Notes: a model not told the origin generated them from the sequence alone. 64,000 bases of DNA from Armatimonadota bacterium (GCA_041690135.1 JAWLHY010000013.1:1-64000); one strand, 5' to 3'; shown: positions 1-64,000, counted from the first letter of the stretch. Numbers and translations are program-made.

Positions 1-101
1 ATAGAGAGCGGCCTCCCTTCGGAACGCTAGGCTGGTTAACCACGCGTTACCCGCAGGAGGTTGCTCTCTATTCCTCTCAAAATTCGGGGTGAATCATGAG
101 G

Positions 102-134
102 TCCAGGGCGGCAAACAGAGTTTGCCGCCCTGGA
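102..134. repeat. Perfect 15-bp-stem hairpin downstream of holA (terminator-like or REP-like)
   Basis: TCCAGGGCGGCAAAC (102-116) and GTTTGCCGCCCTGGA (120-134) are exact reverse complements; no U-tract. Confidence 0.55.
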
Positions 135-206
135 GATTCTTGTGGCTCATGAGCTCGGTAAGCGACTCTCTTAACCGAGCACCACCCGACTTCACGGTTG
201 CGCGTT

Positions 207-1337
207 CTATCGCGCGCGGCCGCGTCCGCCACCGTAGGAGGGCTGCGGGGGCGCGGGGCGGATGGTGTCGCAGAGGGAAACCACGAACAGCTCTAGCGCC
301 AGGTCCGGGTCTTCCACGCCGTGTTCCCAGCCCTTGGTGCCCGCATCCGTGGTCGCCAGGCGGTCCAGGGCCCGGTGGAGATGCGGCCAGGTAATCCGCC
401 GCGCCTGGCTCCAGAGTTGCTTCCGCTGCCAGTCTCGCGTGCTTTTGTAGAGGCTGGCGTCTTCCGGAAGGCATGCCAGCACGTCCGGCGCCACGTCTTC
501 CGGGCCGGCCGTCGGCTGAATGCCGCGGTCCTGGAGCAGCTTTGCCTGGGTGACCTGGCGCAGGGTGCGGGCCAGCATCACCAGGACCTGCGGCACGGCC
601 ATTCCGCTCTCGCGGAGTTGGCGCAGAACCCCCATAGCCTGCTGGCGGTTGCCTTCCATCGTCGCGGTGAGCAGGTGGAAGATGTTGTCGTCGGGCGGGG
701 CGGAGACCATCTCCCCCACTTCCTTCTGGGTGATGGTCTTGCCTTCGCCCACGTAGGCCACGAGCTTGCGGGCCTCCTGGAGCACCCGCTGCGAATCCGG
801 CCCCGCCCGTTCGGCGAGCATCGCTGCGGCCGCGGGGTGGAGGGTCTTTCCGGCCGCGGCCGCTTCCCGCGCGGCCAGTTCGGCGAGTTCCTCCGGCTTC
901 ATCTGGGCGAACTGTTTCACCTCGCCGTGTGCCTTGAGCGCCGCCATCAGCTTCTCGCCGAAGGGCGCCCGCCCGCGCCGCTCGTCGCTGTCGTCCGCGT
1001 AGGCAACCAGGATGAGGGTGCTGTAATCGGGAAGCGTGGGAATGCCCGCCGCCAGGGCTTCCTGGGTGCGCTGGTGGCGCGGCCCTCGCAGCCGTCCGGC
1101 GTTGAGTACCACTACCACGCGCCGCTCCGAAAACATGGCGCGGTCGCGCACCGCATGGAGAATGGCATCCCCGGTCGTCCCGGCATTAGTTGCGTCCATA
1201 TACTGGACATCGAGCTCGCGGTCTTCGGGCGGCACGAGTTGTTCGATCAGGAACTGGAGCGCTTCCTTTTTGCGGAGCTCTTCCTGACCCCAGAAAAGGT
1301 AGGCCCGGGGATTCTTTTTGGCGGCGCGCGGCGGCAT
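207..1337 (-). CDS. holA: DNA polymerase III subunit delta
   Basis: YLFWGQEEL N-terminus, MFSERRVVVV, EARKLVAYVGE, NIFHLL and C-terminal D..TKG..D..LALELFV pattern typical of HolA; start set at the ATG overlapping the upstream TGA (TGATG). Confidence 0.88.
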   Translation of the reverse strand: MPPRAAKKNPRAYLFWGQEELRKKEALQFLIEQLVPPEDRELDVQYMDATNAGTTGDAILHAVRDRAMFSERRVVVVLNAGRLRGPRHQRTQEALAAGIPTLPDYSTLILVAYADDSDERRGRAPFGEKLMAALKAHGEVKQFAQMKPEELAELAAREAAAAGKTLHPAAAAMLAERAGPDSQRVLQEARKLVAYVGEGKTITQKEVGEMVSAPPDDNIFHLLTATMEGNRQQAMGVLRQLRESGMAVPQVLVMLARTLRQVTQAKLLQDRGIQPTAGPEDVAPDVLACLPEDASLYKSTRDWQRKQLWSQARRITWPHLHRALDRLATTDAGTKGWEHGVEDPDLALELFVVSLCDTIRPAPPQPSYGGGRGRAR

Positions 1338-3535
1338 CAAGCGGCTCCCGTTGCGGTGGAAGGCGCGTCCACCTTCTTGCTTGCGACTCCCGCTCGGGGG
1401 CGCTTCGGCAGGACGCGCCGCAATTCGGCCATGGACTCCTCCATCCGACTCAGGTCCTCGGTCGTCAGACCGCCCGCGTACCGGGCCTTCTGATATCCTT
1501 CGCCGAGCGCTTCGACCAGTTTCAGTGAGTGGCTCAACGCCGGATCTTCCCTCCACTCGGTGCGTAGCCAGGCAAGATACTCTCGCGGAGTCATCCACGG
1601 TTCTCGTGCCCACCCCCGCCGCGAAAGGTGCTGCAGCGCCCGCTCGTAGAGCTGGAGCATCATTCGGTCCGGCGTCATGCCTGCGGCCGGTAGGACGCGC
1701 CGGTGGGTGCGGTTCCAGCTAAGGAGCCGTTGCCAGCCGGTAACGACCGCCATGACCAGAGTAGCGGCGATCAGGACCACCAGGAGCACGGCGTCCAGCC
1801 CGCCTCCACCGATTTTACGGAAGGAACTGGTCAGACGCTGGAAGGCCACGGTGAACGGATTGTCCCGGATACTGGCCAGGGGTGGCGCCGGGTCGAAGGG
1901 GACCCAGCCGTTTCCTTCGAAGTAAACCTCCGTCCACATGTGGGCATGCTCCTGCCGGAGAAGCCATCCATCCCCACTCGGAAGCCGTTCATCCGCCACG
2001 TAGCCCACCGCAATTCGCGCGGGAATGCCCACCGAGCGGGTCATAATGGCTACCGCGGTGGCCGCCAGATCGCAGGCGCCGCGCTTCGTGGTGAACAGGT
2101 AATGGGCGGCGGCGTCCTCTCCCGGTGGCGTTATCTCTTCATCCAGGGTGTAGCGGCAGTTGTCCTGGATATAGTCGACCAGGGCCTGTACCTTATCGTA
2201 ATTGTTGGAGAAGGGGGCCGTCACTTTGCGAGCCAACTCCTGGACTGGCAGCGTGCTCTGGGGAAGCATGAGAGTTTCCGGCATCCGCTCGCGGAGTTCT
2301 TCCACATCCATCGACGGTGCCCGGCGTAGCCGCTCCACGTCGTACTGCGGAACCTGGGAAACGACTTCGAAGACCCGACCGACGCCCTGATGGCCGGTTC
2401 CCGCCACGCATCCAGTGTCCAGCAGCTGCACGCTAGCCCGGGGGTAGCGCAGGGCCGATGGATGTCCAAGTGCGGGTATGCCAGTCGATACGAATCCCCG
2501 GGTCACGAAGCGATGTCGAATTTCCCGGAACGGAACACCGGGCGTCAAATCCGGGTCCGGCGGGAGGCGAAAGGCGTAAAGCTGGTAGGTGGGTGCATCT
2601 TCGCCCGTCCGTAACGACTGGGCGCTGGCACTTCCTTCCGCCGGAAACTGTATGGAACTCACGTTCGGGTCGGAAGTCCAACTGCGGCCGGTGTAGCGGG
2701 TGAAAACGTTGGTACGGTAGCGTCCGCCCTCGCTTGAGTAGAGCTCGTACACCGGGTTTGCGCTCAGCCGGATCGGTCCCTGTCCTACAGGTGCCTGGTT
2801 TCCCGACACCTGGGTGAAGTTCAGCAGCGCGCGAAAGCGATTGACGCCGGGCAGGGCGAACGGTGAGAGAGGGCCGAGGACCGGTTGGATCAGTAATGGG
2901 AACGCCAGTGCGATCCCGGCAACCAGCAGGGTGATGAACCACGTGTTCAGGAGGTGGTACACCACGGGTACCGCGGTCCGACCGGTGCGCGCGACCCGGC
3001 GGAGATGTCCCTCATAGCCGATGCTGAACAGTGAGCCGAACACCAGCAAGCCGAAGAACAGGGGTATCTCCGCGTTGATATTGTTGCTTCCCGTCAGCGC
3101 CAGCATTGTGATTGCCGGTACCGGGCTGAAAAGAAGGGCCGAATTGGTGACCAGGGTGAAACTGCGGACCACTGCCAATGCGGAAACGGCGGTGGCCGTG
3201 ATCATGTCCGGGGGCATGGAGCTCAAGGGCGCGTCCATCCCCACCAGTGGGCTGCCGGTCAGCAGCATCTGCATCACCACGGCCGAACCCACCAGCATGA
3301 TCGGGTAGAACACCTGGTCGAGCCCCAGGCGCATCCGCCGCATCAGCAGGCTGACGACGTGGCCCAGGATGGTCAGGGTAGCCCAGATCGGGGTCCAGGA
3401 GAGGGCGAACATAGTCGTTCCCACCGCCCCCACTCCTGCCAGGGTCACCACCAGGCTTGCACCGTAAAGCGGTAGCGCCGCTCGCCACGCCTGGTCTTCA
3501 TTTGCCGTCGACTGTATTCGAGCTGCCTGCTGCAT
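1337..3535 (-). CDS. Membrane transglutaminase-like protein (DUF3488/TgpA + transglutaminase + DUF4129-like)
   Basis: N-terminal TM helices; GACDLAA, GIPARIAVGY, HAHMWTEVY..G.GWVPFDP catalytic Cys/His/Asp motifs. Confidence 0.85.
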   Translation of the reverse strand: MQQAARIQSTANEDQAWRAALPLYGASLVVTLAGVGAVGTTMFALSWTPIWATLTILGHVVSLLMRRMRLGLDQVFYPIMLVGSAVVMQMLLTGSPLVGMDAPLSSMPPDMITATAVSALAVVRSFTLVTNSALLFSPVPAITMLALTGSNNINAEIPLFFGLLVFGSLFSIGYEGHLRRVARTGRTAVPVVYHLLNTWFITLLVAGIALAFPLLIQPVLGPLSPFALPGVNRFRALLNFTQVSGNQAPVGQGPIRLSANPVYELYSSEGGRYRTNVFTRYTGRSWTSDPNVSSIQFPAEGSASAQSLRTGEDAPTYQLYAFRLPPDPDLTPGVPFREIRHRFVTRGFVSTGIPALGHPSALRYPRASVQLLDTGCVAGTGHQGVGRVFEVVSQVPQYDVERLRRAPSMDVEELRERMPETLMLPQSTLPVQELARKVTAPFSNNYDKVQALVDYIQDNCRYTLDEEITPPGEDAAAHYLFTTKRGACDLAATAVAIMTRSVGIPARIAVGYVADERLPSGDGWLLRQEHAHMWTEVYFEGNGWVPFDPAPPLASIRDNPFTVAFQRLTSSFRKIGGGGLDAVLLVVLIAATLVMAVVTGWQRLLSWNRTHRRVLPAAGMTPDRMMLQLYERALQHLSRRGWAREPWMTPREYLAWLRTEWREDPALSHSLKLVEALGEGYQKARYAGGLTTEDLSRMEESMAELRRVLPKRPRAGVASKKVDAPSTATGAA

Positions 3536-3539
3536 CGGC

Positions 3540-4817
3540 CTATCCCGTCAATTGCTGGACCACTGGGTCTTGAAGGGTTACGGAGACCACCTTGATCCCT
3601 GCCGCTTCCAATTCCGCCTGAGTTCCGGACCAGGTCGCGGCCGTGTCCGGGTCAACCAGTGCATACACCACCGGGCGCAGATGCACGGTGCGTAGGAAGC
3701 GTGCTGCTTCGACCAGATCGGGTCCGGGCCTGGGGGTCAACCAGCACACCAGCGTGCCTGGTGCGAGTTGCCCGGCCACATCGCGCATCTCGGCGGCGAG
3801 GGGTCTCTCGGAAATCGCCTGCATGCGGGCCAGGCTCTCGAGGAGAGTGGCCATGGCCTCCATCCCCCGGTCGGCGGCGGGTTTCCATTCAGTAGAGCCT
3901 GGCGCCAGTAGCCGCACGGAGTCCCCGGATCCCAGAATGTACGCCGCGAGCGACGCCGCCAGTCCGGCGGCGGTGTCCAGGCTGGATGCGCCCTCCCATG
4001 CCCTCTCGCTTCCTTGGGCCGTTTCCACGGCGATCAGAGCGTCTACCGACTCTTCTGCCTCCCATTCTACCACCGTCAGTCGGCCAAGCCGGGCTGCGGT
4101 CCGCCAGTGAACGTGGCGCAGCGGGTCGCCGGGGCGGTACTCCCGAATGCCGTAAAACCCGGCGCCTTCCCCTTGCTTTCGCGAAGCCGTGAGCGGCGCT
4201 TCCCCGCCTCCGCGCTCCGGCGGCAGGAGCCTCTCCGGCAGGTCGATGACCCGGGGATAAACGATCAGGCGAGTCTCACAGGCAACCCGAGTCTCCACCG
4301 CGTAGAGGCCCAGCACGTCGACGCTGCTGAAGCAAACAGAGGGGAGCACATGCAGACCCCTGCGCCGGAGCTGCAGATCGTACCCGATTTCATCCGTTCC
4401 CTCCGGGGGAAGATGGACGGGAATCGCTTCTCGGTCGGTGGGGGTGAGGCCGGCGGGTAGATCATCCGCGGCCGACAGTTGGAGCTTGGGGAGACGGGTG
4501 CGGTTGCGTACCTTCCATCTCACCCGCAGGATCTCACCCTGATGTCCGGCGCCGGCGTGGGTCCGTTCCACCTCCAGGCCGCGATGCTCCAGCTTGCCGA
4601 ACCAGCGACTGACCCGGGGCAGCAGAAGCATCGAACCCGCCATCCAGTAGAGTTGCTGGACGTTCAGGACCCAGGCCACCAGGGAGATGACGAAGGCGGC
4701 AGAATAGATGGTCAGTTGCTTCGTCAGCGCCATGTCCGGCGGCCGCGCGGATACGCCGTGCCGGATAGGTTCAGTACTGCCGCTCGGGGCACGACGTTCC
4801 GCGCTGCTCACACTCAC
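3540..4817 (-). CDS. DUF58 domain protein
   Basis: FYGIREYRPGDPLRHVHWRTAAR motif; N-terminal TM; GTG start overlapping the upstream stop (alternative ATG at 4733). Confidence 0.85.
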   Translation of the reverse strand: MSVSSAERRAPSGSTEPIRHGVSARPPDMALTKQLTIYSAAFVISLVAWVLNVQQLYWMAGSMLLLPRVSRWFGKLEHRGLEVERTHAGAGHQGEILRVRWKVRNRTRLPKLQLSAADDLPAGLTPTDREAIPVHLPPEGTDEIGYDLQLRRRGLHVLPSVCFSSVDVLGLYAVETRVACETRLIVYPRVIDLPERLLPPERGGGEAPLTASRKQGEGAGFYGIREYRPGDPLRHVHWRTAARLGRLTVVEWEAEESVDALIAVETAQGSERAWEGASSLDTAAGLAASLAAYILGSGDSVRLLAPGSTEWKPAADRGMEAMATLLESLARMQAISERPLAAEMRDVAGQLAPGTLVCWLTPRPGPDLVEAARFLRTVHLRPVVYALVDPDTAATWSGTQAELEAAGIKVVSVTLQDPVVQQLTG

Positions 4818-6097
4818 AGTTTCCAGGGCCCCCGATAATCGTAATGGACACGCCGGGCCAGCACCGCATCTCCTTGGATCTTTTCGGCCTTGGGATCCCA
4901 GTCGATCTTGCGTCCGGTGCGGATCGCCATGGTGCCCAGGTGGCATACGGTTGCCGAACGGTGGCCGATCTCCACGTCGCAGATCGGCAGCTTCCGGCTC
5001 TTGATGCAGTCCAGCCAGTTGCGGTAATGGTCGCCGCTCTCATAGAGATGGACGTCGTTTTCGCCGAGTTGTTCCGCGAGCAGTTCGGCCGGGGTCGCCT
5101 CCAGCTTGCCGCGCGTCACGAAGATCGTCCCGCGGTCTCCTTCGAAGGTGGTGCCCGCACGGAACTCGGGTCCGCTGCCACAGATGAGCGTCACCCCATT
5201 CGCATACTTGTAGGTGACCTGGAACCGCTCCGGAACCTCGTACGCCATCTGGGGGTGGAAGACCCCGGTGCCCTCGGCGGAAATAGGGCCGCTGTCGTCC
5301 ATTCCGAGGCCCCACTGGGCGATGTCGAGATGGTGGGCGCCCCAGTTCGTCATTTGCCCGCCGGAGTAGTCCCAGAAGAACCGGAAGTTGTAGTGAACGC
5401 GGTTCTTGTTGTACGGCCGCAGCGGCGCCGGTCCCAGCCAAAAGTTGTAATCGAGCTCAGAGGGCGGCTCGCTATCAGGGCGCGCCGGCTCTTTGAAGTT
5501 CACTCCCGGAATGCCGACGCGGACGGTGTGTACCTTGCCGATTTTTCCGGAGCGCACCAGCTCGCAGGCGCGGCGGAACTTGGCGTCCGAGCGCTGCTGG
5601 CTGCCTGTCTGCACGATCCGCTGGTGGCGCCTGGCCGCCTTAACCATTTCGCGCCCTTCCCGGATGGTGAGGGAGAGCGGCTTCTCGCAGTAAACGTCTT
5701 TGCCGGCCTGGCAGGCATGGATCGTCTGGAGCGCGTGCCAGTGGTCCGGCGTGCTGATGACGACGGCGTCGATCTCCTTGTTTTCCAGGAGCTTGCGGTA
5801 ATCCGTATAAGCCTGGCAGTCTCCGCCGTTTGCCTTGTCCACGGCCGCCTTGGCCGCGGCGAGCACGTTCCGGTCGACGTCGCAGACGGCTACAGCGTGC
5901 TTCATCAGCGGGCGCATGTTCTGCATGCCCCGGTTGAGAACCCCGATGAAACCGATCCGGAGCCGCTCGCTGGCCGGCTCCACCCCCGGTGCGCCCAGGG
6001 CTGGCCCGGTGATGATGGCGGGGAACGCCGCCGCGCCCGCGGTGGCCCCGGCGGCCCGCAGGATATCGCGGCGCGAGATGCGCTTCTCGTCAGACAT
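4814..6097 (-). CDS. Gfo/Idh/MocA family oxidoreductase, Tat signal
   Basis: SRRDIL signal; STPDHWH, VYCEKP, QTGSQQRS, NWGAHHLD motifs. Confidence 0.9.
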   Translation of the reverse strand: MSDEKRISRRDILRAAGATAGAAAFPAIITGPALGAPGVEPASERLRIGFIGVLNRGMQNMRPLMKHAVAVCDVDRNVLAAAKAAVDKANGGDCQAYTDYRKLLENKEIDAVVISTPDHWHALQTIHACQAGKDVYCEKPLSLTIREGREMVKAARRHQRIVQTGSQQRSDAKFRRACELVRSGKIGKVHTVRVGIPGVNFKEPARPDSEPPSELDYNFWLGPAPLRPYNKNRVHYNFRFFWDYSGGQMTNWGAHHLDIAQWGLGMDDSGPISAEGTGVFHPQMAYEVPERFQVTYKYANGVTLICGSGPEFRAGTTFEGDRGTIFVTRGKLEATPAELLAEQLGENDVHLYESGDHYRNWLDCIKSRKLPICDVEIGHRSATVCHLGTMAIRTGRKIDWDPKAEKIQGDAVLARRVHYDYRGPWKL

Positions 6098-6190
6098 AAA
6101 ACTGGTCTCCCAGGCCGCGCACGCCGCGGCCCAAACTTACTGTAGCAGTAGTTTGGGCGGATGGGACGGTTCCCCCTGCCGAACTCCGGA

Positions 6191-7492
6191 CTATCCCCAG
6201 AAGAAGTACGCCGCGAACGCGACGGACGCCGCCGCCATCAGCGGGTGGATCTCCCTTACTTTGCCCGAGAGGAGCTTGATGGCCACAAACAGCAGGAAGC
6301 CGTAGCCGATACCGTGCGAGATGGAGTAGGTGAACGGAATGCCGATGAGGGTGACGAATACCGGTATCGCGGTTTCAAGGTTCCCGAAGTCGACTTCTCC
6401 CAATTGCGCGATCATCAAGAAGCCCACCAGGATCAGGGCGGGCGCGGTGGCGGCGGCCGGTACCATGGCCGCCAGGGGAGCGATGAGGATGGCCAGGAGA
6501 AAGAGCATTCCCACAAAGACCGAATGGAGGCCGGTCCGCGCGCCTTCCGCCACTCCGGCGGCCGACTCGATGTAAGAGGTCACGGAGCTCACTCCGAAAA
6601 GTCCGCCGATGGAAGCACTCAACGAGTCGACCACCAGCAGGCCCCGGATGCCCGGTATGCGCCCTGCCTGGCCCAGCCCAGCCTGGTGGGAGATGGCCGT
6701 GGCGGTGCCCAGGGTGTCGAAGAAGTCCACCATCATCAGGGAAAGGAGCAGCGGGGCCAGGTTCCAGTGTAGGGCTCCCAGGACATCGGCCTGGAATGCG
6801 GGAGCGAAGCTGGGCGGAGAGGAAGCGGTGGGCAGGCGAGCGACCCCCGTCAGCAGAGCGACGGTTGTAGCGGCAATAATCCCTAGCAGAAGAGCCCCGG
6901 TCACCCTACGGGCCACCAGGAAGGCTGTTAGCCCGAGACCGAAAAACGCGACGGCGGCTTCGGGTTGAGTCAAATGGCCGAATGATACCGGCGGCCCCCC
7001 CTCGGGGCCGCGAACCACCAACTTCGCGTTGACGAGACCGATGAAGGCAATGAAGAGACCGATCCCCGCGCCGATCGCCCGGCGAAGGTCGACAGGGATG
7101 GCTTCCATCACCGCTTCCCGCACCCCGGCGAGTACCAGGAGCAGGATCAACAAACCGTTCAGCACTACCAGGCCCATGGCGGTCTGCCATCCGCCCGCCG
7201 CCGGTGCCACCTGGAAGGCCACCACGGCGTTCAGCCCCATCCCGCTGGCCAGCGCCACCGGCAGGTTGGAGCCCAGACCCATCAGGATCGAGCAGATTCC
7301 CGCGGCTGCTGCCGTGCAAGCGATAGCCCCCTCCTTCGGCACACCCGCGCCCGCCAGGATGGCCGGATTGGCAAACAGGATGTAGGCCATGGTAAGGAAC
7401 GTCGCGACCGCCCCTCGGAGCTCGACCCGGACGCTGGTGCCCCGCTGTTGTAACTGAAAGTATCTCGCCGCCCACTCTCCGGCGCCGCTCAT
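6191..7492 (-). CDS. NCS2/AzgA-like nucleobase (purine) permease
   Basis: TFLTMAYI..NP, GMGLNA, YIESAAGV..GARTGL motifs; multiple TM helices. Confidence 0.9.
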   Translation of the reverse strand: MSGAGEWAARYFQLQQRGTSVRVELRGAVATFLTMAYILFANPAILAGAGVPKEGAIACTAAAAGICSILMGLGSNLPVALASGMGLNAVVAFQVAPAAGGWQTAMGLVVLNGLLILLLVLAGVREAVMEAIPVDLRRAIGAGIGLFIAFIGLVNAKLVVRGPEGGPPVSFGHLTQPEAAVAFFGLGLTAFLVARRVTGALLLGIIAATTVALLTGVARLPTASSPPSFAPAFQADVLGALHWNLAPLLLSLMMVDFFDTLGTATAISHQAGLGQAGRIPGIRGLLVVDSLSASIGGLFGVSSVTSYIESAAGVAEGARTGLHSVFVGMLFLLAILIAPLAAMVPAAATAPALILVGFLMIAQLGEVDFGNLETAIPVFVTLIGIPFTYSISHGIGYGFLLFVAIKLLSGKVREIHPLMAAASVAFAAYFFWG

Positions 7493-7672
7493 CGGTGACT
7501 CGCTTTCAGGCTTGTTGCCAGATTAGGGGTCCCCTGTTTCCCCGCCGGTCGCAAGATTAGCCGCCTATTGACCCGCCTCCTGCGCGCCTCTCTTCGGATA
7601 GTTGGGGTGAAAACTCGGCGGAGAGCCGCCATCATTCCTTAATGAACCTACGTGATCACCGGAGATCCCAGA

Positions 7673-8710
7673 ATGAAGCCCAAACACAAAATGCTGTCAG
7701 CGAGCGTACTGGCCCTCGCCACCGTGGGCGCCGCGGTGGCCCAACAACCCCCCGCAAACCTGATTGAGAACCCGTTCTTCGAAGGTCCGCTGGACAAGAC
7801 GGGGCTTCCCGTCGGCTGGACGAAGACCCACAAGGGTCCGGAGAAGGCCTATCAGGTTGCTGTAGCCTCGCCGGGTCGGTTCAGCAGTAAGTCTTTGCAG
7901 GTGGAAGGGGAGGGAGAGTACTGCGTGGTCGTGGGCACGCGGGTCCCGGTGGTGGAAGGCAAGAGCTACACGGCGCGGGGTTGGGTGAAGTTGCACGCGG
8001 AGACTTCTCGCGCGACCCTCAAGTTCGACTACTTCGACGCGGATAAGAAGTACCTGGGTTCCAGCACCAGCGTCAACGCCAATCCGAAGAACAAGGAGTG
8101 GCAGCTCGTAAGTGCCAGCGGCTTTTCCGGACGCTTTCCGGGAGCGAAGTTCATAGCGCCGGCCTGTTCGATCCACGGGAAGGGCAAGGTCAGTTTCGAC
8201 GACCTCGAGATGACCGCTTTCGACGCTCCGGATGCCGGGGAGAATCTGCTGGAAGACGGCAGCATGGAATGCGTTTCGGACCAGGAGCCGGCTCGCTGGC
8301 GCCTGCAGTTCGAAAAGTCGGGCAAGGCCGAGATTTTCCGTCGTACAGCTCCGGTGAAGCATGGTTGGTACAGCGTGGAACTCAAGGGCGCGGCCCCATG
8401 GATCAACGTGACCTCCCCTCGGTTTCCCCTGCAGGCCGGCAAAACCTATACGTTCAGCGGCTTCGTACGGGCGCGCGTTGGAAGCGGCAAGCTCCAGATC
8501 AACTATTTCAAAGACAGCACCTACATCGGCAACCACACCACCTCATCCGTGACGAAGAACGAATGGACGGAGCTAACTCTGACCGCCGATCCATCCAAAT
8601 TCCCGGACGTGAATTCCATTTCCGTCGTCGGGGCCGTCGGTGGGAAGGAAGTCGACGTCTTCTTCGATGACTTCAAACTGAAGGCCACCGACAGCACCGT
8701 CGCTAAGTAG
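7673..8710 (+). CDS. Secreted protein with two tandem carbohydrate-binding-like (CBM4/9-type) domains
   Basis: Signal peptide; two repeats starting NLIENPFFE and NLLEDGSME, each ending in FDD. Confidence 0.65.
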   Translation: MKPKHKMLSASVLALATVGAAVAQQPPANLIENPFFEGPLDKTGLPVGWTKTHKGPEKAYQVAVASPGRFSSKSLQVEGEGEYCVVVGTRVPVVEGKSYTARGWVKLHAETSRATLKFDYFDADKKYLGSSTSVNANPKNKEWQLVSASGFSGRFPGAKFIAPACSIHGKGKVSFDDLEMTAFDAPDAGENLLEDGSMECVSDQEPARWRLQFEKSGKAEIFRRTAPVKHGWYSVELKGAAPWINVTSPRFPLQAGKTYTFSGFVRARVGSGKLQINYFKDSTYIGNHTTSSVTKNEWTELTLTADPSKFPDVNSISVVGAVGGKEVDVFFDDFKLKATDSTVAK

Positions 8711-8780
8711 ACGGATAGGCGCAAATCGGCCCCGGGTCGCCGAAAGGATCGGGGAACAGGGCCTGTCGACCGGGGACTCG

Positions 8781-10151
8781 ATGGTGAACATTCGCAACCG
8801 GAACGTGCTTCGTCTTGAACTTCTTGCCGTCCTCTTGCTCGCTTGTGGCTCCGGCAGCTACGCGGCTCGCCATCGGTCAGCTTCAACGGCGCGGGCCCAG
8901 GGCATTTCCGTTCCGGCAGAGGGCGATCGGTGGGCGGTCGGCAGCCGTCACTGGATCGCTTGGACGCCAATCGACACGCACGGCGGTCAGGTTCGGCTGG
9001 AGCTCTCGACGGACGGCGGCAAGCGGTGGGATACCGTCAACTCGGTACCGGACTCCGGGCGCGCTTTCTGGACAGTTCCGGAGCGGGTCTCGCGCCGCTG
9101 CCTCCTGCGCCTTTCCCCGCCAAACGGTGGCGAGCCCCGAGTCTCCCGCCGCTTTGCTATCGTTCCGTCCCAGGAGGTCCACGACTACCGCTGGGTGAGC
9201 GTGAACCCGAAGGCGCCGTTCGCGCCCCGAGACGGGGCCGGCGCGCTCACCTTTGCGGGCCGCATGTGGCTGCTGGGCGGCTGGAATCCCGGGGATAAGC
9301 AGCACTTCCCGCGCATCTGCAACAACGAGGTCTGGAGTTCGACCGACGGCAAAAAGTGGACTCTGGAGAAGCCGAACACGTTCTTGGATCGGAGTTTCGA
9401 CCCCCGTAGCGACTGGGAAGGGCGCCACACGGCCGGTTACGCGGTCCACCGGGGCCGGATGTGGATTGTGGGCGGAGACGTGAACCAGGGCCACTACCAG
9501 CCCGATGTCTGGAGCAGCGCCGACGGGAAGGCCTGGGTGCAGGCCAATCCGGGCAAGGCGGTGCCGTGGGGACCGCGTGCGCTGCATTACACGGTCTCGT
9601 TCCAGGATCGGATCTGGGTACTGGGCGGCCAGACGATGCCCGCCTTCTCCCCCTCCGAAGAGCTGTTCTACCGCGATATCTGGCGGTCCGCCGATGGCGT
9701 GAACTGGGAGCAGGTCACGCCGAAGGAACCCAGCTGGTCACCCCGCGGGATGATTGGCGGCAGCGCCGTCTTCAGGAACCGGATTTGGGTCCTGGGCGGC
9801 GGCACTTACGACACCCCCAAGACTCCCACCCGCAACTTCTACAACGACGTCTGGAGCTCGCCGGACGGGGTGCGCTGGACCCGCCATGCGGCGAACGCAC
9901 CCTGGGCTCCACGCCAGTACCACGAAGTGGCCGTGTGGGACAATCGCCTCTGGGTGCTGGAAGGGTACGGCGGGAGCAACCGGAACGACGTGTGGTACTC
10001 CGCGGACGGGGTGAACTGGTATGAACTACCGAACACGCCCTGGAAACCGCGCCACGCGGCGAGCGTGTTCGTCCACGACCATGGTCTCTGGATGGTCGCC
10101 GGGAACAACATGGAAAGCGACGTCTGGAAACTCGTACGCGATCGCCGCTAA
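8781..10151 (+). CDS. Secreted kelch/Asp-box beta-propeller protein with N-terminal Ig-like domain
   Basis: Repeated RMW.LGG ... DVWSS.DG..W units; LSTDGGKRW in the N-terminal domain; signal peptide. Confidence 0.75.
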   Translation: MVNIRNRNVLRLELLAVLLLACGSGSYAARHRSASTARAQGISVPAEGDRWAVGSRHWIAWTPIDTHGGQVRLELSTDGGKRWDTVNSVPDSGRAFWTVPERVSRRCLLRLSPPNGGEPRVSRRFAIVPSQEVHDYRWVSVNPKAPFAPRDGAGALTFAGRMWLLGGWNPGDKQHFPRICNNEVWSSTDGKKWTLEKPNTFLDRSFDPRSDWEGRHTAGYAVHRGRMWIVGGDVNQGHYQPDVWSSADGKAWVQANPGKAVPWGPRALHYTVSFQDRIWVLGGQTMPAFSPSEELFYRDIWRSADGVNWEQVTPKEPSWSPRGMIGGSAVFRNRIWVLGGGTYDTPKTPTRNFYNDVWSSPDGVRWTRHAANAPWAPRQYHEVAVWDNRLWVLEGYGGSNRNDVWYSADGVNWYELPNTPWKPRHAASVFVHDHGLWMVAGNNMESDVWKLVRDRR

Positions 10152-10311
10152 TTGCTCGCCGCGGTATGTGATCGTTACTCGATCGCTCGGAAAGAGCAAG
10201 GGTATCAGAAAGGCATAGGCCGGTTGGGTCCGCACGCCGACAGAGGAATCGGGATACCCCAATCTCGTTCCGTCCGGAATTGTCCGGCTGCTGTTTCCTT
10301 CCTCTCTGCTG

Positions 10312-11100
10312 ATGAATCGCCGCCTGTTCTTGACCCTGCCACTCCTCACCAGCCTCCCCACCTCCGCTCGTGCGCAATCCGATGCTCCCGACCTGGACCG
10401 GTACTTCACCGGATACGAGGGGTCGTTCGTCCTGCAGAATGTTCGTACAGGGGAGACGCTACGCCACAACCCGGAGCAGTGCCGGAAGCGATTGAGCCCG
10501 TGTTCCACGTTCAAGATTCCGAACTCTCTCATCGGTCTCGAAACGGGCGTCATCGCGCACCCCGACTTTATGCTGCGCTGGGACGGCACGCCTAAAGCGT
10601 TCCCGGTGTGGATGCGGGACCACACCTTGCGGAGCGCCATCGCTAACTCCGTCGTGTGGTACTACCAGCGGCTAGCGGAAGGGGTCGGGTCGGGCCGCAT
10701 GGAAGCGCACCTGCGGCGCCTCCGGTATGGGAACCAGGACACCACGGGCGGGCTGACCCAGTTCTGGCTCGACTCGAGCCTGAAGATCTCCGCCGAAGAG
10801 CAGATTGCCTTCCTCTCCCGGCTCTACCGGAACGATCTTCCCTACTCCCGGCGGAGCCAGGAGATTGTGAAGGAGATCATGCTCCTTCGGGAAACGCCGC
10901 GAGGAACGCTGCGTGGGAAAACCGGCTCGGGCGGGGATCTGCGGACAGGGACATTCAACCTGGGCTGGTTCGTCGGCTGGGTTGAGAAGGACGACACGGC
11001 CTGGGTCTTTGCCACCAACCTTACTCGTGGCGAAAATGCCTCCGGCCGGGTCGCCCGCTCCATCACCGAGGAGATCCTGCAGTCCCGCAGACTGCTCTAA
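10312..11100 (+). CDS. Class D (OXA-type) beta-lactamase / BlaR-like sensor-domain homolog
   Basis: STFK, SVV, YGN, FWL and KTG motifs in class D order; NRRLFL signal. Confidence 0.88.
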   Translation: MNRRLFLTLPLLTSLPTSARAQSDAPDLDRYFTGYEGSFVLQNVRTGETLRHNPEQCRKRLSPCSTFKIPNSLIGLETGVIAHPDFMLRWDGTPKAFPVWMRDHTLRSAIANSVVWYYQRLAEGVGSGRMEAHLRRLRYGNQDTTGGLTQFWLDSSLKISAEEQIAFLSRLYRNDLPYSRRSQEIVKEIMLLRETPRGTLRGKTGSGGDLRTGTFNLGWFVGWVEKDDTAWVFATNLTRGENASGRVARSITEEILQSRRLL

Positions 11101-11116
11101 GGGATGTATCCGGGAA

Positions 11117-11561
11117 GTTGCGATCAGATTCGTACGTCGCCGGAACACGTCCGGCGGAGTGGGTCGGGGTCCGTCCGGCAAGCCTGCGAGAGTGGTACCT
11201 GTAGGGAACGTCTCATACACCCGGCGAAGTTAGGGCCGTAGGGTTCCGCCGTCTTGGGGCTGATCCCGTCCTGACCACCTGTAGCCGTTCCGTGTCAGGA
11301 AGGGTCCGGATTGGCCCCACGGGATCAACAACAGTGCCTGCGGAATGGAACGGCGTCACATTCCCTACTGTCCAAGGTGCACGTGACGCTACACGAGCCC
11401 AAACCCCTTCACCAGAGGTGGACAGAGAACCGTAACGGAGTTTCCGGATGCACCACCAAGGATGCGTGGGAGAAATTGAGCAGTTCTAGGAACCACGCCG
11501 GGTGCGGTTCTCCGGGGGCCGGGGCCGGAACACCGCACGATTAACCCCCGGCCCCCTCTAC
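11117..11561 (+). ncRNA. Candidate structured non-coding RNA, family unknown
   Basis: Four nested helices plus a loop-to-downstream pairing and further hairpins in an intergenic region with no credible ORF (see findings); boundaries and strand tentative. Confidence 0.4.
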
Positions 11562-11729
11562 ACACAATCCACACAATACACAAAACCCCTGGTCGCTTGT
11601 TACACAAAACTACACACAATTCCCGCGCGAGGGTTCGGTGGAGTCCGGGAGACGCCTCCCGCGCTCGGTTCAAAGCGGTGGACCTTGGGTTCAGGGAAAT
11701 CTGCCGCCTTCGGCATTAGCTCCGCCCTA

Positions 11730-13208
11730 TCAGGGCGCCTGCTTGAGCACTTCCGTCAGGCTCGCCACTACCTCCGGATGCTGGGCAGCAACATTTCGGC
11801 TTTCATGCGGATCGGCCTGGTGATCGTAAAGCTCCACCTGCGCCACCTCGTTGCTCTTCTCCTGGGTCCACCGGGTAAGCCGATACCGGTTGTTGCGCAG
11901 CGTCCGGCCCACCATGGCTCCCTTGCGCCAGAACCCCAGGGAATTCACGTTGCTGCGCCCATTCGGATCGTTCAGCAGCGAAATGCGGGAAGCTCCATCG
12001 AGCCCCGGCGGAGCCGGTAGGCGGCACACCTGGGCGAGAGTCGGGAAGAGGTCGACCGATTGAACGATCGCCTGCGCAGGCTTGCCTGGGTTCTTCATCC
12101 CCGGCGTACGGATGATCAGAGCGCTGCGGAGGGACTGCTCGTGCAGGGTGTGCTTGCCCCACACCCCCAGGTCGCCGAGATGCCAGCCGTGGTCCCCCCA
12201 GGCCACCACCACGGTGTTCTTCGCCAGGCCCAGGCGGTCCAACTCGTCCAGCACCTTCCCCACCTGGGCATCCGCATAGCTGGTGGCGGCGTAATAGGCG
12301 TGGCGCAGCCGGCGTGCGTGCTTCTCCGTCACCACGCCGTTTTCAGCCGCCTCCGTGTACTGGCCGAACAGCTCTCCGCCTGGATGCAGGCTGACTTTCG
12401 GATCGATACCAGTCGGCGGCTCGGGGCAGGAGGAAAGATGGATCCGGTCGGCCGAGTAAAGGTCCCAGTACTTTTTCGGCGCGTTGAACGGCAGGTGGGG
12501 CTTGAAGAATCCCGCTGCGAGGAAGAACGGCCGGTCCCGCAGGCGCCGCAACTCGCGGATCGTCTCCTCTGCGGTCAGCGCGTCCGGATAGCCGGTGTCC
12601 GGCACGTCCGCGGCTTCGAAGGCCGGTACCTGTTTCTTCACCCGCGTCTTGCCGCCCGCATAGCCGAAGAAGGCGCTCCAGGCATGCCCCCACTCGCCTG
12701 CCGGTCCCCACGTCCGCTCCCACGAGAAAGGCAGCTCCGGCTTGCGGTCCGCGGGCAGCGGCCGCCCCTCCGCCCCACCCCGGAGCCCATCCGGGCTGTG
12801 CGTGATCTTGCCCAGGCTGACCGTCGCGTAGCCGTGGCGCCGGAACAGGTCGGGGAGGGAGTAGGCTTCGCGCGGCTCCACCTGTGGCGAAAGGGAAAAG
12901 GCCCCGTTCGCATAGGCCGCGGGCTTGCGCGGGTAGCGCCCGGTGAGGAGGGCGAAGCGGGAAGCTCCGCACGTGGGCACCTGTACGTAGTGGCGCTGGA
13001 ACAGGCGGCCCTGGCTGGCGAGCCGGTCGAGGTTGGGCGTCACCATGTGCCGCTGCCCGTAGCAGCCCAACTCCGGCCGCAGATCGTCAATCGCCAGAAA
13101 CAGCACGTTCAGCCGCTGCTCTTCGGCCCGTAAGCCTCGCCCTGAACTACCAACGGTGACCAGCGCAGCGGCGCCGAGTAGTGCTCCGGTGCGAGCCAGT
13201 TTCCTCAT
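11730..13208 (-). CDS. Sulfatase (iduronate-2-sulfatase-like)
   Basis: IDDLRP, CGASR formylglycine motif, GKITH, KPHLPF, GDHGWHLG..WGKH. Confidence 0.9.
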   Translation of the reverse strand: MRKLARTGALLGAAALVTVGSSGRGLRAEEQRLNVLFLAIDDLRPELGCYGQRHMVTPNLDRLASQGRLFQRHYVQVPTCGASRFALLTGRYPRKPAAYANGAFSLSPQVEPREAYSLPDLFRRHGYATVSLGKITHSPDGLRGGAEGRPLPADRKPELPFSWERTWGPAGEWGHAWSAFFGYAGGKTRVKKQVPAFEAADVPDTGYPDALTAEETIRELRRLRDRPFFLAAGFFKPHLPFNAPKKYWDLYSADRIHLSSCPEPPTGIDPKVSLHPGGELFGQYTEAAENGVVTEKHARRLRHAYYAATSYADAQVGKVLDELDRLGLAKNTVVVAWGDHGWHLGDLGVWGKHTLHEQSLRSALIIRTPGMKNPGKPAQAIVQSVDLFPTLAQVCRLPAPPGLDGASRISLLNDPNGRSNVNSLGFWRKGAMVGRTLRNNRYRLTRWTQEKSNEVAQVELYDHQADPHESRNVAAQHPEVVASLTEVLKQAP

Positions 13209-13262
13209 TGTATTCCTCGTCCTAACCAGATTGTGGCGAAGTCTCTACCTAGGGAAGGAGGC

Positions 13263-13323
13263 GTCATTGCGAAGGAGCCTTAGCGACTGCGAGCTTACCC
13301 GGCGAAGCATAGGGCAATCCCCC
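13263..13323. repeat. REP-like element (GTCATTGCG...GCAATCC type) with an apparent internal insertion
   Basis: GTCATTGCGAAGGAGCCTTAGCGACTGCG ... GCAATCCCC interrupted by AGCTTACCCGGCGAAGCATAGG; ACCCGGCGAAG also occurs at 11219-11229. Confidence 0.45.
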
Positions 13324-13369
13324 TGTTCTCCGCATCGCCACCTTCGCTACCTTCCGCCCACTTTGCAGG

Positions 13370-13410
13370 GCCCACTGCGGCGCCCAGTACCCACGGGCGC
13401 CGCAGTGGGC
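13370..13410. repeat. Perfect 16-bp inverted repeat
   Basis: GCCCACTGCGGCGCCC / GGGCGCCGCAGTGGGC. Confidence 0.75.
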
Positions 13411-13506
13411 AAAATGCCCGGCTAGTTCACCAGGGGGTTACCTTACAACCCGGCGCAGATAAGGCGTATGTGCAAGCAACTGGGCAAGTACGGTTATCCA
13501 GCGGGG

Positions 13507-13563
13507 GGCCGACACCCGCCCGCGGGTACCCGGCGCCGGCACTCCGGCAAGCCTAGCTCACCT
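13507..13563 (+). repeat. Dispersed intergenic repeat, copy 1 (inverted copy at 29254-29327)
   Basis: GGCCGACACCC...GCGGGTACCYGGCGCCGKCACTCCGGCAAG shared with the reverse complement of 29254-29327. Confidence 0.7.
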
Positions 13564-13627
13564 ACATTGAGAACCAGGTTCGTAGCAAATGGTCACCAAC
13601 TGCTCGAATACTGCCTCCCAAAAAGGC

Positions 13628-14482
13628 CTAATTGGCGCGCAGCGCCCGCCGGATCCAGTCGATCATGAATGACTTGTACTGCGGGTGGAACTTGTCCCAG
13701 CCGCCCATCCCGTGCCCCCCCTCCGGAATGGTGTACAGGTCGCAGACGTTGCCCGCGGCCTTCATCTGTCCCTGGAATCGGACCGACTGCTCGTAAGGGA
13801 CCTGCGCGTCCTTGGTCCCATGGATCAGGAGGTAGGGCGGCATCCCGGGCTTGACGTAGTGGGACGGCGAGCCCTCGCGGAGCGTTTTGTAGGCGGCGTC
13901 GTTCAATTCTGCAAGGCCGAACAGTCCCGTCATCGACTCCCCGAGTTGCCCTCGGTGGCGCACCTGAAATTCGAGGTCGTGGGGAGCGTAGTACGGAACC
14001 ACTGCCGCCACGCGCGTTTTTCCCTTGCCCCGCGCCCCGACGATGGAGACGAGATGCCCGCCGGCCGACTCCCCAATGAGGGCGATCCGCTTAGGGTCGA
14101 CCTTATACTCCTTCGCATGGTCCTTCACCCACCGGATGGCTCGCTCCACGTCCTCGACGCACGCCGGGTACCGGTGCTGGGGCGCCAAACGGTAGTTAAT
14201 GGTGAACCACGTGAAACCGGCCTGGCTCAAGGGCTCGAAGATCGGTTTGATATAGCTCTGCTTATCCCCCCGCACGAAGCCGCCGCCGTGCACCAGAATG
14301 GCTGTCGGAAAGGGTCCCGGACCGTCCGGAATATGCGCATCCAGGGTCAGGCTCACGCCGTCCACCTTCGCAAACTCCACGTCCGTCTTCACCTCGGCCG
14401 AAGCCGGCGCAGTGCATGCGAACAGCGAAACAACTGCGACGACAGGCCGCAGCGATCGAAGCAGACCGGAGAACATCGACAT
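13628..14482 (-). CDS. Alpha/beta hydrolase (HSL/BD-FAE-like esterase), secreted
   Basis: HGGG, GESAGG nucleophile elbow, HGTKD, GGHG; start moved past the GV-repeat extension. Confidence 0.88.
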   Translation of the reverse strand: MSMFSGLLRSLRPVVAVVSLFACTAPASAEVKTDVEFAKVDGVSLTLDAHIPDGPGPFPTAILVHGGGFVRGDKQSYIKPIFEPLSQAGFTWFTINYRLAPQHRYPACVEDVERAIRWVKDHAKEYKVDPKRIALIGESAGGHLVSIVGARGKGKTRVAAVVPYYAPHDLEFQVRHRGQLGESMTGLFGLAELNDAAYKTLREGSPSHYVKPGMPPYLLIHGTKDAQVPYEQSVRFQGQMKAAGNVCDLYTIPEGGHGMGGWDKFHPQYKSFMIDWIRRALRAN

Positions 14483-14542
14483 CACCCCTACTCCCATTCT
14501 TACTCCTACTCTTACTCTTACTCCCACTCCTACTCCTACTCC
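14483..14542. repeat. Hexamer tandem repeat, 10 units, consensus TACTCC/TACTCT
   Basis: Read directly; abuts the esterase start codon. Confidence 0.85.
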
Positions 14543-14613
14543 CCCTGTTAACCCCAATAAGTCAGGTGGAATGGCCATGTGCGTTAACTTTGGTGGTTAC
14601 GGTGTCCAGAGAG

Positions 14614-14652
14614 CCCTCACCCCTACCCCTCTCCCACGCTGCGGGAGAGGGG
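14614..14652. repeat. REP-like palindrome (CCCTCACCCC...CTCTCCC...GGGAGAGGGG type)
   Basis: CCCCTCTCCC (14626-14635) pairs with GGGAGAGGGG (14643-14652), preceded by CCCTCACCCC. Confidence 0.7.
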
Positions 14653-14742
14653 AATCCCGTGCGCAGGACAGCAAACTTCTCCCCTTGTCTGAGCGGCAAC
14701 CACGAACACTTCGCTGTAAGTTGACGCCAGTGGGTGAAGGGC

Positions 14743-15549
14743 TCACGGGCACGTCACGAACCCCATCGTATCCTGGGTGGGAATGCCGGGAGCCGTGGCG
14801 GTGCAGGTGCGGAACAGGCAGGTTTCCCCCTCCAGGGTGGTGGTGAGACGGAAGAGGCCATTCTCATCGGCCGTAACCGAAAGTAGTTGGGGATCTGCCG
14901 TTCCCGTGGCGAGGGTGAGGGTTACGTTCGCTCCCGCGGGCGCGCGACCCGTGAACCGGCACCGCTGGCTGGCTACCGAGAGGTAGTCGATGCGGACCCG
15001 CTGTTCCTCCCCTCCCGGCAGAAGGAGATCCTGCAGGTCTCGCTCCGGCTGCAGGTTGAGGACGATCGCCGTGTGGACGTCACTGCCGAAGAACTTCAGG
15101 CCGCGCAGCGCACGCAGGCTTTCCGATGTCTGCAACGCCGCTCCCGCCGCCAATTCCCGCAAGGCGGCCAGCACGCGCGACAGGTCGTTGTTCGCGCTCC
15201 CCAGCAGCACAGTCGCCACGACGCCGGGAGTGTCTTGCCGGATGCCCAGCACCTGGAGGCTCTGCGACAGGCCGAAAAGGAGCGCCACCCGCACCTGGCT
15301 CGCATGCTCGTCCACGGCGGTATCGAAGTCGGGATAGAAGAATTCCGGCCCATCGATGGCCGCCGCCCGGATCGGTGCCAGGCGGCGGCCGAAACCGGAC
15401 TGCGAGGATTTCAACTGGCGACGGGTCGCCGCCAGCACACCCCGCACACTCCGATTGCGCGGCGCCGGCGCGGCGGCCTCGGCCCCGGATGCGGCGGACA
15501 ACGCCGTCACCGCGGCCCCGCTGGTGGTCAAAAGCTGGCGGCGATCCAT
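14743..15549 (-). CDS. Hypothetical protein with Tat-like signal
   Basis: MDRRQLL...AEA signal; fills the gap between genes; no family recognised. Confidence 0.65.
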   Translation of the reverse strand: MDRRQLLTTSGAAVTALSAASGAEAAAPAPRNRSVRGVLAATRRQLKSSQSGFGRRLAPIRAAAIDGPEFFYPDFDTAVDEHASQVRVALLFGLSQSLQVLGIRQDTPGVVATVLLGSANNDLSRVLAALRELAAGAALQTSESLRALRGLKFFGSDVHTAIVLNLQPERDLQDLLLPGGEEQRVRIDYLSVASQRCRFTGRAPAGANVTLTLATGTADPQLLSVTADENGLFRLTTTLEGETCLFRTCTATAPGIPTQDTMGFVTCP

Positions 15550-15742
15550 TTCACAAGCTCCAGATACTCTGCCGACAGCCGGTAAGTGCGAGCGGTCTAG
15601 TCAGCGACCAATCCACGGGCTGTTCCACACCACCCACACGCTAACCTCCAATTCCAGGCGGCTCCTCTTTCCTTGATAATCGGTCGCAGGGTTTCGCCTT
15701 ACGTGCGGATGAACTCTGGAACTGTGATAGGAGGTCCGCCCC

Positions 15743-17143
15743 ATGCCCTACCCTGCCGACCTTAAGACCGCACATCAGCCACCGGCTAATGCCGGGCGCC
15801 GTATCCCCATCTGGACTTTGCTTGTTGCAGTGATTGCCTTGTTGGCTCCGTCCGCGCAGGGGCAGTCATCCCGTCCCAACATCGTGGTGATCGTGGCGGA
15901 TGACCTGGGATGGGGCGACGTGGGCTACCACGGTTCCAACAACAAGACTCCGAATCTCGACCGGTTAGCTCGCGCCGGTATCGAGCTGGATCAGCACTAC
16001 GTAGCGCCGATGTGTAGCCCCACGCGCGCGGCCCTGCTGAGTGGGCGCTACTGGAGCCGCTTCGGCATTACCGGCGCCACCAACAACCGGGTGATGCCGT
16101 TCGATACGGTCACCCTCGCCTCGGCACTTCGCTCCGCCGGCTACGAAACCGCCCTTACCGGTAAGTGGCATCTCGGGTCGCGCCCGGACTGGGGACCGCG
16201 CAAGTACGGATTCGATCACACCTACGGCTCCCTGGCCGGCGGCGTGACCCCGAACGAGCACCGGTACAAGAAGGGCCCGTTCACCGACACCTGGCACCGC
16301 AACGACCAGCTCTTGGAAGAGAAGGGTCACGTCACCGATCTCATCGCGGCGGAAGCGGTCCGCTGGCTGGAGCAGCGCGGCGACCGTCCCTTTTTCCTCT
16401 ACGCACCGTTTACGGCGGTGCACATCCCCATCGACGAGCCGCAGGAATGGCTCGACCTTTACCCCGATATCCAGCCGCCCTCGCGGCGCCAGTACGCCGC
16501 CTGCCTCAGCCATTTCGATGACGCGGTCGGTCGGATCGTGAAAGCTCTGGAGCGCACGGGCAAGCGCGACAACACGCTGCTAGTCTTCTTCAGTGACAAC
16601 GGCGCCACGCCGAACGCCCGCAACGATGATCCGCAATATCCCGGAACCTTCCCCGCCGGTCCGGCCGGCGGGACCAACGTCCCCCTCCGCGGTCAGAAGA
16701 CGCAGCTCTACGAAGGCGGCATACGGGTGCCCGCCTTCGTTCATTGGCCGGGGCGTTTGAAGCCGGGTAAAGTTTCCAGCCCGATGCACGTGGTCGATTG
16801 GATGCCGACCCTGTGCAACCTGGCGGGCTACCGCACGGATCGCGACTTGAAGTGGGACGGACAGGACCTCTGGCCACAATTGACCGGCAAGGCTGCGGGA
16901 TCTCCTCGAACCTTCTATTGGGAAGGGGTCGGCCGCCATAGTTCCGCGCTGCGTCAAGGCGACTGGAAGCTGGTGGTCCAACACGGGACCAATCCTCGTG
17001 CCGAGCTCTTCGATCTGTCCACCGATCCCCACGAGAAGCTGAGCCTGGCCGAACGGGAACTGGCGCGGGTGGAGGCACTCCGCAAGTTATTGGACGAGCA
17101 GCGCCGCCGTGACAACGATGCCGCCGTGCCGCCCGGCACCTGA
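15743..17143 (+). CDS. Arylsulfatase family protein
   Basis: ADDLGWGD, CSPTR, GKWHLG, SDNG, YEGGIRVP; GGAGG RBS. Confidence 0.92.
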   Translation: MPYPADLKTAHQPPANAGRRIPIWTLLVAVIALLAPSAQGQSSRPNIVVIVADDLGWGDVGYHGSNNKTPNLDRLARAGIELDQHYVAPMCSPTRAALLSGRYWSRFGITGATNNRVMPFDTVTLASALRSAGYETALTGKWHLGSRPDWGPRKYGFDHTYGSLAGGVTPNEHRYKKGPFTDTWHRNDQLLEEKGHVTDLIAAEAVRWLEQRGDRPFFLYAPFTAVHIPIDEPQEWLDLYPDIQPPSRRQYAACLSHFDDAVGRIVKALERTGKRDNTLLVFFSDNGATPNARNDDPQYPGTFPAGPAGGTNVPLRGQKTQLYEGGIRVPAFVHWPGRLKPGKVSSPMHVVDWMPTLCNLAGYRTDRDLKWDGQDLWPQLTGKAAGSPRTFYWEGVGRHSSALRQGDWKLVVQHGTNPRAELFDLSTDPHEKLSLAERELARVEALRKLLDEQRRRDNDAAVPPGT

Positions 17144-17313
17144 CCGGCGCCCCACGAAAGCCTGAAAACTTGCCACCTGACAACTTCGCCTGTCCGGACG
17201 ATACTTGTTCAAAGGAGTATTGTCCGGACGATGGAACTCCCGCGCCGCGTCAGGCAGGAGACCCTTCCGGCCGCATTCATCGGGCCGTCGTGCCTGCTTT
17301 CAAGGAGACCTGA

Positions 17314-18582
17314 ATGACGCCCTCCACCACCCCTCGCCAGTCCGAAACCGATGTCGTGGTCATCGGCGGAGGTCCTGCCGGTTCGACTGTCTCAACCCTC
17401 ATCGCGCAGCAGGGCTTCAACGTGCGCCTCTTCGAGCGGGACCGCTTCCCCCGCTTCCACATCGGCGAATCCCTGATCCCGGAGACTTACTGGGTGCTCC
17501 AGCGCCTGAACATGCTGGATAAGATGAAGAACAGCCACTTCGTGAAGAAGTGCTCGGTCCAGTTCGTCAGCCAGCACGGACGGTTGTCCGAGCCGTTCTA
17601 CTTCACGGAGCACCGACCCCACGAGTGTTCCGAGACCTGGCAGGTAGTCCGCAGCGAGTTCGACCTGATGATGCTCGAGAACGCCGCCGAGCACGGGGTG
17701 AAAGTAAGCCAGGCGACTCGGGTGCGCCAGGTGCTGTTCGACGGCGACCGCGCCACCGGCGTGCTGGTGCAGTACGAGGACGGCAGCCAGGAAGAGGTCC
17801 GCGCGAAGGTCGTGGTCGATGCCAGTGGCCAGAGCACCCTCATCGGCAACCACTTCAAGCTGCTGGAAAAGGACAAACAGCTCAAGAAAGGTGCCGTCTG
17901 GACCTATTGGAAGGGCGCCTACCGGGACTCCGGCCGGGATGAAGGGGCGACCATCGTCCTGCAGACCAAGGGCAAGAAGGGCTGGTTCTGGTACATCCCG
18001 CTGCACAACGACATCGTCAGCGTCGGCATCGTTCGTGCCTTCGATGAGCTGTTCGCCGGTAATCGGGAACACGAGGTGATCTACAACGAGGAACTGGAGA
18101 ACTGTCCCGAGGTAAAACGCCGGGTGACGATGGGGACCCGCTGCGACCGGTTCTACGCCACCAAGGATTATAGCTACCGCGCGACCCGCTGTTCCGGGGA
18201 TGGTTGGGTCCTCGTGGGCGACGCCTACGGCTTCCTGGACCCCCTCTACTCCTCCGGCGTTCTGCTGGCGCTCCGTGGCGGTTCCGTGGCGGCAGACGCC
18301 GTGGTCGAAGGCCTCCGCAACGGCGACGTCTCCGCGGCGCAGCTCGGCAAGTGGGCGCCGGAGTTCAACGCTGGGATGGACAAGATGCGGGAGTTGGTGA
18401 TCGCCTACTACGAAGGATTCAGCTTCGGTCGCTTCGTGAAGCGCTACCCGCACTTCAAGGGCCACCTGACCGACCTCCTGATCGGAAACCTCTTCAACGA
18501 CTACGTGGATGAGGTGTTCGAGCCTCTGGCGGAAATGCGCGCCGAATACCAGGCGGAGTTGGCGGCAAAGGCCACCGAATGA
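17314..18582 (+). CDS. Flavin-dependent halogenase-family FAD oxidoreductase
   Basis: GGGPAG, FHIGES, WFWYIP (WxWxIP), GDA.GFLDPLYSSG. Confidence 0.85.
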   Translation: MTPSTTPRQSETDVVVIGGGPAGSTVSTLIAQQGFNVRLFERDRFPRFHIGESLIPETYWVLQRLNMLDKMKNSHFVKKCSVQFVSQHGRLSEPFYFTEHRPHECSETWQVVRSEFDLMMLENAAEHGVKVSQATRVRQVLFDGDRATGVLVQYEDGSQEEVRAKVVVDASGQSTLIGNHFKLLEKDKQLKKGAVWTYWKGAYRDSGRDEGATIVLQTKGKKGWFWYIPLHNDIVSVGIVRAFDELFAGNREHEVIYNEELENCPEVKRRVTMGTRCDRFYATKDYSYRATRCSGDGWVLVGDAYGFLDPLYSSGVLLALRGGSVAADAVVEGLRNGDVSAAQLGKWAPEFNAGMDKMRELVIAYYEGFSFGRFVKRYPHFKGHLTDLLIGNLFNDYVDEVFEPLAEMRAEYQAELAAKATE

Positions 18583-18592
18583 GTCCAGAGCG

Positions 18593-19789
18593 CTACTCCT
18601 TTGCCCACCGCCGGATGCAGGCGGCGAAGCTGGGAGCATACGCTTCGAAAGCGTTCATTTCGTGATCGTAGAGATAGACCGGGTACTCGGGGCCTGCTTC
18701 CGCCAGATTGAAGACGAAGCAATCCCCGTGCCCGGTCGTCGCAAACAGCAGCCCGTCGATCTCGGCACTCTCCGGGTCGGCGGGCCGGATCTCTCCCTTG
18801 CGGAAGCTCCGGTAATCGAGCCGTTCCGGCGTTATGACACACGCCTGAAAACCGGGTTCGCCATCCACGTCGTCGTAGCATTTCTCGCCCACGGTGCGGA
18901 CGAAATCCCGGTAACTCGGGGGGAGCTGGATACCGGCCTGGGTCTCGACACGTTTCACTTCCGCCGTCGCTACTCCTGAGCCGGCATTCTTCTTGAGGTA
19001 AGCGCGGTACCACCGGGTCAGTGCGGGATCCGGCGGCGCGGACTGGGGAGCGACGAGCGCCTCCGCGGCGAGCCTCTCCATCGCCGCGTGGACCCACGCC
19101 TGGTCTGCCGGTCCTGCCTTCGCCTTCTGCCCCATCGAGCGCACCAGTCCCCGCGCTCCCATCGTCTTGAGCAGGGCCTCCAGGCGGACGGAGAAGTGGA
19201 GCGAGCGATCCAGGGAAATGCGAGTCCACCGACCGGGCTCCCCCTTCTCCTTGCCCTTCCAACCCAGAACATGCATCCGGTACCAGGGGGTTTCTTCGCC
19301 GATGGATTCCGCCGAGGACCAGTTGAGAGACTTGAACACGTCTTGCTCGACCGGCTCCGGCTCCACATACTCGTAGTGCGAACCCGGGTGCGCCACTTTG
19401 GGTTCGCCACAGGTGGGGCAGCGGGGAACGCTTTCCCGGACGGCCGCCGTGCGGACCCGGCTTCGGGGTACTGCCAGGTACCAGTCCGTAGGCTCGCCCG
19501 ACTTCTGGTGAAAGGTTGGGTGAAACTCACACTGCCCCGGACAAACCAATTCCAGGGCCTTCCGCACCCGCTCCCGCACGAGGAGATTCCCCATCTCCGC
19601 GAGCGCCATTTCGTCCTGGGAGGTCGTTCCTTTCGCCAGAAGGTAGGGCTCGGGCACAAAATCGGTATCGACGAACCCGCAGGTGCCGCACCGGACCGGC
19701 AGCGGATTGGCGGGCAGGTCCCAGCTTCCCTTCTGATCCATCCGCCGGTCCGAGCCGGACATCTCCACATGCATCAACGGATCTGGCAT
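18593..19789 (-). CDS. Double-CXXCG domain fused to SMI1/KNR4 (SUKH) immunity-like domain
   Basis: CGTCG and CPTCG; C-terminal VKRVETQAGIQLPPSYRDF ... FATTGHGDCFVF ... VYLYDHE ... APSFAA. Confidence 0.75.
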   Translation of the reverse strand: MPDPLMHVEMSGSDRRMDQKGSWDLPANPLPVRCGTCGFVDTDFVPEPYLLAKGTTSQDEMALAEMGNLLVRERVRKALELVCPGQCEFHPTFHQKSGEPTDWYLAVPRSRVRTAAVRESVPRCPTCGEPKVAHPGSHYEYVEPEPVEQDVFKSLNWSSAESIGEETPWYRMHVLGWKGKEKGEPGRWTRISLDRSLHFSVRLEALLKTMGARGLVRSMGQKAKAGPADQAWVHAAMERLAAEALVAPQSAPPDPALTRWYRAYLKKNAGSGVATAEVKRVETQAGIQLPPSYRDFVRTVGEKCYDDVDGEPGFQACVITPERLDYRSFRKGEIRPADPESAEIDGLLFATTGHGDCFVFNLAEAGPEYPVYLYDHEMNAFEAYAPSFAACIRRWAKE

Positions 19790-19839
19790 AGCTGGGTGTT
19801 CACAACGCGATTGGGAACCCACGAGGCACTCTGGACCCA

Positions 19840-20724
19840 TCAGTCGGCTTCGTGCCCTTCCCGAAGGGCAACGTGAAGCAAGAACAACGCCGCCTGAACG
19901 GCATCGCGCTCTTTGGCTGGGAGCGGGCTCGACGCCAATTCCTCAATGACGGGTGCCAGCAACCGAACATGCCCATGGGGAATGGTGCCCAGCAGCGGCC
20001 ACGTCGGCACGGCGGTCAGGATCTGCGCGCGCCGGGTATCTCCTTTGCCCATCTCCGTGCGAAAGAACTCCACCCACTCCCGTGCAGGGAGTGACTTTGC
20101 CAGAGCCTCGAAAGCGTCGCAGAGTTGCTTCGGGTCACTGCTCTCCTGGATGTACCGCCTCAGGGGTTCTGCCAGTGCGCGAGGCTGGGCTACTGGACCC
20201 GTGACCCGCGGGAAATGCACGGCCAGAGTACCGTCACTGTTCCGCCGGCGTTCTAGCCGCCCGATCCATTCGACCTGACGAAAGTAACGCCAGAGGTAGT
20301 TATTAAGTGGCTGTAATCGGGGACGATAAGAAAACCTGAGCGTGCGCTGCTTACCGTCCATTCCCGCCGTCAGTGTATGTTCGCTCGAATGAAGACGTGC
20401 CTCGGGATCCCGTTCCGGTGCCTCGAAGAAGCCGCTCTCACGGATGAGGTGCCGCAGCTCCACGAGATCTGAGCCATCCAGATGGAGGATGCCGCGGTCC
20501 ACCTCGAGCACACTTGTGGCGGTGCGGCGCTTCACGACGACCTCGGCAACCCCATCGGTCCGAACGATCACGCGCAGATCCTGGTACTCCGTAAGGGCCA
20601 CTCCCGCGCAGTGGTAATCGAGGAGTATGGGCACCGGTTCGGCCTCAACACTCGGGGCAGCGAACACGGCACTGCCCGCCAGAGAAAGAACCAATCCCAT
20701 TGAGATCCAGGGTGATGGCGGCAT
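19840..20724 (-). CDS. Hypothetical exported protein
   Basis: Hydrophobic signal after MPPSPWISMG; start uncertain (ORF is open to 20919). Confidence 0.55.
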   Translation of the reverse strand: MPPSPWISMGLVLSLAGSAVFAAPSVEAEPVPILLDYHCAGVALTEYQDLRVIVRTDGVAEVVVKRRTATSVLEVDRGILHLDGSDLVELRHLIRESGFFEAPERDPEARLHSSEHTLTAGMDGKQRTLRFSYRPRLQPLNNYLWRYFRQVEWIGRLERRRNSDGTLAVHFPRVTGPVAQPRALAEPLRRYIQESSDPKQLCDAFEALAKSLPAREWVEFFRTEMGKGDTRRAQILTAVPTWPLLGTIPHGHVRLLAPVIEELASSPLPAKERDAVQAALFLLHVALREGHEAD

Positions 20725-20933
20725 CGGATCAAACCTCCGAGAGAGTTCTCCGCAACTACCGGCAGCATGGGCGAATCGGCTTCCCGTTCTCTTTCGAAGG
20801 TGACACTTCCTGCAAACGATGATCCGGTGCCCCGCACGTTCTGCAGGCGTATAGTGGCCGAAGAGGTAGGTCGCGAAAATCGAGGCAGGAAGTATCCCCT
20901 TCCGTCGCTGATCTGGCATCGGAGGAGAGGCTC

Positions 20934-21575
20934 ATGAAACGGTATGGTTGGGCGTTGCTATCGTTCACCGCGGTGCTGGCGGTGGGCGGGGTGGCGGCCG
21001 AGAAGTTCGAGACGCTCTACGACGGCAAGGAGTTAAAGGGCTGGTGGGCGAAAGACGGCCAGCTCGAGCTCTGGAAGTCGGAAAACGGGGTCATCGTGAC
21101 GCCAATGTCCGGAGGTGGCTGGCTGACCACGGAGAAGGAGTACGGTGACTTCGTCTTCCAGGCCGATTGGAAGATCGTCTCCGGGGGCAACAGCGGGGTC
21201 GGGATCCGTTTTCCTAAAGACGGCCGGCCCTGGATCGAGGGCGTCGAAATCCAACTGCTGGATGACGATGCGCCGATGCACAAGAATCTAAAGCCCTACC
21301 AGTACACGGGCAGCGTCTACGGGATCTCCCCACCCACGAAGCGCGTGGCGAAGGCGCCCGGCGAATGGAACCGGGTCGAGATCCGCTGCCAGGGTCCCCT
21401 TATCGAAGTCAAGATCAACGACGTGCTGGTCAACCGTGTGAATGCGGACGAGGCCACGAAGGCGGAAGGCGACGCCAAGCCCCTCAGCCAGCGGGTGCGC
21501 AAAGGCTATATCGGACTGCAGGCCTATGGCCCCCGCACCGAGTTCCGCAACATCCGCATCCGTGAACTCAAGTAA
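20934..21575 (+). CDS. DUF1080 (3-keto-disaccharide hydrolase/hydratase family) protein
   Basis: LYDGKEL.GW, GNSG, EIQLLD, GEWN, GYIGLQ, FRNIRI; signal peptide. Confidence 0.9.
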   Translation: MKRYGWALLSFTAVLAVGGVAAEKFETLYDGKELKGWWAKDGQLELWKSENGVIVTPMSGGGWLTTEKEYGDFVFQADWKIVSGGNSGVGIRFPKDGRPWIEGVEIQLLDDDAPMHKNLKPYQYTGSVYGISPPTKRVAKAPGEWNRVEIRCQGPLIEVKINDVLVNRVNADEATKAEGDAKPLSQRVRKGYIGLQAYGPRTEFRNIRIRELK

Positions 21576-21580
21576 AGAAG

Positions 21581-22879
21581 ATGATGAACAACCCACTGGA
21601 TCGACGCACGTTCCTCTTCGGCGCCCTCGCCGCCCCCGTCCTCGCGCCCACGATTGCCCACGCCCAGATGACTCCCGAGAAGCTCAAGCTCGGCATCATC
21701 GGCTGCGCGGGCCAGGGCGAATACAACTGGTCCAACGTCGCGGATGAGGAGATCGTATCTCTCTGCGACGTGGATCTGTCCCGCGTCGGCAAGGCGCAAA
21801 TGCGCTTCCCCAGCGCGGAGGTGGTCCAGGACTTCCGCCGCGTATTGGACCGCGACGATATCGACGGCGTCGTGATTTCCACGCCGGACCACTGGCACGC
21901 CCCCATGAGCGTGTGGGCGATGCAGGCCGGTAAGCACGTCTACTGTGAGAAGCCGCTCACCCACTCCATCCACGAAGCTCGGGTGGTGCGGAAGATGGCG
22001 AAGGACCGGAAGCGGGTCACCCAGATGGGGACGCAGATCCATGCCGGCTCCAACTACCGCCGGGTAGTGGAACTGATCCAGGCGGGTGCCATCGGTCCGG
22101 TGAACCGGGTGGAGGTCTGGGTCGGATCTCGCCCGCTCCCCCGAAAGCGGGTCGCCACGGGTGCGCCTCCCGCCAACCTTGATTACGAGCTCTGGTTGGG
22201 ACCTGCGCCGGAATTCCCCTACAATGCCGAAGTGGTGCCGTTCCACTGGCGGTGGTGGTGGGAGTTCGGCGGCGGCGTGCTCGCCGACATGGGCTGCCAT
22301 TTCATGGACCTCCCCACCTGGGCCCTGGGCCTCCGGGCGCCGGAGCGGGTCTCCGCCAGCGGAACTCCCGTCACCGGTGGCGACAACAACGTTCCGGTGG
22401 AGATGCGGGTCGACTATCACTACCCGGCGCGAAAGGGGCAGCCGCCGGTCCACCTCACCTGGTTCCACGGCATTGGTGGTCCGCGTGACGAGGCGGGGAC
22501 GGTCCGCAACCTGCACGGCTTCGGCAGCGGTGTCCTTTTCCACGGTGAGAAGGGACAACTCCTGGCCGACTACGGGCGACACATGCTCTTGCCCGAGGAC
22601 CGCTTCAAGGACTTCCAGCGCCCGGCGCCGACGATCCCCGACTCCATCGGCCATCACCGGGAATGGATCGAGGCGATCAAGAACGGCGGCCCAACGACTT
22701 GCAACTTCGACTATGCCGGACGCCTCACGGAAACCGTCCTCCTCGGCAACGTCTCCTACCGCCTCGGTCAGGAAGTCCGATGGGATGCCGACGACATGAT
22801 CGTTAAGGGCGTTCCCCGCAAGGAGTGGGAACCCTTCATCAAGCGCGACTACCGCGGCAACTGGAAACTCAAGGCCTGA
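21581..22879 (+). CDS. Gfo/Idh/MocA family oxidoreductase, Tat signal
   Basis: DRRTFL; TPDHWH, YCEKP, QMGTQ, DMGCH. Confidence 0.9.
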   Translation: MMNNPLDRRTFLFGALAAPVLAPTIAHAQMTPEKLKLGIIGCAGQGEYNWSNVADEEIVSLCDVDLSRVGKAQMRFPSAEVVQDFRRVLDRDDIDGVVISTPDHWHAPMSVWAMQAGKHVYCEKPLTHSIHEARVVRKMAKDRKRVTQMGTQIHAGSNYRRVVELIQAGAIGPVNRVEVWVGSRPLPRKRVATGAPPANLDYELWLGPAPEFPYNAEVVPFHWRWWWEFGGGVLADMGCHFMDLPTWALGLRAPERVSASGTPVTGGDNNVPVEMRVDYHYPARKGQPPVHLTWFHGIGGPRDEAGTVRNLHGFGSGVLFHGEKGQLLADYGRHMLLPEDRFKDFQRPAPTIPDSIGHHREWIEAIKNGGPTTCNFDYAGRLTETVLLGNVSYRLGQEVRWDADDMIVKGVPRKEWEPFIKRDYRGNWKLKA

Positions 22880-22892
22880 TCCCGCGGCGGCT

Positions 22893-22952
22893 GATTGCAA
22901 ATTGTAAACTGCAAATTTTCAATTTCAAATTTGCAATTTACAATTTGCAATC
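22893..22952. repeat. AT-rich palindrome of 7-nt-period units between convergent genes (possible bidirectional terminator)
   Basis: GATTGCAAATTGTAAA (22893-22908) / TTTACAATTTGCAATC (22937-22952); inner TGCAAATTT / AAATTTGCA. Confidence 0.75.
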
Positions 22953-22962
22953 GCCAACTCCC

Positions 22963-24273
22963 CTATCCCTTCGGCGCCGCCCAGTGACCGTCCCGGTACT
23001 TCCGGCTCACCATTCGCGTCGCCTCGCGGTCGCCGGGAAAGACCTCCTTCTCCGGATCGAATGCCAGCGTTCGGCCCAACCGGGCGGAGATGTTCGCCAG
23101 GTGGCAAAGGCTGGCCGTGAGGTGTCCCGCCAGGCCGTCGGCGTTGAGGTTCTTCTGGGTCCCGCGCACGCAGTCGAGGAAATTGTCGTGGTGGGCCTTC
23201 AAGTCCGCCGGCCCTGTCCGTTCCGCCAGCAGTTTGTTCTTCGGACCGTAGAGTTTCCAGCCGACCGTGTGCCCGATGATGAGCTGGCCATTCGTCCCGT
23301 AGAAGGCCGCGCCGTTCTCGTAACCTTCCTGGTTGTAGGGGGACCAGCTCCGCTGCTCGAAGATGAGCTGCTTCATCCGCCCCGGCTTCCCTGCAACAGG
23401 ATACTCGAACACGGCGTACTGCGTGTCCGGGAACTGCTGGTCATCATCGAAGAAGTACTTGCCGCCCAGACAGGTGATCCGCGTGGGGTGCGTGGTGACG
23501 CCGAGACCCCAGGCCGCCACGTCGACGTCGTGGACGCCGTCGTTGCCGATGTCTCCGCAGCCGAAGTCGTACCACCAGCGCCAGATGCCGGGGAGCAGGT
23601 TCGAGCGGTACGGAACCATTGGCGCCGGTCCGATCCACATGTCGTAGTCCAGGGTGGGGGGAGGAGAACTCGGTTGCGACTTGCCGATGCTTCCCCGGCG
23701 CTGGCTGTTCCAGGCTTTCGCGACCAGGACCTCGCCGATCTCCCCCTTCTGCACGCGCTCAATCGCTTCCCGCACCACCGCTGTGCTGCGGCTCTGGGTG
23801 CCTACCTGCAGCAACTTCCCGGACCGCTTCGCGGCCTCGACCATCAGGCGGCCTTCGCGGATGTTATGGCTGCACGGCTTCTCGACGTACACGTGCTTAC
23901 CCGCGTTGAGAGCCAGGATAGCGGCGGGAGCGTGCCAGTGGTCCGGCGTGGCGATCCACACCGCTTCCACCCGAGGATCCTCGTACACCCGGCGCATGTC
24001 CGTTACTGCCTTCGGCGCCTGCCCGGAAGCGGTTTCCACCAGCTTCGCCGCGGCCTCCAGGCGGGGACGGTCGGGGTCGCAGACGTAGGCTACCTCGACG
24101 TCCTTCCGTGCGGTCAACAGGCGTAGGTGGGCGGTCCCCATCCCACCAGGGCCGATCACCCCCACCACGACCTTGCGGCCCTCCTGGGCTTGCGCGTGGC
24201 TGGCACCCAGGGAAAGTGCGGCGATACCCAGTCCGGTATCGCGAAGGAACTCCCGGCGTTGCGTAGCGGACAT
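22963..24273 (-). CDS. Gfo/Idh/MocA family oxidoreductase, Tat signal
   Basis: QRREFL; GPGGMG, TPDHWH, YVEKP, QVGTQSRS, NDGVHD. Confidence 0.9.
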   Translation of the reverse strand: MSATQRREFLRDTGLGIAALSLGASHAQAQEGRKVVVGVIGPGGMGTAHLRLLTARKDVEVAYVCDPDRPRLEAAAKLVETASGQAPKAVTDMRRVYEDPRVEAVWIATPDHWHAPAAILALNAGKHVYVEKPCSHNIREGRLMVEAAKRSGKLLQVGTQSRSTAVVREAIERVQKGEIGEVLVAKAWNSQRRGSIGKSQPSSPPPTLDYDMWIGPAPMVPYRSNLLPGIWRWWYDFGCGDIGNDGVHDVDVAAWGLGVTTHPTRITCLGGKYFFDDDQQFPDTQYAVFEYPVAGKPGRMKQLIFEQRSWSPYNQEGYENGAAFYGTNGQLIIGHTVGWKLYGPKNKLLAERTGPADLKAHHDNFLDCVRGTQKNLNADGLAGHLTASLCHLANISARLGRTLAFDPEKEVFPGDREATRMVSRKYRDGHWAAPKG

Positions 24274-24443
24274 GGCAGGCTCATCCTCTCCGTGGATCTG
24301 AGCCGGTCACTTCGCTCAACTCGAACGGATGTGGCCGGCGGAGCTTGCGAGGACTGCGGTGCGCACCCTCTTGCCAAGCCGTTTCACGCCCCGGTTCTCG
24401 GGTTCCTGCACGAAATCTCGGAACCCCGACCCGTTACCCGCCA

Positions 24444-24540
24444 CCTTCAACCCTTGGCCCCAGAGGGGGGCTTCAACCTTCAATCCCTGGCCCCAGAGGG
24501 GGGCTTCAACCTCCAACCTTCTTCCAACCTTCAACTTCCA
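24444..24540. repeat. 33-bp direct duplication followed by CCTTCAA-type heptamers
   Basis: 24444-24476 and 24477-24509 differ at two positions; then CCTCCAA, CTTCCAA, CCTTCAA units. Confidence 0.8.
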
Positions 24541-25574
24541 ACCGCCGATGCTTCGTTGCCGGCCGAAAACTGCTCCTGAAGGTAGTCGTAGACGTGCCGG
24601 CTGAGCTGCGCGATCGCCTCGGAAGTCACCGAGGGCCGGTTGTCCCGTTCGATGAACACGGCAATCGTGTAGCGCAAGCCGTCCGGCGTTTCCACGAATG
24701 CCGCGTCGTGCAAGAGGTCACTCATAGTCCCGGTCTTGTTGCCTACCACCGCTTCGGGAGGAAGATCTGCGGGAATACGGGTCTGCCACCTCTGGTCCAG
24801 GAGGATCTCTCGCATCTCGTCGCTTGCCGACGGGCTGACCAGCGTGCCCTCCACGATCTGCTCCAGCATGCGGGTCATTTCGCGGGCAGTCACCAGATTG
24901 GGTCCCTGGGGTTCCTCGTCAAGGATGCGCGCCCTCACGACGGTTTCCGTGTATCCGTTGTCAATCAGCCAGCGGTTGATCCGGGCCATCCCTAGACGAT
25001 CGATCAAGGCGTTCGTGGCCCCGTTGTGGCTCACGGTGATCATTCGCCGCATCAAGCGTTCGTCCCTGGGGTTCCGTTCCAGATCGCCCTTCGCCCAGGC
25101 GTCGTAGAGTGCTCCCATCACGGGTAGCTTGATTACGCTGGCCGCCGCGATTCGCTCATCGGCGTGCAGCCCGGCCTCAATACCGTTCTCCAACCGAACA
25201 TGGGCGCTCACGTGGCCGTTGATGGAGGCGGCCTCCAGTTCGAGGATGGCTCGCAACCCCTCGGCGATCTCCCGGCGGCGAATCTCCTCCGGTGTGGGTT
25301 GAGGTTCCAGGCCTCGCAGCGGGAATAGCGGACGCGGGGCTATCGGGGTGACTTGCGCCTCCTGTCGGGGCACAGCCTGGGTTCTTCCCTGCAGTTGGGG
25401 CCCGTAAGTGGTTGCCAGACCCGCAACGATCAGTGTTGCCGCCAGGCTGCAGACGACTTTCACGCGTGCGGCGCCTCGCGGTGATGGCGTTGAATGTTCG
25501 AAACGGGTGTCCTCTCCGACGGGGCACACCGCGGCGGTCAGTTCTGAGATTATCTCGCTGTTTTCTCGTCTCAC
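24531..25574 (-). CDS. Serine hydrolase, class A beta-lactamase-like fold, membrane-anchored or exported
   Basis: SVIK, SHN and KTG motifs; hydrophobic N-terminal segment; alternative GTG start at 25463. Confidence 0.8.
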   Translation of the reverse strand: MRRENSEIISELTAAVCPVGEDTRFEHSTPSPRGAARVKVVCSLAATLIVAGLATTYGPQLQGRTQAVPRQEAQVTPIAPRPLFPLRGLEPQPTPEEIRRREIAEGLRAILELEAASINGHVSAHVRLENGIEAGLHADERIAAASVIKLPVMGALYDAWAKGDLERNPRDERLMRRMITVSHNGATNALIDRLGMARINRWLIDNGYTETVVRARILDEEPQGPNLVTAREMTRMLEQIVEGTLVSPSASDEMREILLDQRWQTRIPADLPPEAVVGNKTGTMSDLLHDAAFVETPDGLRYTIAVFIERDNRPSVTSEAIAQLSRHVYDYLQEQFSAGNEASAVGS

Positions 25575-25752
25575 TCGGTTTCTCTTCCCACTTCCCGTCT
25601 GATCTTACCCACGACATCCGTGGCCGTTCGCCGTGTGGTCTCGGGGATGAGGAGGAGGGTGCCTGCCAACAGTTGAACCAAACCTGCGGTGTAGGCCACT
25701 CATGCTCCGCGTGTCCGGGTATCTTGCGGGGCGATAGCCGGGAGTGCCAGTC

Positions 25753-26430
25753 ATGTCGATGTCCACCAGCCTTGAAGAAGCCGTAGAGTTTGCCGAAAAC
25801 CCCGAGCCGCGCTGTCCCTGCGTCTTGCTGCTGGACACTTCCGGGTCCATGCAAGGCTCAGCGATCGTGGCATTGAACGAGGGGGTTCGCACGTTCCGGG
25901 ACCACCTGGTGCGCGATCCGCTCGCCTCACGTCGGGTAGAGGTGGCCGTCGTGACGTTCAACAGCGAGGTGGAGGTGGCGCAGGACTTCGTGACCGCGGA
26001 CCAGTTCGACCCGCCCGTGCTCGCAGCGGAGGGGCTCACCCTGATGGGGACCGGCATCACGAAAGCTCTCGATATGATCCAGGACCGCAAGGCCCGATAC
26101 CGGGCCAACGGCATTGCCTACTACCGGCCGTGGGTGTTGATGATCACGGACGGCGAGCCCCAGGGGGAGACGGACCACGTGGTCGAGATCATGGCGAAAC
26201 GCCTCAAGGCCGACGAGGAGAACAAGCACGTGGCCTTCTTCGCGGTGGGTGTGCAGGGGGCGAACATGACGAGACTGGCACAGATCTGCCCGCGGCCGCC
26301 GGTCAAGCTCAATGGGCTCAACTTCAACGAGATGTTCGTCTGGCTCTCCACCAGCATGCAGAAGGTCGCCCAGTCCCAGATGGACGTCCAGGTAGCGCTG
26401 CCGCCACCCGGAGAAGAGACGCCGGTATGA
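25753..26430 (+). CDS. terY: TerY/YegL-type vWA domain protein
   Basis: FAENPEPRCPCVLLLDTSGSM (MIDAS DxSxS), YYRPWV.MITDGEP, F.WLS.SM. Confidence 0.9.
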   Translation: MSMSTSLEEAVEFAENPEPRCPCVLLLDTSGSMQGSAIVALNEGVRTFRDHLVRDPLASRRVEVAVVTFNSEVEVAQDFVTADQFDPPVLAAEGLTLMGTGITKALDMIQDRKARYRANGIAYYRPWVLMITDGEPQGETDHVVEIMAKRLKADEENKHVAFFAVGVQGANMTRLAQICPRPPVKLNGLNFNEMFVWLSTSMQKVAQSQMDVQVALPPPGEETPV

Positions 26431-27245
26431 CCTGGCGGAAGAGGCACGCCCCTTCAGTCCCGGAAGAGGATGGCGGAGACTGGCGAGTGGTGGCCGGGTC
26501 GGTGTGCGGCAGCTCGCATGCGCGCTGCGACCAGTCCTGCCAGGACGCTCACTACTGGCAGCCGCTTCCCGGTGGCATCCTCGTCGCCGCGGTGGCTGAT
26601 GGTGCGGGATCCGCTGCTCTGGGTGCCGTGGGAGCGGATCTGGCCGTCCGGCGATCGGTCGATAGTCTGTGCCGGGCCATCGAAGACGACCGGATTTCCG
26701 GCGCGGCCAGTCCGGCTGCGGAGTATTGTTCCGAGCTGTTGAAGGAGGCGGTGGCGGCTGTGCGATCGCGGCTGTTGGAAGAGGCCGTGGTCCGGGACGT
26801 GACACCGCGAGATCTGGCGACTACCCTGATCCTCGCGGTGATGGCCCCCGGATATGTGGCGGTGGCACAGGTAGGCGATGGCGCGGCGGTTCTGCGGGAA
26901 ACGACCGGAAGCCTGGTGCCTCTCACACGACCTGCCGGTAGCGAATACGTGAACCATACGACCTTCGTCGTTTCTGATGATGCCCTCGAAACGGCGCAGG
27001 TGGAGGTGTGGCGGGGGTGCGCCACGCACGTCACGTTGTTCTCCGACGGCCTGCAGCGACTCGCCCTCCGGATGCCGGAAGGCGAACCGCACGAACCTTT
27101 TTTCGCACCCCTCTTTCGGTTTGCGGAGCAAGTGACAGATATGGAAGAAGCGAATCGGCAGTTGGCGACCTTCCTCGGCTCGGCCCGTATTCAGGAGCGG
27201 ACGGATGATGACGTCACGCTGCTGCTGGCCACACGGTGTCCATGA
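26427..27245 (+). CDS. PP2C-like phosphatase of the TerY-P triad (YegK/PphC-like)
   Basis: SV.GSSH....CQD, VADGAGSA, ATTL, VGDG, EY.N.T.F, SDGL, DDD.TL; ATGA overlap with terY. Confidence 0.9.
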   Translation: MTWRKRHAPSVPEEDGGDWRVVAGSVCGSSHARCDQSCQDAHYWQPLPGGILVAAVADGAGSAALGAVGADLAVRRSVDSLCRAIEDDRISGAASPAAEYCSELLKEAVAAVRSRLLEEAVVRDVTPRDLATTLILAVMAPGYVAVAQVGDGAAVLRETTGSLVPLTRPAGSEYVNHTTFVVSDDALETAQVEVWRGCATHVTLFSDGLQRLALRMPEGEPHEPFFAPLFRFAEQVTDMEEANRQLATFLGSARIQERTDDDVTLLLATRCP

Positions 27246-29158
27246 CGATGCAGGTCCTCCGCCAGACAACCGGAGCGCTCCTCAAGCTGGACCCGCACGC
27301 GCTGCTCGGCGCCGGCGGGGAGGCCGGCGTAATGCCGGTACCGGACGAAGAGGAACTGGTAGCCAAAGTCTACCGGCGTCCCACGGAGTCGCACGCCCGC
27401 AAGTTGGCCAGCATGCTGGCGAATCCCCCGGATGACCCGATGGCGAAGCAGGGGCACGTGTCGATTGCGTGGCCACTCGACCTCCTGCGCACCCCGGATG
27501 CCAACCGGTGGGTGATCGGATTTCTGATGCCCAGGGCGCCCGGCCGGCGGCCGCTCCTGGAGTTCTACAATCCGGGCAAACGGCGCCAGGTCTGTCCCCT
27601 GTTCAGCTATCAGTATCTCCATCGGACCGCGCGCAACCTGGCGGCGGCGGTGGGAGCCATCCACGCCCGCGGCTACGTTATCGGCGACGTCAACGAGTCG
27701 AACATCCTCGTCACCGATACGGCCCTGGTTACCCTGGTGGATACCGACTCATTCCAGGTTCCCGACCACCAAACCGGCGTCGTGTACCGCTGCCCTGTCG
27801 GCAAGCCGGAGTTCACGCCACCCGAGCTGCAGGGCAAGACCTTTAGGGACATCGACCGGGCGCCGGAGCACGACCTTTTCGGATTGGCGGTGCTCCTCTT
27901 CCAGTTGCTGATGGAGGGCACGCATCCCTATGCGGGGGTCTACACCGGCGAGGGTGAGCCGCCGCCCGTCGAAGCACGCATCCGCGCGGGACATTTCCCC
28001 TACGGTCCGGGGAGCACCCCCTACCGGCCGGCGCCGCTCGCCCCTCCCTATGTCCTGCTCGCGCCGGAGCTTCGCCACCTGTTCGAGCGGTGCTTCGTGA
28101 CGGGACACGCGGACCCCGCGGCGCGACCGTCAGCGGATTTGTGGGTCAACGCCCTGCAACTGGCGGAGAACGCCCTGGTGACCTGCGACGCCAGCGAACA
28201 ACACCGGTTCGGGCGGCATCTTTCCACCTGCCCCTGGTGTGAAAGAGCGACCCGGCTGCGCGGCCGCGACCCCTTCCCCTCTCGCGAGGCCGTCGGCCAG
28301 GGTCTCCACCTCGCTTCGGCCGTTCCCAACCAGACGGCGCTTCCTTCCGCCGGTGCGGGTATACCTTCGCGTCCGGTCGCGGCTACCGTGAGCGCGGCGG
28401 GAGTGAGCCCTGGCGCTTCTATCTCTCCCCCCACCTCCCCGGTAGCCTCGCCGCCGCCCCGCCAGGCGACTGCACCCGCCAGGGCCTCGGCGCAACCTTC
28501 CACCATGCGTCCCTCACCCGGGGTATCCCCTCCTCCGGTAGCGGCTCCCGCCGAGTTCGAGCGAGAGGTGTTCAGCCCCTGGGGTGCCGTAGCACTGGCA
28601 ATCGCCTTGGGTGCCCTGGCTCTCCCCCAGTTCCACCTCTGGCTCGGGCCGCTGGTGCTGGTGCTGGCGGTCGTGGGCTGGTTCCTCACCGCGGGTGCCG
28701 CCGCCGCAAGTCGGGGGCTCGCGTTGGGAGCGCTGCTGGTGGGAATGGGGGTGACGGGAAACGCCGTTTACTCCCAGGTCATCGTTCGTCAACAGCAGGA
28801 GCGCCTGGCACGTGCGGATCGGCAGCGGCGGGCGGAGGTCGCGGCCGAAGTCACCGCGGCGGAGAGGCTCGTGGACGAGGTAACGGCGGGGATCGAGCGC
28901 TTCAAGAACGAGGAACTGACCGAGCGGGAAGCAGAGGCGATCCGCGAAAGCCTCCGCGTGAAGCTGGAGACCGCCGTCCAACACGCCGATCGAGCTCTGG
29001 CACGGGACCCCCGAAGTGAACAGGCGTGGGTGCAGAAGGCGCGTGCTTTGCGTCTTTCCGGCGACGCGGGCGCGGCGCGGGCCGCCGTGAACCAGGGCCT
29101 CATGCGCTTCCCGGAGTCCACTGGGCTCAAAGAGCAGTTGACCCTGCTGCTGGAGTGA
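27242..29158 (+). CDS. YegI-like Ser/Thr kinase of the TerY-P triad with Zn ribbon, about 3 TM helices and C-terminal TPR
   Basis: GAGGEA, VAKVY, IGDVNESN, VDTDSFQ, GKPEFTPPE, C...H...CPWC; ATGA overlap with the phosphatase. Confidence 0.9.
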   Translation: MTMQVLRQTTGALLKLDPHALLGAGGEAGVMPVPDEEELVAKVYRRPTESHARKLASMLANPPDDPMAKQGHVSIAWPLDLLRTPDANRWVIGFLMPRAPGRRPLLEFYNPGKRRQVCPLFSYQYLHRTARNLAAAVGAIHARGYVIGDVNESNILVTDTALVTLVDTDSFQVPDHQTGVVYRCPVGKPEFTPPELQGKTFRDIDRAPEHDLFGLAVLLFQLLMEGTHPYAGVYTGEGEPPPVEARIRAGHFPYGPGSTPYRPAPLAPPYVLLAPELRHLFERCFVTGHADPAARPSADLWVNALQLAENALVTCDASEQHRFGRHLSTCPWCERATRLRGRDPFPSREAVGQGLHLASAVPNQTALPSAGAGIPSRPVAATVSAAGVSPGASISPPTSPVASPPPRQATAPARASAQPSTMRPSPGVSPPPVAAPAEFEREVFSPWGAVALAIALGALALPQFHLWLGPLVLVLAVVGWFLTAGAAAASRGLALGALLVGMGVTGNAVYSQVIVRQQQERLARADRQRRAEVAAEVTAAERLVDEVTAGIERFKNEELTEREAEAIRESLRVKLETAVQHADRALARDPRSEQAWVQKARALRLSGDAGAARAAVNQGLMRFPESTGLKEQLTLLLE

Positions 29159-29253
29159 CGTTCAGGCTACAATAATCGCATCGAGGCTTCTGAGGAGTTG
29201 GGGAGCTATCTGAACGGTTCTCAGCCACACCCCACGCGCTTGTTTCTCCAGGC

Positions 29254-29327
29254 AGGTTAGCGTGACTTGCCGGAGTGACGGCGCCAGGTACCCGCCGGGT
29301 ACCCACGCAGTGGGTGGGGTGTCGGCC
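29254..29327 (-). repeat. Dispersed intergenic repeat, copy 2 (inverted relative to 13507-13563)
   Basis: Reverse complement matches copy 1 apart from an extra internal segment. Confidence 0.7.
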
Positions 29328-29403
29328 TCCATGCCGTGTACCGTATTTGCTCACTTGCTTGCCTATTCCCCTTGGCGGACGGAACTAGGAACAGGATGGA
29401 GTC

Positions 29404-31452
29404 ATGAAACGTACTGACACTCGCTGTCCCGCACCTAGGGTCCTATGTTCCTTGCTGGCCGCCTGGATCATCCTTCAGAGCATCCCCGTAGGCGCGGCCC
29501 CCAAGAAGGACACCCGCGACACCATCGGGGTCATTCGTGGGAAACCCAAGAAGGCCCCGCCGCCGAAGAAATCCGCTCCGAACCGAAAGCCCGCGCCGCC
29601 GAAGAGGACCCCACCACGAACCACCGGCCAGTCTCCCAGGCCGACGCCGGCCCCTCCGCCACCTCCCACGGAAAAGCCCGTTCCTACCTTCTACGTGTCG
29701 CCGGGCGGCAAAGACCCGTACCGGACCATCGCCGCGGCGCTGGCGAAGGCGCCCGCGGGGGCCCGGGTGCTGGTGCGCACGGGGATATACAGCGAGAGCC
29801 TGGTTCTCACCCGCGAGCTCGAGGTAGCCCCCGCCTCCCCCAATGACGTGGTGGCCATCGAGAGCCCGCGCGGCCCGGCGGTTCTGATGAAAACCGCAAA
29901 GGCCACGCTCCGCCACCTGACGCTCCGGGTGAAGGCGGGCGCCGGGATCTCGGACTTCGCGGTTGAAGTCCCCCAGGGGCAATTGCTGCTCGAGGAATGC
30001 ACGCTAGGAGCCGGCGACCGGGCCACTGTGGGCGTATACGGAGGCTCCGCCGATCCGCTGCTGCGGAAGTGCCAGCTTCGCGGGGCGGTGCGCGGGATTG
30101 CCCTGTTCGGCCGCGGGAAGGCTACCCTGGAAGATTGCTCGCTCAATGGCAACTCCATCGCCGGCGCATCGGCTGCGGAAGGGGCCGAGTTGACGGCTCG
30201 CGATACCCGTTTCGGGCAGAACGGACAGGACGGCCTAGTCCTCGATGGTGGAAAGCTGACGGCGGAGAACTGCGAGTTTTCCGCCAACGCCAAAAACGGG
30301 CTGTGGGCTAACAGCGGTACCCTGGCCCTCGTCCGCTGCCGGTACTATGAGAACCGGTTGAACGGCTTCTGGGTCGAAGGAGTCGTGGAGGGAGAAGCCG
30401 AGAGCTGCGAAATGTTCCGCAACACAAAGGCGGGCCTGGTACTTCGGGGCGGGGGCGAGCCGCGGTTCCTCCATTGCCGCCTCTACGAAAACCGTCGCGA
30501 AGGGTTGGTCGCGGGTCTTCGCGGGCGCGGCCTGCTGGAAGCCTGCGACCTCACCCGGAACGCGACGCACGGCGCGGTGATCAAGGAAGACGCCTCTCCC
30601 GTTTTGCGCAAGTGCCGCCTGGTGAGCGAGGGGCTGGAGACGGTGGTCGTTTCCGAGCGCGGGCAAGGTCTGCTGGAGGGCTGCCAGATCGCGAAGCCCG
30701 TTAGCAGCAAGACGGGGGTCTTGATCGAGCAGGACGGCAAACCCGTGGTGCGCGACTGCAAGATCTCCGGCGGCTGGTGGGGGGTGAGGATCGTGGGGGC
30801 CTCCGGGCGGTTCGAGAACTGCGACATTTCCGGGTCCTCGGGCGAGTGCCTCAAGGTGATCGGGGGCAAGCAGCCGGTTTTCGAGAACTGCCGCATTTTC
30901 GGCGGAAAGGGCATTGGGGTTCTGTTCGAGGGGAAGGGCACGGCCACCATGAACCGCTGCGAGGTGTGGGGGCATGGCGGAACCTGCGTGAAGATCCAGA
31001 CCCATGCCGACCCCACCCTTACGCACTGCACCCTGCGGAACTCAGAGGCTTCCGGCCTGAACTCGGGCCGGGATGCCCGCGGGCGGCTCCTCGACTGTGT
31101 ACTGATCAACAACAAGGGGAACGGCGCGGGCTTCTACTGGCACGGAGCTACGCTGCTGAAGAACTGCCGCATCGAAGGCAACGGCGTGGGCGTGGAGGCA
31201 CTCAACAACGGTCAGGGCCTGGTCGACACCTGTCTCATCACGGCTAACCGGCAGGCCGGCGTGCATATTGCCGAGGCCGGCAACCCCGTGTTGAAAGGCT
31301 GTACGATCATGCGGAACGGGGGCAGCGGGATCCGGGTCTCCGGCACCGGCCGCGGTACGATCGAGAGCGGTGTCGTCGGGCAGAACGCCTCCGGCAATCT
31401 GACGCTGGAAGCGGGAGGGAAGCCGGTAATCCGCGATGTGACGGGGATTTGA
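29404..31452 (+). CDS. Secreted right-handed parallel beta-helix repeat protein (paralog 1)
   Basis: Signal peptide, K/P-rich linker, YVSPGGKDPYRTIAAAL, then regular C.I..N...G repeats. Confidence 0.85.
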   Translation: MKRTDTRCPAPRVLCSLLAAWIILQSIPVGAAPKKDTRDTIGVIRGKPKKAPPPKKSAPNRKPAPPKRTPPRTTGQSPRPTPAPPPPPTEKPVPTFYVSPGGKDPYRTIAAALAKAPAGARVLVRTGIYSESLVLTRELEVAPASPNDVVAIESPRGPAVLMKTAKATLRHLTLRVKAGAGISDFAVEVPQGQLLLEECTLGAGDRATVGVYGGSADPLLRKCQLRGAVRGIALFGRGKATLEDCSLNGNSIAGASAAEGAELTARDTRFGQNGQDGLVLDGGKLTAENCEFSANAKNGLWANSGTLALVRCRYYENRLNGFWVEGVVEGEAESCEMFRNTKAGLVLRGGGEPRFLHCRLYENRREGLVAGLRGRGLLEACDLTRNATHGAVIKEDASPVLRKCRLVSEGLETVVVSERGQGLLEGCQIAKPVSSKTGVLIEQDGKPVVRDCKISGGWWGVRIVGASGRFENCDISGSSGECLKVIGGKQPVFENCRIFGGKGIGVLFEGKGTATMNRCEVWGHGGTCVKIQTHADPTLTHCTLRNSEASGLNSGRDARGRLLDCVLINNKGNGAGFYWHGATLLKNCRIEGNGVGVEALNNGQGLVDTCLITANRQAGVHIAEAGNPVLKGCTIMRNGGSGIRVSGTGRGTIESGVVGQNASGNLTLEAGGKPVIRDVTGI

Positions 31453-33500
31453 AGACTATGCGCCACCCGCAACCGCCCCAGCATTGGCTCTGGCACGTCG
31501 TCGGGCTCTGCCTGATCCTCGGATTGAGTGCCGCTGCCGCGCCGAAGAAGGAGAGTTCCTCCACTATCGAGAGCATCCGGGCCAAACGGAAGACGGCGGC
31601 ACCCGCGAAGAAGGCTTCCCCGCCCGCCCGGAAACCCTCGACTCCGAAACGGACCGCACCGGCTGCGTCGGCTCGCAAGACCCCGGCCAGGGTAAGCGCT
31701 TCCAGCAAGAAGCCCGCCACCCCCGCTGTTCCGACCCTCTACGTTTCTCCCGGTGGAAAGGACCCCTATCGGACTGTCGCCGCGGCGCTGGCGAAGGCAC
31801 CCGAGGGCGCGCGTGTGCTGGTGCGCACGGGGGTTTATCACGAGAGCCTGCTGCTGACCCGCAGCGTGGAAATCACCCCCGCATCGCCTACCGACGTGGT
31901 AGTGATCGAGAGCCCGCGGGGAGCGGCGCTCACCTTGCGGGCAGCGAAGGGAGCGGTACGCGCGGTGACATTCCGGATGGCGACCGGCGCGGGCCTGGGC
32001 GATTACACCGTCGAGGTCCCGCAAGGTGCCCTGATCGTGGAAGACTGTACGATCCATGGGGCCGACATTGCCGCCCTCGGTGTGTTCGGCAGCGGGAGCA
32101 CGGCACAACTCCGGAAAAGTGAAGTGCGTGGAAAGAAGCGCGGCCTCCACGTCTTCGGACATGGAACGGCGACGCTCGAAGAATGCGCGCTGCTCCAGGC
32201 CGAGGAAGACGGTGCCCTGGTAACCGACGCAGGCGAACTAACGGCAAAGGCGTGCCGTTTCGGCCGCAACGGGCAGAACGGGCTCACCATCCGCGCCGCG
32301 AAGGCCGTGGTCGACGACTGCGATTTTTCGGGAAACGGTCGCCACGGGATCGCGGCCCTCAAGGCAACCGCCTCCATCACGAACTGCCGGGTGTACGACA
32401 GCGCGCTGGACGGCGTGTGGGTGGAAGGGCAGAGCTCCGGGACCTTTCAGGACTGCGATATCTTCCGCAGCGGCCGGACGGGAGTCGTGCTGCATCTTGT
32501 ACAGGAGATCCGGTTCGTAGGCTGCAAGCTGCGCGACAACAAACGCGAGGGAATCGTAGCTGCTTCGAAATGCACGGGCGAGTTTGAGAGGTGCGAGATC
32601 ACCGGAAACGGAACCCATGCGGTCGTAGTTATGGAAGAGAGTTCTCCCACGCTCCGCCTGTGCCGCATCGCGGGCGGTGAAGTGGACGCAGTTCACATCT
32701 GGCGGGCCGGCAAGGGGACCTTTATCGGGTGCGAGGTCAGCAAGACCGGCGGGGCCGCGGGGGTCGCGCTCCACACCCAGGCGGATCCCACGTTCCGGCA
32801 AACCCGGATCTCCGGTGGCTGGTACGCCGTCTTCATCAACACGGCCAGAGGCGTCTTCGAAGACTGCGATCTCCAGGACAACGCGGGCCCGGCCGTCAAC
32901 GTTCTGGACGGCGCCCCGCAGTTCACCCTCTGCCGGGTTCGCAACGCCCGGCAAGAAGGTGTGGTGTTCTCCCGCAGTAGGTGCACCGGTGTACTGGACC
33001 GGTGCGAAATACAAGGAACGGGCGGTCCCGGGCTGAAAATTCAGGACGGTGCGGACCCGAAGATCCTCAACTGCACGGTCACCGGGTCGAAGGTCCAGGG
33101 CCTGCACGTGGAGCGGAACGGCAAGGGGACCTTGATGGACTGCAACCTCGTGCGGAACCGCGGCGTGGGCGCCGGGCTCCATTCGGGTAGCGCTACCGTG
33201 CTCAAGAACTGCCGGATCGAGGCCAACTCCCTGGGCGTGCAGGTCTCCCATGATGGAAAGGGCACGCTCGACGGCTGTCTCATCACCGGTAACACCGGCC
33301 ACGGGGTGGAGATTCTGCTGGGCGGCGATCCCGTGGTCAAGGGCTGCACCGTCGTTAACAACCGGGGCGCGGGCATCCTCGTCCGGCAAAAGGGGCGCGG
33401 CGTCCTGGAACCGGGGCCGATGTCCGGCAACCTCGGCGGCAACCTGGTGCGTCAGGACGGCGTCCAGCCCGTGGTGCGGGGAGCGGCCGGACCGTCCTAA
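31449..33500 (+). CDS. Secreted right-handed parallel beta-helix repeat protein (paralog 2)
   Basis: Collinear with paralog 1 (YVSPGGKDPYRTVAAAL...); TTGA overlap. Confidence 0.85.
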   Translation: MKTMRHPQPPQHWLWHVVGLCLILGLSAAAAPKKESSSTIESIRAKRKTAAPAKKASPPARKPSTPKRTAPAASARKTPARVSASSKKPATPAVPTLYVSPGGKDPYRTVAAALAKAPEGARVLVRTGVYHESLLLTRSVEITPASPTDVVVIESPRGAALTLRAAKGAVRAVTFRMATGAGLGDYTVEVPQGALIVEDCTIHGADIAALGVFGSGSTAQLRKSEVRGKKRGLHVFGHGTATLEECALLQAEEDGALVTDAGELTAKACRFGRNGQNGLTIRAAKAVVDDCDFSGNGRHGIAALKATASITNCRVYDSALDGVWVEGQSSGTFQDCDIFRSGRTGVVLHLVQEIRFVGCKLRDNKREGIVAASKCTGEFERCEITGNGTHAVVVMEESSPTLRLCRIAGGEVDAVHIWRAGKGTFIGCEVSKTGGAAGVALHTQADPTFRQTRISGGWYAVFINTARGVFEDCDLQDNAGPAVNVLDGAPQFTLCRVRNARQEGVVFSRSRCTGVLDRCEIQGTGGPGLKIQDGADPKILNCTVTGSKVQGLHVERNGKGTLMDCNLVRNRGVGAGLHSGSATVLKNCRIEANSLGVQVSHDGKGTLDGCLITGNTGHGVEILLGGDPVVKGCTVVNNRGAGILVRQKGRGVLEPGPMSGNLGGNLVRQDGVQPVVRGAAGPS

Positions 33501-35041
33501 CCAGCTTCCTGGCCGAACCGCTCCAGTACCGCCGTGAGCGGGTCCACGACATGTTCTTCAGGCCGCAGCCACTTCTCGATCTGCACCACGGTGCCGCCGG
33601 GTCCGGTGGCCAGCCAGATGGCGTCGACCAGTTGTAGGAGCATGGTAAACCCCATCCCGAGCGACACTTTCGTGGAGAAGCCAGCTTCCAGGACGGTGGC
33701 GGGCAGGTCCTCCGGACGGATGCCGGGCCCGGTGTCACTCACCCGCACCAGGACGCGGTCGTCCGTTACGCTGATGGCGGCGAGCCCGTCCGCTCCATGC
33801 TTGATCGCGTTCGTGGCCACTTCCCCCGCCGCGAGGATCAGCTCATCCATATGGTCTTCGGAGAGCTCAGCGCGTTCCGCAACGTGGCGCAATTCCCGGC
33901 GCAGGCGCGCGTAGCTGGAGGAATCATCCAGGGGAAGCTCTACCCGCCACCGGTCGGGGTTCGGGATCTCCGCCGGCTCCACCAGGTGTAGCCGACCCTT
34001 CGTCACCGCCCGCAAGATCTCGCGGGTGAAGCGCTTCTTCTCGACCTCCGCGTGGAGCAGGCGCTCGACAGCCGCCTCCAACTCCCGTTCGGCCCGCTTC
34101 CGTTCCGTAATTTCGATCATCACCAGGCCGAGACCCAGCGGAACCGAACTCGCATTGCTGACGGCGTAGAGACTCGCCAGCCAGCAGCGCTCCGGGTTCG
34201 CGGCGCTGGGAGTGCTTACCTCCAGGGCGGCCACCGTTTCGGTTTCTTCGACGCGGCGGATCGCGGGGCCGAGCTGAGCCCAGAGCCCCGGAGCGAGGTC
34301 CTGCAGCCGACAGCCGAGTTGGCCCCGGGGTCCGGGACCGATCAGGGCGGCCAGGGTGGGATTGATCCGCACCAGGGAGTGGTTCCGGTCCAGGAATGCC
34401 AGGGCGGCCGGGGCATTCGCGTGGAGGGCGTCCAGGAGCGCCAGGGCCGCTTCCGCTTCCGCTCGTTCCTGCTGTATGGAGCGACGCCTGGTGCGCTCCC
34501 GCCGTGCCGCCTCCGCTTGTTCACGCGCCTCCCGCATCGCGGACCGGAGCTCAATTTCGGTGACCACGGAGGCGGTGAGGGCCAGCATCGTATCGACCTC
34601 GTCCTCGGTCCAGGAGCGGGGATGGTCGTCAATCACGCAGAAGCTGCCCAGCACACAGCCCGTGGCCGTAACGAGGGGGATGCCCAGGTAGGCTACGACA
34701 TGGAGATCGCGGATGGCCAGGTTCTCCAGAACGAGGGGATGCTCGCGAGCATCTTCGATGATGAGCGGAGCCTGGGTTTCCACGACGTGCTTACAGAAGG
34801 AATGCGTCAGTGGCGTCTCCCTCCACGACATCCACGGCTCCGGCAACCCCAGGCAACTTTTGAAGAACTGCCGATCCTCGTCCAGAATGGTTACCAGGGC
34901 CACCGGGGTACGGATGATCTTGGCCGCCAGCCTGGCCAGACGATCGAACGCTTCCTCCGCCGGGCTATCCAGCAGTCCCAGCCGCTCCGGATTGCAGCGC
35001 TCGGCGGCGGGGCTCCCGGTGTTGACCTGCTGGTTTGGCAT
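33497..35041 (-). CDS. GAF + PAS sensor with C-terminal anti-sigma-type HATPase domain
   Basis: GAF (EEAFDRLARLAA, SFCKHV, YLGIPL, FCVIDD.PR.W); PAS; EVATNAIKHG, VSDTGPGI, SLGMG. Confidence 0.82.
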   Translation of the reverse strand: MPNQQVNTGSPAAERCNPERLGLLDSPAEEAFDRLARLAAKIIRTPVALVTILDEDRQFFKSCLGLPEPWMSWRETPLTHSFCKHVVETQAPLIIEDAREHPLVLENLAIRDLHVVAYLGIPLVTATGCVLGSFCVIDDHPRSWTEDEVDTMLALTASVVTEIELRSAMREAREQAEAARRERTRRRSIQQERAEAEAALALLDALHANAPAALAFLDRNHSLVRINPTLAALIGPGPRGQLGCRLQDLAPGLWAQLGPAIRRVEETETVAALEVSTPSAANPERCWLASLYAVSNASSVPLGLGLVMIEITERKRAERELEAAVERLLHAEVEKKRFTREILRAVTKGRLHLVEPAEIPNPDRWRVELPLDDSSSYARLRRELRHVAERAELSEDHMDELILAAGEVATNAIKHGADGLAAISVTDDRVLVRVSDTGPGIRPEDLPATVLEAGFSTKVSLGMGFTMLLQLVDAIWLATGPGGTVVQIEKWLRPEEHVVDPLTAVLERFGQEAG

Positions 35042-35220
35042 GGATTCCGCTTTGCCTCCTCGGTCGGAGGTCCGGCTATCGGAACCGGACCGGATGCGCA
35101 CCTCCGTCTGGAGTCTGCCCCGGAATCGCCGTTCCTACGCCCCACCCCGGATGCAGGGCATCTGCGTCGGCATTCCGCTGTGCGGGCGGGGGCGGACAGC
35201 TGGCCCAGTTTTCCGACTCC

Positions 35221-36363
35221 TCACCGCGCCGCCGCTGGGAGCGGTGCCGGAGTGCCGTAGTTCCGCTCGACCTCGTCCGCCGCGGAAGCATCCAGCGCGC
35301 GCAACTGGCGAAGCGCTTCCTGATATTCTGTGTGGCGCTTCTGATAACCGTAGATCTCGGCGAGACCCCGCCAAGCCAGCGCGGCATTACCTCCCACGCG
35401 GAGGCTATCCCGGTAGCCTTCGATGGCCCGTGCGTAATCCCGGCGGCCCAGCGCCCGATGCACCTGCACCCTCTGCCAGTCTTCGGACCATGGGCACCAT
35501 GTGAAGGGAAGGAGCGAAATCCCAACGAGGGCGGCAATTCCGGCGTAGCCCAGAACCCTCCGTTCGCGGAATGCGAAAGCGTGAGCGACGGCCAGCCCGA
35601 AGAGTAGCCCTCCCCCATGCGCGCCGTTGGCGATGGGCAGAAGGCCCAACAAGTCCGCGACGATGCAGAAGGCCCCCCAGCCGAGGAACAGCCGGACGGT
35701 GGAGTCGTCTACCACTTCGGCCAGGTCGGCGTAGCGGCTCCGCGCGGCCCAGCCGAAACCAAAGAGGGCATAACCCACCCCCGACATCCCGATACCGAAC
35801 GACCCGGTAGCCAGTTGAACGGCGGAACTGACCGCCGCCGCACCGAGAAAGAAGGCTACCCACCGGACGGAGCCTACAGAGCGCTCGAATGCGCCGCCCA
35901 GGACCCACAGCCAATAGAGGTTGAAGACCAGGTGGAGGAGCTCGAAGTGGATGAAGGTGTGAGTGATCAGACCCCAGTAAGCCCCGTTGATGACCTCGGC
36001 GCCGCCGGTGTAGCCCCAGCGTTGGAGTGTTTCCGCCGCCCCGCCGGAGAAGGCGATGCCTCCGGAGATAACAAGGCAAGCACCGAAGAGCAATCGGGTA
36101 ACGGGTCCGGGCGGCTTTGCGGTGGTCCGTGCCAGGCCGGACGGGCTTTCCTGCCCCAACCCGGCACCGGCGTCGCCAGGCACCTGCGGGGCGACAGCTA
36201 CGAAACCCGCGGCCGGGGAGCAGCGGGGACAGCCGTCTCCTCGATAGACTCCGCTCGTGCCACACTGGGCGCAGCGCCCTTCGGCACCCGCGCACTCCAG
36301 GCACAGAATGGACCCGGCCGGGATTTGCCGCGAGCAGCTTTCACAGGGATGAAGATCCATCAA
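35221..36363 (-). CDS. Rhomboid intramembrane serine protease with N-terminal Zn ribbons and C-terminal TPR
   Basis: HLVFN, GMSG, AHGGG; four CxxC pairs at the N-terminus; helical TPR-like tail. Confidence 0.85.
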   Translation of the reverse strand: MMDLHPCESCSRQIPAGSILCLECAGAEGRCAQCGTSGVYRGDGCPRCSPAAGFVAVAPQVPGDAGAGLGQESPSGLARTTAKPPGPVTRLLFGACLVISGGIAFSGGAAETLQRWGYTGGAEVINGAYWGLITHTFIHFELLHLVFNLYWLWVLGGAFERSVGSVRWVAFFLGAAAVSSAVQLATGSFGIGMSGVGYALFGFGWAARSRYADLAEVVDDSTVRLFLGWGAFCIVADLLGLLPIANGAHGGGLLFGLAVAHAFAFRERRVLGYAGIAALVGISLLPFTWCPWSEDWQRVQVHRALGRRDYARAIEGYRDSLRVGGNAALAWRGLAEIYGYQKRHTEYQEALRQLRALDASAADEVERNYGTPAPLPAAAR

Positions 36364-36486
36364 CAGCTCCCATTCTCAGCGCCGAACCACAACCCACCTT
36401 ACCATGAGGATTCGCAAATGAACAGCGGCCGACCTTCCGCGTCTTTCCCACGTGCCCGCACTACGGCTCTGGAACGCAGTACGTCG

Positions 36487-36520
36487 CGAAGGGAGCGGCC
36501 CCCGTGGGCCACTCCCTTCG
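36487..36520. terminator. Hairpin, probable terminator of the gene ending at 36551
   Basis: CGAAGGGAGCGGCCC / GGGCCACTCCCTTCG stem about 30 nt past the stop; U-tract weak. Confidence 0.45.
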
Positions 36521-36550
36521 TTCTTCGCTCCAGGGGTTGTTGACCGGGAA

Positions 36551-37591
36551 TCAGAAGCCGCGGTCGTTGAAGGCCACCCGCTGGTTCAGCAGGATGCCGA
36601 ACTCACTGCCCTCGGCCAGATTCACGTTGGAATACTCGCGGTCCCGGTCCCGATTGATGTAGCCGTAGATGGCGCCACCGATACCGCCCAGGAGCGCGCC
36701 CTTCAACCAGTCGTCATCGCCCAGGACGCCGCCCAGGATCGCGCCGGCGCCCGCACCGTAGCCGACCCACTTCCAGTCGAACTGGTTCGTGCCTTGCCGC
36801 CGGGCTACGAGCCGGCCATCGGCTGCCTGCCGGACACTGTCCTTGTCCAGGCTGGCGAGGCTGGCATTCAGGGGTACCGACGTGCCGTCCGGCAGGATGG
36901 CGCGATCGAACGCGACGTCCAGGATGCCCGGTTGATTACGGCTGGCCGCCTGGACCTGGGTCACGCGTCCCTCGAAGCGGGTACCCGCTGGGAAGCGGCT
37001 GCGGTCGTTCGGGTCCACGGTCGCCTGGAAGCGATCGCCCACGCGCGAAGTCTCGCTGCTCAGGCGGTCATCTAATTGAGCTCGGACCACGGTCTCTGCG
37101 GGAATGACCATCCGGTTGATTTCCTCCCGCTCGCCCGCGACCACTTCTCCCGTGGGACTGATCGCGACGGTCCGCAATTCGGGAAGCCAGGCCACCTGCG
37201 CGCCCAGTGCTTCCGCCGCGAACCGCAGCGGTACCATCGTTCTTCCGGACATAATCCGCGCGGGCGCGTCGAGATAGGTGGCGTCCCCCTGGACATAAGC
37301 CGTGCGGGAGCCGATCGGCAGCGCAAACGAACGACCGTCACGGGTGCCGTGGACGGTGCGGGTCTGCGGGTCCCAGGTTACCGTTGCATCCAGCGCTCGG
37401 GCCACGTCGCGGAGGGGAATGTAAACTCTCCCCCCGACCTGCATCGGCCGAGCATCCACGAATTGGACCCGGTCGCCATCTACTTCCACGTTAATCTGCG
37501 CGGCGGCCGGTCCGGCCAGGCCTACCGTGAGCAGTGCTGCCATTCCAAAGGCGGTCGGCGCCGCGCTTCGAGATTTCTCAAAATACTTCAT
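36551..37591 (-). CDS. Copper amine oxidase N-terminal (stalk) domain protein with glycine-zipper region
   Basis: GRVYIPLR and GRTMVPLRF..EALGA.V.W; LDDRLSS.T...GD.F; GAGAGAILGG; signal peptide. Confidence 0.8.
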   Translation of the reverse strand: MKYFEKSRSAAPTAFGMAALLTVGLAGPAAAQINVEVDGDRVQFVDARPMQVGGRVYIPLRDVARALDATVTWDPQTRTVHGTRDGRSFALPIGSRTAYVQGDATYLDAPARIMSGRTMVPLRFAAEALGAQVAWLPELRTVAISPTGEVVAGEREEINRMVIPAETVVRAQLDDRLSSETSRVGDRFQATVDPNDRSRFPAGTRFEGRVTQVQAASRNQPGILDVAFDRAILPDGTSVPLNASLASLDKDSVRQAADGRLVARRQGTNQFDWKWVGYGAGAGAILGGVLGDDDWLKGALLGGIGGAIYGYINRDRDREYSNVNLAEGSEFGILLNQRVAFNDRGF

Positions 37592-37864
37592 CTTCCTGGT
37601 CCTTCCCAAGCAATGTCTTTCCTTTGGTTTGCCTGCGTCTTCGCGTCTCCAGGAACGTTTCCCGGCGTGCTCTGGAGCGCCGCTTTCGGGGTATGGACCC
37701 ACGAATTCCCATCCCCGTTCCCTTCTTCCGGGCGGTTCTTACCCATTCCATTGCGGTTCTATCCGGGCCAAGCGAGCCGGACACATGGCGCATCAGGGAG
37801 GTGACGGGGTTTCGCAGAGGCAACTGTGGCGGCAGTAATACGCCACGCTGTGAGGAGAGAACCG

Positions 37865-38782
37865 ATGGCCCGCCGCAAACCCGCAACTACCACGCATCCG
37901 GCGATCGCCGGTGTCGCACTCCTGGCCCTGACCTTATCCGGGAGCGGCGCCTCCCGGGTAGGGGCCCAGGACCCCGGTGCAACGAAGTATCTGCTGCCGG
38001 ATCTTTCGGCTGCCGGCGACGTGCGCTCGGTAGAGGATGTCCTCGACATGAGCATGGACATGACCGTAAGCGTCGAAGGACAGGAGTCAGCGGCGAAGTT
38101 CTCGCAGCGCTCCCGCGAGGCCTATACCGAAACCATCGTGGCGGTAGACGCGGAGGGCGCGCCCACCATGGTGAAGCGCGCCTACACCGTGGCGCGGGAG
38201 GCGGAAACGCCCCCGATGGGAAAGACCGTGGTGCGGGTCTCTTCGCTTCAGGGGAAGACCGTTACCATCCGGATTGCTGGCGATCAGGTTGCCGTGACGG
38301 CAGATAAGGGGATGCTGGCGCCGGAGGATGTGAAAGAGCTCCAGGGGAAGTTCGGCAAAAATGCGGAGCCGGAATTCATCCCCCAGCGGGAGCTCGCATT
38401 AGGTGAGGAGTGGGTCCTGGACGGTGCGGCGTTAGGGAGTGCCTTGAAGGGTCTGGAGAAGGGGGGAATCCGGGGGAAGTTGGAGCGAATATTCCCGAAA
38501 CACGGGCATTCCCTGGCGGAGGTCCGGTTCAACATGCAACTCCACGGTACGCCCGAGGGAGCGCCCCTGCCTCTCACGATGAAGGGCGCCGGCACCGGGA
38601 TTTACGACCTCACTCTCAAGCGGGAGCGGGACATGCAGTTTTCGGGCCCCGTCACCACCGAAGGGGAGATCGAGGAGAACGGTCACAAGCTGAAGCTGAA
38701 GGGCGAGGGGAAGATGAATGCCAGCACGAAGGTCCAGTGGCTGAAAGTCGCCGGCAAACCGGTCCCCCCCGTCGCCCGTTAG
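37865..38782 (+). CDS. Hypothetical exported protein
   Basis: GAGGAG RBS, signal peptide, beta-rich body. Confidence 0.7.
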   Translation: MARRKPATTTHPAIAGVALLALTLSGSGASRVGAQDPGATKYLLPDLSAAGDVRSVEDVLDMSMDMTVSVEGQESAAKFSQRSREAYTETIVAVDAEGAPTMVKRAYTVAREAETPPMGKTVVRVSSLQGKTVTIRIAGDQVAVTADKGMLAPEDVKELQGKFGKNAEPEFIPQRELALGEEWVLDGAALGSALKGLEKGGIRGKLERIFPKHGHSLAEVRFNMQLHGTPEGAPLPLTMKGAGTGIYDLTLKRERDMQFSGPVTTEGEIEENGHKLKLKGEGKMNASTKVQWLKVAGKPVPPVAR

Positions 38783-38789
38783 AACTCTG

Positions 38790-39599
38790 CTAGATCTGGG
38801 ACCCGGCAGTGGGCCGCAGGACCAGGTTGGTGATCTGCGAGACGGTGTCCTTGTACTTCGGATCTTTGCTTAGCTTCAGCCAATCCGGGTGCTTCCGGAA
38901 CTTATCCCATGCGGTTTTCAGGGCCTCGTCATTCTCAAAGCCCAACATGTAGGTCAGGTTCGGCAACCGGGTTCCGGACAGGGCGTGTCCGAAGAAGACC
39001 GGGTTCATACCCGTTTCGCGGAAGAGGCGGATTTCGCCGCCTTCGTTGAACATGTGAACCTTCATCCGGCACCGCTCTTCATTCATGGCTTCGTAGATGC
39101 GAAGCTGCAGCACTCGATTCGAGCCCTTTGCGGGGACCTCTACCTTGGGACAGTGGTCGAAAGCGAGGAGCAGCGAGCTTTCGTAACGGGAGAAGGCCGG
39201 GTCCTTCGGCGCCTCACCGATTCCGGCCAAAGCCTGGGTGAAAGCGCTGTCCTTCGCGAGATTCGTGTCCAACATCACGGCGGAGGGCGCGGAGGCATGC
39301 GGCAGCAGCAGGTAGAGGTCCGGGCTTACCTCGCCGGCAAAGGTGGCCTGGGGATTATCGGCTTTCGTCATCCGGAACGCCCCTACCGGCCGGATACCCA
39401 CCCGGTTCAGCGCGGGGATCATTCCCGAGGCCAGGAACTTCTCAAAGGCCTCGCGCTTCTCCGGCGAGGCAAAGGTGTACCGGCGCAACTCCAGAACCTG
39501 CTTGCCGCCGGTGCTCCGCTCCTGGGCTCCGGCACTTGCTCCCAGTACTCCCACCCCCGCGGCGGTCGCCGCTCCCGTCAACAACGCTCTTCTCTCCAT
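38790..39599 (-). CDS. NIPSNAP family protein, Tat-like signal
   Basis: ELRRY and LQLRIYE repeats, MFNEGGEI.LF, PNLTYML, W..F..HPDW. Confidence 0.85.
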   Translation of the reverse strand: MERRALLTGAATAAGVGVLGASAGAQERSTGGKQVLELRRYTFASPEKREAFEKFLASGMIPALNRVGIRPVGAFRMTKADNPQATFAGEVSPDLYLLLPHASAPSAVMLDTNLAKDSAFTQALAGIGEAPKDPAFSRYESSLLLAFDHCPKVEVPAKGSNRVLQLRIYEAMNEERCRMKVHMFNEGGEIRLFRETGMNPVFFGHALSGTRLPNLTYMLGFENDEALKTAWDKFRKHPDWLKLSKDPKYKDTVSQITNLVLRPTAGSQI

Positions 39600-39737
39600 A
39601 CGAATCTCCAATCGGGCTACCCGGTAACGCCAGGGAAGGGGTGCGAAATCATGCCTCCGCGCACTCCCTTCACTCCCCACGTACATTGCCCGAGACGGTC
39701 TCCCACACCTCCCCCGCTAAGGGTCGCCCTGCGCTGC

Positions 39738-39998
39738 CGCCCACCCGGCAACCCCCAGCCCCAGACCTCCCAAGGCCCGCACGCCGCCTTCCGCCTCCGG
39801 TCCAGCCACACGGCGTCCCTTTAGCCCTGGACCTCACGCATCACGTTCGACGTTTAGCGCTTTCGGTCCGGCCGCCTGGCACCTCTCCTGCCTCAGACCT
39901 CACGTTTCACGTTCCATACCTGAGGATTCACGCCGACGCCCGGCCACACGGCTTCCCTCCTGCCACAGCCCTCACGTTTCACGGTTCACGTTTCACGC
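39738..39998. repeat. Degenerate array of four units, period 65-72 nt, three ending in TCACGTT-type heptamers
   Basis: Units start at 39738, 39803, 39869 and 39941 with core C.GCC.C..GGC....C....GCC...GACCTCAC. Confidence 0.6.
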
Positions 39999-40012
39999 AC
40001 CCCCCCTCCTTG

Positions 40013-40041
40013 CTGACAAATCCGTCAGCTACCGGTACAAT
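40013..40041 (+). promoter_or_regulatory. Sigma70-type promoter
   Basis: CTGACA - 17 nt - TACAAT. Confidence 0.55.
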
Positions 40042-40092
40042 CCCTTGGGACAATTCGATACCCAGCCTGTATTGCATTAACGACTCGGAAGC

Positions 40093-40146
40093 CGGGCTCG
40101 TCTCGCTAGTGCTCTACCAGCACGCGGGCGAGCCCGTTTTGTATTT
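40093..40146 (+). terminator. Intrinsic terminator upstream of the CDS at 40178 (attenuator or sRNA 3' end)
   Basis: CGGGCTCGTCTCGC / GCGGGCGAGCCCG stem, inner GTGCT/AGCAC, followed by TTTTGTATTT. Confidence 0.6.
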
Positions 40147-40177
40147 CCAGCGTTCAGTCGTGATTGGAGAGAACCGG

Positions 40178-40570
40178 ATGAGACCCAGGAAGGCACCGAC
40201 CAACCCCGTACCCGCAGCGGTGCAATCGCCATGGATCCACTACCATCGGCAACTCTCGGGAGCGGATTTCTCCCTTCAGGCCAGCACGGCGGCCGTGCCG
40301 GGCGACGGGCACTTCTATCTATTGCAGCAAGACAGCGTGGTGATGCGCAGTGAAGACTTCCTGGAAGCCGAAGCCGCGTACCGCAGCCTCTGCCGGAAGC
40401 ACTGGGAAGAGCACCTGAACTGCGAGGACCCGGCGAGCCGGGTGGCAAGTGCCTGGGGCCTCCTTGGCCTGGAGCCGGGCAATCCCGCCGCCAGCGCCGT
40501 TATCGAGCAGGATGGCCGTCCTGAAGACCGGGCTCGCCTGGCCAAGCAGAAGCAGCGCCGCCGCTTCTGA
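40178..40570 (+). CDS. Hypothetical protein
   Basis: GGAGA RBS before ATG; protein-like composition, unlike the upstream ORF extension. Confidence 0.6.
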   Translation: MRPRKAPTNPVPAAVQSPWIHYHRQLSGADFSLQASTAAVPGDGHFYLLQQDSVVMRSEDFLEAEAAYRSLCRKHWEEHLNCEDPASRVASAWGLLGLEPGNPAASAVIEQDGRPEDRARLAKQKQRRRF

Positions 40571-40628
40571 TCTCCGCCCGGAGGTCAATTATCCCTTTTC
40601 ACAGTGAGCGGCAGACGAACGAGGTGTC

Positions 40629-40826
40629 ATGGAAACCTGGAAAGTATTGACGGCCACGCTGGAAGAACTCGAAGAGCAGCTCAACGGCCTCGCGGCTGAG
40701 GGATATCACGTCTTCTCGATCCAGCCCGTGGGAGCCCCGGAACCGTTATCCAACATCCCCCGCGATCGAAAGTCGCTCGCCCAGCGTACGACATTCGCGG
40801 TGGTGGCGCGCAAACCCAACGCCTGA
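40629..40826 (+). CDS. Small DUF4177-like protein
   Basis: GAGGT RBS; WKVL...ELEEQLNGLAAEGY.V pattern. Confidence 0.7.
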   Translation: METWKVLTATLEELEEQLNGLAAEGYHVFSIQPVGAPEPLSNIPRDRKSLAQRTTFAVVARKPNA

Positions 40827-40996
40827 AACCCGACAGCAGCTCCCACCGGTGCCATTTGGCGCCTGGGGGCTCGACTTGGGAGTATTGCTTCCGCTAAACG
40901 GGCGGCTCCGCTGGAGGGAACCGCCCGTTTGATTCAAGTTCGGACTGCAACCGAGCGGGTTTAGGCATCCCGGTGTGCGGGGCAGATGACTCCCGC

Positions 40997-41392
40997 ATGT
41001 CAGTCCGGAACCTCATCGCGGCCTTGCTCGCCGGAGCAGCGCTTGCCGCAGCCGAAGAACCTGTAGTGGCCACACGGGCGAAGAAACCTCGCGCCCTCAC
41101 CCTGATCGCCACAGCCTACTGTCCCTGTCGCCGCTGCTGCGGTCCCGCCGCCAAGGGTCGCACCTTCACCGGGCGCCGCGCCCTCGGTCGAGGCGTGGCG
41201 GTTAGCCGCGGTGGTCGGCGCGCGCTCCCTCTCGGCTCCCGCGTGCGGGTGGCGGGCTACGGCACCGCCCGCGTGGACGACGTGGGCGGCGGGATCCGCA
41301 GCAACCAGATCGACCTCCGGTTCGCCTCCCACCAGCGCGCGCGTGAGTGGGGGAAGCGCCGGGTCCGCGTCATTCTGGTCGGGAAACCTTAA
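40997..41392 (+). CDS. 3D domain (cell-wall) protein
   Basis: ATAY.PC..CCG, VAV....LPLGSRV.V.GYG...VDDVGGGI....IDL.F..H..A..WG. Confidence 0.85.
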   Translation: MSVRNLIAALLAGAALAAAEEPVVATRAKKPRALTLIATAYCPCRRCCGPAAKGRTFTGRRALGRGVAVSRGGRRALPLGSRVRVAGYGTARVDDVGGGIRSNQIDLRFASHQRAREWGKRRVRVILVGKP

Positions 41393-41466
41393 GGTATGCT
41401 GTAGCGGGCCGCCGTCCCTACAATGCAGGAACCTCTCCGGTTGATCGCGAACTGTGCACAGCACGC

Positions 41467-41667
41467 TTGCATGGGTTCGGCATCGCCTGTTTTATCCTCG
41501 GCCTGATGACGCTCGTACCGGCTGTTCAGAGCCTCAACACCTACTGGCGGCACGCGGTGCCGGATCACGTGGAGCGACGGGGTCTTTCCGGCGGGGCGTG
41601 GGCCGTGGCGATCCTCGGAAGCCTGTTCTGGCTCCTGGCGATTGCGGGTCTCTTCATGCCGGAGTAG
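41467..41667 (+). CDS. Small two-TM hypothetical protein
   Basis: Two hydrophobic helices; start codon uncertain. Confidence 0.4.
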   Translation: MHGFGIACFILGLMTLVPAVQSLNTYWRHAVPDHVERRGLSGGAWAVAILGSLFWLLAIAGLFMPE

Positions 41668-41687
41668 GTGGCTTACCTCGAGTTCCT

Positions 41688-41744
41688 AACCTGCACTGTC
41701 TCGCGGGTGAGAAACGTTTCCCTGCCCGCGAGACAGTGCAGGTT
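41688..41744. repeat. Perfect 20-bp inverted repeat between convergent genes
   Basis: AACCTGCACTGTCTCGCGGG / CCCGCGAGACAGTGCAGGTT. Confidence 0.8.
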
Positions 41745-41802
41745 GGAAGTCCGCGACGGCGGACTTTGTTCGGACAGCCGCGCGATTTCAATTCGCGGAC
41801 GG

Positions 41803-42690
41803 TTAGGCCGACCGGCGTCGTTTGATCAGGGCCACGACCCCCAGCGCAGGAAGGAAGAGCGCCAGGGCACCCGGCTCCGGCACGGCTTCGCCTACGGGAG
41901 AGTCATCCAGGATCACCACGCGACCGGACCCTCCGAAGCCATTCTCCGGGCCGCCAATACCTACATGGGTCACGTAGTACAGATCGCTCACTCCCGCCGG
42001 TGTGGCGCCGGTACCACCGGCCTGGAGGTGGAGGGTAGCGCTTTCGAATGCGAACGCGGAACCGCCGCCCCCGCCGCCGTAATCGCCTCCGCCTCCGCCG
42101 CCGAAGTAGCCGCCGCCCCCACCGCCGCCATTCTCACCGAACCCGCCGAGGAACTGGCTGCCCGGAGTGGACGCCCCACCACCACTACTGCCGCCGGCGA
42201 ACTGGGTGCCGCCCCCGCCGCTGCCGCTGCCGGTGCCATCCTGACCTTTTACACCGCCTCCGGCTCCTCCCGAGCCGGCTTCACTGGCACCGCCCCCGCC
42301 GCCGGCGGTTACCAGTTCCAGCCTACCGGCCCGGATGGCGGAGCGCCCACCACCACTGGCTCCCTGGAATGCGTTCCCGCCGCCCCCGTACACGGGGTTC
42401 GTGCTGAGACTTCCTCCTTGGCCTACCACCACGGTGAATGAGTCGCCTGAATTCACCGTGAACGACGCGTCCGTGAATCCTCCGGCGCCGCCCTGCGTCC
42501 CATAGAAGCCGCCACCTCCCGCGCCCCAGAGCTTTACCCGGAGCCGCGTGACGCCCGCCGGAACGGTAAACGATTGATCGGCCCCGGTGTAACCGTAGGT
42601 CCCCAGCACCGTCTGCGCCGCTGCCGGCCGCGCTCCTCCCAACAGACCTGCCGCCAGGGTTGCCCCCAGCAGCACCTTCCAGATCCTCAT
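41803..42690 (-). CDS. PEP-CTERM protein with glycine-rich domain
   Basis: Signal peptide; YTGADQSFTVPAGV...LWGAGGG; C-terminal VPEP + TM + KRRR. Confidence 0.85.
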   Translation of the reverse strand: MRIWKVLLGATLAAGLLGGARPAAAQTVLGTYGYTGADQSFTVPAGVTRLRVKLWGAGGGGFYGTQGGAGGFTDASFTVNSGDSFTVVVGQGGSLSTNPVYGGGGNAFQGASGGGRSAIRAGRLELVTAGGGGGASEAGSGGAGGGVKGQDGTGSGSGGGGTQFAGGSSGGGASTPGSQFLGGFGENGGGGGGGYFGGGGGGDYGGGGGGSAFAFESATLHLQAGGTGATPAGVSDLYYVTHVGIGGPENGFGGSGRVVILDDSPVGEAVPEPGALALFLPALGVVALIKRRRSA

Positions 42691-42935
42691 CTGCACTCCC
42701 TTACTACCATGGTTCAAGCAAGCACCCGGAAATCTCTTACTGAATTTCTACTTACTTGATGCAAAACGAGCTAAAAGTAAATGCATTTGGAAATCGGATG
42801 TGCACGCTTCCTGGGCAAGCGAGAATGGCAGTTACTGACGTCATCACGAGGTGCTGGGGAGGAGGGAAGGAAATCCGTGCCGGCGGCAACGAACCCACAC
42901 CCGTGCGGGATCCTTCCTCCCCCGCAGAGCCGCGA

Positions 42936-43544
42936 ATGGAAAAAGAACCGCCCCCCACTCTCGATCGGCCACGGTCGATGCGCGACCCCGCGGAAAGAGC
43001 CCGCCGCCGCGAGATGCTCGCACTTCCTCACATCGCACCACTGGCGGCCTACGCCGAGTCGCTCCGGAACCACGGTGAAGTGCCGGACTTCGACCCGCTG
43101 GACGGCGGCATCCACGCCCGGGTCCTGTTCCTACTGGAGAAGCCCGGACCGATGACCGCGGAGAAAGGCGGTAGCGGCTTCATCAGCCGTAACAACGACG
43201 ACCCGACGGCGGAAGCGACCTTCAACTTCCTGAAAGAAGCACGGATCCCGCGCGAGATCACCGTCCTGTGGAATGTGGTCCCCTGGTGGAACGGCACGCG
43301 GAACGTCACTGCAGAGGAACTGCGCGACGGTGTAGCCTGCATCCGGGATCTGGTCGGCCTGCTTCCGGACCTTCGGGTGGTGGTCCTGGTGGGCGCGAAA
43401 GCCGCACGCGCGAGACCGCTCCTGGAGAATGCAGGCTATCCGATCCTTACTTCCGCGCATCCGTCTCCCGTGACGCGGGCCGCCTACCGGGAACAGTGGG
43501 ACGCCATTCCGACCGAGTGGGCTCGGGTACACGAGTACCTCTGA
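42936..43544 (+). CDS. Uracil-DNA glycosylase superfamily protein
   Basis: LFLLEKPG, NDDPTA, WNVVPW, VVLVG..A, HPSP; start uncertain. Confidence 0.8.
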   Translation: MEKEPPPTLDRPRSMRDPAERARRREMLALPHIAPLAAYAESLRNHGEVPDFDPLDGGIHARVLFLLEKPGPMTAEKGGSGFISRNNDDPTAEATFNFLKEARIPREITVLWNVVPWWNGTRNVTAEELRDGVACIRDLVGLLPDLRVVVLVGAKAARARPLLENAGYPILTSAHPSPVTRAAYREQWDAIPTEWARVHEYL

Positions 43545-43567
43545 CCTCTGATCCGGAGCCAGCACCA

Positions 43568-44008
43568 ATGCCCAATCCAGACCCAGAGCCGACTTACAGC
43601 CAGCGGGAAGTGCAGAACATGCTCTTCGAACGCCTGCCCGCCGGGAAATACACCTGGATCCCCGACCCGGAAGGCAACGCCGCGGTCCAGGCCTACGGAA
43701 CGAGGTTCCTCCCCTCGCAGCCGGTGTACGTGAACTACCGCCCCAGCGTGGTCAAGATGCAGGTCCGCTTCACGCCGCGCCGGATATCCCTGACGCGAGA
43801 AGAGGAGTTGTGGCAGGCCGCCGAGGTGGCGAGGAGTCCGCTGCGGGCCGCAGGCGCCTCTTCGCGCCGGCAGAAGGGCCACACGCAGGAGACGGAGCGG
43901 GACGAGCAGTGGGTGGTCACCATCCCCGAGCGCCTGGGCGAGGGCGGTTACCGGACTCTGGAAAGGTTTGTGGCACTGGTGGCCGATTGCATGGGTATTC
44001 AGACTTAG
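43568..44008 (+). CDS. Hypothetical protein
   Basis: GGAG before ATG, directly after the UDG-like gene. Confidence 0.6.
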   Translation: MPNPDPEPTYSQREVQNMLFERLPAGKYTWIPDPEGNAAVQAYGTRFLPSQPVYVNYRPSVVKMQVRFTPRRISLTREEELWQAAEVARSPLRAAGASSRRQKGHTQETERDEQWVVTIPERLGEGGYRTLERFVALVADCMGIQT

Positions 44009-44148
44009 ACAGGCGAGGCATTAACTGGTTCCAAGGTACCGCCTCCGGAGTTGTTCTACCCGGTGACCTCGCAACGTGGCGTTCGGGGAGGTATTGCCTG
44101 TATGTACTCTTAACAGTACAACGTGGGTTTGATTGGTCTTCAAGGAGG

Positions 44149-44829
44149 ATGGCATCGGTGCGTAACCTGGGAATTGTATTCGGGGTGGTGCTGGCGTGTG
44201 GAGCGAGGCCCACAGCGGCCCAGACCACCATCAACACCTTTCCGGATACGAACAATGTGATTGCGGCAGTTGGCGAATCGGCTTCGCAAACATGCATGGG
44301 ACAAACGTTTACTGCAGGTGACACCCCTGTTCTCCGACGTTTCCGGTTTCAGATTGGGCAGGAACCCGGATTCAGGGGAACAGCTCGCCTTCGTGCTCAT
44401 CTTGCGCAGTGGAACAGCAGAGGATGGGTAACCGGCCCGCTGCTCTACTCGAGTGACAGCTTCACGCCTACCAGTGGCCTACCGTTAACCACATACACTT
44501 TCGAAACCGGCAATCTACTCCTCATTCCGGGTGTGCAGTACGTAGCGTTTGTGAGCGCTTTAGGGCTGGAAGATGGCGTTCAAGACGGTGCCCGGATGGG
44601 ATGTGTGACTGATTCCGACCCTTATCCGGAAGGGCACCTGGTTACGTCACAGTCCACTGACCTCGGCTCCCTGTCCAACCCCTGGGGATCGCGGCGAGAC
44701 ATTGATCTAGTCTTCTCCGCAGAGTTCTTCCCGGAGGGCGCGACCGCCGTTCCCGAGCCCGGGGCCCTGGCACTCTTCCTGCCCGCTCTCGGCGTGGTGG
44801 CGGTCCTCCGCCGGCGCCGGATCGATTGA
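44149..44829 (+). CDS. PEP-CTERM protein
   Basis: Signal peptide; GQTFT; C-terminal VPEPGALALFLPALGVVAVLRRRR. Confidence 0.8.
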   Translation: MASVRNLGIVFGVVLACGARPTAAQTTINTFPDTNNVIAAVGESASQTCMGQTFTAGDTPVLRRFRFQIGQEPGFRGTARLRAHLAQWNSRGWVTGPLLYSSDSFTPTSGLPLTTYTFETGNLLLIPGVQYVAFVSALGLEDGVQDGARMGCVTDSDPYPEGHLVTSQSTDLGSLSNPWGSRRDIDLVFSAEFFPEGATAVPEPGALALFLPALGVVAVLRRRRID

Positions 44830-45031
44830 AGCCTGATCCATGCAAGGACGACACGACGCCGGCGGAACTCCACGTAGATCTACCGCCGTCGTGTTGTCAT
44901 AGGGAGCCTCTTCTTCGGGTGGATGTGCATGGTTCTGCTTAATACCCGCCACCCCAGCCTCTCCCAATGTGCGACCGTAGTACTTTGCGAGCGAGAGCTG
45001 CGTGGGCGTCTGGACCTCTCGGGATTTTCCT

Positions 45032-45070
45032 CTTTGCGGCCCTCTGCGTTACTCTGCGTCTTTGCGGTGA
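45032..45070. repeat. Dispersed CTTTGCG/CTCTGCG repeat, copy 1 (overlaps the HEAT gene stop)
   Basis: CTTTGCGGCCCTCTGCG....C.CTGCGTCTTTGCGGTGA also at 50115-50153. Confidence 0.75.
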
Positions 45071-47178
45071 ACGCTTCCCTCGATCCGGTCTAGCGCGCGC
45101 GCCGCTGCCGCCCGGAACGCCTCGTCTTCTTCGATCCAGCTTGCGTGGGAGCCGACCTCCAGTAGTCGCCGCTCCGACTCTACGATCCGCCGCAGCTCCG
45201 GCGCCGCAGCCTGGGCCCGCGGTCCCATCTCCTCCAGGCACTCCAGCACCCGCAGCCCCGCGGGATCGACTCGCAGGTGCTGAAGCAGGATGGGGAGGAC
45301 CGCCTCCACCTCCCCGGCGACGCGCCACAGCGCCCGCGCCGCGTGGATCTGGATCCAGTGGCTCGGGTAGTCGAGGGCATCCCGCAGTGCGGGAACGGCC
45401 TCCCGAGCGGGCGGGCCGATGATGGCCAGGTGTTCCGCCGCCGTCGAGCCCGCGCTGCGCACCCCCGGTATCGAGCGTAGATTCACCAGGATGTCCACCA
45501 GTGGCGGGACCGCCAGTTCCGCGCTCTCGCCGATGCGCCAGAGGGCGAGAGCCGCGTGCGCTCGCACGTTGGCCTCTGGGTCCGCCAGCAGCTCTTCAAG
45601 AGCAGTCAGCCCCTCCGCGGCCTCCGGACCGATGGCCCCCAGCGCCCCGACGGCGGTACGACGGACGAAGGAGTCCCCGTGCCGTAAGCAGCCACATAGG
45701 GCCGGGATGGCCGGTGCGGCGGCGCCACCCCAGCGCGCGAGTGCCGCGGCCGCTCCGGACGCCAGCTCCGGGTCCTGCAGCGCGGCGATCAGGTCCGGAA
45801 GGGCGGCGTGGGCCATGGGACCCATCTCTCCCAGCGTGGCCGCGGCCCGGTGCCGGACCGCTAGCGGGTAGCCTTGGGGCCGGAGCAGGCTCCGAAGCAC
45901 CGGTACCGCGGCGCCGGCCGCCAGAGCCAGTCGCCGGACGGAGTCCAGTGCCGTGAGGCGGATGGGTTGTTCCCCGACCTCTTCCAGGAGGCGGATCAGG
46001 CACGGTACGGCCTGCCCCTCCCCCAGCGCCGCAACGGCTGCGGCTACCGACACGCGGGTGTGGGCGGAGCCGACCTCAAGGTGGCTCAGCAGCGCCTCCC
46101 GCGCCGGACTCGCCGCAGGTCCCAACTCCGCCAGCGTGCGCGCGGCGGCTTCCTGCACGGCGGGAGCCGGGTCGGAAAGCAGTTCTCCCAGCACCGGCGC
46201 GAGGGCGTGTTCCGGGCCGTGCCGTTCCCGGCAGAGGCTTCCCGCAGCCCTGGTGGCCTGCTCCCGGATCTCCGCGTCGGGATGCTGAAGCAGAGCCAGT
46301 ACAAACTCCTGGCGGCGCTCCGGGTACGGTGCGAGGCGTGCATCGATCGACAGCAGCGGGAGGTCGCTCCACCAGGGGAACTCTTCGGATGCCCCCATAA
46401 GCGGAATTGACGCGACCAGCACAGGAAGGAGATCCCCATCCGGTCCCGCGCCGCTCAACTCCCCGAGAGCCAGGACGGCCGCACCGCGGACCAGCGGGTC
46501 CTCGCCGTCCGCCCGCGCCAGGCACAATAGGTCGTCACGCCAGCGCTCTCGGGGCACGCCGGCAGTCAATTCGCGAGCGTCCGCCCTCCGGTAGAGCTCC
46601 GCGAAGCCAAGCGCAGCGCTGGCTTTGGCTTGCGGCACGGGCTCCGCTGTCAGCCATTCCCGAAGGACCGGCGCGATCTCGGCGACACGCTCTTCGCAGA
46701 CCGCCAACAGGTAAGGAGCCACCATCCGTAGGTCCGGGTCCGGGTCCGCCAGCAGACGGAGGTAGACCGGCAACCCTTCCACCACGGCCGCATGCGCCGC
46801 GCGAACCCACTCCAGCTCCTCCCGCCGCCGCTCCTCCAACTCGGGAGACTCGTCGCGCCCGGAGACAGGGGGCCGCTCGTGGACCGCCAGGTACGAGCGC
46901 CCGGTAGCGAGCTCCCGCAGGAGATGGGCGATCCCCATGCGTTCCGGGACGGATGGCTCTTCCAACAGCTCGATCAGGAATGGGACGGCGTAAGCCGAGG
47001 CCTCGTAGACCGTCCCCTGGTGCCAGATGTTGCTGTACAGGTCGCCCAGCGCCTCCTGCCGGGCCTCCTCCTCCGCCGCCAACAGCGCGCGAAGCTGGCC
47101 GGGCACATCCACCGCCTCGCCATATGCATGGCGGAGGCGGGACCAATCGATCGTTTCGAGACCCTCCAACATTTGCAT
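45049..47178 (-). CDS. HEAT repeat protein
   Basis: IDWSRL.HAYG.A.DVP N-terminal domain; many L.D....VR..AA.ALG.IGP.A..A.P.L repeats. Confidence 0.85.
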   Translation of the reverse strand: MQMLEGLETIDWSRLRHAYGEAVDVPGQLRALLAAEEEARQEALGDLYSNIWHQGTVYEASAYAVPFLIELLEEPSVPERMGIAHLLRELATGRSYLAVHERPPVSGRDESPELEERRREELEWVRAAHAAVVEGLPVYLRLLADPDPDLRMVAPYLLAVCEERVAEIAPVLREWLTAEPVPQAKASAALGFAELYRRADARELTAGVPRERWRDDLLCLARADGEDPLVRGAAVLALGELSGAGPDGDLLPVLVASIPLMGASEEFPWWSDLPLLSIDARLAPYPERRQEFVLALLQHPDAEIREQATRAAGSLCRERHGPEHALAPVLGELLSDPAPAVQEAAARTLAELGPAASPAREALLSHLEVGSAHTRVSVAAAVAALGEGQAVPCLIRLLEEVGEQPIRLTALDSVRRLALAAGAAVPVLRSLLRPQGYPLAVRHRAAATLGEMGPMAHAALPDLIAALQDPELASGAAAALARWGGAAAPAIPALCGCLRHGDSFVRRTAVGALGAIGPEAAEGLTALEELLADPEANVRAHAALALWRIGESAELAVPPLVDILVNLRSIPGVRSAGSTAAEHLAIIGPPAREAVPALRDALDYPSHWIQIHAARALWRVAGEVEAVLPILLQHLRVDPAGLRVLECLEEMGPRAQAAAPELRRIVESERRLLEVGSHASWIEEDEAFRAAAARALDRIEGSVHRKDAE

Positions 47179-47231
47179 TTCTCCGGTCTCAAGCCGCAGC
47201 CGCCTGCAATGCTTTATCCACCGACGGCTGG

Positions 47232-47855
47232 CTAGGGGCGCGAGAAATGCGCCTTTCCTAACTTGGCCTCGCGCAGGTGGATGCGCCCTGTGTCATCGTG
47301 TGCCTCCAACTCCACCAGGGCCTTGCCTCCCGCATCATACAGCGCCATGGCTCCCCCTTCACCTCCCGGCAGGGGGTACAACCGCACCCTGGGTGCCCCC
47401 GCCGAATCTCCGACTACAACCTGTCCGCCTTTTGCGGTTGCCGAGAACTCGCCGACATGCTTCTGACCCGCGTCGTTGAAGATGAGTAACCGCCCGCCCC
47501 CGGCGGAGTGATCCACGAGCGCAGCCGGCATTCCAACGCCGTCATAGACGCCAATGCCGCCCCCTCCCGCGCCTCCCATGTCCGCCAGCCCGACAACGCT
47601 CTTTCCCGCACCATTGTACACGCGCAGGACGGCACGACCATCGGCGACGTCTACATCCAGGAGTGTCCGGTTCCGCGCGTCCACCACCTTGAATGGGGCT
47701 TTCACAGTGGTACCCTCACTCTGCGTACTGGCAGGTCTCGATACGGAGAGCAGTGCGGCTCCCGCAACTACCGCCAGCGCCGTCCAGCGGGCCATGCGCT
47801 CTCGCCGTTCCACTTGCGCGAGGCGTCGTTCCAGCCCCACAAGTCGATCTTCCAT
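47232..47855 (-). CDS. Hypothetical membrane-anchored protein with short beta repeats
   Basis: Coiled coil + TM, then repeated L..YD..GK units. Confidence 0.7.
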   Translation of the reverse strand: MEDRLVGLERRLAQVERRERMARWTALAVVAGAALLSVSRPASTQSEGTTVKAPFKVVDARNRTLLDVDVADGRAVLRVYNGAGKSVVGLADMGGAGGGGIGVYDGVGMPAALVDHSAGGGRLLIFNDAGQKHVGEFSATAKGGQVVVGDSAGAPRVRLYPLPGGEGGAMALYDAGGKALVELEAHDDTGRIHLREAKLGKAHFSRP

Positions 47856-48172
47856 AGAGTTCCCCTCTCCGGGCGCCACACGTCGGCACAAGCGTTGCCA
47901 TTCCGGGGCACCGGGTCCCTCTTGAAGAACGCTGCCATCAGGCAATGGTTGCGCCAACCGCCACCGGACTGGCTGCCTTGTGAAGTGAGATCTCTCGCGC
48001 CCGAGTCGGGTCAGCCCCTCTACTGGTTTGATTACACCAGGGCACTATCGAAGAAGGTCGGACAGCCACGGCGGCAGAAATCCGGAAACAGGGGCCGTCG
48101 GCGGAAGCACGAGCCCGGTAGCGACCAGCGGCTCGCCGAACAACAACGAGACTCCCAAGGCCACAGACCGCG

Positions 48173-48871
48173 ATGCCGCTCCGAACCCAACAACCAGCGA
48201 GTGTCTCGGTTCTCGAGGAGGCCACGCCGGCTGCCGCGAGCCAGGTTAACGGCGAGCGCCTGGACAAGGCCCGCGAGGCAGATGCGGCATGGCGTGAAGA
48301 ACAGACCACCTCGGCACAGGCACGCCTGGACCGCGTAGCGTCGCTTCTTCTGTCGGCCGCAGAGGTGCTCACGGTTATGAGGAATACCTGCGGGTACGTC
48401 ATGTCCGCAGGAATCTTCGGCCCGATGCTGCTGTTCGCATTCACCGGCATCGAGCGGTTTCAGTTGGGGCTCCAGATCCTTCTCGCCGCCCTGATTGCCT
48501 GCGTTGCTACCCAATACGGCCGCAAAGGCATACTCGCTTTCCGGGAGCGCTGGGTTCGGGGTGCCATCGACCGGACCTACCGGCATTTAGGGATCGCACT
48601 GGAGTTGCCTGCGGCTCCCGCCCTCATCCGCTCCAGTGCCGCCGGAGCCCGGCGCCGGCGAGACCGCCTGACCGACCTGGCCTTCCTGCTGAAGCACGGC
48701 GGACGCCTCGCCCTTCTCCTGGGCTGCCTCTCACCCCTTGTCGTGGGCTCCTTCCCGCTGTTCTTATCGGATAACTGGAAGGTACTACTCTTCGCCGCGC
48801 TTCCCGTCGGGTTCGTCCTCTGGAAGCTCTGCGAGGGCCTGTCCGAAGTGCTGCGTCCGAAGGGGGAATAG
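48173..48871 (+). CDS. Hypothetical membrane protein
   Basis: About four hydrophobic segments; start uncertain. Confidence 0.6.
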   Translation: MPLRTQQPASVSVLEEATPAAASQVNGERLDKAREADAAWREEQTTSAQARLDRVASLLLSAAEVLTVMRNTCGYVMSAGIFGPMLLFAFTGIERFQLGLQILLAALIACVATQYGRKGILAFRERWVRGAIDRTYRHLGIALELPAAPALIRSSAAGARRRRDRLTDLAFLLKHGGRLALLLGCLSPLVVGSFPLFLSDNWKVLLFAALPVGFVLWKLCEGLSEVLRPKGE

Positions 48872-49138
48872 CCACACTCTCAGGCCGCCGACCAAACGGG
48901 TATAAGGAAGGCGGCTGTTCGTGCAATAATCCCTTTGGAACAAAGACACGCCAGTTCGAAAGATGTCCTGCCGTTGTGATCCCTTACCGGCGGGCTGGTT
49001 TGCCTTGGCAGGCTGCGCTGGTGATTCTCGTGTCCACCCTGTCCTGCCGGTCCACCTCCGCACCCTCAACTCCGGCCGCAACGGTCAAGAACAGGTGTGC
49101 TCACTCCCGACCCGGTTCCAATCTGAAAGGACTTCACT

Positions 49139-49966
49139 TTGAATACGGAAGCCATCATGCAGGGGTTGAACAGAGGGTTTCTTGGCGGCATCATCGAGGG
49201 TCTGCTGCTGGCCTGGCCCCTTTTGCTGATGCTCGGCGCGGTCGGTGCCGCGAAGTTCGCTTATCGGGTGTGGGAGAAACGGCGGCTGGCTGCGTCCGGG
49301 ATTGAAGAGATCGACCGGATGGACGGCAGGACGTTCGAGAAGTACATGGGAGTCGTCTTCGAGCGCCTCGGCTACCGGGTGGAACTGACCCAATACGTGG
49401 GGGACTACGGGGCGGATCTCGTGGTGCGGAAGGACGGCGTGAAAACGGTGATCCAGGCCAAGCGCTACAAGCAGAGCGTCGGGGTGCGGGCGATCCAGGA
49501 GGCCGTGGCCGCGAAGGGCTATTACGGCTGTGAGGCGGCCATGGTTGCGACCAACAGCCGGTTCACCCGGCAGGCGGTAACGCTGGCGGAGGCAAATGGG
49601 GTCGCTCTCTGGGACCGAAGTCGCCTGGTGGCCGCCCTCCTATCCGTGAAGGGGGAAATAGGCCCAGCGGCACTCGCGATCTCTACTGCGGCTTCTGCGC
49701 AATCTTCCGCGCCCACGGCAGCACGAGTGGCACCGATGGCACCAGTGGCCCCGGCGGCTTCGACCGCTCCTACCGCACCGGCGGCCCCCAAGGTACCGGC
49801 CGTCGATTCCGTTCGATGTGCCACGTGCGGCAAGAACGTGTCCGAAAAGGTCCGCGCCTACTGTATCGAGCGCCCGGACCGGTTCGGCGGACAGGTCTAC
49901 TGCTACGACCACCAGCGTGCCGCCTCCCGCCCACCTGCCACGACCGGGGCTGCTCACGAGAATTAG
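49139..49966 (+). CDS. Mrr-type restriction endonuclease domain protein with N-terminal TM and C-terminal Zn finger
   Basis: MDG..FE, GDYGADL, IQAKRY, V..IQE, TNS.FT..A..LA; CATC...C..H tail. Confidence 0.85.
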   Translation: MNTEAIMQGLNRGFLGGIIEGLLLAWPLLLMLGAVGAAKFAYRVWEKRRLAASGIEEIDRMDGRTFEKYMGVVFERLGYRVELTQYVGDYGADLVVRKDGVKTVIQAKRYKQSVGVRAIQEAVAAKGYYGCEAAMVATNSRFTRQAVTLAEANGVALWDRSRLVAALLSVKGEIGPAALAISTAASAQSSAPTAARVAPMAPVAPAASTAPTAPAAPKVPAVDSVRCATCGKNVSEKVRAYCIERPDRFGGQVYCYDHQRAASRPPATTGAAHEN

Positions 49967-50061
49967 TCCCGCCACTCTACGCCGCAAGAACATTCCGGAA
50001 ACTGTTCCCAAAGTGCGGAGTGCTCTTCCCTTGATAGGCGTGAAATCCTGAGGCCGCAAGT

Positions 50062-50100
50062 AAAAAAGAAGGGCTCCCCGGCATCGCCAGGGAGCCCTTC
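50062..50100 (-). terminator. Intrinsic terminator of the tRNA transcript (possibly bidirectional)
   Basis: GAAGGGCTCCC / GGGAGCCCTTC stem followed by a T6 tract on the minus strand. Confidence 0.8.
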
Positions 50101-50114
50101 TCTTGTATGCTTTC

Positions 50115-50153
50115 CTTTGCGGCCCTCTGCGAGACGCTGCGTCTTTGCGGTGA
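50115..50153. repeat. Dispersed CTTTGCG/CTCTGCG repeat, copy 2
   Basis: Near-identical to 45032-45070; lies between the tRNA 3' end and its terminator. Confidence 0.75.
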
Positions 50154-50166
50154 GGACCACTGTGGA

Positions 50167-50248
50167 TGCCGAAGGCGGGGGTCGAACCCGCACTCCTTTC
50201 GGAACCGGTTTTTGAGACCGGCGCGTCTGCCTATTCCGCCACTTCGGC
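50167..50248 (-). tRNA. tRNA-Leu (CAA)
   Basis: GCCGAAG/CTTCGGC acceptor stem, CCGGT-CTCAAAA-ACCGG anticodon arm, long variable arm, GGTTCGAC T-loop; CCA not directly encoded. Confidence 0.96.
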
Positions 50249-50285
50249 ACGTGGAAGCGCGCGGGACGGGGTCCCGTACAGTGGC

Positions 50286-50315
50286 ATTATAGGGACCCTT
50301 ACCCCACCCCGTCAA
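50286..50315 (-). promoter_or_regulatory. Sigma70 promoter of tRNA-Leu
   Basis: TTGACG - 18 nt - TATAAT on the minus strand. Confidence 0.75.
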
Positions 50316-50415
50316 TATTGCGGATACGGTGTTCTGTTTGGCAAAGCTGGGCATAAGTGGAGAAAGCCTCGGGGGCGAGCAACCCGGAGGTAACCGACGT
50401 AACCGGAGGACCCCC

Positions 50416-51453
50416 ATGCAGAAACCCAGCCAGGAGCTGTGGCGGCAGCTATACGAGACGATGGCCCGATTCAAAGAGCTGGCCCCGTGGACGTGGATGC
50501 ACGAGTCGAACCTTGTGGGGGTGAAAGATCCAGACTCGGACCTCACGTTATACTGCCAGGTGCTCGGCGGGATGGGCGAGCATTTCGCGCTCTCGGCCTA
50601 CCCCGGCGAAGAGGGTCTGGCTACGCTCTGGCACCTGGTGAGCCGGCCGCTGGACGAAATGCCGGATCCCATCGAAGTCCTAGGCACACAGCATTGCCTG
50701 ATGGCCTCGTTCGAGGATCGCGAACTGCTCCAGAAACGAGACCTCGACACCATCCGTGAGCTGGGGCTCAAGTTCCGCGGCCGCGGCCAGTGGCCGTTGT
50801 TCCGGAGCTATCGACCTTACGAGGTGCCGTGGTTCCTCACCGCGGAGGAAGCGCGGCAACTGACCCTGTGCCTGGAGCAGACGATGGAAGTGGCGGTCCG
50901 ATTCCGCGAGGACCGCAGCCTGATCCCGCCGGCCGAACCGGAGGGTCCCTACCTGATCCGGGAGCCGGAGAAGTCCGCGAAAGGCATTACCTGGAAGGAC
51001 ACCGTCCGTGAGATTGCGCTTCCGCCCGTAAGCGGGGTGAGTTTCTCGGTTCCCGAGGACAGCTATTACGACGAGATCCTGGAGTCCACCCCTCCTACCG
51101 ACGGGGTGATCGAGCTCGATTACACGATCCTCCCGGACGCCGTGCGGGGCGAGGAGAGCGAGCGGCCCTTCTATCCCTTTCTGGTGCTGGTATCGGAGCC
51201 GAAATCCGGCCTGATCCTGGGGCAGAAGTTCGTCCGCCACGAGCAGATCGGTGAGGCGATTGTCGACGCCTTCTTCGATACGGTGGAGAACTTGGGGATG
51301 ATGCCGGCTCGGGTCCACGTCACCCGACCGATGACCGCAGCCATCCTGCGGATCATCGCGGAGCCACTGGAGATCGAAGTGCGGGAAGTCGAGCGCCTGC
51401 GCGGCATCGAAATGTTCCAGCGAGAATTCCTGGGTCTCGCCGGTCGGATGTAG
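50416..51453 (+). CDS. Conserved hypothetical protein (DUF7309/DUF6930-like)
   Basis: W..LY.....F..LAPW.WM, G.GQWP.FRSY.P...PW.L, RPFYP motifs; GGAGG RBS; family name from memory. Confidence 0.75.
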   Translation: MQKPSQELWRQLYETMARFKELAPWTWMHESNLVGVKDPDSDLTLYCQVLGGMGEHFALSAYPGEEGLATLWHLVSRPLDEMPDPIEVLGTQHCLMASFEDRELLQKRDLDTIRELGLKFRGRGQWPLFRSYRPYEVPWFLTAEEARQLTLCLEQTMEVAVRFREDRSLIPPAEPEGPYLIREPEKSAKGITWKDTVREIALPPVSGVSFSVPEDSYYDEILESTPPTDGVIELDYTILPDAVRGEESERPFYPFLVLVSEPKSGLILGQKFVRHEQIGEAIVDAFFDTVENLGMMPARVHVTRPMTAAILRIIAEPLEIEVREVERLRGIEMFQREFLGLAGRM

Positions 51454-51507
51454 GTGGGCCGGAGTGTTCGGGAGGTGACCTCCAGGTGAGCCGGCGAACA
51501 ATCACCC

Positions 51508-52296
51508 GTGCCCACCGTTGTCACCACTCCCGAAACGGAAGCGTCGCCGCGTAGCGTGGCGGATGCCGGCGCCTGGCTGGAAGCCTTCCACCGGGAACCC
51601 GGGAAGGTGCGCTTCCGGCGCGTGCTCGAGCTTCCGGACATCCCCGAGGCGGTGCCCCTGCTCTGCCACGCCCTGGAAGATGACGATCCGCAAGTCCGAC
51701 GTGCCGCTGCCGAAGCCCTCGGCCGGATCGGCGATCCGCGAGCGCTGGGACCGCTCCAGAAGGAACTTACTCGCGATATATCCCGAGGGTCCAGTCAGCG
51801 AGGGCAAATTGCGGGTCGATGCCTTCTCATCTTTCGTTCTTTGGGGATGTTTGCCGGTCTCTGGCTTCCATTCTCATTGGAGCGACTTCCGGCACAATTC
51901 CGGGGTCCTATCGCGCTGACGGTGTTCCTATGCTGGCTTCTTGTCACGTTTCACTTCTGGTTCGTCGATGTACGGGGTGTCAGCCAGCGAAATCGTGCCC
52001 GGCGAGCTGCTATCCAAAGCCTGGTCCGCATCACGGAAGCGCATGCGACGGTGGAGGTCCAGCAGGCGCTCCCCGAACTCCGCACCATAGCCGCGAGCCC
52101 GCTGATGGTGGACCGCGACACCCGCCGGGCCTGCCGGGAAGCGGCGAGACGAATCCAGGACCTGACCGCGCACCTCCGCTCGCTTCCCGTTCCCGCCGCA
52201 CCCCAGCCCACCGGTCCCGAAGTTCTCCCCCGCCCGGTCGAAGCCGCGCCGCAGCCGGATACCGCCCGTCTGCCCCGATTACCCAAAGGCAGATGA
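51508..52296 (+). CDS. HEAT repeat + TM hairpin protein, paralog 1
   Basis: VRRAAAEALGRIGDPRA; central TM pair; LPVPA...LPRP tail. Confidence 0.8.
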   Translation: MPTVVTTPETEASPRSVADAGAWLEAFHREPGKVRFRRVLELPDIPEAVPLLCHALEDDDPQVRRAAAEALGRIGDPRALGPLQKELTRDISRGSSQRGQIAGRCLLIFRSLGMFAGLWLPFSLERLPAQFRGPIALTVFLCWLLVTFHFWFVDVRGVSQRNRARRAAIQSLVRITEAHATVEVQQALPELRTIAASPLMVDRDTRRACREAARRIQDLTAHLRSLPVPAAPQPTGPEVLPRPVEAAPQPDTARLPRLPKGR

Positions 52297-52347
52297 CAGC
52301 TCTCACTTACAGCGTGAGAGAGGCGCTTTCAGGGTGCCTTACCTTTT

Positions 52348-52397
52348 CCTTTTCGTGTCTTTCGTCATTTCGCGATTTCGCGTTGGCCCGCGCAGCG
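52348..52397. repeat. TTTCG-periodic element after HEAT-TM paralog 1
   Basis: Matches 54098-54146. Confidence 0.75.
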
Positions 52398-52480
52398 TCT
52401 GGGGCTTGTCTTGGGCTTGGACTCCTGTAGTAAGTGAGCGGAGTGCCGCAAATATCCTCTGAGGTTGAGCGCTTCAATGG

Positions 52481-53218
52481 ATGATCTTGTGCCTGATGAA
52501 CCAACTGTGGAGGAAGAGATTCAGGGCCCTGATGGCGCACTTTCGGGGTGGAAACTCCGGCGTCCGGGTGCGCATGATCCGGCGAATGGGCCGACTGGGG
52601 GTCCCGGCAGTGGGAAAGCTCTGCTGGGCTCTCCGCCACCACGACCCTGCTGTCGTGACCGCGGCCGCGCAGGCACTCGGTGAAATCGGTGATCCCCGCG
52701 CGGTTGAGCCGCTGGTCAAGACGCTGCGTCGCAATCTTCTGGGTGGTAGCGGAACGCGCCAACTCTGGGTCGGAAGTCTGACCTGGTGGTGCTGTCTCGT
52801 TTGCTCGGTGTGGTGGGGGTGGACCATCCTTTCGGGAGGCAAAGGTTCGCTCCTCACCCTGGGAGTCATGTTGGCATCCATACTCGCATCCCTGCTTCGC
52901 AACCACTCGGAACGGCGAAGCGCATTGCGAGCGGCGTGTGTGGAGGCTCTCGGTCGTATTGCCGAAGCATCCTCGTCGCTGGAGGTGCGCAGCGTCCTAC
53001 CTGACATCCGCGCACTCGCCCGGGATACGTACATTCAAAAGCCGGGCACTCACGGGACGACCCTGGAAGCACTGCGCCGGATCGAGGCGGCGACCGCCGT
53101 GGCTCATCAACTGCCGCTTCCGGCTTCTCCCCAGGCAGATACCTCGGACACCTTGCCCCTTCCCGCCCGCTCGGCCGAGGCGGAGGAAGTCGGCACCCTC
53201 CCGCGGGTCACCGGTTAG
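52481..53218 (+). CDS. HEAT repeat + TM hairpin protein, paralog 2
   Basis: AAAQALGEIGDPRAVEPL; central TM pair; LPLPA...LPLPA...LPRV tail. Confidence 0.75.
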   Translation: MILCLMNQLWRKRFRALMAHFRGGNSGVRVRMIRRMGRLGVPAVGKLCWALRHHDPAVVTAAAQALGEIGDPRAVEPLVKTLRRNLLGGSGTRQLWVGSLTWWCCLVCSVWWGWTILSGGKGSLLTLGVMLASILASLLRNHSERRSALRAACVEALGRIAEASSSLEVRSVLPDIRALARDTYIQKPGTHGTTLEALRRIEAATAVAHQLPLPASPQADTSDTLPLPARSAEAEEVGTLPRVTG

Positions 53219-53272
53219 CGCGGCTGGACTTCGCCTCGGCCGCGAATCCGGTCCCGATTCTCCCCGGGGAGT

Positions 53273-54085
53273 GTGAGGGAGGTGACTGCCAGGCAGCCCG
53301 TCGAACGAACACCCGTGGTGACCGCCCGTAACACCCGCAAACCGGACCAGCAGGGACTGCTCCGAACGGAAACTGAATCCTGGAGAGAAACCTCTCTCCC
53401 GGAAAGCCCGCGTGAACGCCTCCGGCTGATTGCCGATCTGCGAGAGGATGATCCCGACGCCGTGCCCCTCCTCTGCCGCTTCCTGGCGGACGACGACCCC
53501 GAAGTCCGCCGTGCTTCCGCCGAAGCGCTCGGTCGCATCGGCGATCCCCGCGCAGTCGGTCCACTGCGGAAGGCGTTGACCCACGGCCTCTCGCTAAAAA
53601 CCCACCGGAAGCACAATCAAGCTACCCGGGTGGGGATGGTGTTGCTTGTCCTGATCGTGTGCCTTCAACTGTATTTGCTTCGCGATAGCTTCCCCATTTT
53701 AAGGGCAAGCTCGCTCTTTAGCCTGCTGTTTACGCAGGTCTTCATGGTAGTGTGTGGGTGGCAGGACCGCCGGAAACTCATCTTTGCTCGGCGGGCCGCC
53801 GTCGAGAGCCTCGTGCGCATCACCGAACACCATGCCACGGCGGAGGTCCAGCAGGCGCTCCCGGAGCTGCGCGCGATGGCCGCAAGCCCGCTGATGTACG
53901 ATCGGGAAACGCGGCGGATTTCCCATGAGGCAGCGCGGCGCATCGAGGACCTGACGGCGCACATTCGCACCCTTCCCGTTCCCGCCGCGCCCCAGCCCAC
54001 CGAACCCGAGGCTCTTCCTCTCCCAGTCGAATCCGCTCCGGAGCCGGATGTCGCTTCCCTTCCCCGAGTATCCGAAGGCACGTGA
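53273..54085 (+). CDS. HEAT repeat + TM hairpin protein, paralog 3
   Basis: VRRASAEALGRIGDPRAV; central TM pair; C-terminal third closely matches paralog 1. Confidence 0.8.
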   Translation: MREVTARQPVERTPVVTARNTRKPDQQGLLRTETESWRETSLPESPRERLRLIADLREDDPDAVPLLCRFLADDDPEVRRASAEALGRIGDPRAVGPLRKALTHGLSLKTHRKHNQATRVGMVLLVLIVCLQLYLLRDSFPILRASSLFSLLFTQVFMVVCGWQDRRKLIFARRAAVESLVRITEHHATAEVQQALPELRAMAASPLMYDRETRRISHEAARRIEDLTAHIRTLPVPAAPQPTEPEALPLPVESAPEPDVASLPRVSEGT

Positions 54086-54097
54086 TTCCCAGGGCTC

Positions 54098-54146
54098 CCT
54101 TTTCGCGTTTTCGTCATTTCGTGTTTTCGTGCTGGCCCACGCAACG
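54098..54146. repeat. TTTCG-periodic element after HEAT-TM paralog 3
   Basis: Matches 52348-52397. Confidence 0.75.
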
Positions 54147-54175
54147 CCCGAGACCTACCCTTGTTGCGGGAGTCG

Positions 54176-55024
54176 TTAGAGATGAGCATCGATCAGCCAG
54201 TTGCCGGGAGTTTCCTGCGCGCTGACTTTGGCGGGCGGGAGGCATTGGCGGTCATAAATCGCCGGCAGGATGGAAGATGGGGTCACCTGCGCGCGCCAGC
54301 CGTGCTGGCGGAAGAAGCCTTCCGGGTCATCGGTGCCGAAGCGCCAGGGGCAGCCGCGCTCATCCAGCATCCGGTGCCAGGACTCCATCTCGGGGGCGGT
54401 GAGCAGGGCTGAGTTTCCCAGGTCGGCGCCTACCCGGCTTCCCGGAGCAGAAAGCTCCGTTACCCGGTCGAGCAAGAGGCGCGCCTCTCCTTCCTCCAGG
54501 TAGACCATGAGTCCCTCCACCAGCCACAGGGTGGGCTCCGCGGGCACGAACCCGGCACGGAGCAGGTCGTTAGCCCACGGTTCGGCCAGGTCTACCGGTA
54601 CGGTGTGCCGGGTGCAGCGGGGATTCGCGCCGGATTCCGTCAAGATCGCCTCCTTCACGGCGAAAAGCTCGGGGCGATCCAACTCGAAGAAGCCCGTGCC
54701 CGCGGGCCACTCTAACCGGAAGGCACGGGCGTCCATGCCTGCTGCGGGAAGGACCACCTGTCGCAGCCCTTCCGTTCGGGTAACCTGCAGCAGGTAATCG
54801 TCGAAGTAGCGGGTCCGCAGCGCCAGGTAGAGGGCCGAGTCCCGGCCGCTGCCGGCCTGGACCGCGTCGGCGCCCTCCAGCCAGGCAAAACCCTGCGCGC
54901 CGGCGAACTTTGCCGCCAGGGGATCCGCAAAGAGACGGTCGGGACGGGCCGTCTCACGGGCACGCACGGCGGCAACCCAGCGGGCAGTGCGGGCCACGGC
55001 GTCCATTTCGGGGTGGGAGTTCAT
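54176..55024 (-). CDS. SAM-dependent methyltransferase (LCM/YktD-like)
   Basis: TA..VAA.RA.E, F.DPLA, RTRYFDD, QVV..AAG.D.RA.RL, ELD, EGL.VYL; alternative start at 55006. Confidence 0.88.
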   Translation of the reverse strand: MNSHPEMDAVARTARWVAAVRARETARPDRLFADPLAAKFAGAQGFAWLEGADAVQAGSGRDSALYLALRTRYFDDYLLQVTRTEGLRQVVLPAAGMDARAFRLEWPAGTGFFELDRPELFAVKEAILTESGANPRCTRHTVPVDLAEPWANDLLRAGFVPAEPTLWLVEGLMVYLEEGEARLLLDRVTELSAPGSRVGADLGNSALLTAPEMESWHRMLDERGCPWRFGTDDPEGFFRQHGWRAQVTPSSILPAIYDRQCLPPAKVSAQETPGNWLIDAHL

Positions 55025-56576
55025 GTCGACGGGTCGTGCGATGCTCTACGGATTGGCCAACCTGGCCTACTTCCTGGGGTATTCCGCCTTTAACACATAC
55101 GTGCTCTTTTTCTACACCGAGCACCTGCGTCTCTCCCCGGTGGCCGTGGGTCGGGCGTGGTTCCTGTTCGGTATCTGGAACACCGTCAACGACCTGGTGA
55201 TGGGGTGGCTCTCCGACCGGGCTGCCGCGCGCCGGGGTCGAACCTTTTTCCTCATCCTGTTCGCCGTGCCCCTGGGGCTGGCGTTCGCCCTGGTGTGGTC
55301 GCCGCCGGGGTTCGTACTGCGGGGTGGGACCACGGTGGCCATCGCCTACTTCCTGATCGCCATCAGCCTGTACGACGTGCTGCAGACGGCGGTCAACATC
55401 AGCCAGCACGCCGCCTTCCCAGAGATCGCCTCGGCGCGGGACGACCGCTCCCGCACTTCGGCTATCCGGCAGGCACTCGGCATCGTGGGGACAATCCTGG
55501 GAGTGGCGGTCTCCCCGCTCATCTACGCGCACCTGGGCTGGGCGTGGCTGGGCATCCTCTGGGGCGGCGCCATCTGTGCCTTCAATCTCCTCTCCCTCCC
55601 CGGTTTCCGCCCCACTTCCGGCGGAGCCAGTGCACCTGCATCGGCGGACCTTCCTGTAGCGCTTATGGCAGATCGTCCCCCCAGCGTTCAGTCTCCAACC
55701 GCTGGCCCAACGTCGGAACGTTTACCTCCCACAGGGGGGCCGAATGCCAACTGCCCGGCCGCCGAACACCCGAACACCGAACACCTGAACACCGACTGCC
55801 CAACCGCTCACCCCCCGAACACCGAACGCCCGAGTGTGCTATACCCATCGCCTGAACGCCTGAATGCCGAAAGCCTGAACACCCCCCGCCCCAAGCTCCT
55901 GTCCCTCTTCCTCGAGCCCACCTTCCTCCTGTATGTGGGCATCCAGTTTTCGATACGGCTGGCGCTGGCCTTCCTGCAGACCCTGCTGCCGTTCTTCAGC
56001 CGGCACGTGCTGGGCCTCTCCGCCAACCAGTTGTCCGCGGCGATGGGCGTGATGCTGGTGAGCGCCGCCCTGGCCGCCCCGCTCTGGCCGCGGGTCCTCG
56101 TCCGCCGAGAAGTGCGCACCGTGGCGATAGGGGCGCTTTCCTACCTGGCGCTGCTCGTGGCAAGTTTTCTGGTGGTGAGCGACTTCCGGGTGCTGCTGGG
56201 AGTTATGCTGCTCGTGGGACCGGTCTATGCGGGCCTGGTGATGACCCTGGACCTGCTGTTCGCGCAGATCGTGGATCAGGATTTCGTCCGCACCGGCGAA
56301 TCGCGCGCGGGGTTGTTCAGCGGACTGGTGGGGACCACCCTCCGCTTTTCACCGGCCCTGGCCGGCCTGGTGATTGGAGAGGTGCTGGGGGCCAGCGGTT
56401 TCGATCCTGCGTTACCCGCGCAGCCCGGCACGGTTTCCGTGGCGCTCCGCATTCTGATGACGGTGGGCCCGGCCATGGCACTGGTCCTTGCCGTAGGGTT
56501 CCTGATCCTCTACCCTCTCCATGGCCACCGTCTCCGGGAGATTGAAGAGGCGGTCAAACAGCAAACGAGTTGTTGA
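55023..56576 (+). CDS. MFS transporter, GPH/MelB-like, with expanded repetitive central loop
   Basis: WN.VND..MG.LSDR, D.D...TG..R.G; two TM bundles; alternative start at 55041. Confidence 0.85.
   Translation: MSTGRAMLYGLANLAYFLGYSAFNTYVLFFYTEHLRLSPVAVGRAWFLFGIWNTVNDLVMGWLSDRAAARRGRTFFLILFAVPLGLAFALVWSPPGFVLRGGTTVAIAYFLIAISLYDVLQTAVNISQHAAFPEIASARDDRSRTSAIRQALGIVGTILGVAVSPLIYAHLGWAWLGILWGGAICAFNLLSLPGFRPTSGGASAPASADLPVALMADRPPSVQSPTAGPTSERLPPTGGPNANCPAAEHPNTEHLNTDCPTAHPPNTERPSVLYPSPERLNAESLNTPRPKLLSLFLEPTFLLYVGIQFSIRLALAFLQTLLPFFSRHVLGLSANQLSAAMGVMLVSAALAAPLWPRVLVRREVRTVAIGALSYLALLVASFLVVSDFRVLLGVMLLVGPVYAGLVMTLDLLFAQIVDQDFVRTGESRAGLFSGLVGTTLRFSPALAGLVIGEVLGASGFDPALPAQPGTVSVALRILMTVGPAMALVLAVGFLILYPLHGHRLREIEEAVKQQTSC
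55762..55882. repeat. CCGAACA/CTGAACG 7-8-nt units within the MFS coding sequence
   Basis: CCGAACAC CCGAACA CCGAACA CCTGAACA CCGACTG ... CCTGAACG CCTGAATG CCGAAAG CCTGAACA. Confidence 0.7.
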
Positions 56577-56588
56577 AATGTCCACCCT

Positions 56589-56861
56589 ATTGCCCGCTGC
56601 GTCCGCTGCCGCGACCGGCCCGACACGGCGGAGGTCGCCATCGTGGTCGCGGACGAATGGCAGCGACTCGGGGCTGGCGCGCTGTTGTTCCGCGAGTTGA
56701 GCTCTCGCGCTCGTGCCGTGGGCATCCGGATGTGGGTGGCCTCACTCCTCGCCGAAAACGCAGGGGCACTGCGCCTGTTGGAGGAAGTCGGCGTCGAGCG
56801 TTCCCGCCGCTACGAAGGACCGGGATTCCTCGAGGTCGAGTACGAACTCCTGCCGGAATAG
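56589..56861 (+). pseudogene. N-terminally truncated GNAT acetyltransferase
   Basis: IAR.VR......AEVAIVVADEWQRLGAG..L...L...AR..GI......L.EN.GA.RL is the C-terminal half of a GNAT; no start codon precedes the motif. Confidence 0.65.
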
Positions 56862-56869
56862 CCACCGTC

Positions 56870-56925
56870 CCTACCGCCTACCGCCTTCTGCCTACTGCCT
56901 ACTGCCCACTGCCCACTGCCTTCAT
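56870..56925. repeat. Heptamer tandem repeat, 8 units, consensus CCTACTG
   Basis: Read directly; lies between convergent reading frames. Confidence 0.85.
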
Positions 56926-56927
56926 CC

Positions 56928-58667
56928 TTACCTGAGCGGTAAGTTCGTGATCACGATCCGTCCCCCTCCGCGGGCGACCTCGTAGTATGGCTGCGGGAAG
57001 TCGCCGGGACGATCCAGCGGTTTCTGCGGGTCGGTAAAGAGCAGGTAACGACGATCTCCGTGCGTCCAGTCCTGCTGGAAACGGTCGCGCTTCACGAACA
57101 GCCGGCTGATATCACGCTTCAGGTAGGTGGGCGGGATGAAACCGGGCGGCTCCAGCAGGAGGATCTTCCGCTGAAGGTAGTAGTCGAGCACACCGCACTG
57201 CTGGTATTCCTCGCCGGCTTCATAGGCAATCTCGCTCTCGGCCAGCAGCGCGGGATCGAGGCCGCGGATCAAGGGCCGGGCACCTACCAGGGGCTCGGCC
57301 GCAGAGAGGCCGCGTGCGGCACAGGCTCCGAAAACAAGGAAGGTCCCCGCCACGACGACCAGGCCGGCAGCAATCTTTCCCCGGAGAACCAGCGCCAGGG
57401 AAAAAAGGCCACCCAGAGCTACCGCGGCCATCGTGAATCGAGCGAGCGGCGTCATGGTGCCGGCAACTTCGGACGGGACGTAGGAGTTGAGCAATACGGG
57501 CGCTGCGGTGAACCCGAGGGCGCCCAGCAGAAGCAGGGATCCGGGCAAAAAGAGGAGCCAGCGTTGCGGTGGGTGGCCGCCGGCAGCCTTTTCCTGGAGG
57601 TGCGCGCAGTAGTTACCCACCAGCAGTGCCGCGGCGGGCACCGCGGGGATGAAGTGATGCTCCAGGCGGCCCATGGCGCTGGAAAAGAAGAGAAAGATGG
57701 CGCCGAACCAGGTTAGCGGTAGCCAGTCCACGGCGGTCCCTGCGGCCCGGGCATGCCGGACCTGGAGGAGCCAGGCGGCCGGTAGCAGAAGGACCCACGG
57801 AAACAGTCGCGCCGTGAAAACCGGCCAGGTGAACCAGAGCGGGTGCGGAATGTGGTCGCGCGGGAACTTTCGGTCGAAGAATACCAGGAAGTGCTGGTTC
57901 ACCACGTAGTCCCACCAGAACCCTTCGTTAACCACTCCAGCGGCGAGGTGCCAGGGCAGAACCAGGGCGGCCGCGAGGAGCAGCCCGGGCCAGCGCAAGT
58001 AGTATCGCACCTCTCCCGTCTCGCGTGCCAGCAGGAGGGCGGGGGCGAATGCCAGCACCGGAAGGGCAAGGCCCAACAGGCCTTTGGTCATTACGGCGAC
58101 CCCCACCCCACCCCACAGGGCCGCCATTCCCACCGGGTCGCGCCGTTCTTCGGCTTGGCGGATGCGCACCACTCCCCAGAGGGTGAGGCAGAGCAGCACG
58201 GTCAGCAGCGCGTCGGGGCGCAGGGAACGGGCCTCCACCGTCGTCAGGCTCATGGTGAGGAAGATGGCTGTGGACCAAAGGCCCGCTGCCGGTTTCCAGA
58301 GCCGGCGCCCCAGGTCGTACAGGAGCAAGAGGGTAAAGAGCGTGGCCAGGCCGGACACCGACCTTGCGGCCTCCGTGAAGCCCGCTAGCCGGAAGACGCC
58401 GGCCGTGAGCCAGAACATCAACGGCGGCTTGTTGAGGAACACCTCTCCGTTCATGTGCGGGGTCAACCAATCACCCGTAAGCAGCATCTCCCGGGCGACT
58501 TCGGCGTAGCGGCCCTCGTTATCGTAGAACCCCGGCTGCTCGAGACCCACAAAGAAGAGCAGCGCACCGAGAAGGCAGAATGTGGCCAACCAGGCCGCTG
58601 GCGAGGCTGTGGCGAGGTGCGCCCACTTCCCCAGCCTCGGCTTTTCCGGGAGTTTAGTAGCCATCAT
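56928..58667 (-). CDS. ArnT/PMT-like GT-C glycosyltransferase
   Basis: EGRYAEVAREM..GDW.TP..NG....KPP...W, TKG, PW motifs; many TM helices. Confidence 0.88.
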   Translation of the reverse strand: MMATKLPEKPRLGKWAHLATASPAAWLATFCLLGALLFFVGLEQPGFYDNEGRYAEVAREMLLTGDWLTPHMNGEVFLNKPPLMFWLTAGVFRLAGFTEAARSVSGLATLFTLLLLYDLGRRLWKPAAGLWSTAIFLTMSLTTVEARSLRPDALLTVLLCLTLWGVVRIRQAEERRDPVGMAALWGGVGVAVMTKGLLGLALPVLAFAPALLLARETGEVRYYLRWPGLLLAAALVLPWHLAAGVVNEGFWWDYVVNQHFLVFFDRKFPRDHIPHPLWFTWPVFTARLFPWVLLLPAAWLLQVRHARAAGTAVDWLPLTWFGAIFLFFSSAMGRLEHHFIPAVPAAALLVGNYCAHLQEKAAGGHPPQRWLLFLPGSLLLLGALGFTAAPVLLNSYVPSEVAGTMTPLARFTMAAVALGGLFSLALVLRGKIAAGLVVVAGTFLVFGACAARGLSAAEPLVGARPLIRGLDPALLAESEIAYEAGEEYQQCGVLDYYLQRKILLLEPPGFIPPTYLKRDISRLFVKRDRFQQDWTHGDRRYLLFTDPQKPLDRPGDFPQPYYEVARGGGRIVITNLPLR

Positions 58668-59670
58668 GCGTTGCCCCCCTCCGGTGCGACTTGCCCGCGA
58701 CATCCGGGAGGCCGGCGCGCTCGGCTACCATGCTTTCTCCTGCCAGCAGCAGCGCCGCTCCCCCTGCGAGAGAAGCCAGGATCGCCATAGCTGCCCACGC
58801 CAGGCCGAAGGCGATCGCCGCCTCCGGTCCCACTCCCACCAGCGGGAATAGCGCGGCGAGGGCCCATTCCCGGACGCCCAGGCCGTTGACCGTAAGCGGT
58901 GCCATGGAAGCCAGCGAAACGAGGGGACAGAGGACCGCATAGAACAGGGGCGCGGGCGGAAGGCCCAGGGCACGGCCCAGCAACACATACACCGCCACGG
59001 CGAGGGTTTGGAACACCAGCGCGAGCCCGAGGGAAAGGAAAAGGCCGCCGGGTCGCTTCCAGCATTCCAGAACGCGTGCGGGGAGTCCGCTTCCCTCCCC
59101 CGCAGGTCGCGCCAGGAAGGGCGTGAGAAAGCCCAGGGTCAGCACCGCGCACGTGATGATGACCGCCGGGCGCAGGCCGGGCGGGAGCGGTAGCGACGTG
59201 CCGGCGGCGGCCAGGGTGGCGATCCAGGCCATGGCCAGCACCCCGGTCCCGCGGTCCGCGAGCACGGAGATCGCCGCCGACGTCGGCTCTCCGTTTTCCC
59301 GGGACAGCTTCAAAGTTCGGTAGGCGTCACCCCCGACCGTGGTCGGCAGGAAGAGTGAAACGAACATCCCCGCCAGGTAGTTCAACCAGTAGAAGCGGAA
59401 GGGCTGTCGAAAGCCCAGCAAGCGGCCCAGCACACTCCACTTCCACGCGCAAACCGTCTGTCCTACCAGGTAGGTGGCAAGTGCCAGCAGGAACCACGGC
59501 AGGGATACCCGGGCGAGGCAGTCCCCCACTCGCTCCAGGCTTCCACGTGAAGCCAGCCAACCCAGGAGAAGGGTGCTGATCGCCCCCTTGATCAGGAATC
59601 GGACGACCCCGCCCGGCTTCCACGTCGCGAGCCGGTCACCCTCTGGAAATCCAGGAAGGGCGACTTTCAC
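58654..59670 (-). CDS. Lysylphosphatidylglycerol synthase TM / flippase-like (UPF0104) protein
   Basis: FLPTTVGGDAYR, LADR, PLTVNGLGVRE. Confidence 0.85.
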   Translation of the reverse strand: MKVALPGFPEGDRLATWKPGGVVRFLIKGAISTLLLGWLASRGSLERVGDCLARVSLPWFLLALATYLVGQTVCAWKWSVLGRLLGFRQPFRFYWLNYLAGMFVSLFLPTTVGGDAYRTLKLSRENGEPTSAAISVLADRGTGVLAMAWIATLAAAGTSLPLPPGLRPAVIITCAVLTLGFLTPFLARPAGEGSGLPARVLECWKRPGGLFLSLGLALVFQTLAVAVYVLLGRALGLPPAPLFYAVLCPLVSLASMAPLTVNGLGVREWALAALFPLVGVGPEAAIAFGLAWAAMAILASLAGGAALLLAGESMVAERAGLPDVAGKSHRRGATHDGY

Positions 59671-60680
59671 ACTTTCACCCTACCCCGCGGGAACGCACGT
59701 GCCGGGAGCGTCCGGCGGCCCTGGGCCGGCGGCTGAGTCGGGCCTCCGGTCCGGAGGCGAAACACCCCGCTCCGCTGGGCCGTCACCCAGCGCCACAGCC
59801 CGGTGCGCACGCACATGGCATAGGCGGCCACGAGAGCTGAGACCCCCAACAGAACGCACGCCACGACCGGATGGCTCCCGAGTGACATCCCCGCACCGGA
59901 ACCCAGCACCAATGCCGACCCCAACAGTAGATGCGTGCAGAGCAGGGCGCGGCGAAGATTGCCCCGCAGGATGAAAGGGAGGGTCAGGAGATCCCGGACG
60001 ACCGCCCAGAACCGGCCCAGACCGTAGTGGCTTTCGCCGGTCCTCCGGGGGCGGTGTGCTACTTCGACCTGGGCGAACTCCTCCCGACGGACACCGAAAA
60101 CGGCCGGTAGGAACCGGTGCATCCCCGGAGGCAAATAAGTTCCTTTGACGACCTCGCTTCGATAGGCTTTAAGGCTACAGCCGTTGTCTTTCGAAGGCAG
60201 TCCGGTCAGAAGGGCGATCAGCGCATTGGCCGTCAGCGACGGAAGTACGCGGGTCAACCAGCCGAGGGCGGTGCACTTCGCCTCGCTGCGTCGCTTTCTC
60301 CAACCGCTGACGACCCGATAACTACCCTCTTCCAGCAGATCCACCAGGCGCGGAAGATCGGCGGGATCGTTTTGCAGGTCCCCGTCCAATGAGAGGATGA
60401 TCGCCCCGCGTGCCGCCTCGAATCCGGCAGTAAGAGCGGCTGCCTGGCCGAAGTTGCGCTCGAGGTGGAGCGCTCGGACGGTGGTGTCGGTCTCCTCGAG
60501 CCGGTCGAGGCGCTCCGCGGTGCGGTCGGAACTGCCGTCATCCACCAGGATGATCTCGTAGAGCCTCCCGGTAGGTGCGAGCGCCTGATGGATCTCCGCT
60601 ACCAGCGGACAGAGGTTGCCCTCTTCATTGTGGAGCGGCACGACGACGGTGAGGTCGGGTAGCAAAGGCTGGTCGGGCAT
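59667..60680 (-). CDS. GT2 polyprenol-phosphate glycosyltransferase (ArnC-like)
   Basis: VVVPLHNE, VDDGSSD, RNFGQ, DGDLQNDP, D.GCSLKAYR, HRFLP; C-terminal TM. Confidence 0.9.
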   Translation of the reverse strand: MPDQPLLPDLTVVVPLHNEEGNLCPLVAEIHQALAPTGRLYEIILVDDGSSDRTAERLDRLEETDTTVRALHLERNFGQAAALTAGFEAARGAIILSLDGDLQNDPADLPRLVDLLEEGSYRVVSGWRKRRSEAKCTALGWLTRVLPSLTANALIALLTGLPSKDNGCSLKAYRSEVVKGTYLPPGMHRFLPAVFGVRREEFAQVEVAHRPRRTGESHYGLGRFWAVVRDLLTLPFILRGNLRRALLCTHLLLGSALVLGSGAGMSLGSHPVVACVLLGVSALVAAYAMCVRTGLWRWVTAQRSGVFRLRTGGPTQPPAQGRRTLPARAFPRGRVKV

Positions 60681-60857
60681 CTTGTGATGAGGACGGCCTG
60701 CAGCGCCAGTTCACCCAATCTTCCCGCGTAACACGAAGTACAAACGGCACCTGCACCATCCGGCATCGAGCCCGCTTCGGGAAACGGGCGCCGCATGCCG
60801 AAACTACATGGTGGGGCTGCCGATGGTCGGTGGCGCGCCGCCTCCACTGGACACCCG

Positions 60858-61514
60858 ATGATCCGCTCTCCCTGGCTTCCCTATGCCGCCCCGCTGGCCG
60901 TTTTCATCCTCCTCACCTCCCTGGAATCGACTTTCCCTCGTTCCGCCTATCCATGGGTGTATGCCGGCAAGATCCTGCTGGTGACGGTTGCCGCCGCGCT
61001 CGCACGCGAGGTGTGGCGCGATCTGCGGTTCAAAGCGCGGGATCTTCTGCCCGCGATTCTCGTGGGGGTGGGGGTCTGCGTGCTGTGGGTAGGTCTCGAT
61101 CGGTGGCCCGGGTATCCCCATCTGGGCACTCGCCAGGCCTTCAACCCCTTTGAGGTAATCCCCGACCCGGCGCAGCGGACGCTTTTCCTGGCGGCGCGCT
61201 TCTACGGGCTGGTGCTGTTGGTGCCGCTGATCGAGGAGATCTTCTACCGGAATTTCCTGCTGCGTTACCTCTCCACCCGGGAGGACTTCCGCGACCGGGA
61301 GCCGTCCCGGTTCACCATGGAGGCCGCGCTCATCTCCGGGGCTGTGTTCGCCTGCTCCCATCCGGAGTGGCTGGCGGCCGCGGTCACGGCAGCCGCCTAC
61401 ACCGGGCTCCTTGCCTGGCGCCGAAACGTCCTCGCTTGCATCGTGGCGCACGGGGTAACCAACCTCTGCCTGGGCGGTTACGTGCTGCTGACGGGGGAGT
61501 GGAAATACTGGTAG
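60858..61514 (+). CDS. CAAX prenyl protease-related (CPBP/Abi) membrane protein
   Basis: VP..EEIFYR, F...H, AHGVTN, terminal G.W.YW. Confidence 0.85.
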   Translation: MIRSPWLPYAAPLAVFILLTSLESTFPRSAYPWVYAGKILLVTVAAALAREVWRDLRFKARDLLPAILVGVGVCVLWVGLDRWPGYPHLGTRQAFNPFEVIPDPAQRTLFLAARFYGLVLLVPLIEEIFYRNFLLRYLSTREDFRDREPSRFTMEAALISGAVFACSHPEWLAAAVTAAAYTGLLAWRRNVLACIVAHGVTNLCLGGYVLLTGEWKYW

Positions 61515-61644
61515 GTTTGGCTCCGCTCCGGCCGGTACCAAGGTACACGCATCAGTCTTAGCCATATTCGAGGGAACCTCGAAGTGGCGAAGTTCAGTCT
61601 GTCATGAGGACCATCGTCGCAGTACGGTCCTTGTGGAGAGTCTT

Positions 61645-62592
61645 ATGCGTGGGGAATTCCCCGAGATCCGGCGCAATCCCGTCGCCTTCCTGGCCGGTGG
61701 CGCGCTATTCTGTATACTGGCGGGCTCCGCTTTTCTGATCACCCGTACCCTCGTGCCGGGTACCGCTCCGACGGCCGTGGAAGTGGCCAGTTCCCACGGA
61801 CCCATGTCGCTGCCACACGCCCAGGCAGTGCCGGCAGCACCGCGAGTCGAGGTTTCCCCGACTGCCGGGGAGGCGATTCCGGAAGTCCGGATTCGCACGG
61901 CGCCCCAGCCCACGCCGGAGCCGCCCGGCGAGGAAGAGACGCCGATCCTCGCTCCCGAAGTTAAGATCTCCGACCGCCGGGAGGAGATTCGGGCCATCAT
62001 TGAAGGGGTTTCGAAGTCCGAAGGGCCGTCGTCACCGATCGCGTCTCCGGCGCGGAAACCGGAGCGATCGACACCGCCGGACCCACAACGCCGGATAATC
62101 GGCGAGCCGCCTGTGCCCGTCGCGCCTGTTCCCGCGACCACGGGAAGCCCGCTCCTGGTCCAGCCGCCGAGCGAGCCGGAGGTGGTCCCGGCGCCCGCGC
62201 CTCCCGCACCTTCGCGCCCCCGCCTTCGCTCGCGGCTGCGGGAAGCGGAGCGGCGTGAAGCCCGCCTTCCGCAGGGGCGACTTTCGCTCTACTTCGACGC
62301 GGACAGCAGCACCTTCAGTCGTTCCGGCGACCGGATGCCGCTTGCCGTGGAAGTGTGGGTGGACGGCGTGTTGAAACTACGGTCCGGCGATCCGGAGAAG
62401 CGGGACTTCGACCTCGGGCGACTGCCGGCGGGCTGGCACGAGGTGGAAGTGGTGCCGCACGTCGGCGACCTGCCCACGCAGTCGCGGCGCCGCTCCGTGC
62501 GGATTGCAGAGGACGAGACCGTCAGCTATCGCGTGGTCCTGCGCCGCGAGGACGGGATGGCATGCATCTCCAAGTTCAAAATGGTAGATTGA
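61645..62592 (+). CDS. Hypothetical membrane-anchored protein with Pro-rich linker
   Basis: Single TM, long P/E-rich linker, C-terminal beta domain. Confidence 0.65.
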   Translation: MRGEFPEIRRNPVAFLAGGALFCILAGSAFLITRTLVPGTAPTAVEVASSHGPMSLPHAQAVPAAPRVEVSPTAGEAIPEVRIRTAPQPTPEPPGEEETPILAPEVKISDRREEIRAIIEGVSKSEGPSSPIASPARKPERSTPPDPQRRIIGEPPVPVAPVPATTGSPLLVQPPSEPEVVPAPAPPAPSRPRLRSRLREAERREARLPQGRLSLYFDADSSTFSRSGDRMPLAVEVWVDGVLKLRSGDPEKRDFDLGRLPAGWHEVEVVPHVGDLPTQSRRRSVRIAEDETVSYRVVLRREDGMACISKFKMVD

Positions 62593-62602
62593 CGCCCGAC
62601 AC

Positions 62603-63358
62603 CTAGCGCGAGCGTCCCTTCTCCCGCGATGGCGTTTCCACTACGGGAATGGGACGCGGTCGCGCGATCTGCATCCCCACGATCCCTCCGGGGCGGGCGG
62701 CGAGCTCGGACCAGGGCACTTTCAGGAACTCATGGGAGTGGGCGTGGGGACTGGAGGCGAGATACCTGTCCGCCATCTTCCGCATGGCGGCGTGGTAAAG
62801 CTCGCGGGAATGCCCGTGTGCGAAGTTCTTACCGGGGAAACGCCGGATATCCCCGTTAAACAGTGGGCTGATGTGGAACAGTTCGTGGATGATCGTCGCG
62901 AGCTTTTCGTGGTAGTCGGTCTCGTCGTGGAAGCGCGGCAGCATGAAGTAGAGGATGTAGAGCGCTTCCTCCTCCTCCAGCGTCCGCACCACCGGCATCT
63001 GATAGCGCTGCCCCCGGTGGAGCATCTCCCGGGCGCCCCCTTCGAACCGCAGCGGAAAACAGGAAGCGTAGGTCCCGTGCTTGCTCTGCTGCCGGGCCTG
63101 GGCAAACGCGACCAGCACCCGTGCCAGGTCGACGTGCCGGAACTCCTCCATCGTGTCCACGATGTCGACCACCACCTCGCGGATAGCGTTCGTATAATGG
63201 AACGCCTGGGGTTTCGCCGGCTTCTCCGTGGAAGTACGCGGTTCGGTGCCCTGACCCCGGGGGCCGGCCGAGGCGCTGGATTTCTCTCGCGGCTGAGGCT
63301 TGGGGCCAGGGGGAGTTTTCCCCAGGCCCAGATCGAGATGCAGCTGGTCTTCAGTCAC
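62603..63358 (-). CDS. Putative zinc metallopeptidase
   Basis: TIIHELFHISP (HExxH) with a downstream His. Confidence 0.7.
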   Translation of the reverse strand: MTEDQLHLDLGLGKTPPGPKPQPREKSSASAGPRGQGTEPRTSTEKPAKPQAFHYTNAIREVVVDIVDTMEEFRHVDLARVLVAFAQARQQSKHGTYASCFPLRFEGGAREMLHRGQRYQMPVVRTLEEEEALYILYFMLPRFHDETDYHEKLATIIHELFHISPLFNGDIRRFPGKNFAHGHSRELYHAAMRKMADRYLASSPHAHSHEFLKVPWSELAARPGGIVGMQIARPRPIPVVETPSREKGRSR

Positions 63359-63405
63359 AACGTCTCTTTACGGCGGTTTACTTCGCTACCGTCGACCGCG
63401 CGGAG

Positions 63406-64000
63406 CTACACGATGGCGCCCGCGGAGCGGAGTGCCTCCCGCAGCGCCTCCGCCGAGAGCTCGCGGGGAGTTACCATCTCCCGCAGCGCCAGCGCCGCCG
63501 CAGTACCCGCGGCTTCTCCGGTCGCGTAGCACGGGGGAATGACCCGGGCGGAAGCGGCACCCTCGTGCGTCGCCGACAGGCAGCGTCCGGCGACGAGCAG
63601 GTTGTCCACCTCCAACGGCACCAGGCAGCGATAGGGAATCTCGTACCAGTTCCGCTGATTCTCCTGCGGTCCCTTCAAGACTCCCCGCGTTCCAGTGGGA
63701 TCGTGGATGTCGATCGGGTAGGCGCAGCGGGCAATGGTATCCGGGAAGGTCGCTCCCTGTAGCACGTCCTCTCCGGTGAGAACGTACTCGCCGATAATGT
63801 GGCGGGTCTCCCGGATTCCGATCTGCGCGCCCGTGTCGAGCAACTGTACGTTTTCACAGCCGGGGCAGTACTCCCGGAGGAAGCGCACCACCTCCCCTAC
63901 CTGGCGGCGCCCCACCAGCTCGGCGCGCGAAAGGTCATCGGGATTGGTGCCGTCGATGTCGTGCAGGCGGGTGGTATTGACCCGGTACTCGCCGGCCCGC
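63406..64000 (-). CDS. FAD-dependent oxidoreductase, C-terminal part (truncated by the window edge)
   Basis: GIRETR.I.G.Y, YPIDIH, YEIPYRCLVP..VDNLLVAGRC.S, GEAAG.AAA. Confidence 0.88.
   Translation of the reverse strand, partial: RAGEYRVNTTRLHDIDGTNPDDLSRAELVGRRQVGEVVRFLREYCPGCENVQLLDTGAQIGIRETRHIIGEYVLTGEDVLQGATFPDTIARCAYPIDIHDPTGTRGVLKGPQENQRNWYEIPYRCLVPLEVDNLLVAGRCLSATHEGAASARVIPPCYATGEAAGTAAALALREMVTPRELSAEALREALRSAGAIV

Follow-up and report, generated by a model that had tools for sequence, protein, structure and literature searches.

The question raised by this locus is what fills the gap between two convergent genes in the analyzed window, a stretch of 64,000 nucleotides of one strand. 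The preliminary description saw here a novel large structured non-coding RNA with nested helices and a pseudoknot. The neighbours are as follows.

10312–11100, + strand: penicillin-binding-transpeptidase-like gene, left neighbour, convergent
11730–13208, − strand: sulfatase gene, right neighbour, convergent

The gap (11101–11729) is 629 nt long, against the approximately 630 nt given earlier, and indeed lies between convergent genes and contains no credible ORF. All of the complementary arms described are present at or beside their coordinates, and an inverted-repeat search recovers those listed next. The arms 11201–11211/11358–11368 are 91% complementary; 11261–11269/11319–11327 are 100% complementary, as are, in the window copy, the arms of the proposed pseudoknot (11284–11291/11347–11354); 11502–11515/11525–11538 are 86% complementary; and the 11-bp stem GGGGGCCGGGG/CCCCGGCCCCC (11514–11524/11546–11556) is 100% complementary. 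The short pairs TTCCGC/GCGGAA and CCTGAC/GTCAGG are each recovered inside an inverted pair. The pattern is real, and it is explained as a worn REPIN copy in a longer palindromic repeat, beside a fragment of an IS630-type MITE; the entire 629-nt gap is a mosaic of mobile repeats.

Iterated nhmmer search with a model of 350 positions identifies a dispersed repeat family, here called family A, with 94 non-overlapping loci in the same genome (9.1 Mb, 65% GC, 25 contigs). The window copy is 77–80% identical to its nearest relatives (BLAST), and coverage of the gap by other copies begins sharply at approximately position 11097. The outer parts of this copy are given below.

11096–11461, + strand: full copy of family A, 366 bp, model positions 1–346 of 350
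11097–11118, + strand: left outer terminal inverted repeat (TIR), CTAAGGGATGTATCCGGGAAGT; family consensus CTAAGTGGTGCATCCGGCAAGT
11138–11156, + strand: 7-bp hairpin CGCCGGA/TCCGGCG of the left outer arm, read directly from the sequence, within a block shared by most full-length copies
11440–11461, + strand: right outer TIR, GTTTCCGGATGCACCACCAAGG, with the terminal CTAAG/CTTAG mutated to CCAAG

At many loci both strands match the model; hence, the element is a quasi-palindrome. Full-length copies (model start ≤12, end ≥335) are found at 21 loci; their flanks are unrelated, and their ends are terminal inverted repeats, CTAAGTGGTGCATCCGGCAAGT ... ACTTGCCGGATGCACCACTTAG, perfect in the consensus for approximately 23–27 bp. 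The outer arms are complementary at 74 of 107 positions in the consensus and at 60 of 107 in the window copy, where the TAA stop codon of the upstream gene (11098–11100) falls within the terminal CTAAG of the left TIR. Complete cores, 146–192 bp in length, are present at 60 loci. At approximately 20–30 loci the core is enclosed in a TIR-bounded unit of about 350 bp, and arms without a core are seen at only about four.

Three copies (C6:55804, C6:236705, and C8:366425) are approximately 99% identical over approximately 352 bp and have unrelated flanks; the stretch of identity runs from GCTAAG to CT(T/A)AG, about 105 nt outside each REP. Hence, a DNA unit of approximately 350 bp has recently been copied as one piece. 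That the most recent mobile unit is the whole element of approximately 352 bp is not obviously explained by the RAYT model discussed below, and in this respect stands against the REPIN explanation.

Conservation is uneven along the element. The REP ends show identity to consensus of 0.91–0.96 and are covered at 76–79 loci; the arms show 0.55–0.75, with intermediate locus coverage; and the outer TIRs show approximately 0.8, being covered at 22–35 loci. Whole-element BLAST finds nothing in 40 relatives, six of them from the same family as the host, and the exact right REP end has 0 matches in public genome contigs. A 220-nt contig from a soil metagenome spans positions 10993–11212 with one difference, so the junction is occupied in that sample as well; two soil-metagenome runs show neither a joint nor an empty site.

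The core of family A is bounded by GTAG-GGAACG-N11-CGTTCC on the left and by GGAATG-N11-CATTCC-CTAC on the right. In the window copy, its parts are the following.

11201–11247, + strand: left REP, with the GTAG head at 11201–11204 and the stem GGAACG (11205–11210) with CGTTCC (11242–11247)
11215–11234, + strand: optional 20-nt cassette ATACACCCGGCGAAGTTAGG, which enlarges the loop of the left REP
11248–11341, + strand: REPIN spacer, 57–85% conserved, which contains a further imperfect inverted repeat (TGATCCCGT/ACGGGATCA and others)
11342–11368, − strand: right REP, reading GTAG-GGAATG-N11-CATTCC on the − strand, with columns 95–96% conserved

On the + strand, the right REP consists of GGAATG (11342–11347), the loop (11348–11358), CATTCC (11359–11364), and CTAC (11365–11368). 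One stem base is mutated in the left REP of the window, which has GGTTCC in place of CGTTCC. Generally, GTAG...CTAC is kept in 58–59 of the 60 cores, and the pairs of the local REP stems are standard in 55–60 of 60 copies. RNAalifold applied to the 60 cores yields two local REP hairpins closed by GTAG/CTAC. At stem position 5, the left REP has C-G where the right one has T-A, a compensated difference; both local hairpins are thereby kept, and the long-range pairing has a C·A mismatch at 11209/11360 (57 of 60 copies). The core is two inverted, heads-outside REP hairpins with GTAG tags, i.e., a REPIN. At 146–192 bp, with a spacer of about 90 nt vs the 20–100 bp of published dimers (PMC3733652), it is longer than most described REP dimers, an observation that speaks against this explanation.

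Grouping of the 60 cores by length shows no cassette in 35 (146–149 bp), one in 20 (162–170 bp), and both in five (188–192 bp). The right REP of the window copy is without the partner cassette, and three copies have the left cassette in inverted orientation. As a doubtful possibility, the cassette may be what a site-specific insertion or a strand-switch reaction left behind at the hairpin loop.

Folding and alignment were analyzed for the same core. The window core (11201–11368) folds no better than shuffled controls, with z of −1.01 on the + strand (matched by 34 of 200 shuffles) and −1.81 on the − strand (matched by 12 of 200); the corresponding values of the whole gap are −1.75 (+ strand) and 0.03 (− strand), from 20 shuffles. 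The − strand is slightly more stable here (−68.1 vs −67.0 kcal/mol), contrary to the suggestion that wobble pairs favour the + strand. The 60 complete cores have mean MFE z of −4.5 on the + strand and −4.8 on the − strand relative to shuffled controls, with z < −2 in 52/60 and 53/60 cores, respectively. The inverted-repeat architecture itself, seen at 94 loci and with these mean values in 60 cores, is far from chance. There is no strand preference, the + strand being more stable in 34/60 cores (Wilcoxon p 0.087).

The covariation alignment (MAFFT) comprises copies from one genome, hence related to each other; 39 metagenome loci, considered below, were left out. Helices H1–H3 are paired in most of the 60 copies. 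In all five helices, the counts of standard pairs equal those for shuffled partners, and two-sided changes in H1–H3 amount to 0–1 per pair; two inner H4 pairs are standard in 13/60 and 17/59 copies. The equal counts and the few two-sided changes show that the pairing reflects sequence conservation of an inverted repeat. The check for covariation among copies finds none in the long-range helices, and the pseudoknot does not hold across the family, as three of its eight pairs are standard in just 13, 26, and 31 of 59–60 copies. Thus, the complementary arms are the two halves of a quasi-palindromic repeat dispersed in the DNA, and no conserved RNA fold underlies them. Lacking covariation and strand bias, and with the window copy folding like its shuffles, the feature is not supported as a novel large structured RNA. 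Two of the outcomes that the preliminary description named as refuting it, absent covariation and folding no better than shuffles, are thus observed.

A search against Rfam at E ≤ 10 over positions 10900–11900 gives no match to a known family, the kind of hit that would have refuted the preliminary description; Rfam is not known to contain REP elements. At gathering thresholds, the sole Rfam match in the whole window is one tRNA-Leu, and ARAGORN finds no tmRNA. No intrinsic-terminator-like site was found on the + strand within the element, and no promoter-like site upstream of it except one inside the upstream gene.

A transposase gene flanked by the same REPs is present elsewhere in the genome. 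This gene, at G000:C6:412279–412869 (L095:880–1470), − strand, encodes 196 aa and matches the NCBIfam equivalog model NF047646, "REP-associated tyrosine transposase," with 82.8 bits (cut-off 80; E 2e-23). The Pfam model Y1_Tnp (PF01797) scores 19.1 bits vs a cut-off of 23, hence, a first PF01797 screen missed the gene. That screen of the host genome yields nine genes, none with this REP within 1.5 kb; several of them have their own flanking inverted repeats, which are unrelated, and the sequences around the nine genes show no relation to the gap. The REP-flanked RAYT of the host was found via a homologue only, a 185-aa RAYT-like gene of another genome of the same phylum (G141, locus L094) with GTAGGGAACG REPIN doublets on both sides. 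Its best match in the host genome is C6:412315–412845 (53% identity over 179 residues, E 1e-63).

The host RAYT gene lies in the middle of a cluster of cores (C6:411869–413521). Its 2.6-kb locus contains eight GTAGGGAAYG sites vs 0.23 expected, and a REPIN lies 76 bp from the 3' end of the gene. In coordinates of this locus (L095), the layout is as follows.

589: end of a partial core
656–804: complete REP doublet
880–1470, − strand: RAYT gene
1677–1686: REP
and two more doublets

Residues H85 and H87 (the HUH motif) and Y159, followed by NPVR, are invariant in three aligned RAYTs; Y159 is the putative catalytic tyrosine. A PDB sequence search with the RAYT gives nothing significant, the best hit (E 0.2) being an unrelated protein.

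Other RAYT genes were also considered. Seven RAYT-homologue loci in four genomes (G236, G332, G347, and G367) have no exact GTAGGGAACG within approximately 1.5 kb, and in the best two of these loci, with one mismatch allowed, there are 0 and 2 weak matches; two RAYT paralogues in the host genome have no such REP nearby either. These loci run against the REPIN explanation. Two further candidates were rejected as partners: a metagenome gene between two REPINs, which is not a transposase, and a broken RAYT-like gene in L050, as the nearest REPIN is 1.1 kb off and does not flank it.

Taken together, the feature is very probably a decaying REPIN copy, with 6-bp REP stems, GTAG tags, and a spacer of about 90 nt, inside a TIR-bounded palindrome of about 350 bp; it would be non-autonomous and spread by a RAYT. 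By analogy with characterized systems, the RAYT at C6:412279–412869 may be the mobiliser, acting on single-stranded DNA. As in those systems, where the HUH tyrosine transposase (RAYT/TnpA-REP) is single-copy, it would bind the folded single-stranded REP hairpin plus its GTAG tag and cut nearby, and the REP doublet would spread as a result. The "nested helices" are the two arms of the palindrome, which probably persist because recognition requires the REP ends and not due to selection on an RNA fold. Such activity is described for TnpA-REP, which binds folded single-stranded REP with the GTAG tag and cuts CT (or CA) 5' or 3' of the hairpin, GTAG working like the guide sequence of IS200/IS605 (Corneloup et al., 2021, PMC8266576). 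The ways in which the outer arms might travel with the core, weighed below, are likewise conjectural. The preliminary description had offered a choice between a ribozyme-like RNA and the RNA part of a non-autonomous mobile element; given the repeat at 94 loci and the RAYT gene elsewhere in the genome, the mobile-element kind was right, and the RNA reading is not supported.

The REP motif is shared with other genomes of the phylum. The pattern GTAGGGAACG-N9–13-CGTTCC is found in 19 of 400 other genomes, and at least six times in eight of these 400: 97 copies in G367, 54 in G332, 34 in G141, 18 in G258, 13 in G236, eight each in G243 and G347, and six in G095; the reversed control pattern gives 0–1 matches per strand. 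Among the matches listed, the motif is often seen as inverted pairs 51–100 bp apart. Stem positions 7–9 vary between genomes in a compensated manner (CC/GG, GG/CC, CT/AG, TCG/CGA). In public genome contigs, the doublet pattern occurs at four loci from unrelated taxa; the matches L016–L018 look like chance, and L019 (Eubacteriales) has GTAGGGAACG hairpin units. In metagenome contigs, the same pattern occurs at 39 loci of another organism, without megablast match to the host genome; they represent a related REPIN family with perfect 30-nt ends.

The genomic placement of family A was assessed with a crude GC3-based gene caller. Of 87 classifiable intergenic loci, 40 lie in convergent, 34 in co-directional, and 13 in divergent gaps; four more are inside a predicted ORF and three at contig ends. 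In four contigs taken as background, the gaps number 150 (convergent), 491 (co-directional), and 149 (divergent), and the comparison gives a chi-square of approximately 42 on 2 d.f. (hand-computed, the loci not being independent). At approximately 20 of the 94 loci, that of the window included, the stop codon of a neighbouring gene is at most 5 nt from the element end.

The right part of the gap belongs to another repeat, called family B, which begins with an inverted repeat of the IS630 type.

G000:C3:775041–776263: IS630-like element, 1223 bp, with a 189-aa ORF overlapping a 240-aa DDE_3 ORF
11459–11661, + strand: repeat family B, with the left end AAGGATGCGTGGGAGAAATTGAGCAG, an IS630-type TIR; contains the hairpins 11490–11510 and 11514–11556
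11556–11624, + strand: AC-rich motif of approximately 70 nt, CTACACACAATCCACACAATACACAAAACCCC...TTACACAAAACTACACACAATTC, inside repeat B; present at 11 loci with unrelated flanks

The IS630-like element has 26-bp inverted repeats starting with CTAAGGGGT and is flanked by C-TA ... TA-G; repeat B matches its TIR over approximately 26 nt. Repeat B exists as three long copies and eight or nine fragments, and in the window it abuts element A at a shared TA-derived dinucleotide. The 11-bp GGGGGCCGGGG stem is absent from the other two long copies of B, as read from the alignment. The AC-rich motif shows no consistent neighbouring gene and no Rfam match. At least four other copies of A also have an IS630-type-like repeat end at their right. 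Element A shares with the IS630-like repeat its first 6–10 nt (TA-AGGGGT) and one GTAA(C/G)TG block at a similar distance. Full-length copies of A mostly end in C-TA-AG...CT-TA-G, the TA itself being part of the inverted repeat. No autonomous element with the full TIRs of A was found, and HMM searches with both ends give E > 0.1 outside the family.

The target of IS630 is CTAG/TA. One can ask whether the whole TIR-bounded element of about 350 bp is a MITE moved in trans by a TA-inserting IS630-family DDE transposase, with the REPIN core as a passenger or an earlier nested insertion; this account, compatible with RAYT action on the core, is a possible but not the probable one. Small size, lack of an ORF, and TIRs perfect in the consensus for approximately 23–27 bp agree with it, as do the three copies that are ~99% identical between unrelated flanks, starting at G-C-TA-AG and ending at CT-TA-G or C-TA-AG. 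The ends C-TA-AG...CT-TA-G fit a duplicated TA in a CTAG-like target; however, with TA lying within the inverted repeat, a target duplication is indistinguishable from the repeat itself. An IS630-like element resides in the genome and has 6–10 terminal nt and one block in common with A, but this likeness is short, and no element combining the full TIR of A with a transposase was found. The right end of A meets an IS630-type TIR at TA in the window and in at least four copies, and the stop codons within 5 nt at approximately 20 of 94 loci are expected of a TA-seeking element in a genome of 65% GC. On the other hand, many loci keep the core without the arms, and conservation is higher at the inner REP ends (0.95) than at the outer TIRs (~0.8), while outer TIRs that were the working ends should give the reverse; this favours the REPs as the working part. 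A chimeric unit, in which the outer IS630-type ends serve a DDE transposase and the inner REPIN serves a HUH tyrosine transposase, so that either could move it, is a doubtful further variant.

Readings at the level of RNA fare worse or add to the REPIN identity instead of replacing it. A free-standing structured RNA gene, ribozyme-like or other, with nested helices and a pseudoknot, is highly improbable. Its arms are in place, the absence of an Rfam match would make it new, and the family folds well below shuffled controls (mean z −4.5); but the long-range helices do not covary, the pseudoknot is poorly paired at three positions (13–31 of 59–60 copies), both strands fold equally, and z for the window copy is only −1.0 and −1.8. 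Nor does such a gene agree with a family of 94 diverged copies whose ends are sharp at the DNA level and which carry inverted repeats, with the empty BLAST result in 40 relatives, or with the lack of a preceding promoter-like site, bar the one inside the upstream gene. The REP doublet may have, in addition to being a REPIN, a role as RNA: adopted by the host, it would act in 3' untranslated regions as an mRNA stabiliser, processing site, or terminator, as proposed for REPs of other bacteria, with the hairpins under selection locus by locus. In its favour, the loci are enriched in convergent and co-directional gaps, and many begin at a stop codon, so that transcription of the upstream gene would run on into many of them; the REP stems are conserved, and where they differ between genomes the changes are compensated. 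The survey of GTAG REPs considers many REPs to be plausibly transcribed and to act as RNA elements (PMC3733652). Such adoption is nevertheless unlikely, since stability has no strand bias (34/60, p 0.087), no terminator-like site is found on the + strand of the element, both orientations relative to the upstream gene occur, and selection against promoter insertions predicts a downstream location equally well.

The identification of a REPIN copy removes a false lead, as there is no new ribozyme-like RNA at the gap, and adds a REPIN–RAYT system from beyond the well-studied Proteobacteria, in a large genome of soil type. The doublet is unusually long, and its REP type is common to several families of the phylum; with its nesting in a TIR-bounded palindrome, one may ask which layer is moved by which enzyme. 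In annotation, approximately 94 intergenic regions can now be labelled, and a RAYT gene under the Pfam threshold becomes nameable.

Comparison with known systems concerns both layers of the element. MITEs of the IS630/Tc1-mariner type are shorter than 400 bp, have no ORF, and carry terminal inverted repeats and a TA duplication. Family A is similar to them in its size (<400 bp), absence of an ORF, TIRs, and ends compatible with a duplicated TA, and also in that the same genome has an IS630-like element whose ends are partly similar. Unlike in such MITEs, the TIR likeness to the candidate partner is limited to 6–10 nt and one short block, and the best-conserved parts of A are the internal REP hairpins, not the ends.

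GTAG REPs, as characterized in the main text of the 2013 survey, have an unpaired GTAG tag and a stem of 6–13 bp; they form dimers 20–100 bp apart, whose spacers are conserved and which in some cases are embedded in long palindromes, and their usual location is a gap with convergent or co-directional flanking genes (Di Nocera et al., 2013, PMC3733652). REPINs were described together with RAYT transposases (Bertels and Rainey, 2011, PMC3116915). As far as these main texts allow comparison, family A agrees with GTAG REPs and REPINs in the unpaired GTAG at the foot of a 6-bp stem (PMC3733652); in the inverted, heads-outside arrangement with GTAG outside, here as a heterodimer of two non-identical REPs; in the conserved spacer with complementary ends; in the copy number of tens to approximately 100, with singletons and clusters; in the preference for convergent and co-directional gaps; in the RAYT gene flanked by the same REPs, as in REPtrons; and in that one REP type, as is the case for GTAG REPs, is common to several families of the phylum. 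It differs from the descriptions given there in the long loop of 11 nt, or 31 nt with the cassette; in the spacer of about 90 nt, which makes a doublet of 146–192 bp; and in the doublet being centred, at approximately 20–30 loci, in a TIR-bounded palindrome of about 350 bp that has recently moved whole. Armatimonadetes are absent from the phyla covered in the main text of the survey (PMC3733652).

The closest parallel is provided by the GTAG-15 dimers of Anabaena variabilis as presented in the same text (PMC3733652). There, too, the REP dimer is regularly centred in a longer conserved palindrome; the "empty" palindrome is, by that account, not found alone, and in family A arms without the core are present at only about four loci. 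In contrast to GTAG-15, the sequences of family A are other ones, its palindrome is much longer, with approximately 100 nt per arm, and it ends in TIRs resembling those of the IS630-like element. Set against the main texts of these studies, whose supplementary REP lists might hold the stem, family A is an ordinary, previously undescribed member of the known REPIN class; what is unusual in it is its size, its nesting, and the 20-nt loop cassette.

The element of the main, GTAG-tagged REPIN family (family A) in the window ends in a terminal CTAAG (11097-11101), within which the upstream gene's stop codon falls, and the same arrangement is seen at about 20 other loci of the genome; either the family A element inserted at stop codons, or the element is now the source of the stop codon. 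Two further features lie in the same intergenic gap, the first within this element and the second within the adjoining repeat B (11459-11661).

Window 11215-11234, a 20-nt cassette carried by the left REP loop
Window 11556-11624, an AC-rich motif of about 70 nt (…CACACAATCCACACAATACACAAAACCCC…TTACACAAAACTACACACAATTC), conserved at 11 loci

Among 60 REPIN cores of the genome, with cassettes assigned from core length class, one REP loop (left or right) carries the cassette in 20, both loops in 5, and neither in 35; its orientation is inverted in three core copies. The cassette is similar, in reverse complement, to window 11491-11504 in repeat B (86% over 14 nt). The AC-rich motif has unrelated flanks at its 11 loci, inconsistent neighbouring genes, and no Rfam match; a weak terminator-like site is seen on its - strand (11629-11613).

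Repeat B starts with one repeat end of an IS630-like element, present elsewhere in the genome:

C3:775041-776263, IS630-like insertion sequence, 1223 bp, single copy

This element has two overlapping ORFs (189 and 240 aa) and is bounded by 26-bp inverted repeats. Some 45 further copies of the repeat end, a rough count from 214 matches, are scattered genome-wide, solitary or paired, the pairs including small MITE-like ones of ~170-200 bp (e.g., C1:205405/205549).

Besides the REPIN-flanked RAYT, the genome has seven more RAYT-like genes:

C1:749152-749739, C9:13914-14465, C1:1172394-1172966, C14:177694-178344, and C23:418-966, with their own flanking inverted repeats
C1:1407801-1408352 and C1:880434-880949, flanks scanned for GTAGGGAAYG alone

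Several of the repeats beside the first five genes end in ACTCCG, and genome-wide there are 24 seed copies of the one adjoining the C14 gene; the GTAGGGAAYG motif, the sole feature checked, is absent from the flanks of the latter two. Because additional RAYT-like genes have their own flanking inverted repeats, further REP/TIR families are likely in this genome. Matches to GTAGGGAA outside the main family include small families starting with GCGTCCGTAGGGAAGGGGCGG and GCGTCCGTAGGGAAGTCCCCGAGGTA, with about a dozen copies (e.g., C1:533135, C2:996329, C11:143122, and C1:833407).

REP-like repeats are also found in other organisms. A related REPIN family on metagenome contigs (loci L020-L058), from a different, lower-GC organism, has ends perfect over 30 nt (GTAGGGAACGTCCCTCCGTGGCGTTCCGCC) and additional outer inverted repeats, AAATCGGATTTC/GAAATCCGATTT. 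Tandem GTAGGGAACGTCG-TCCC-CGACGTTCC units occur in one Eubacteriales MAG and one metagenome contig (L019, L022). Another genome of the phylum contains the following locus:

G332:C1:240507-243830, a 155-aa RAYT flanked by REP and a tandem array

Here, the REP is of a distinct GTAG type, GTAG-GGGAGGCC-TTCAAC-GGCCTCCC, and the array comprises seven units of ~41 bp that end in CCCTAC.
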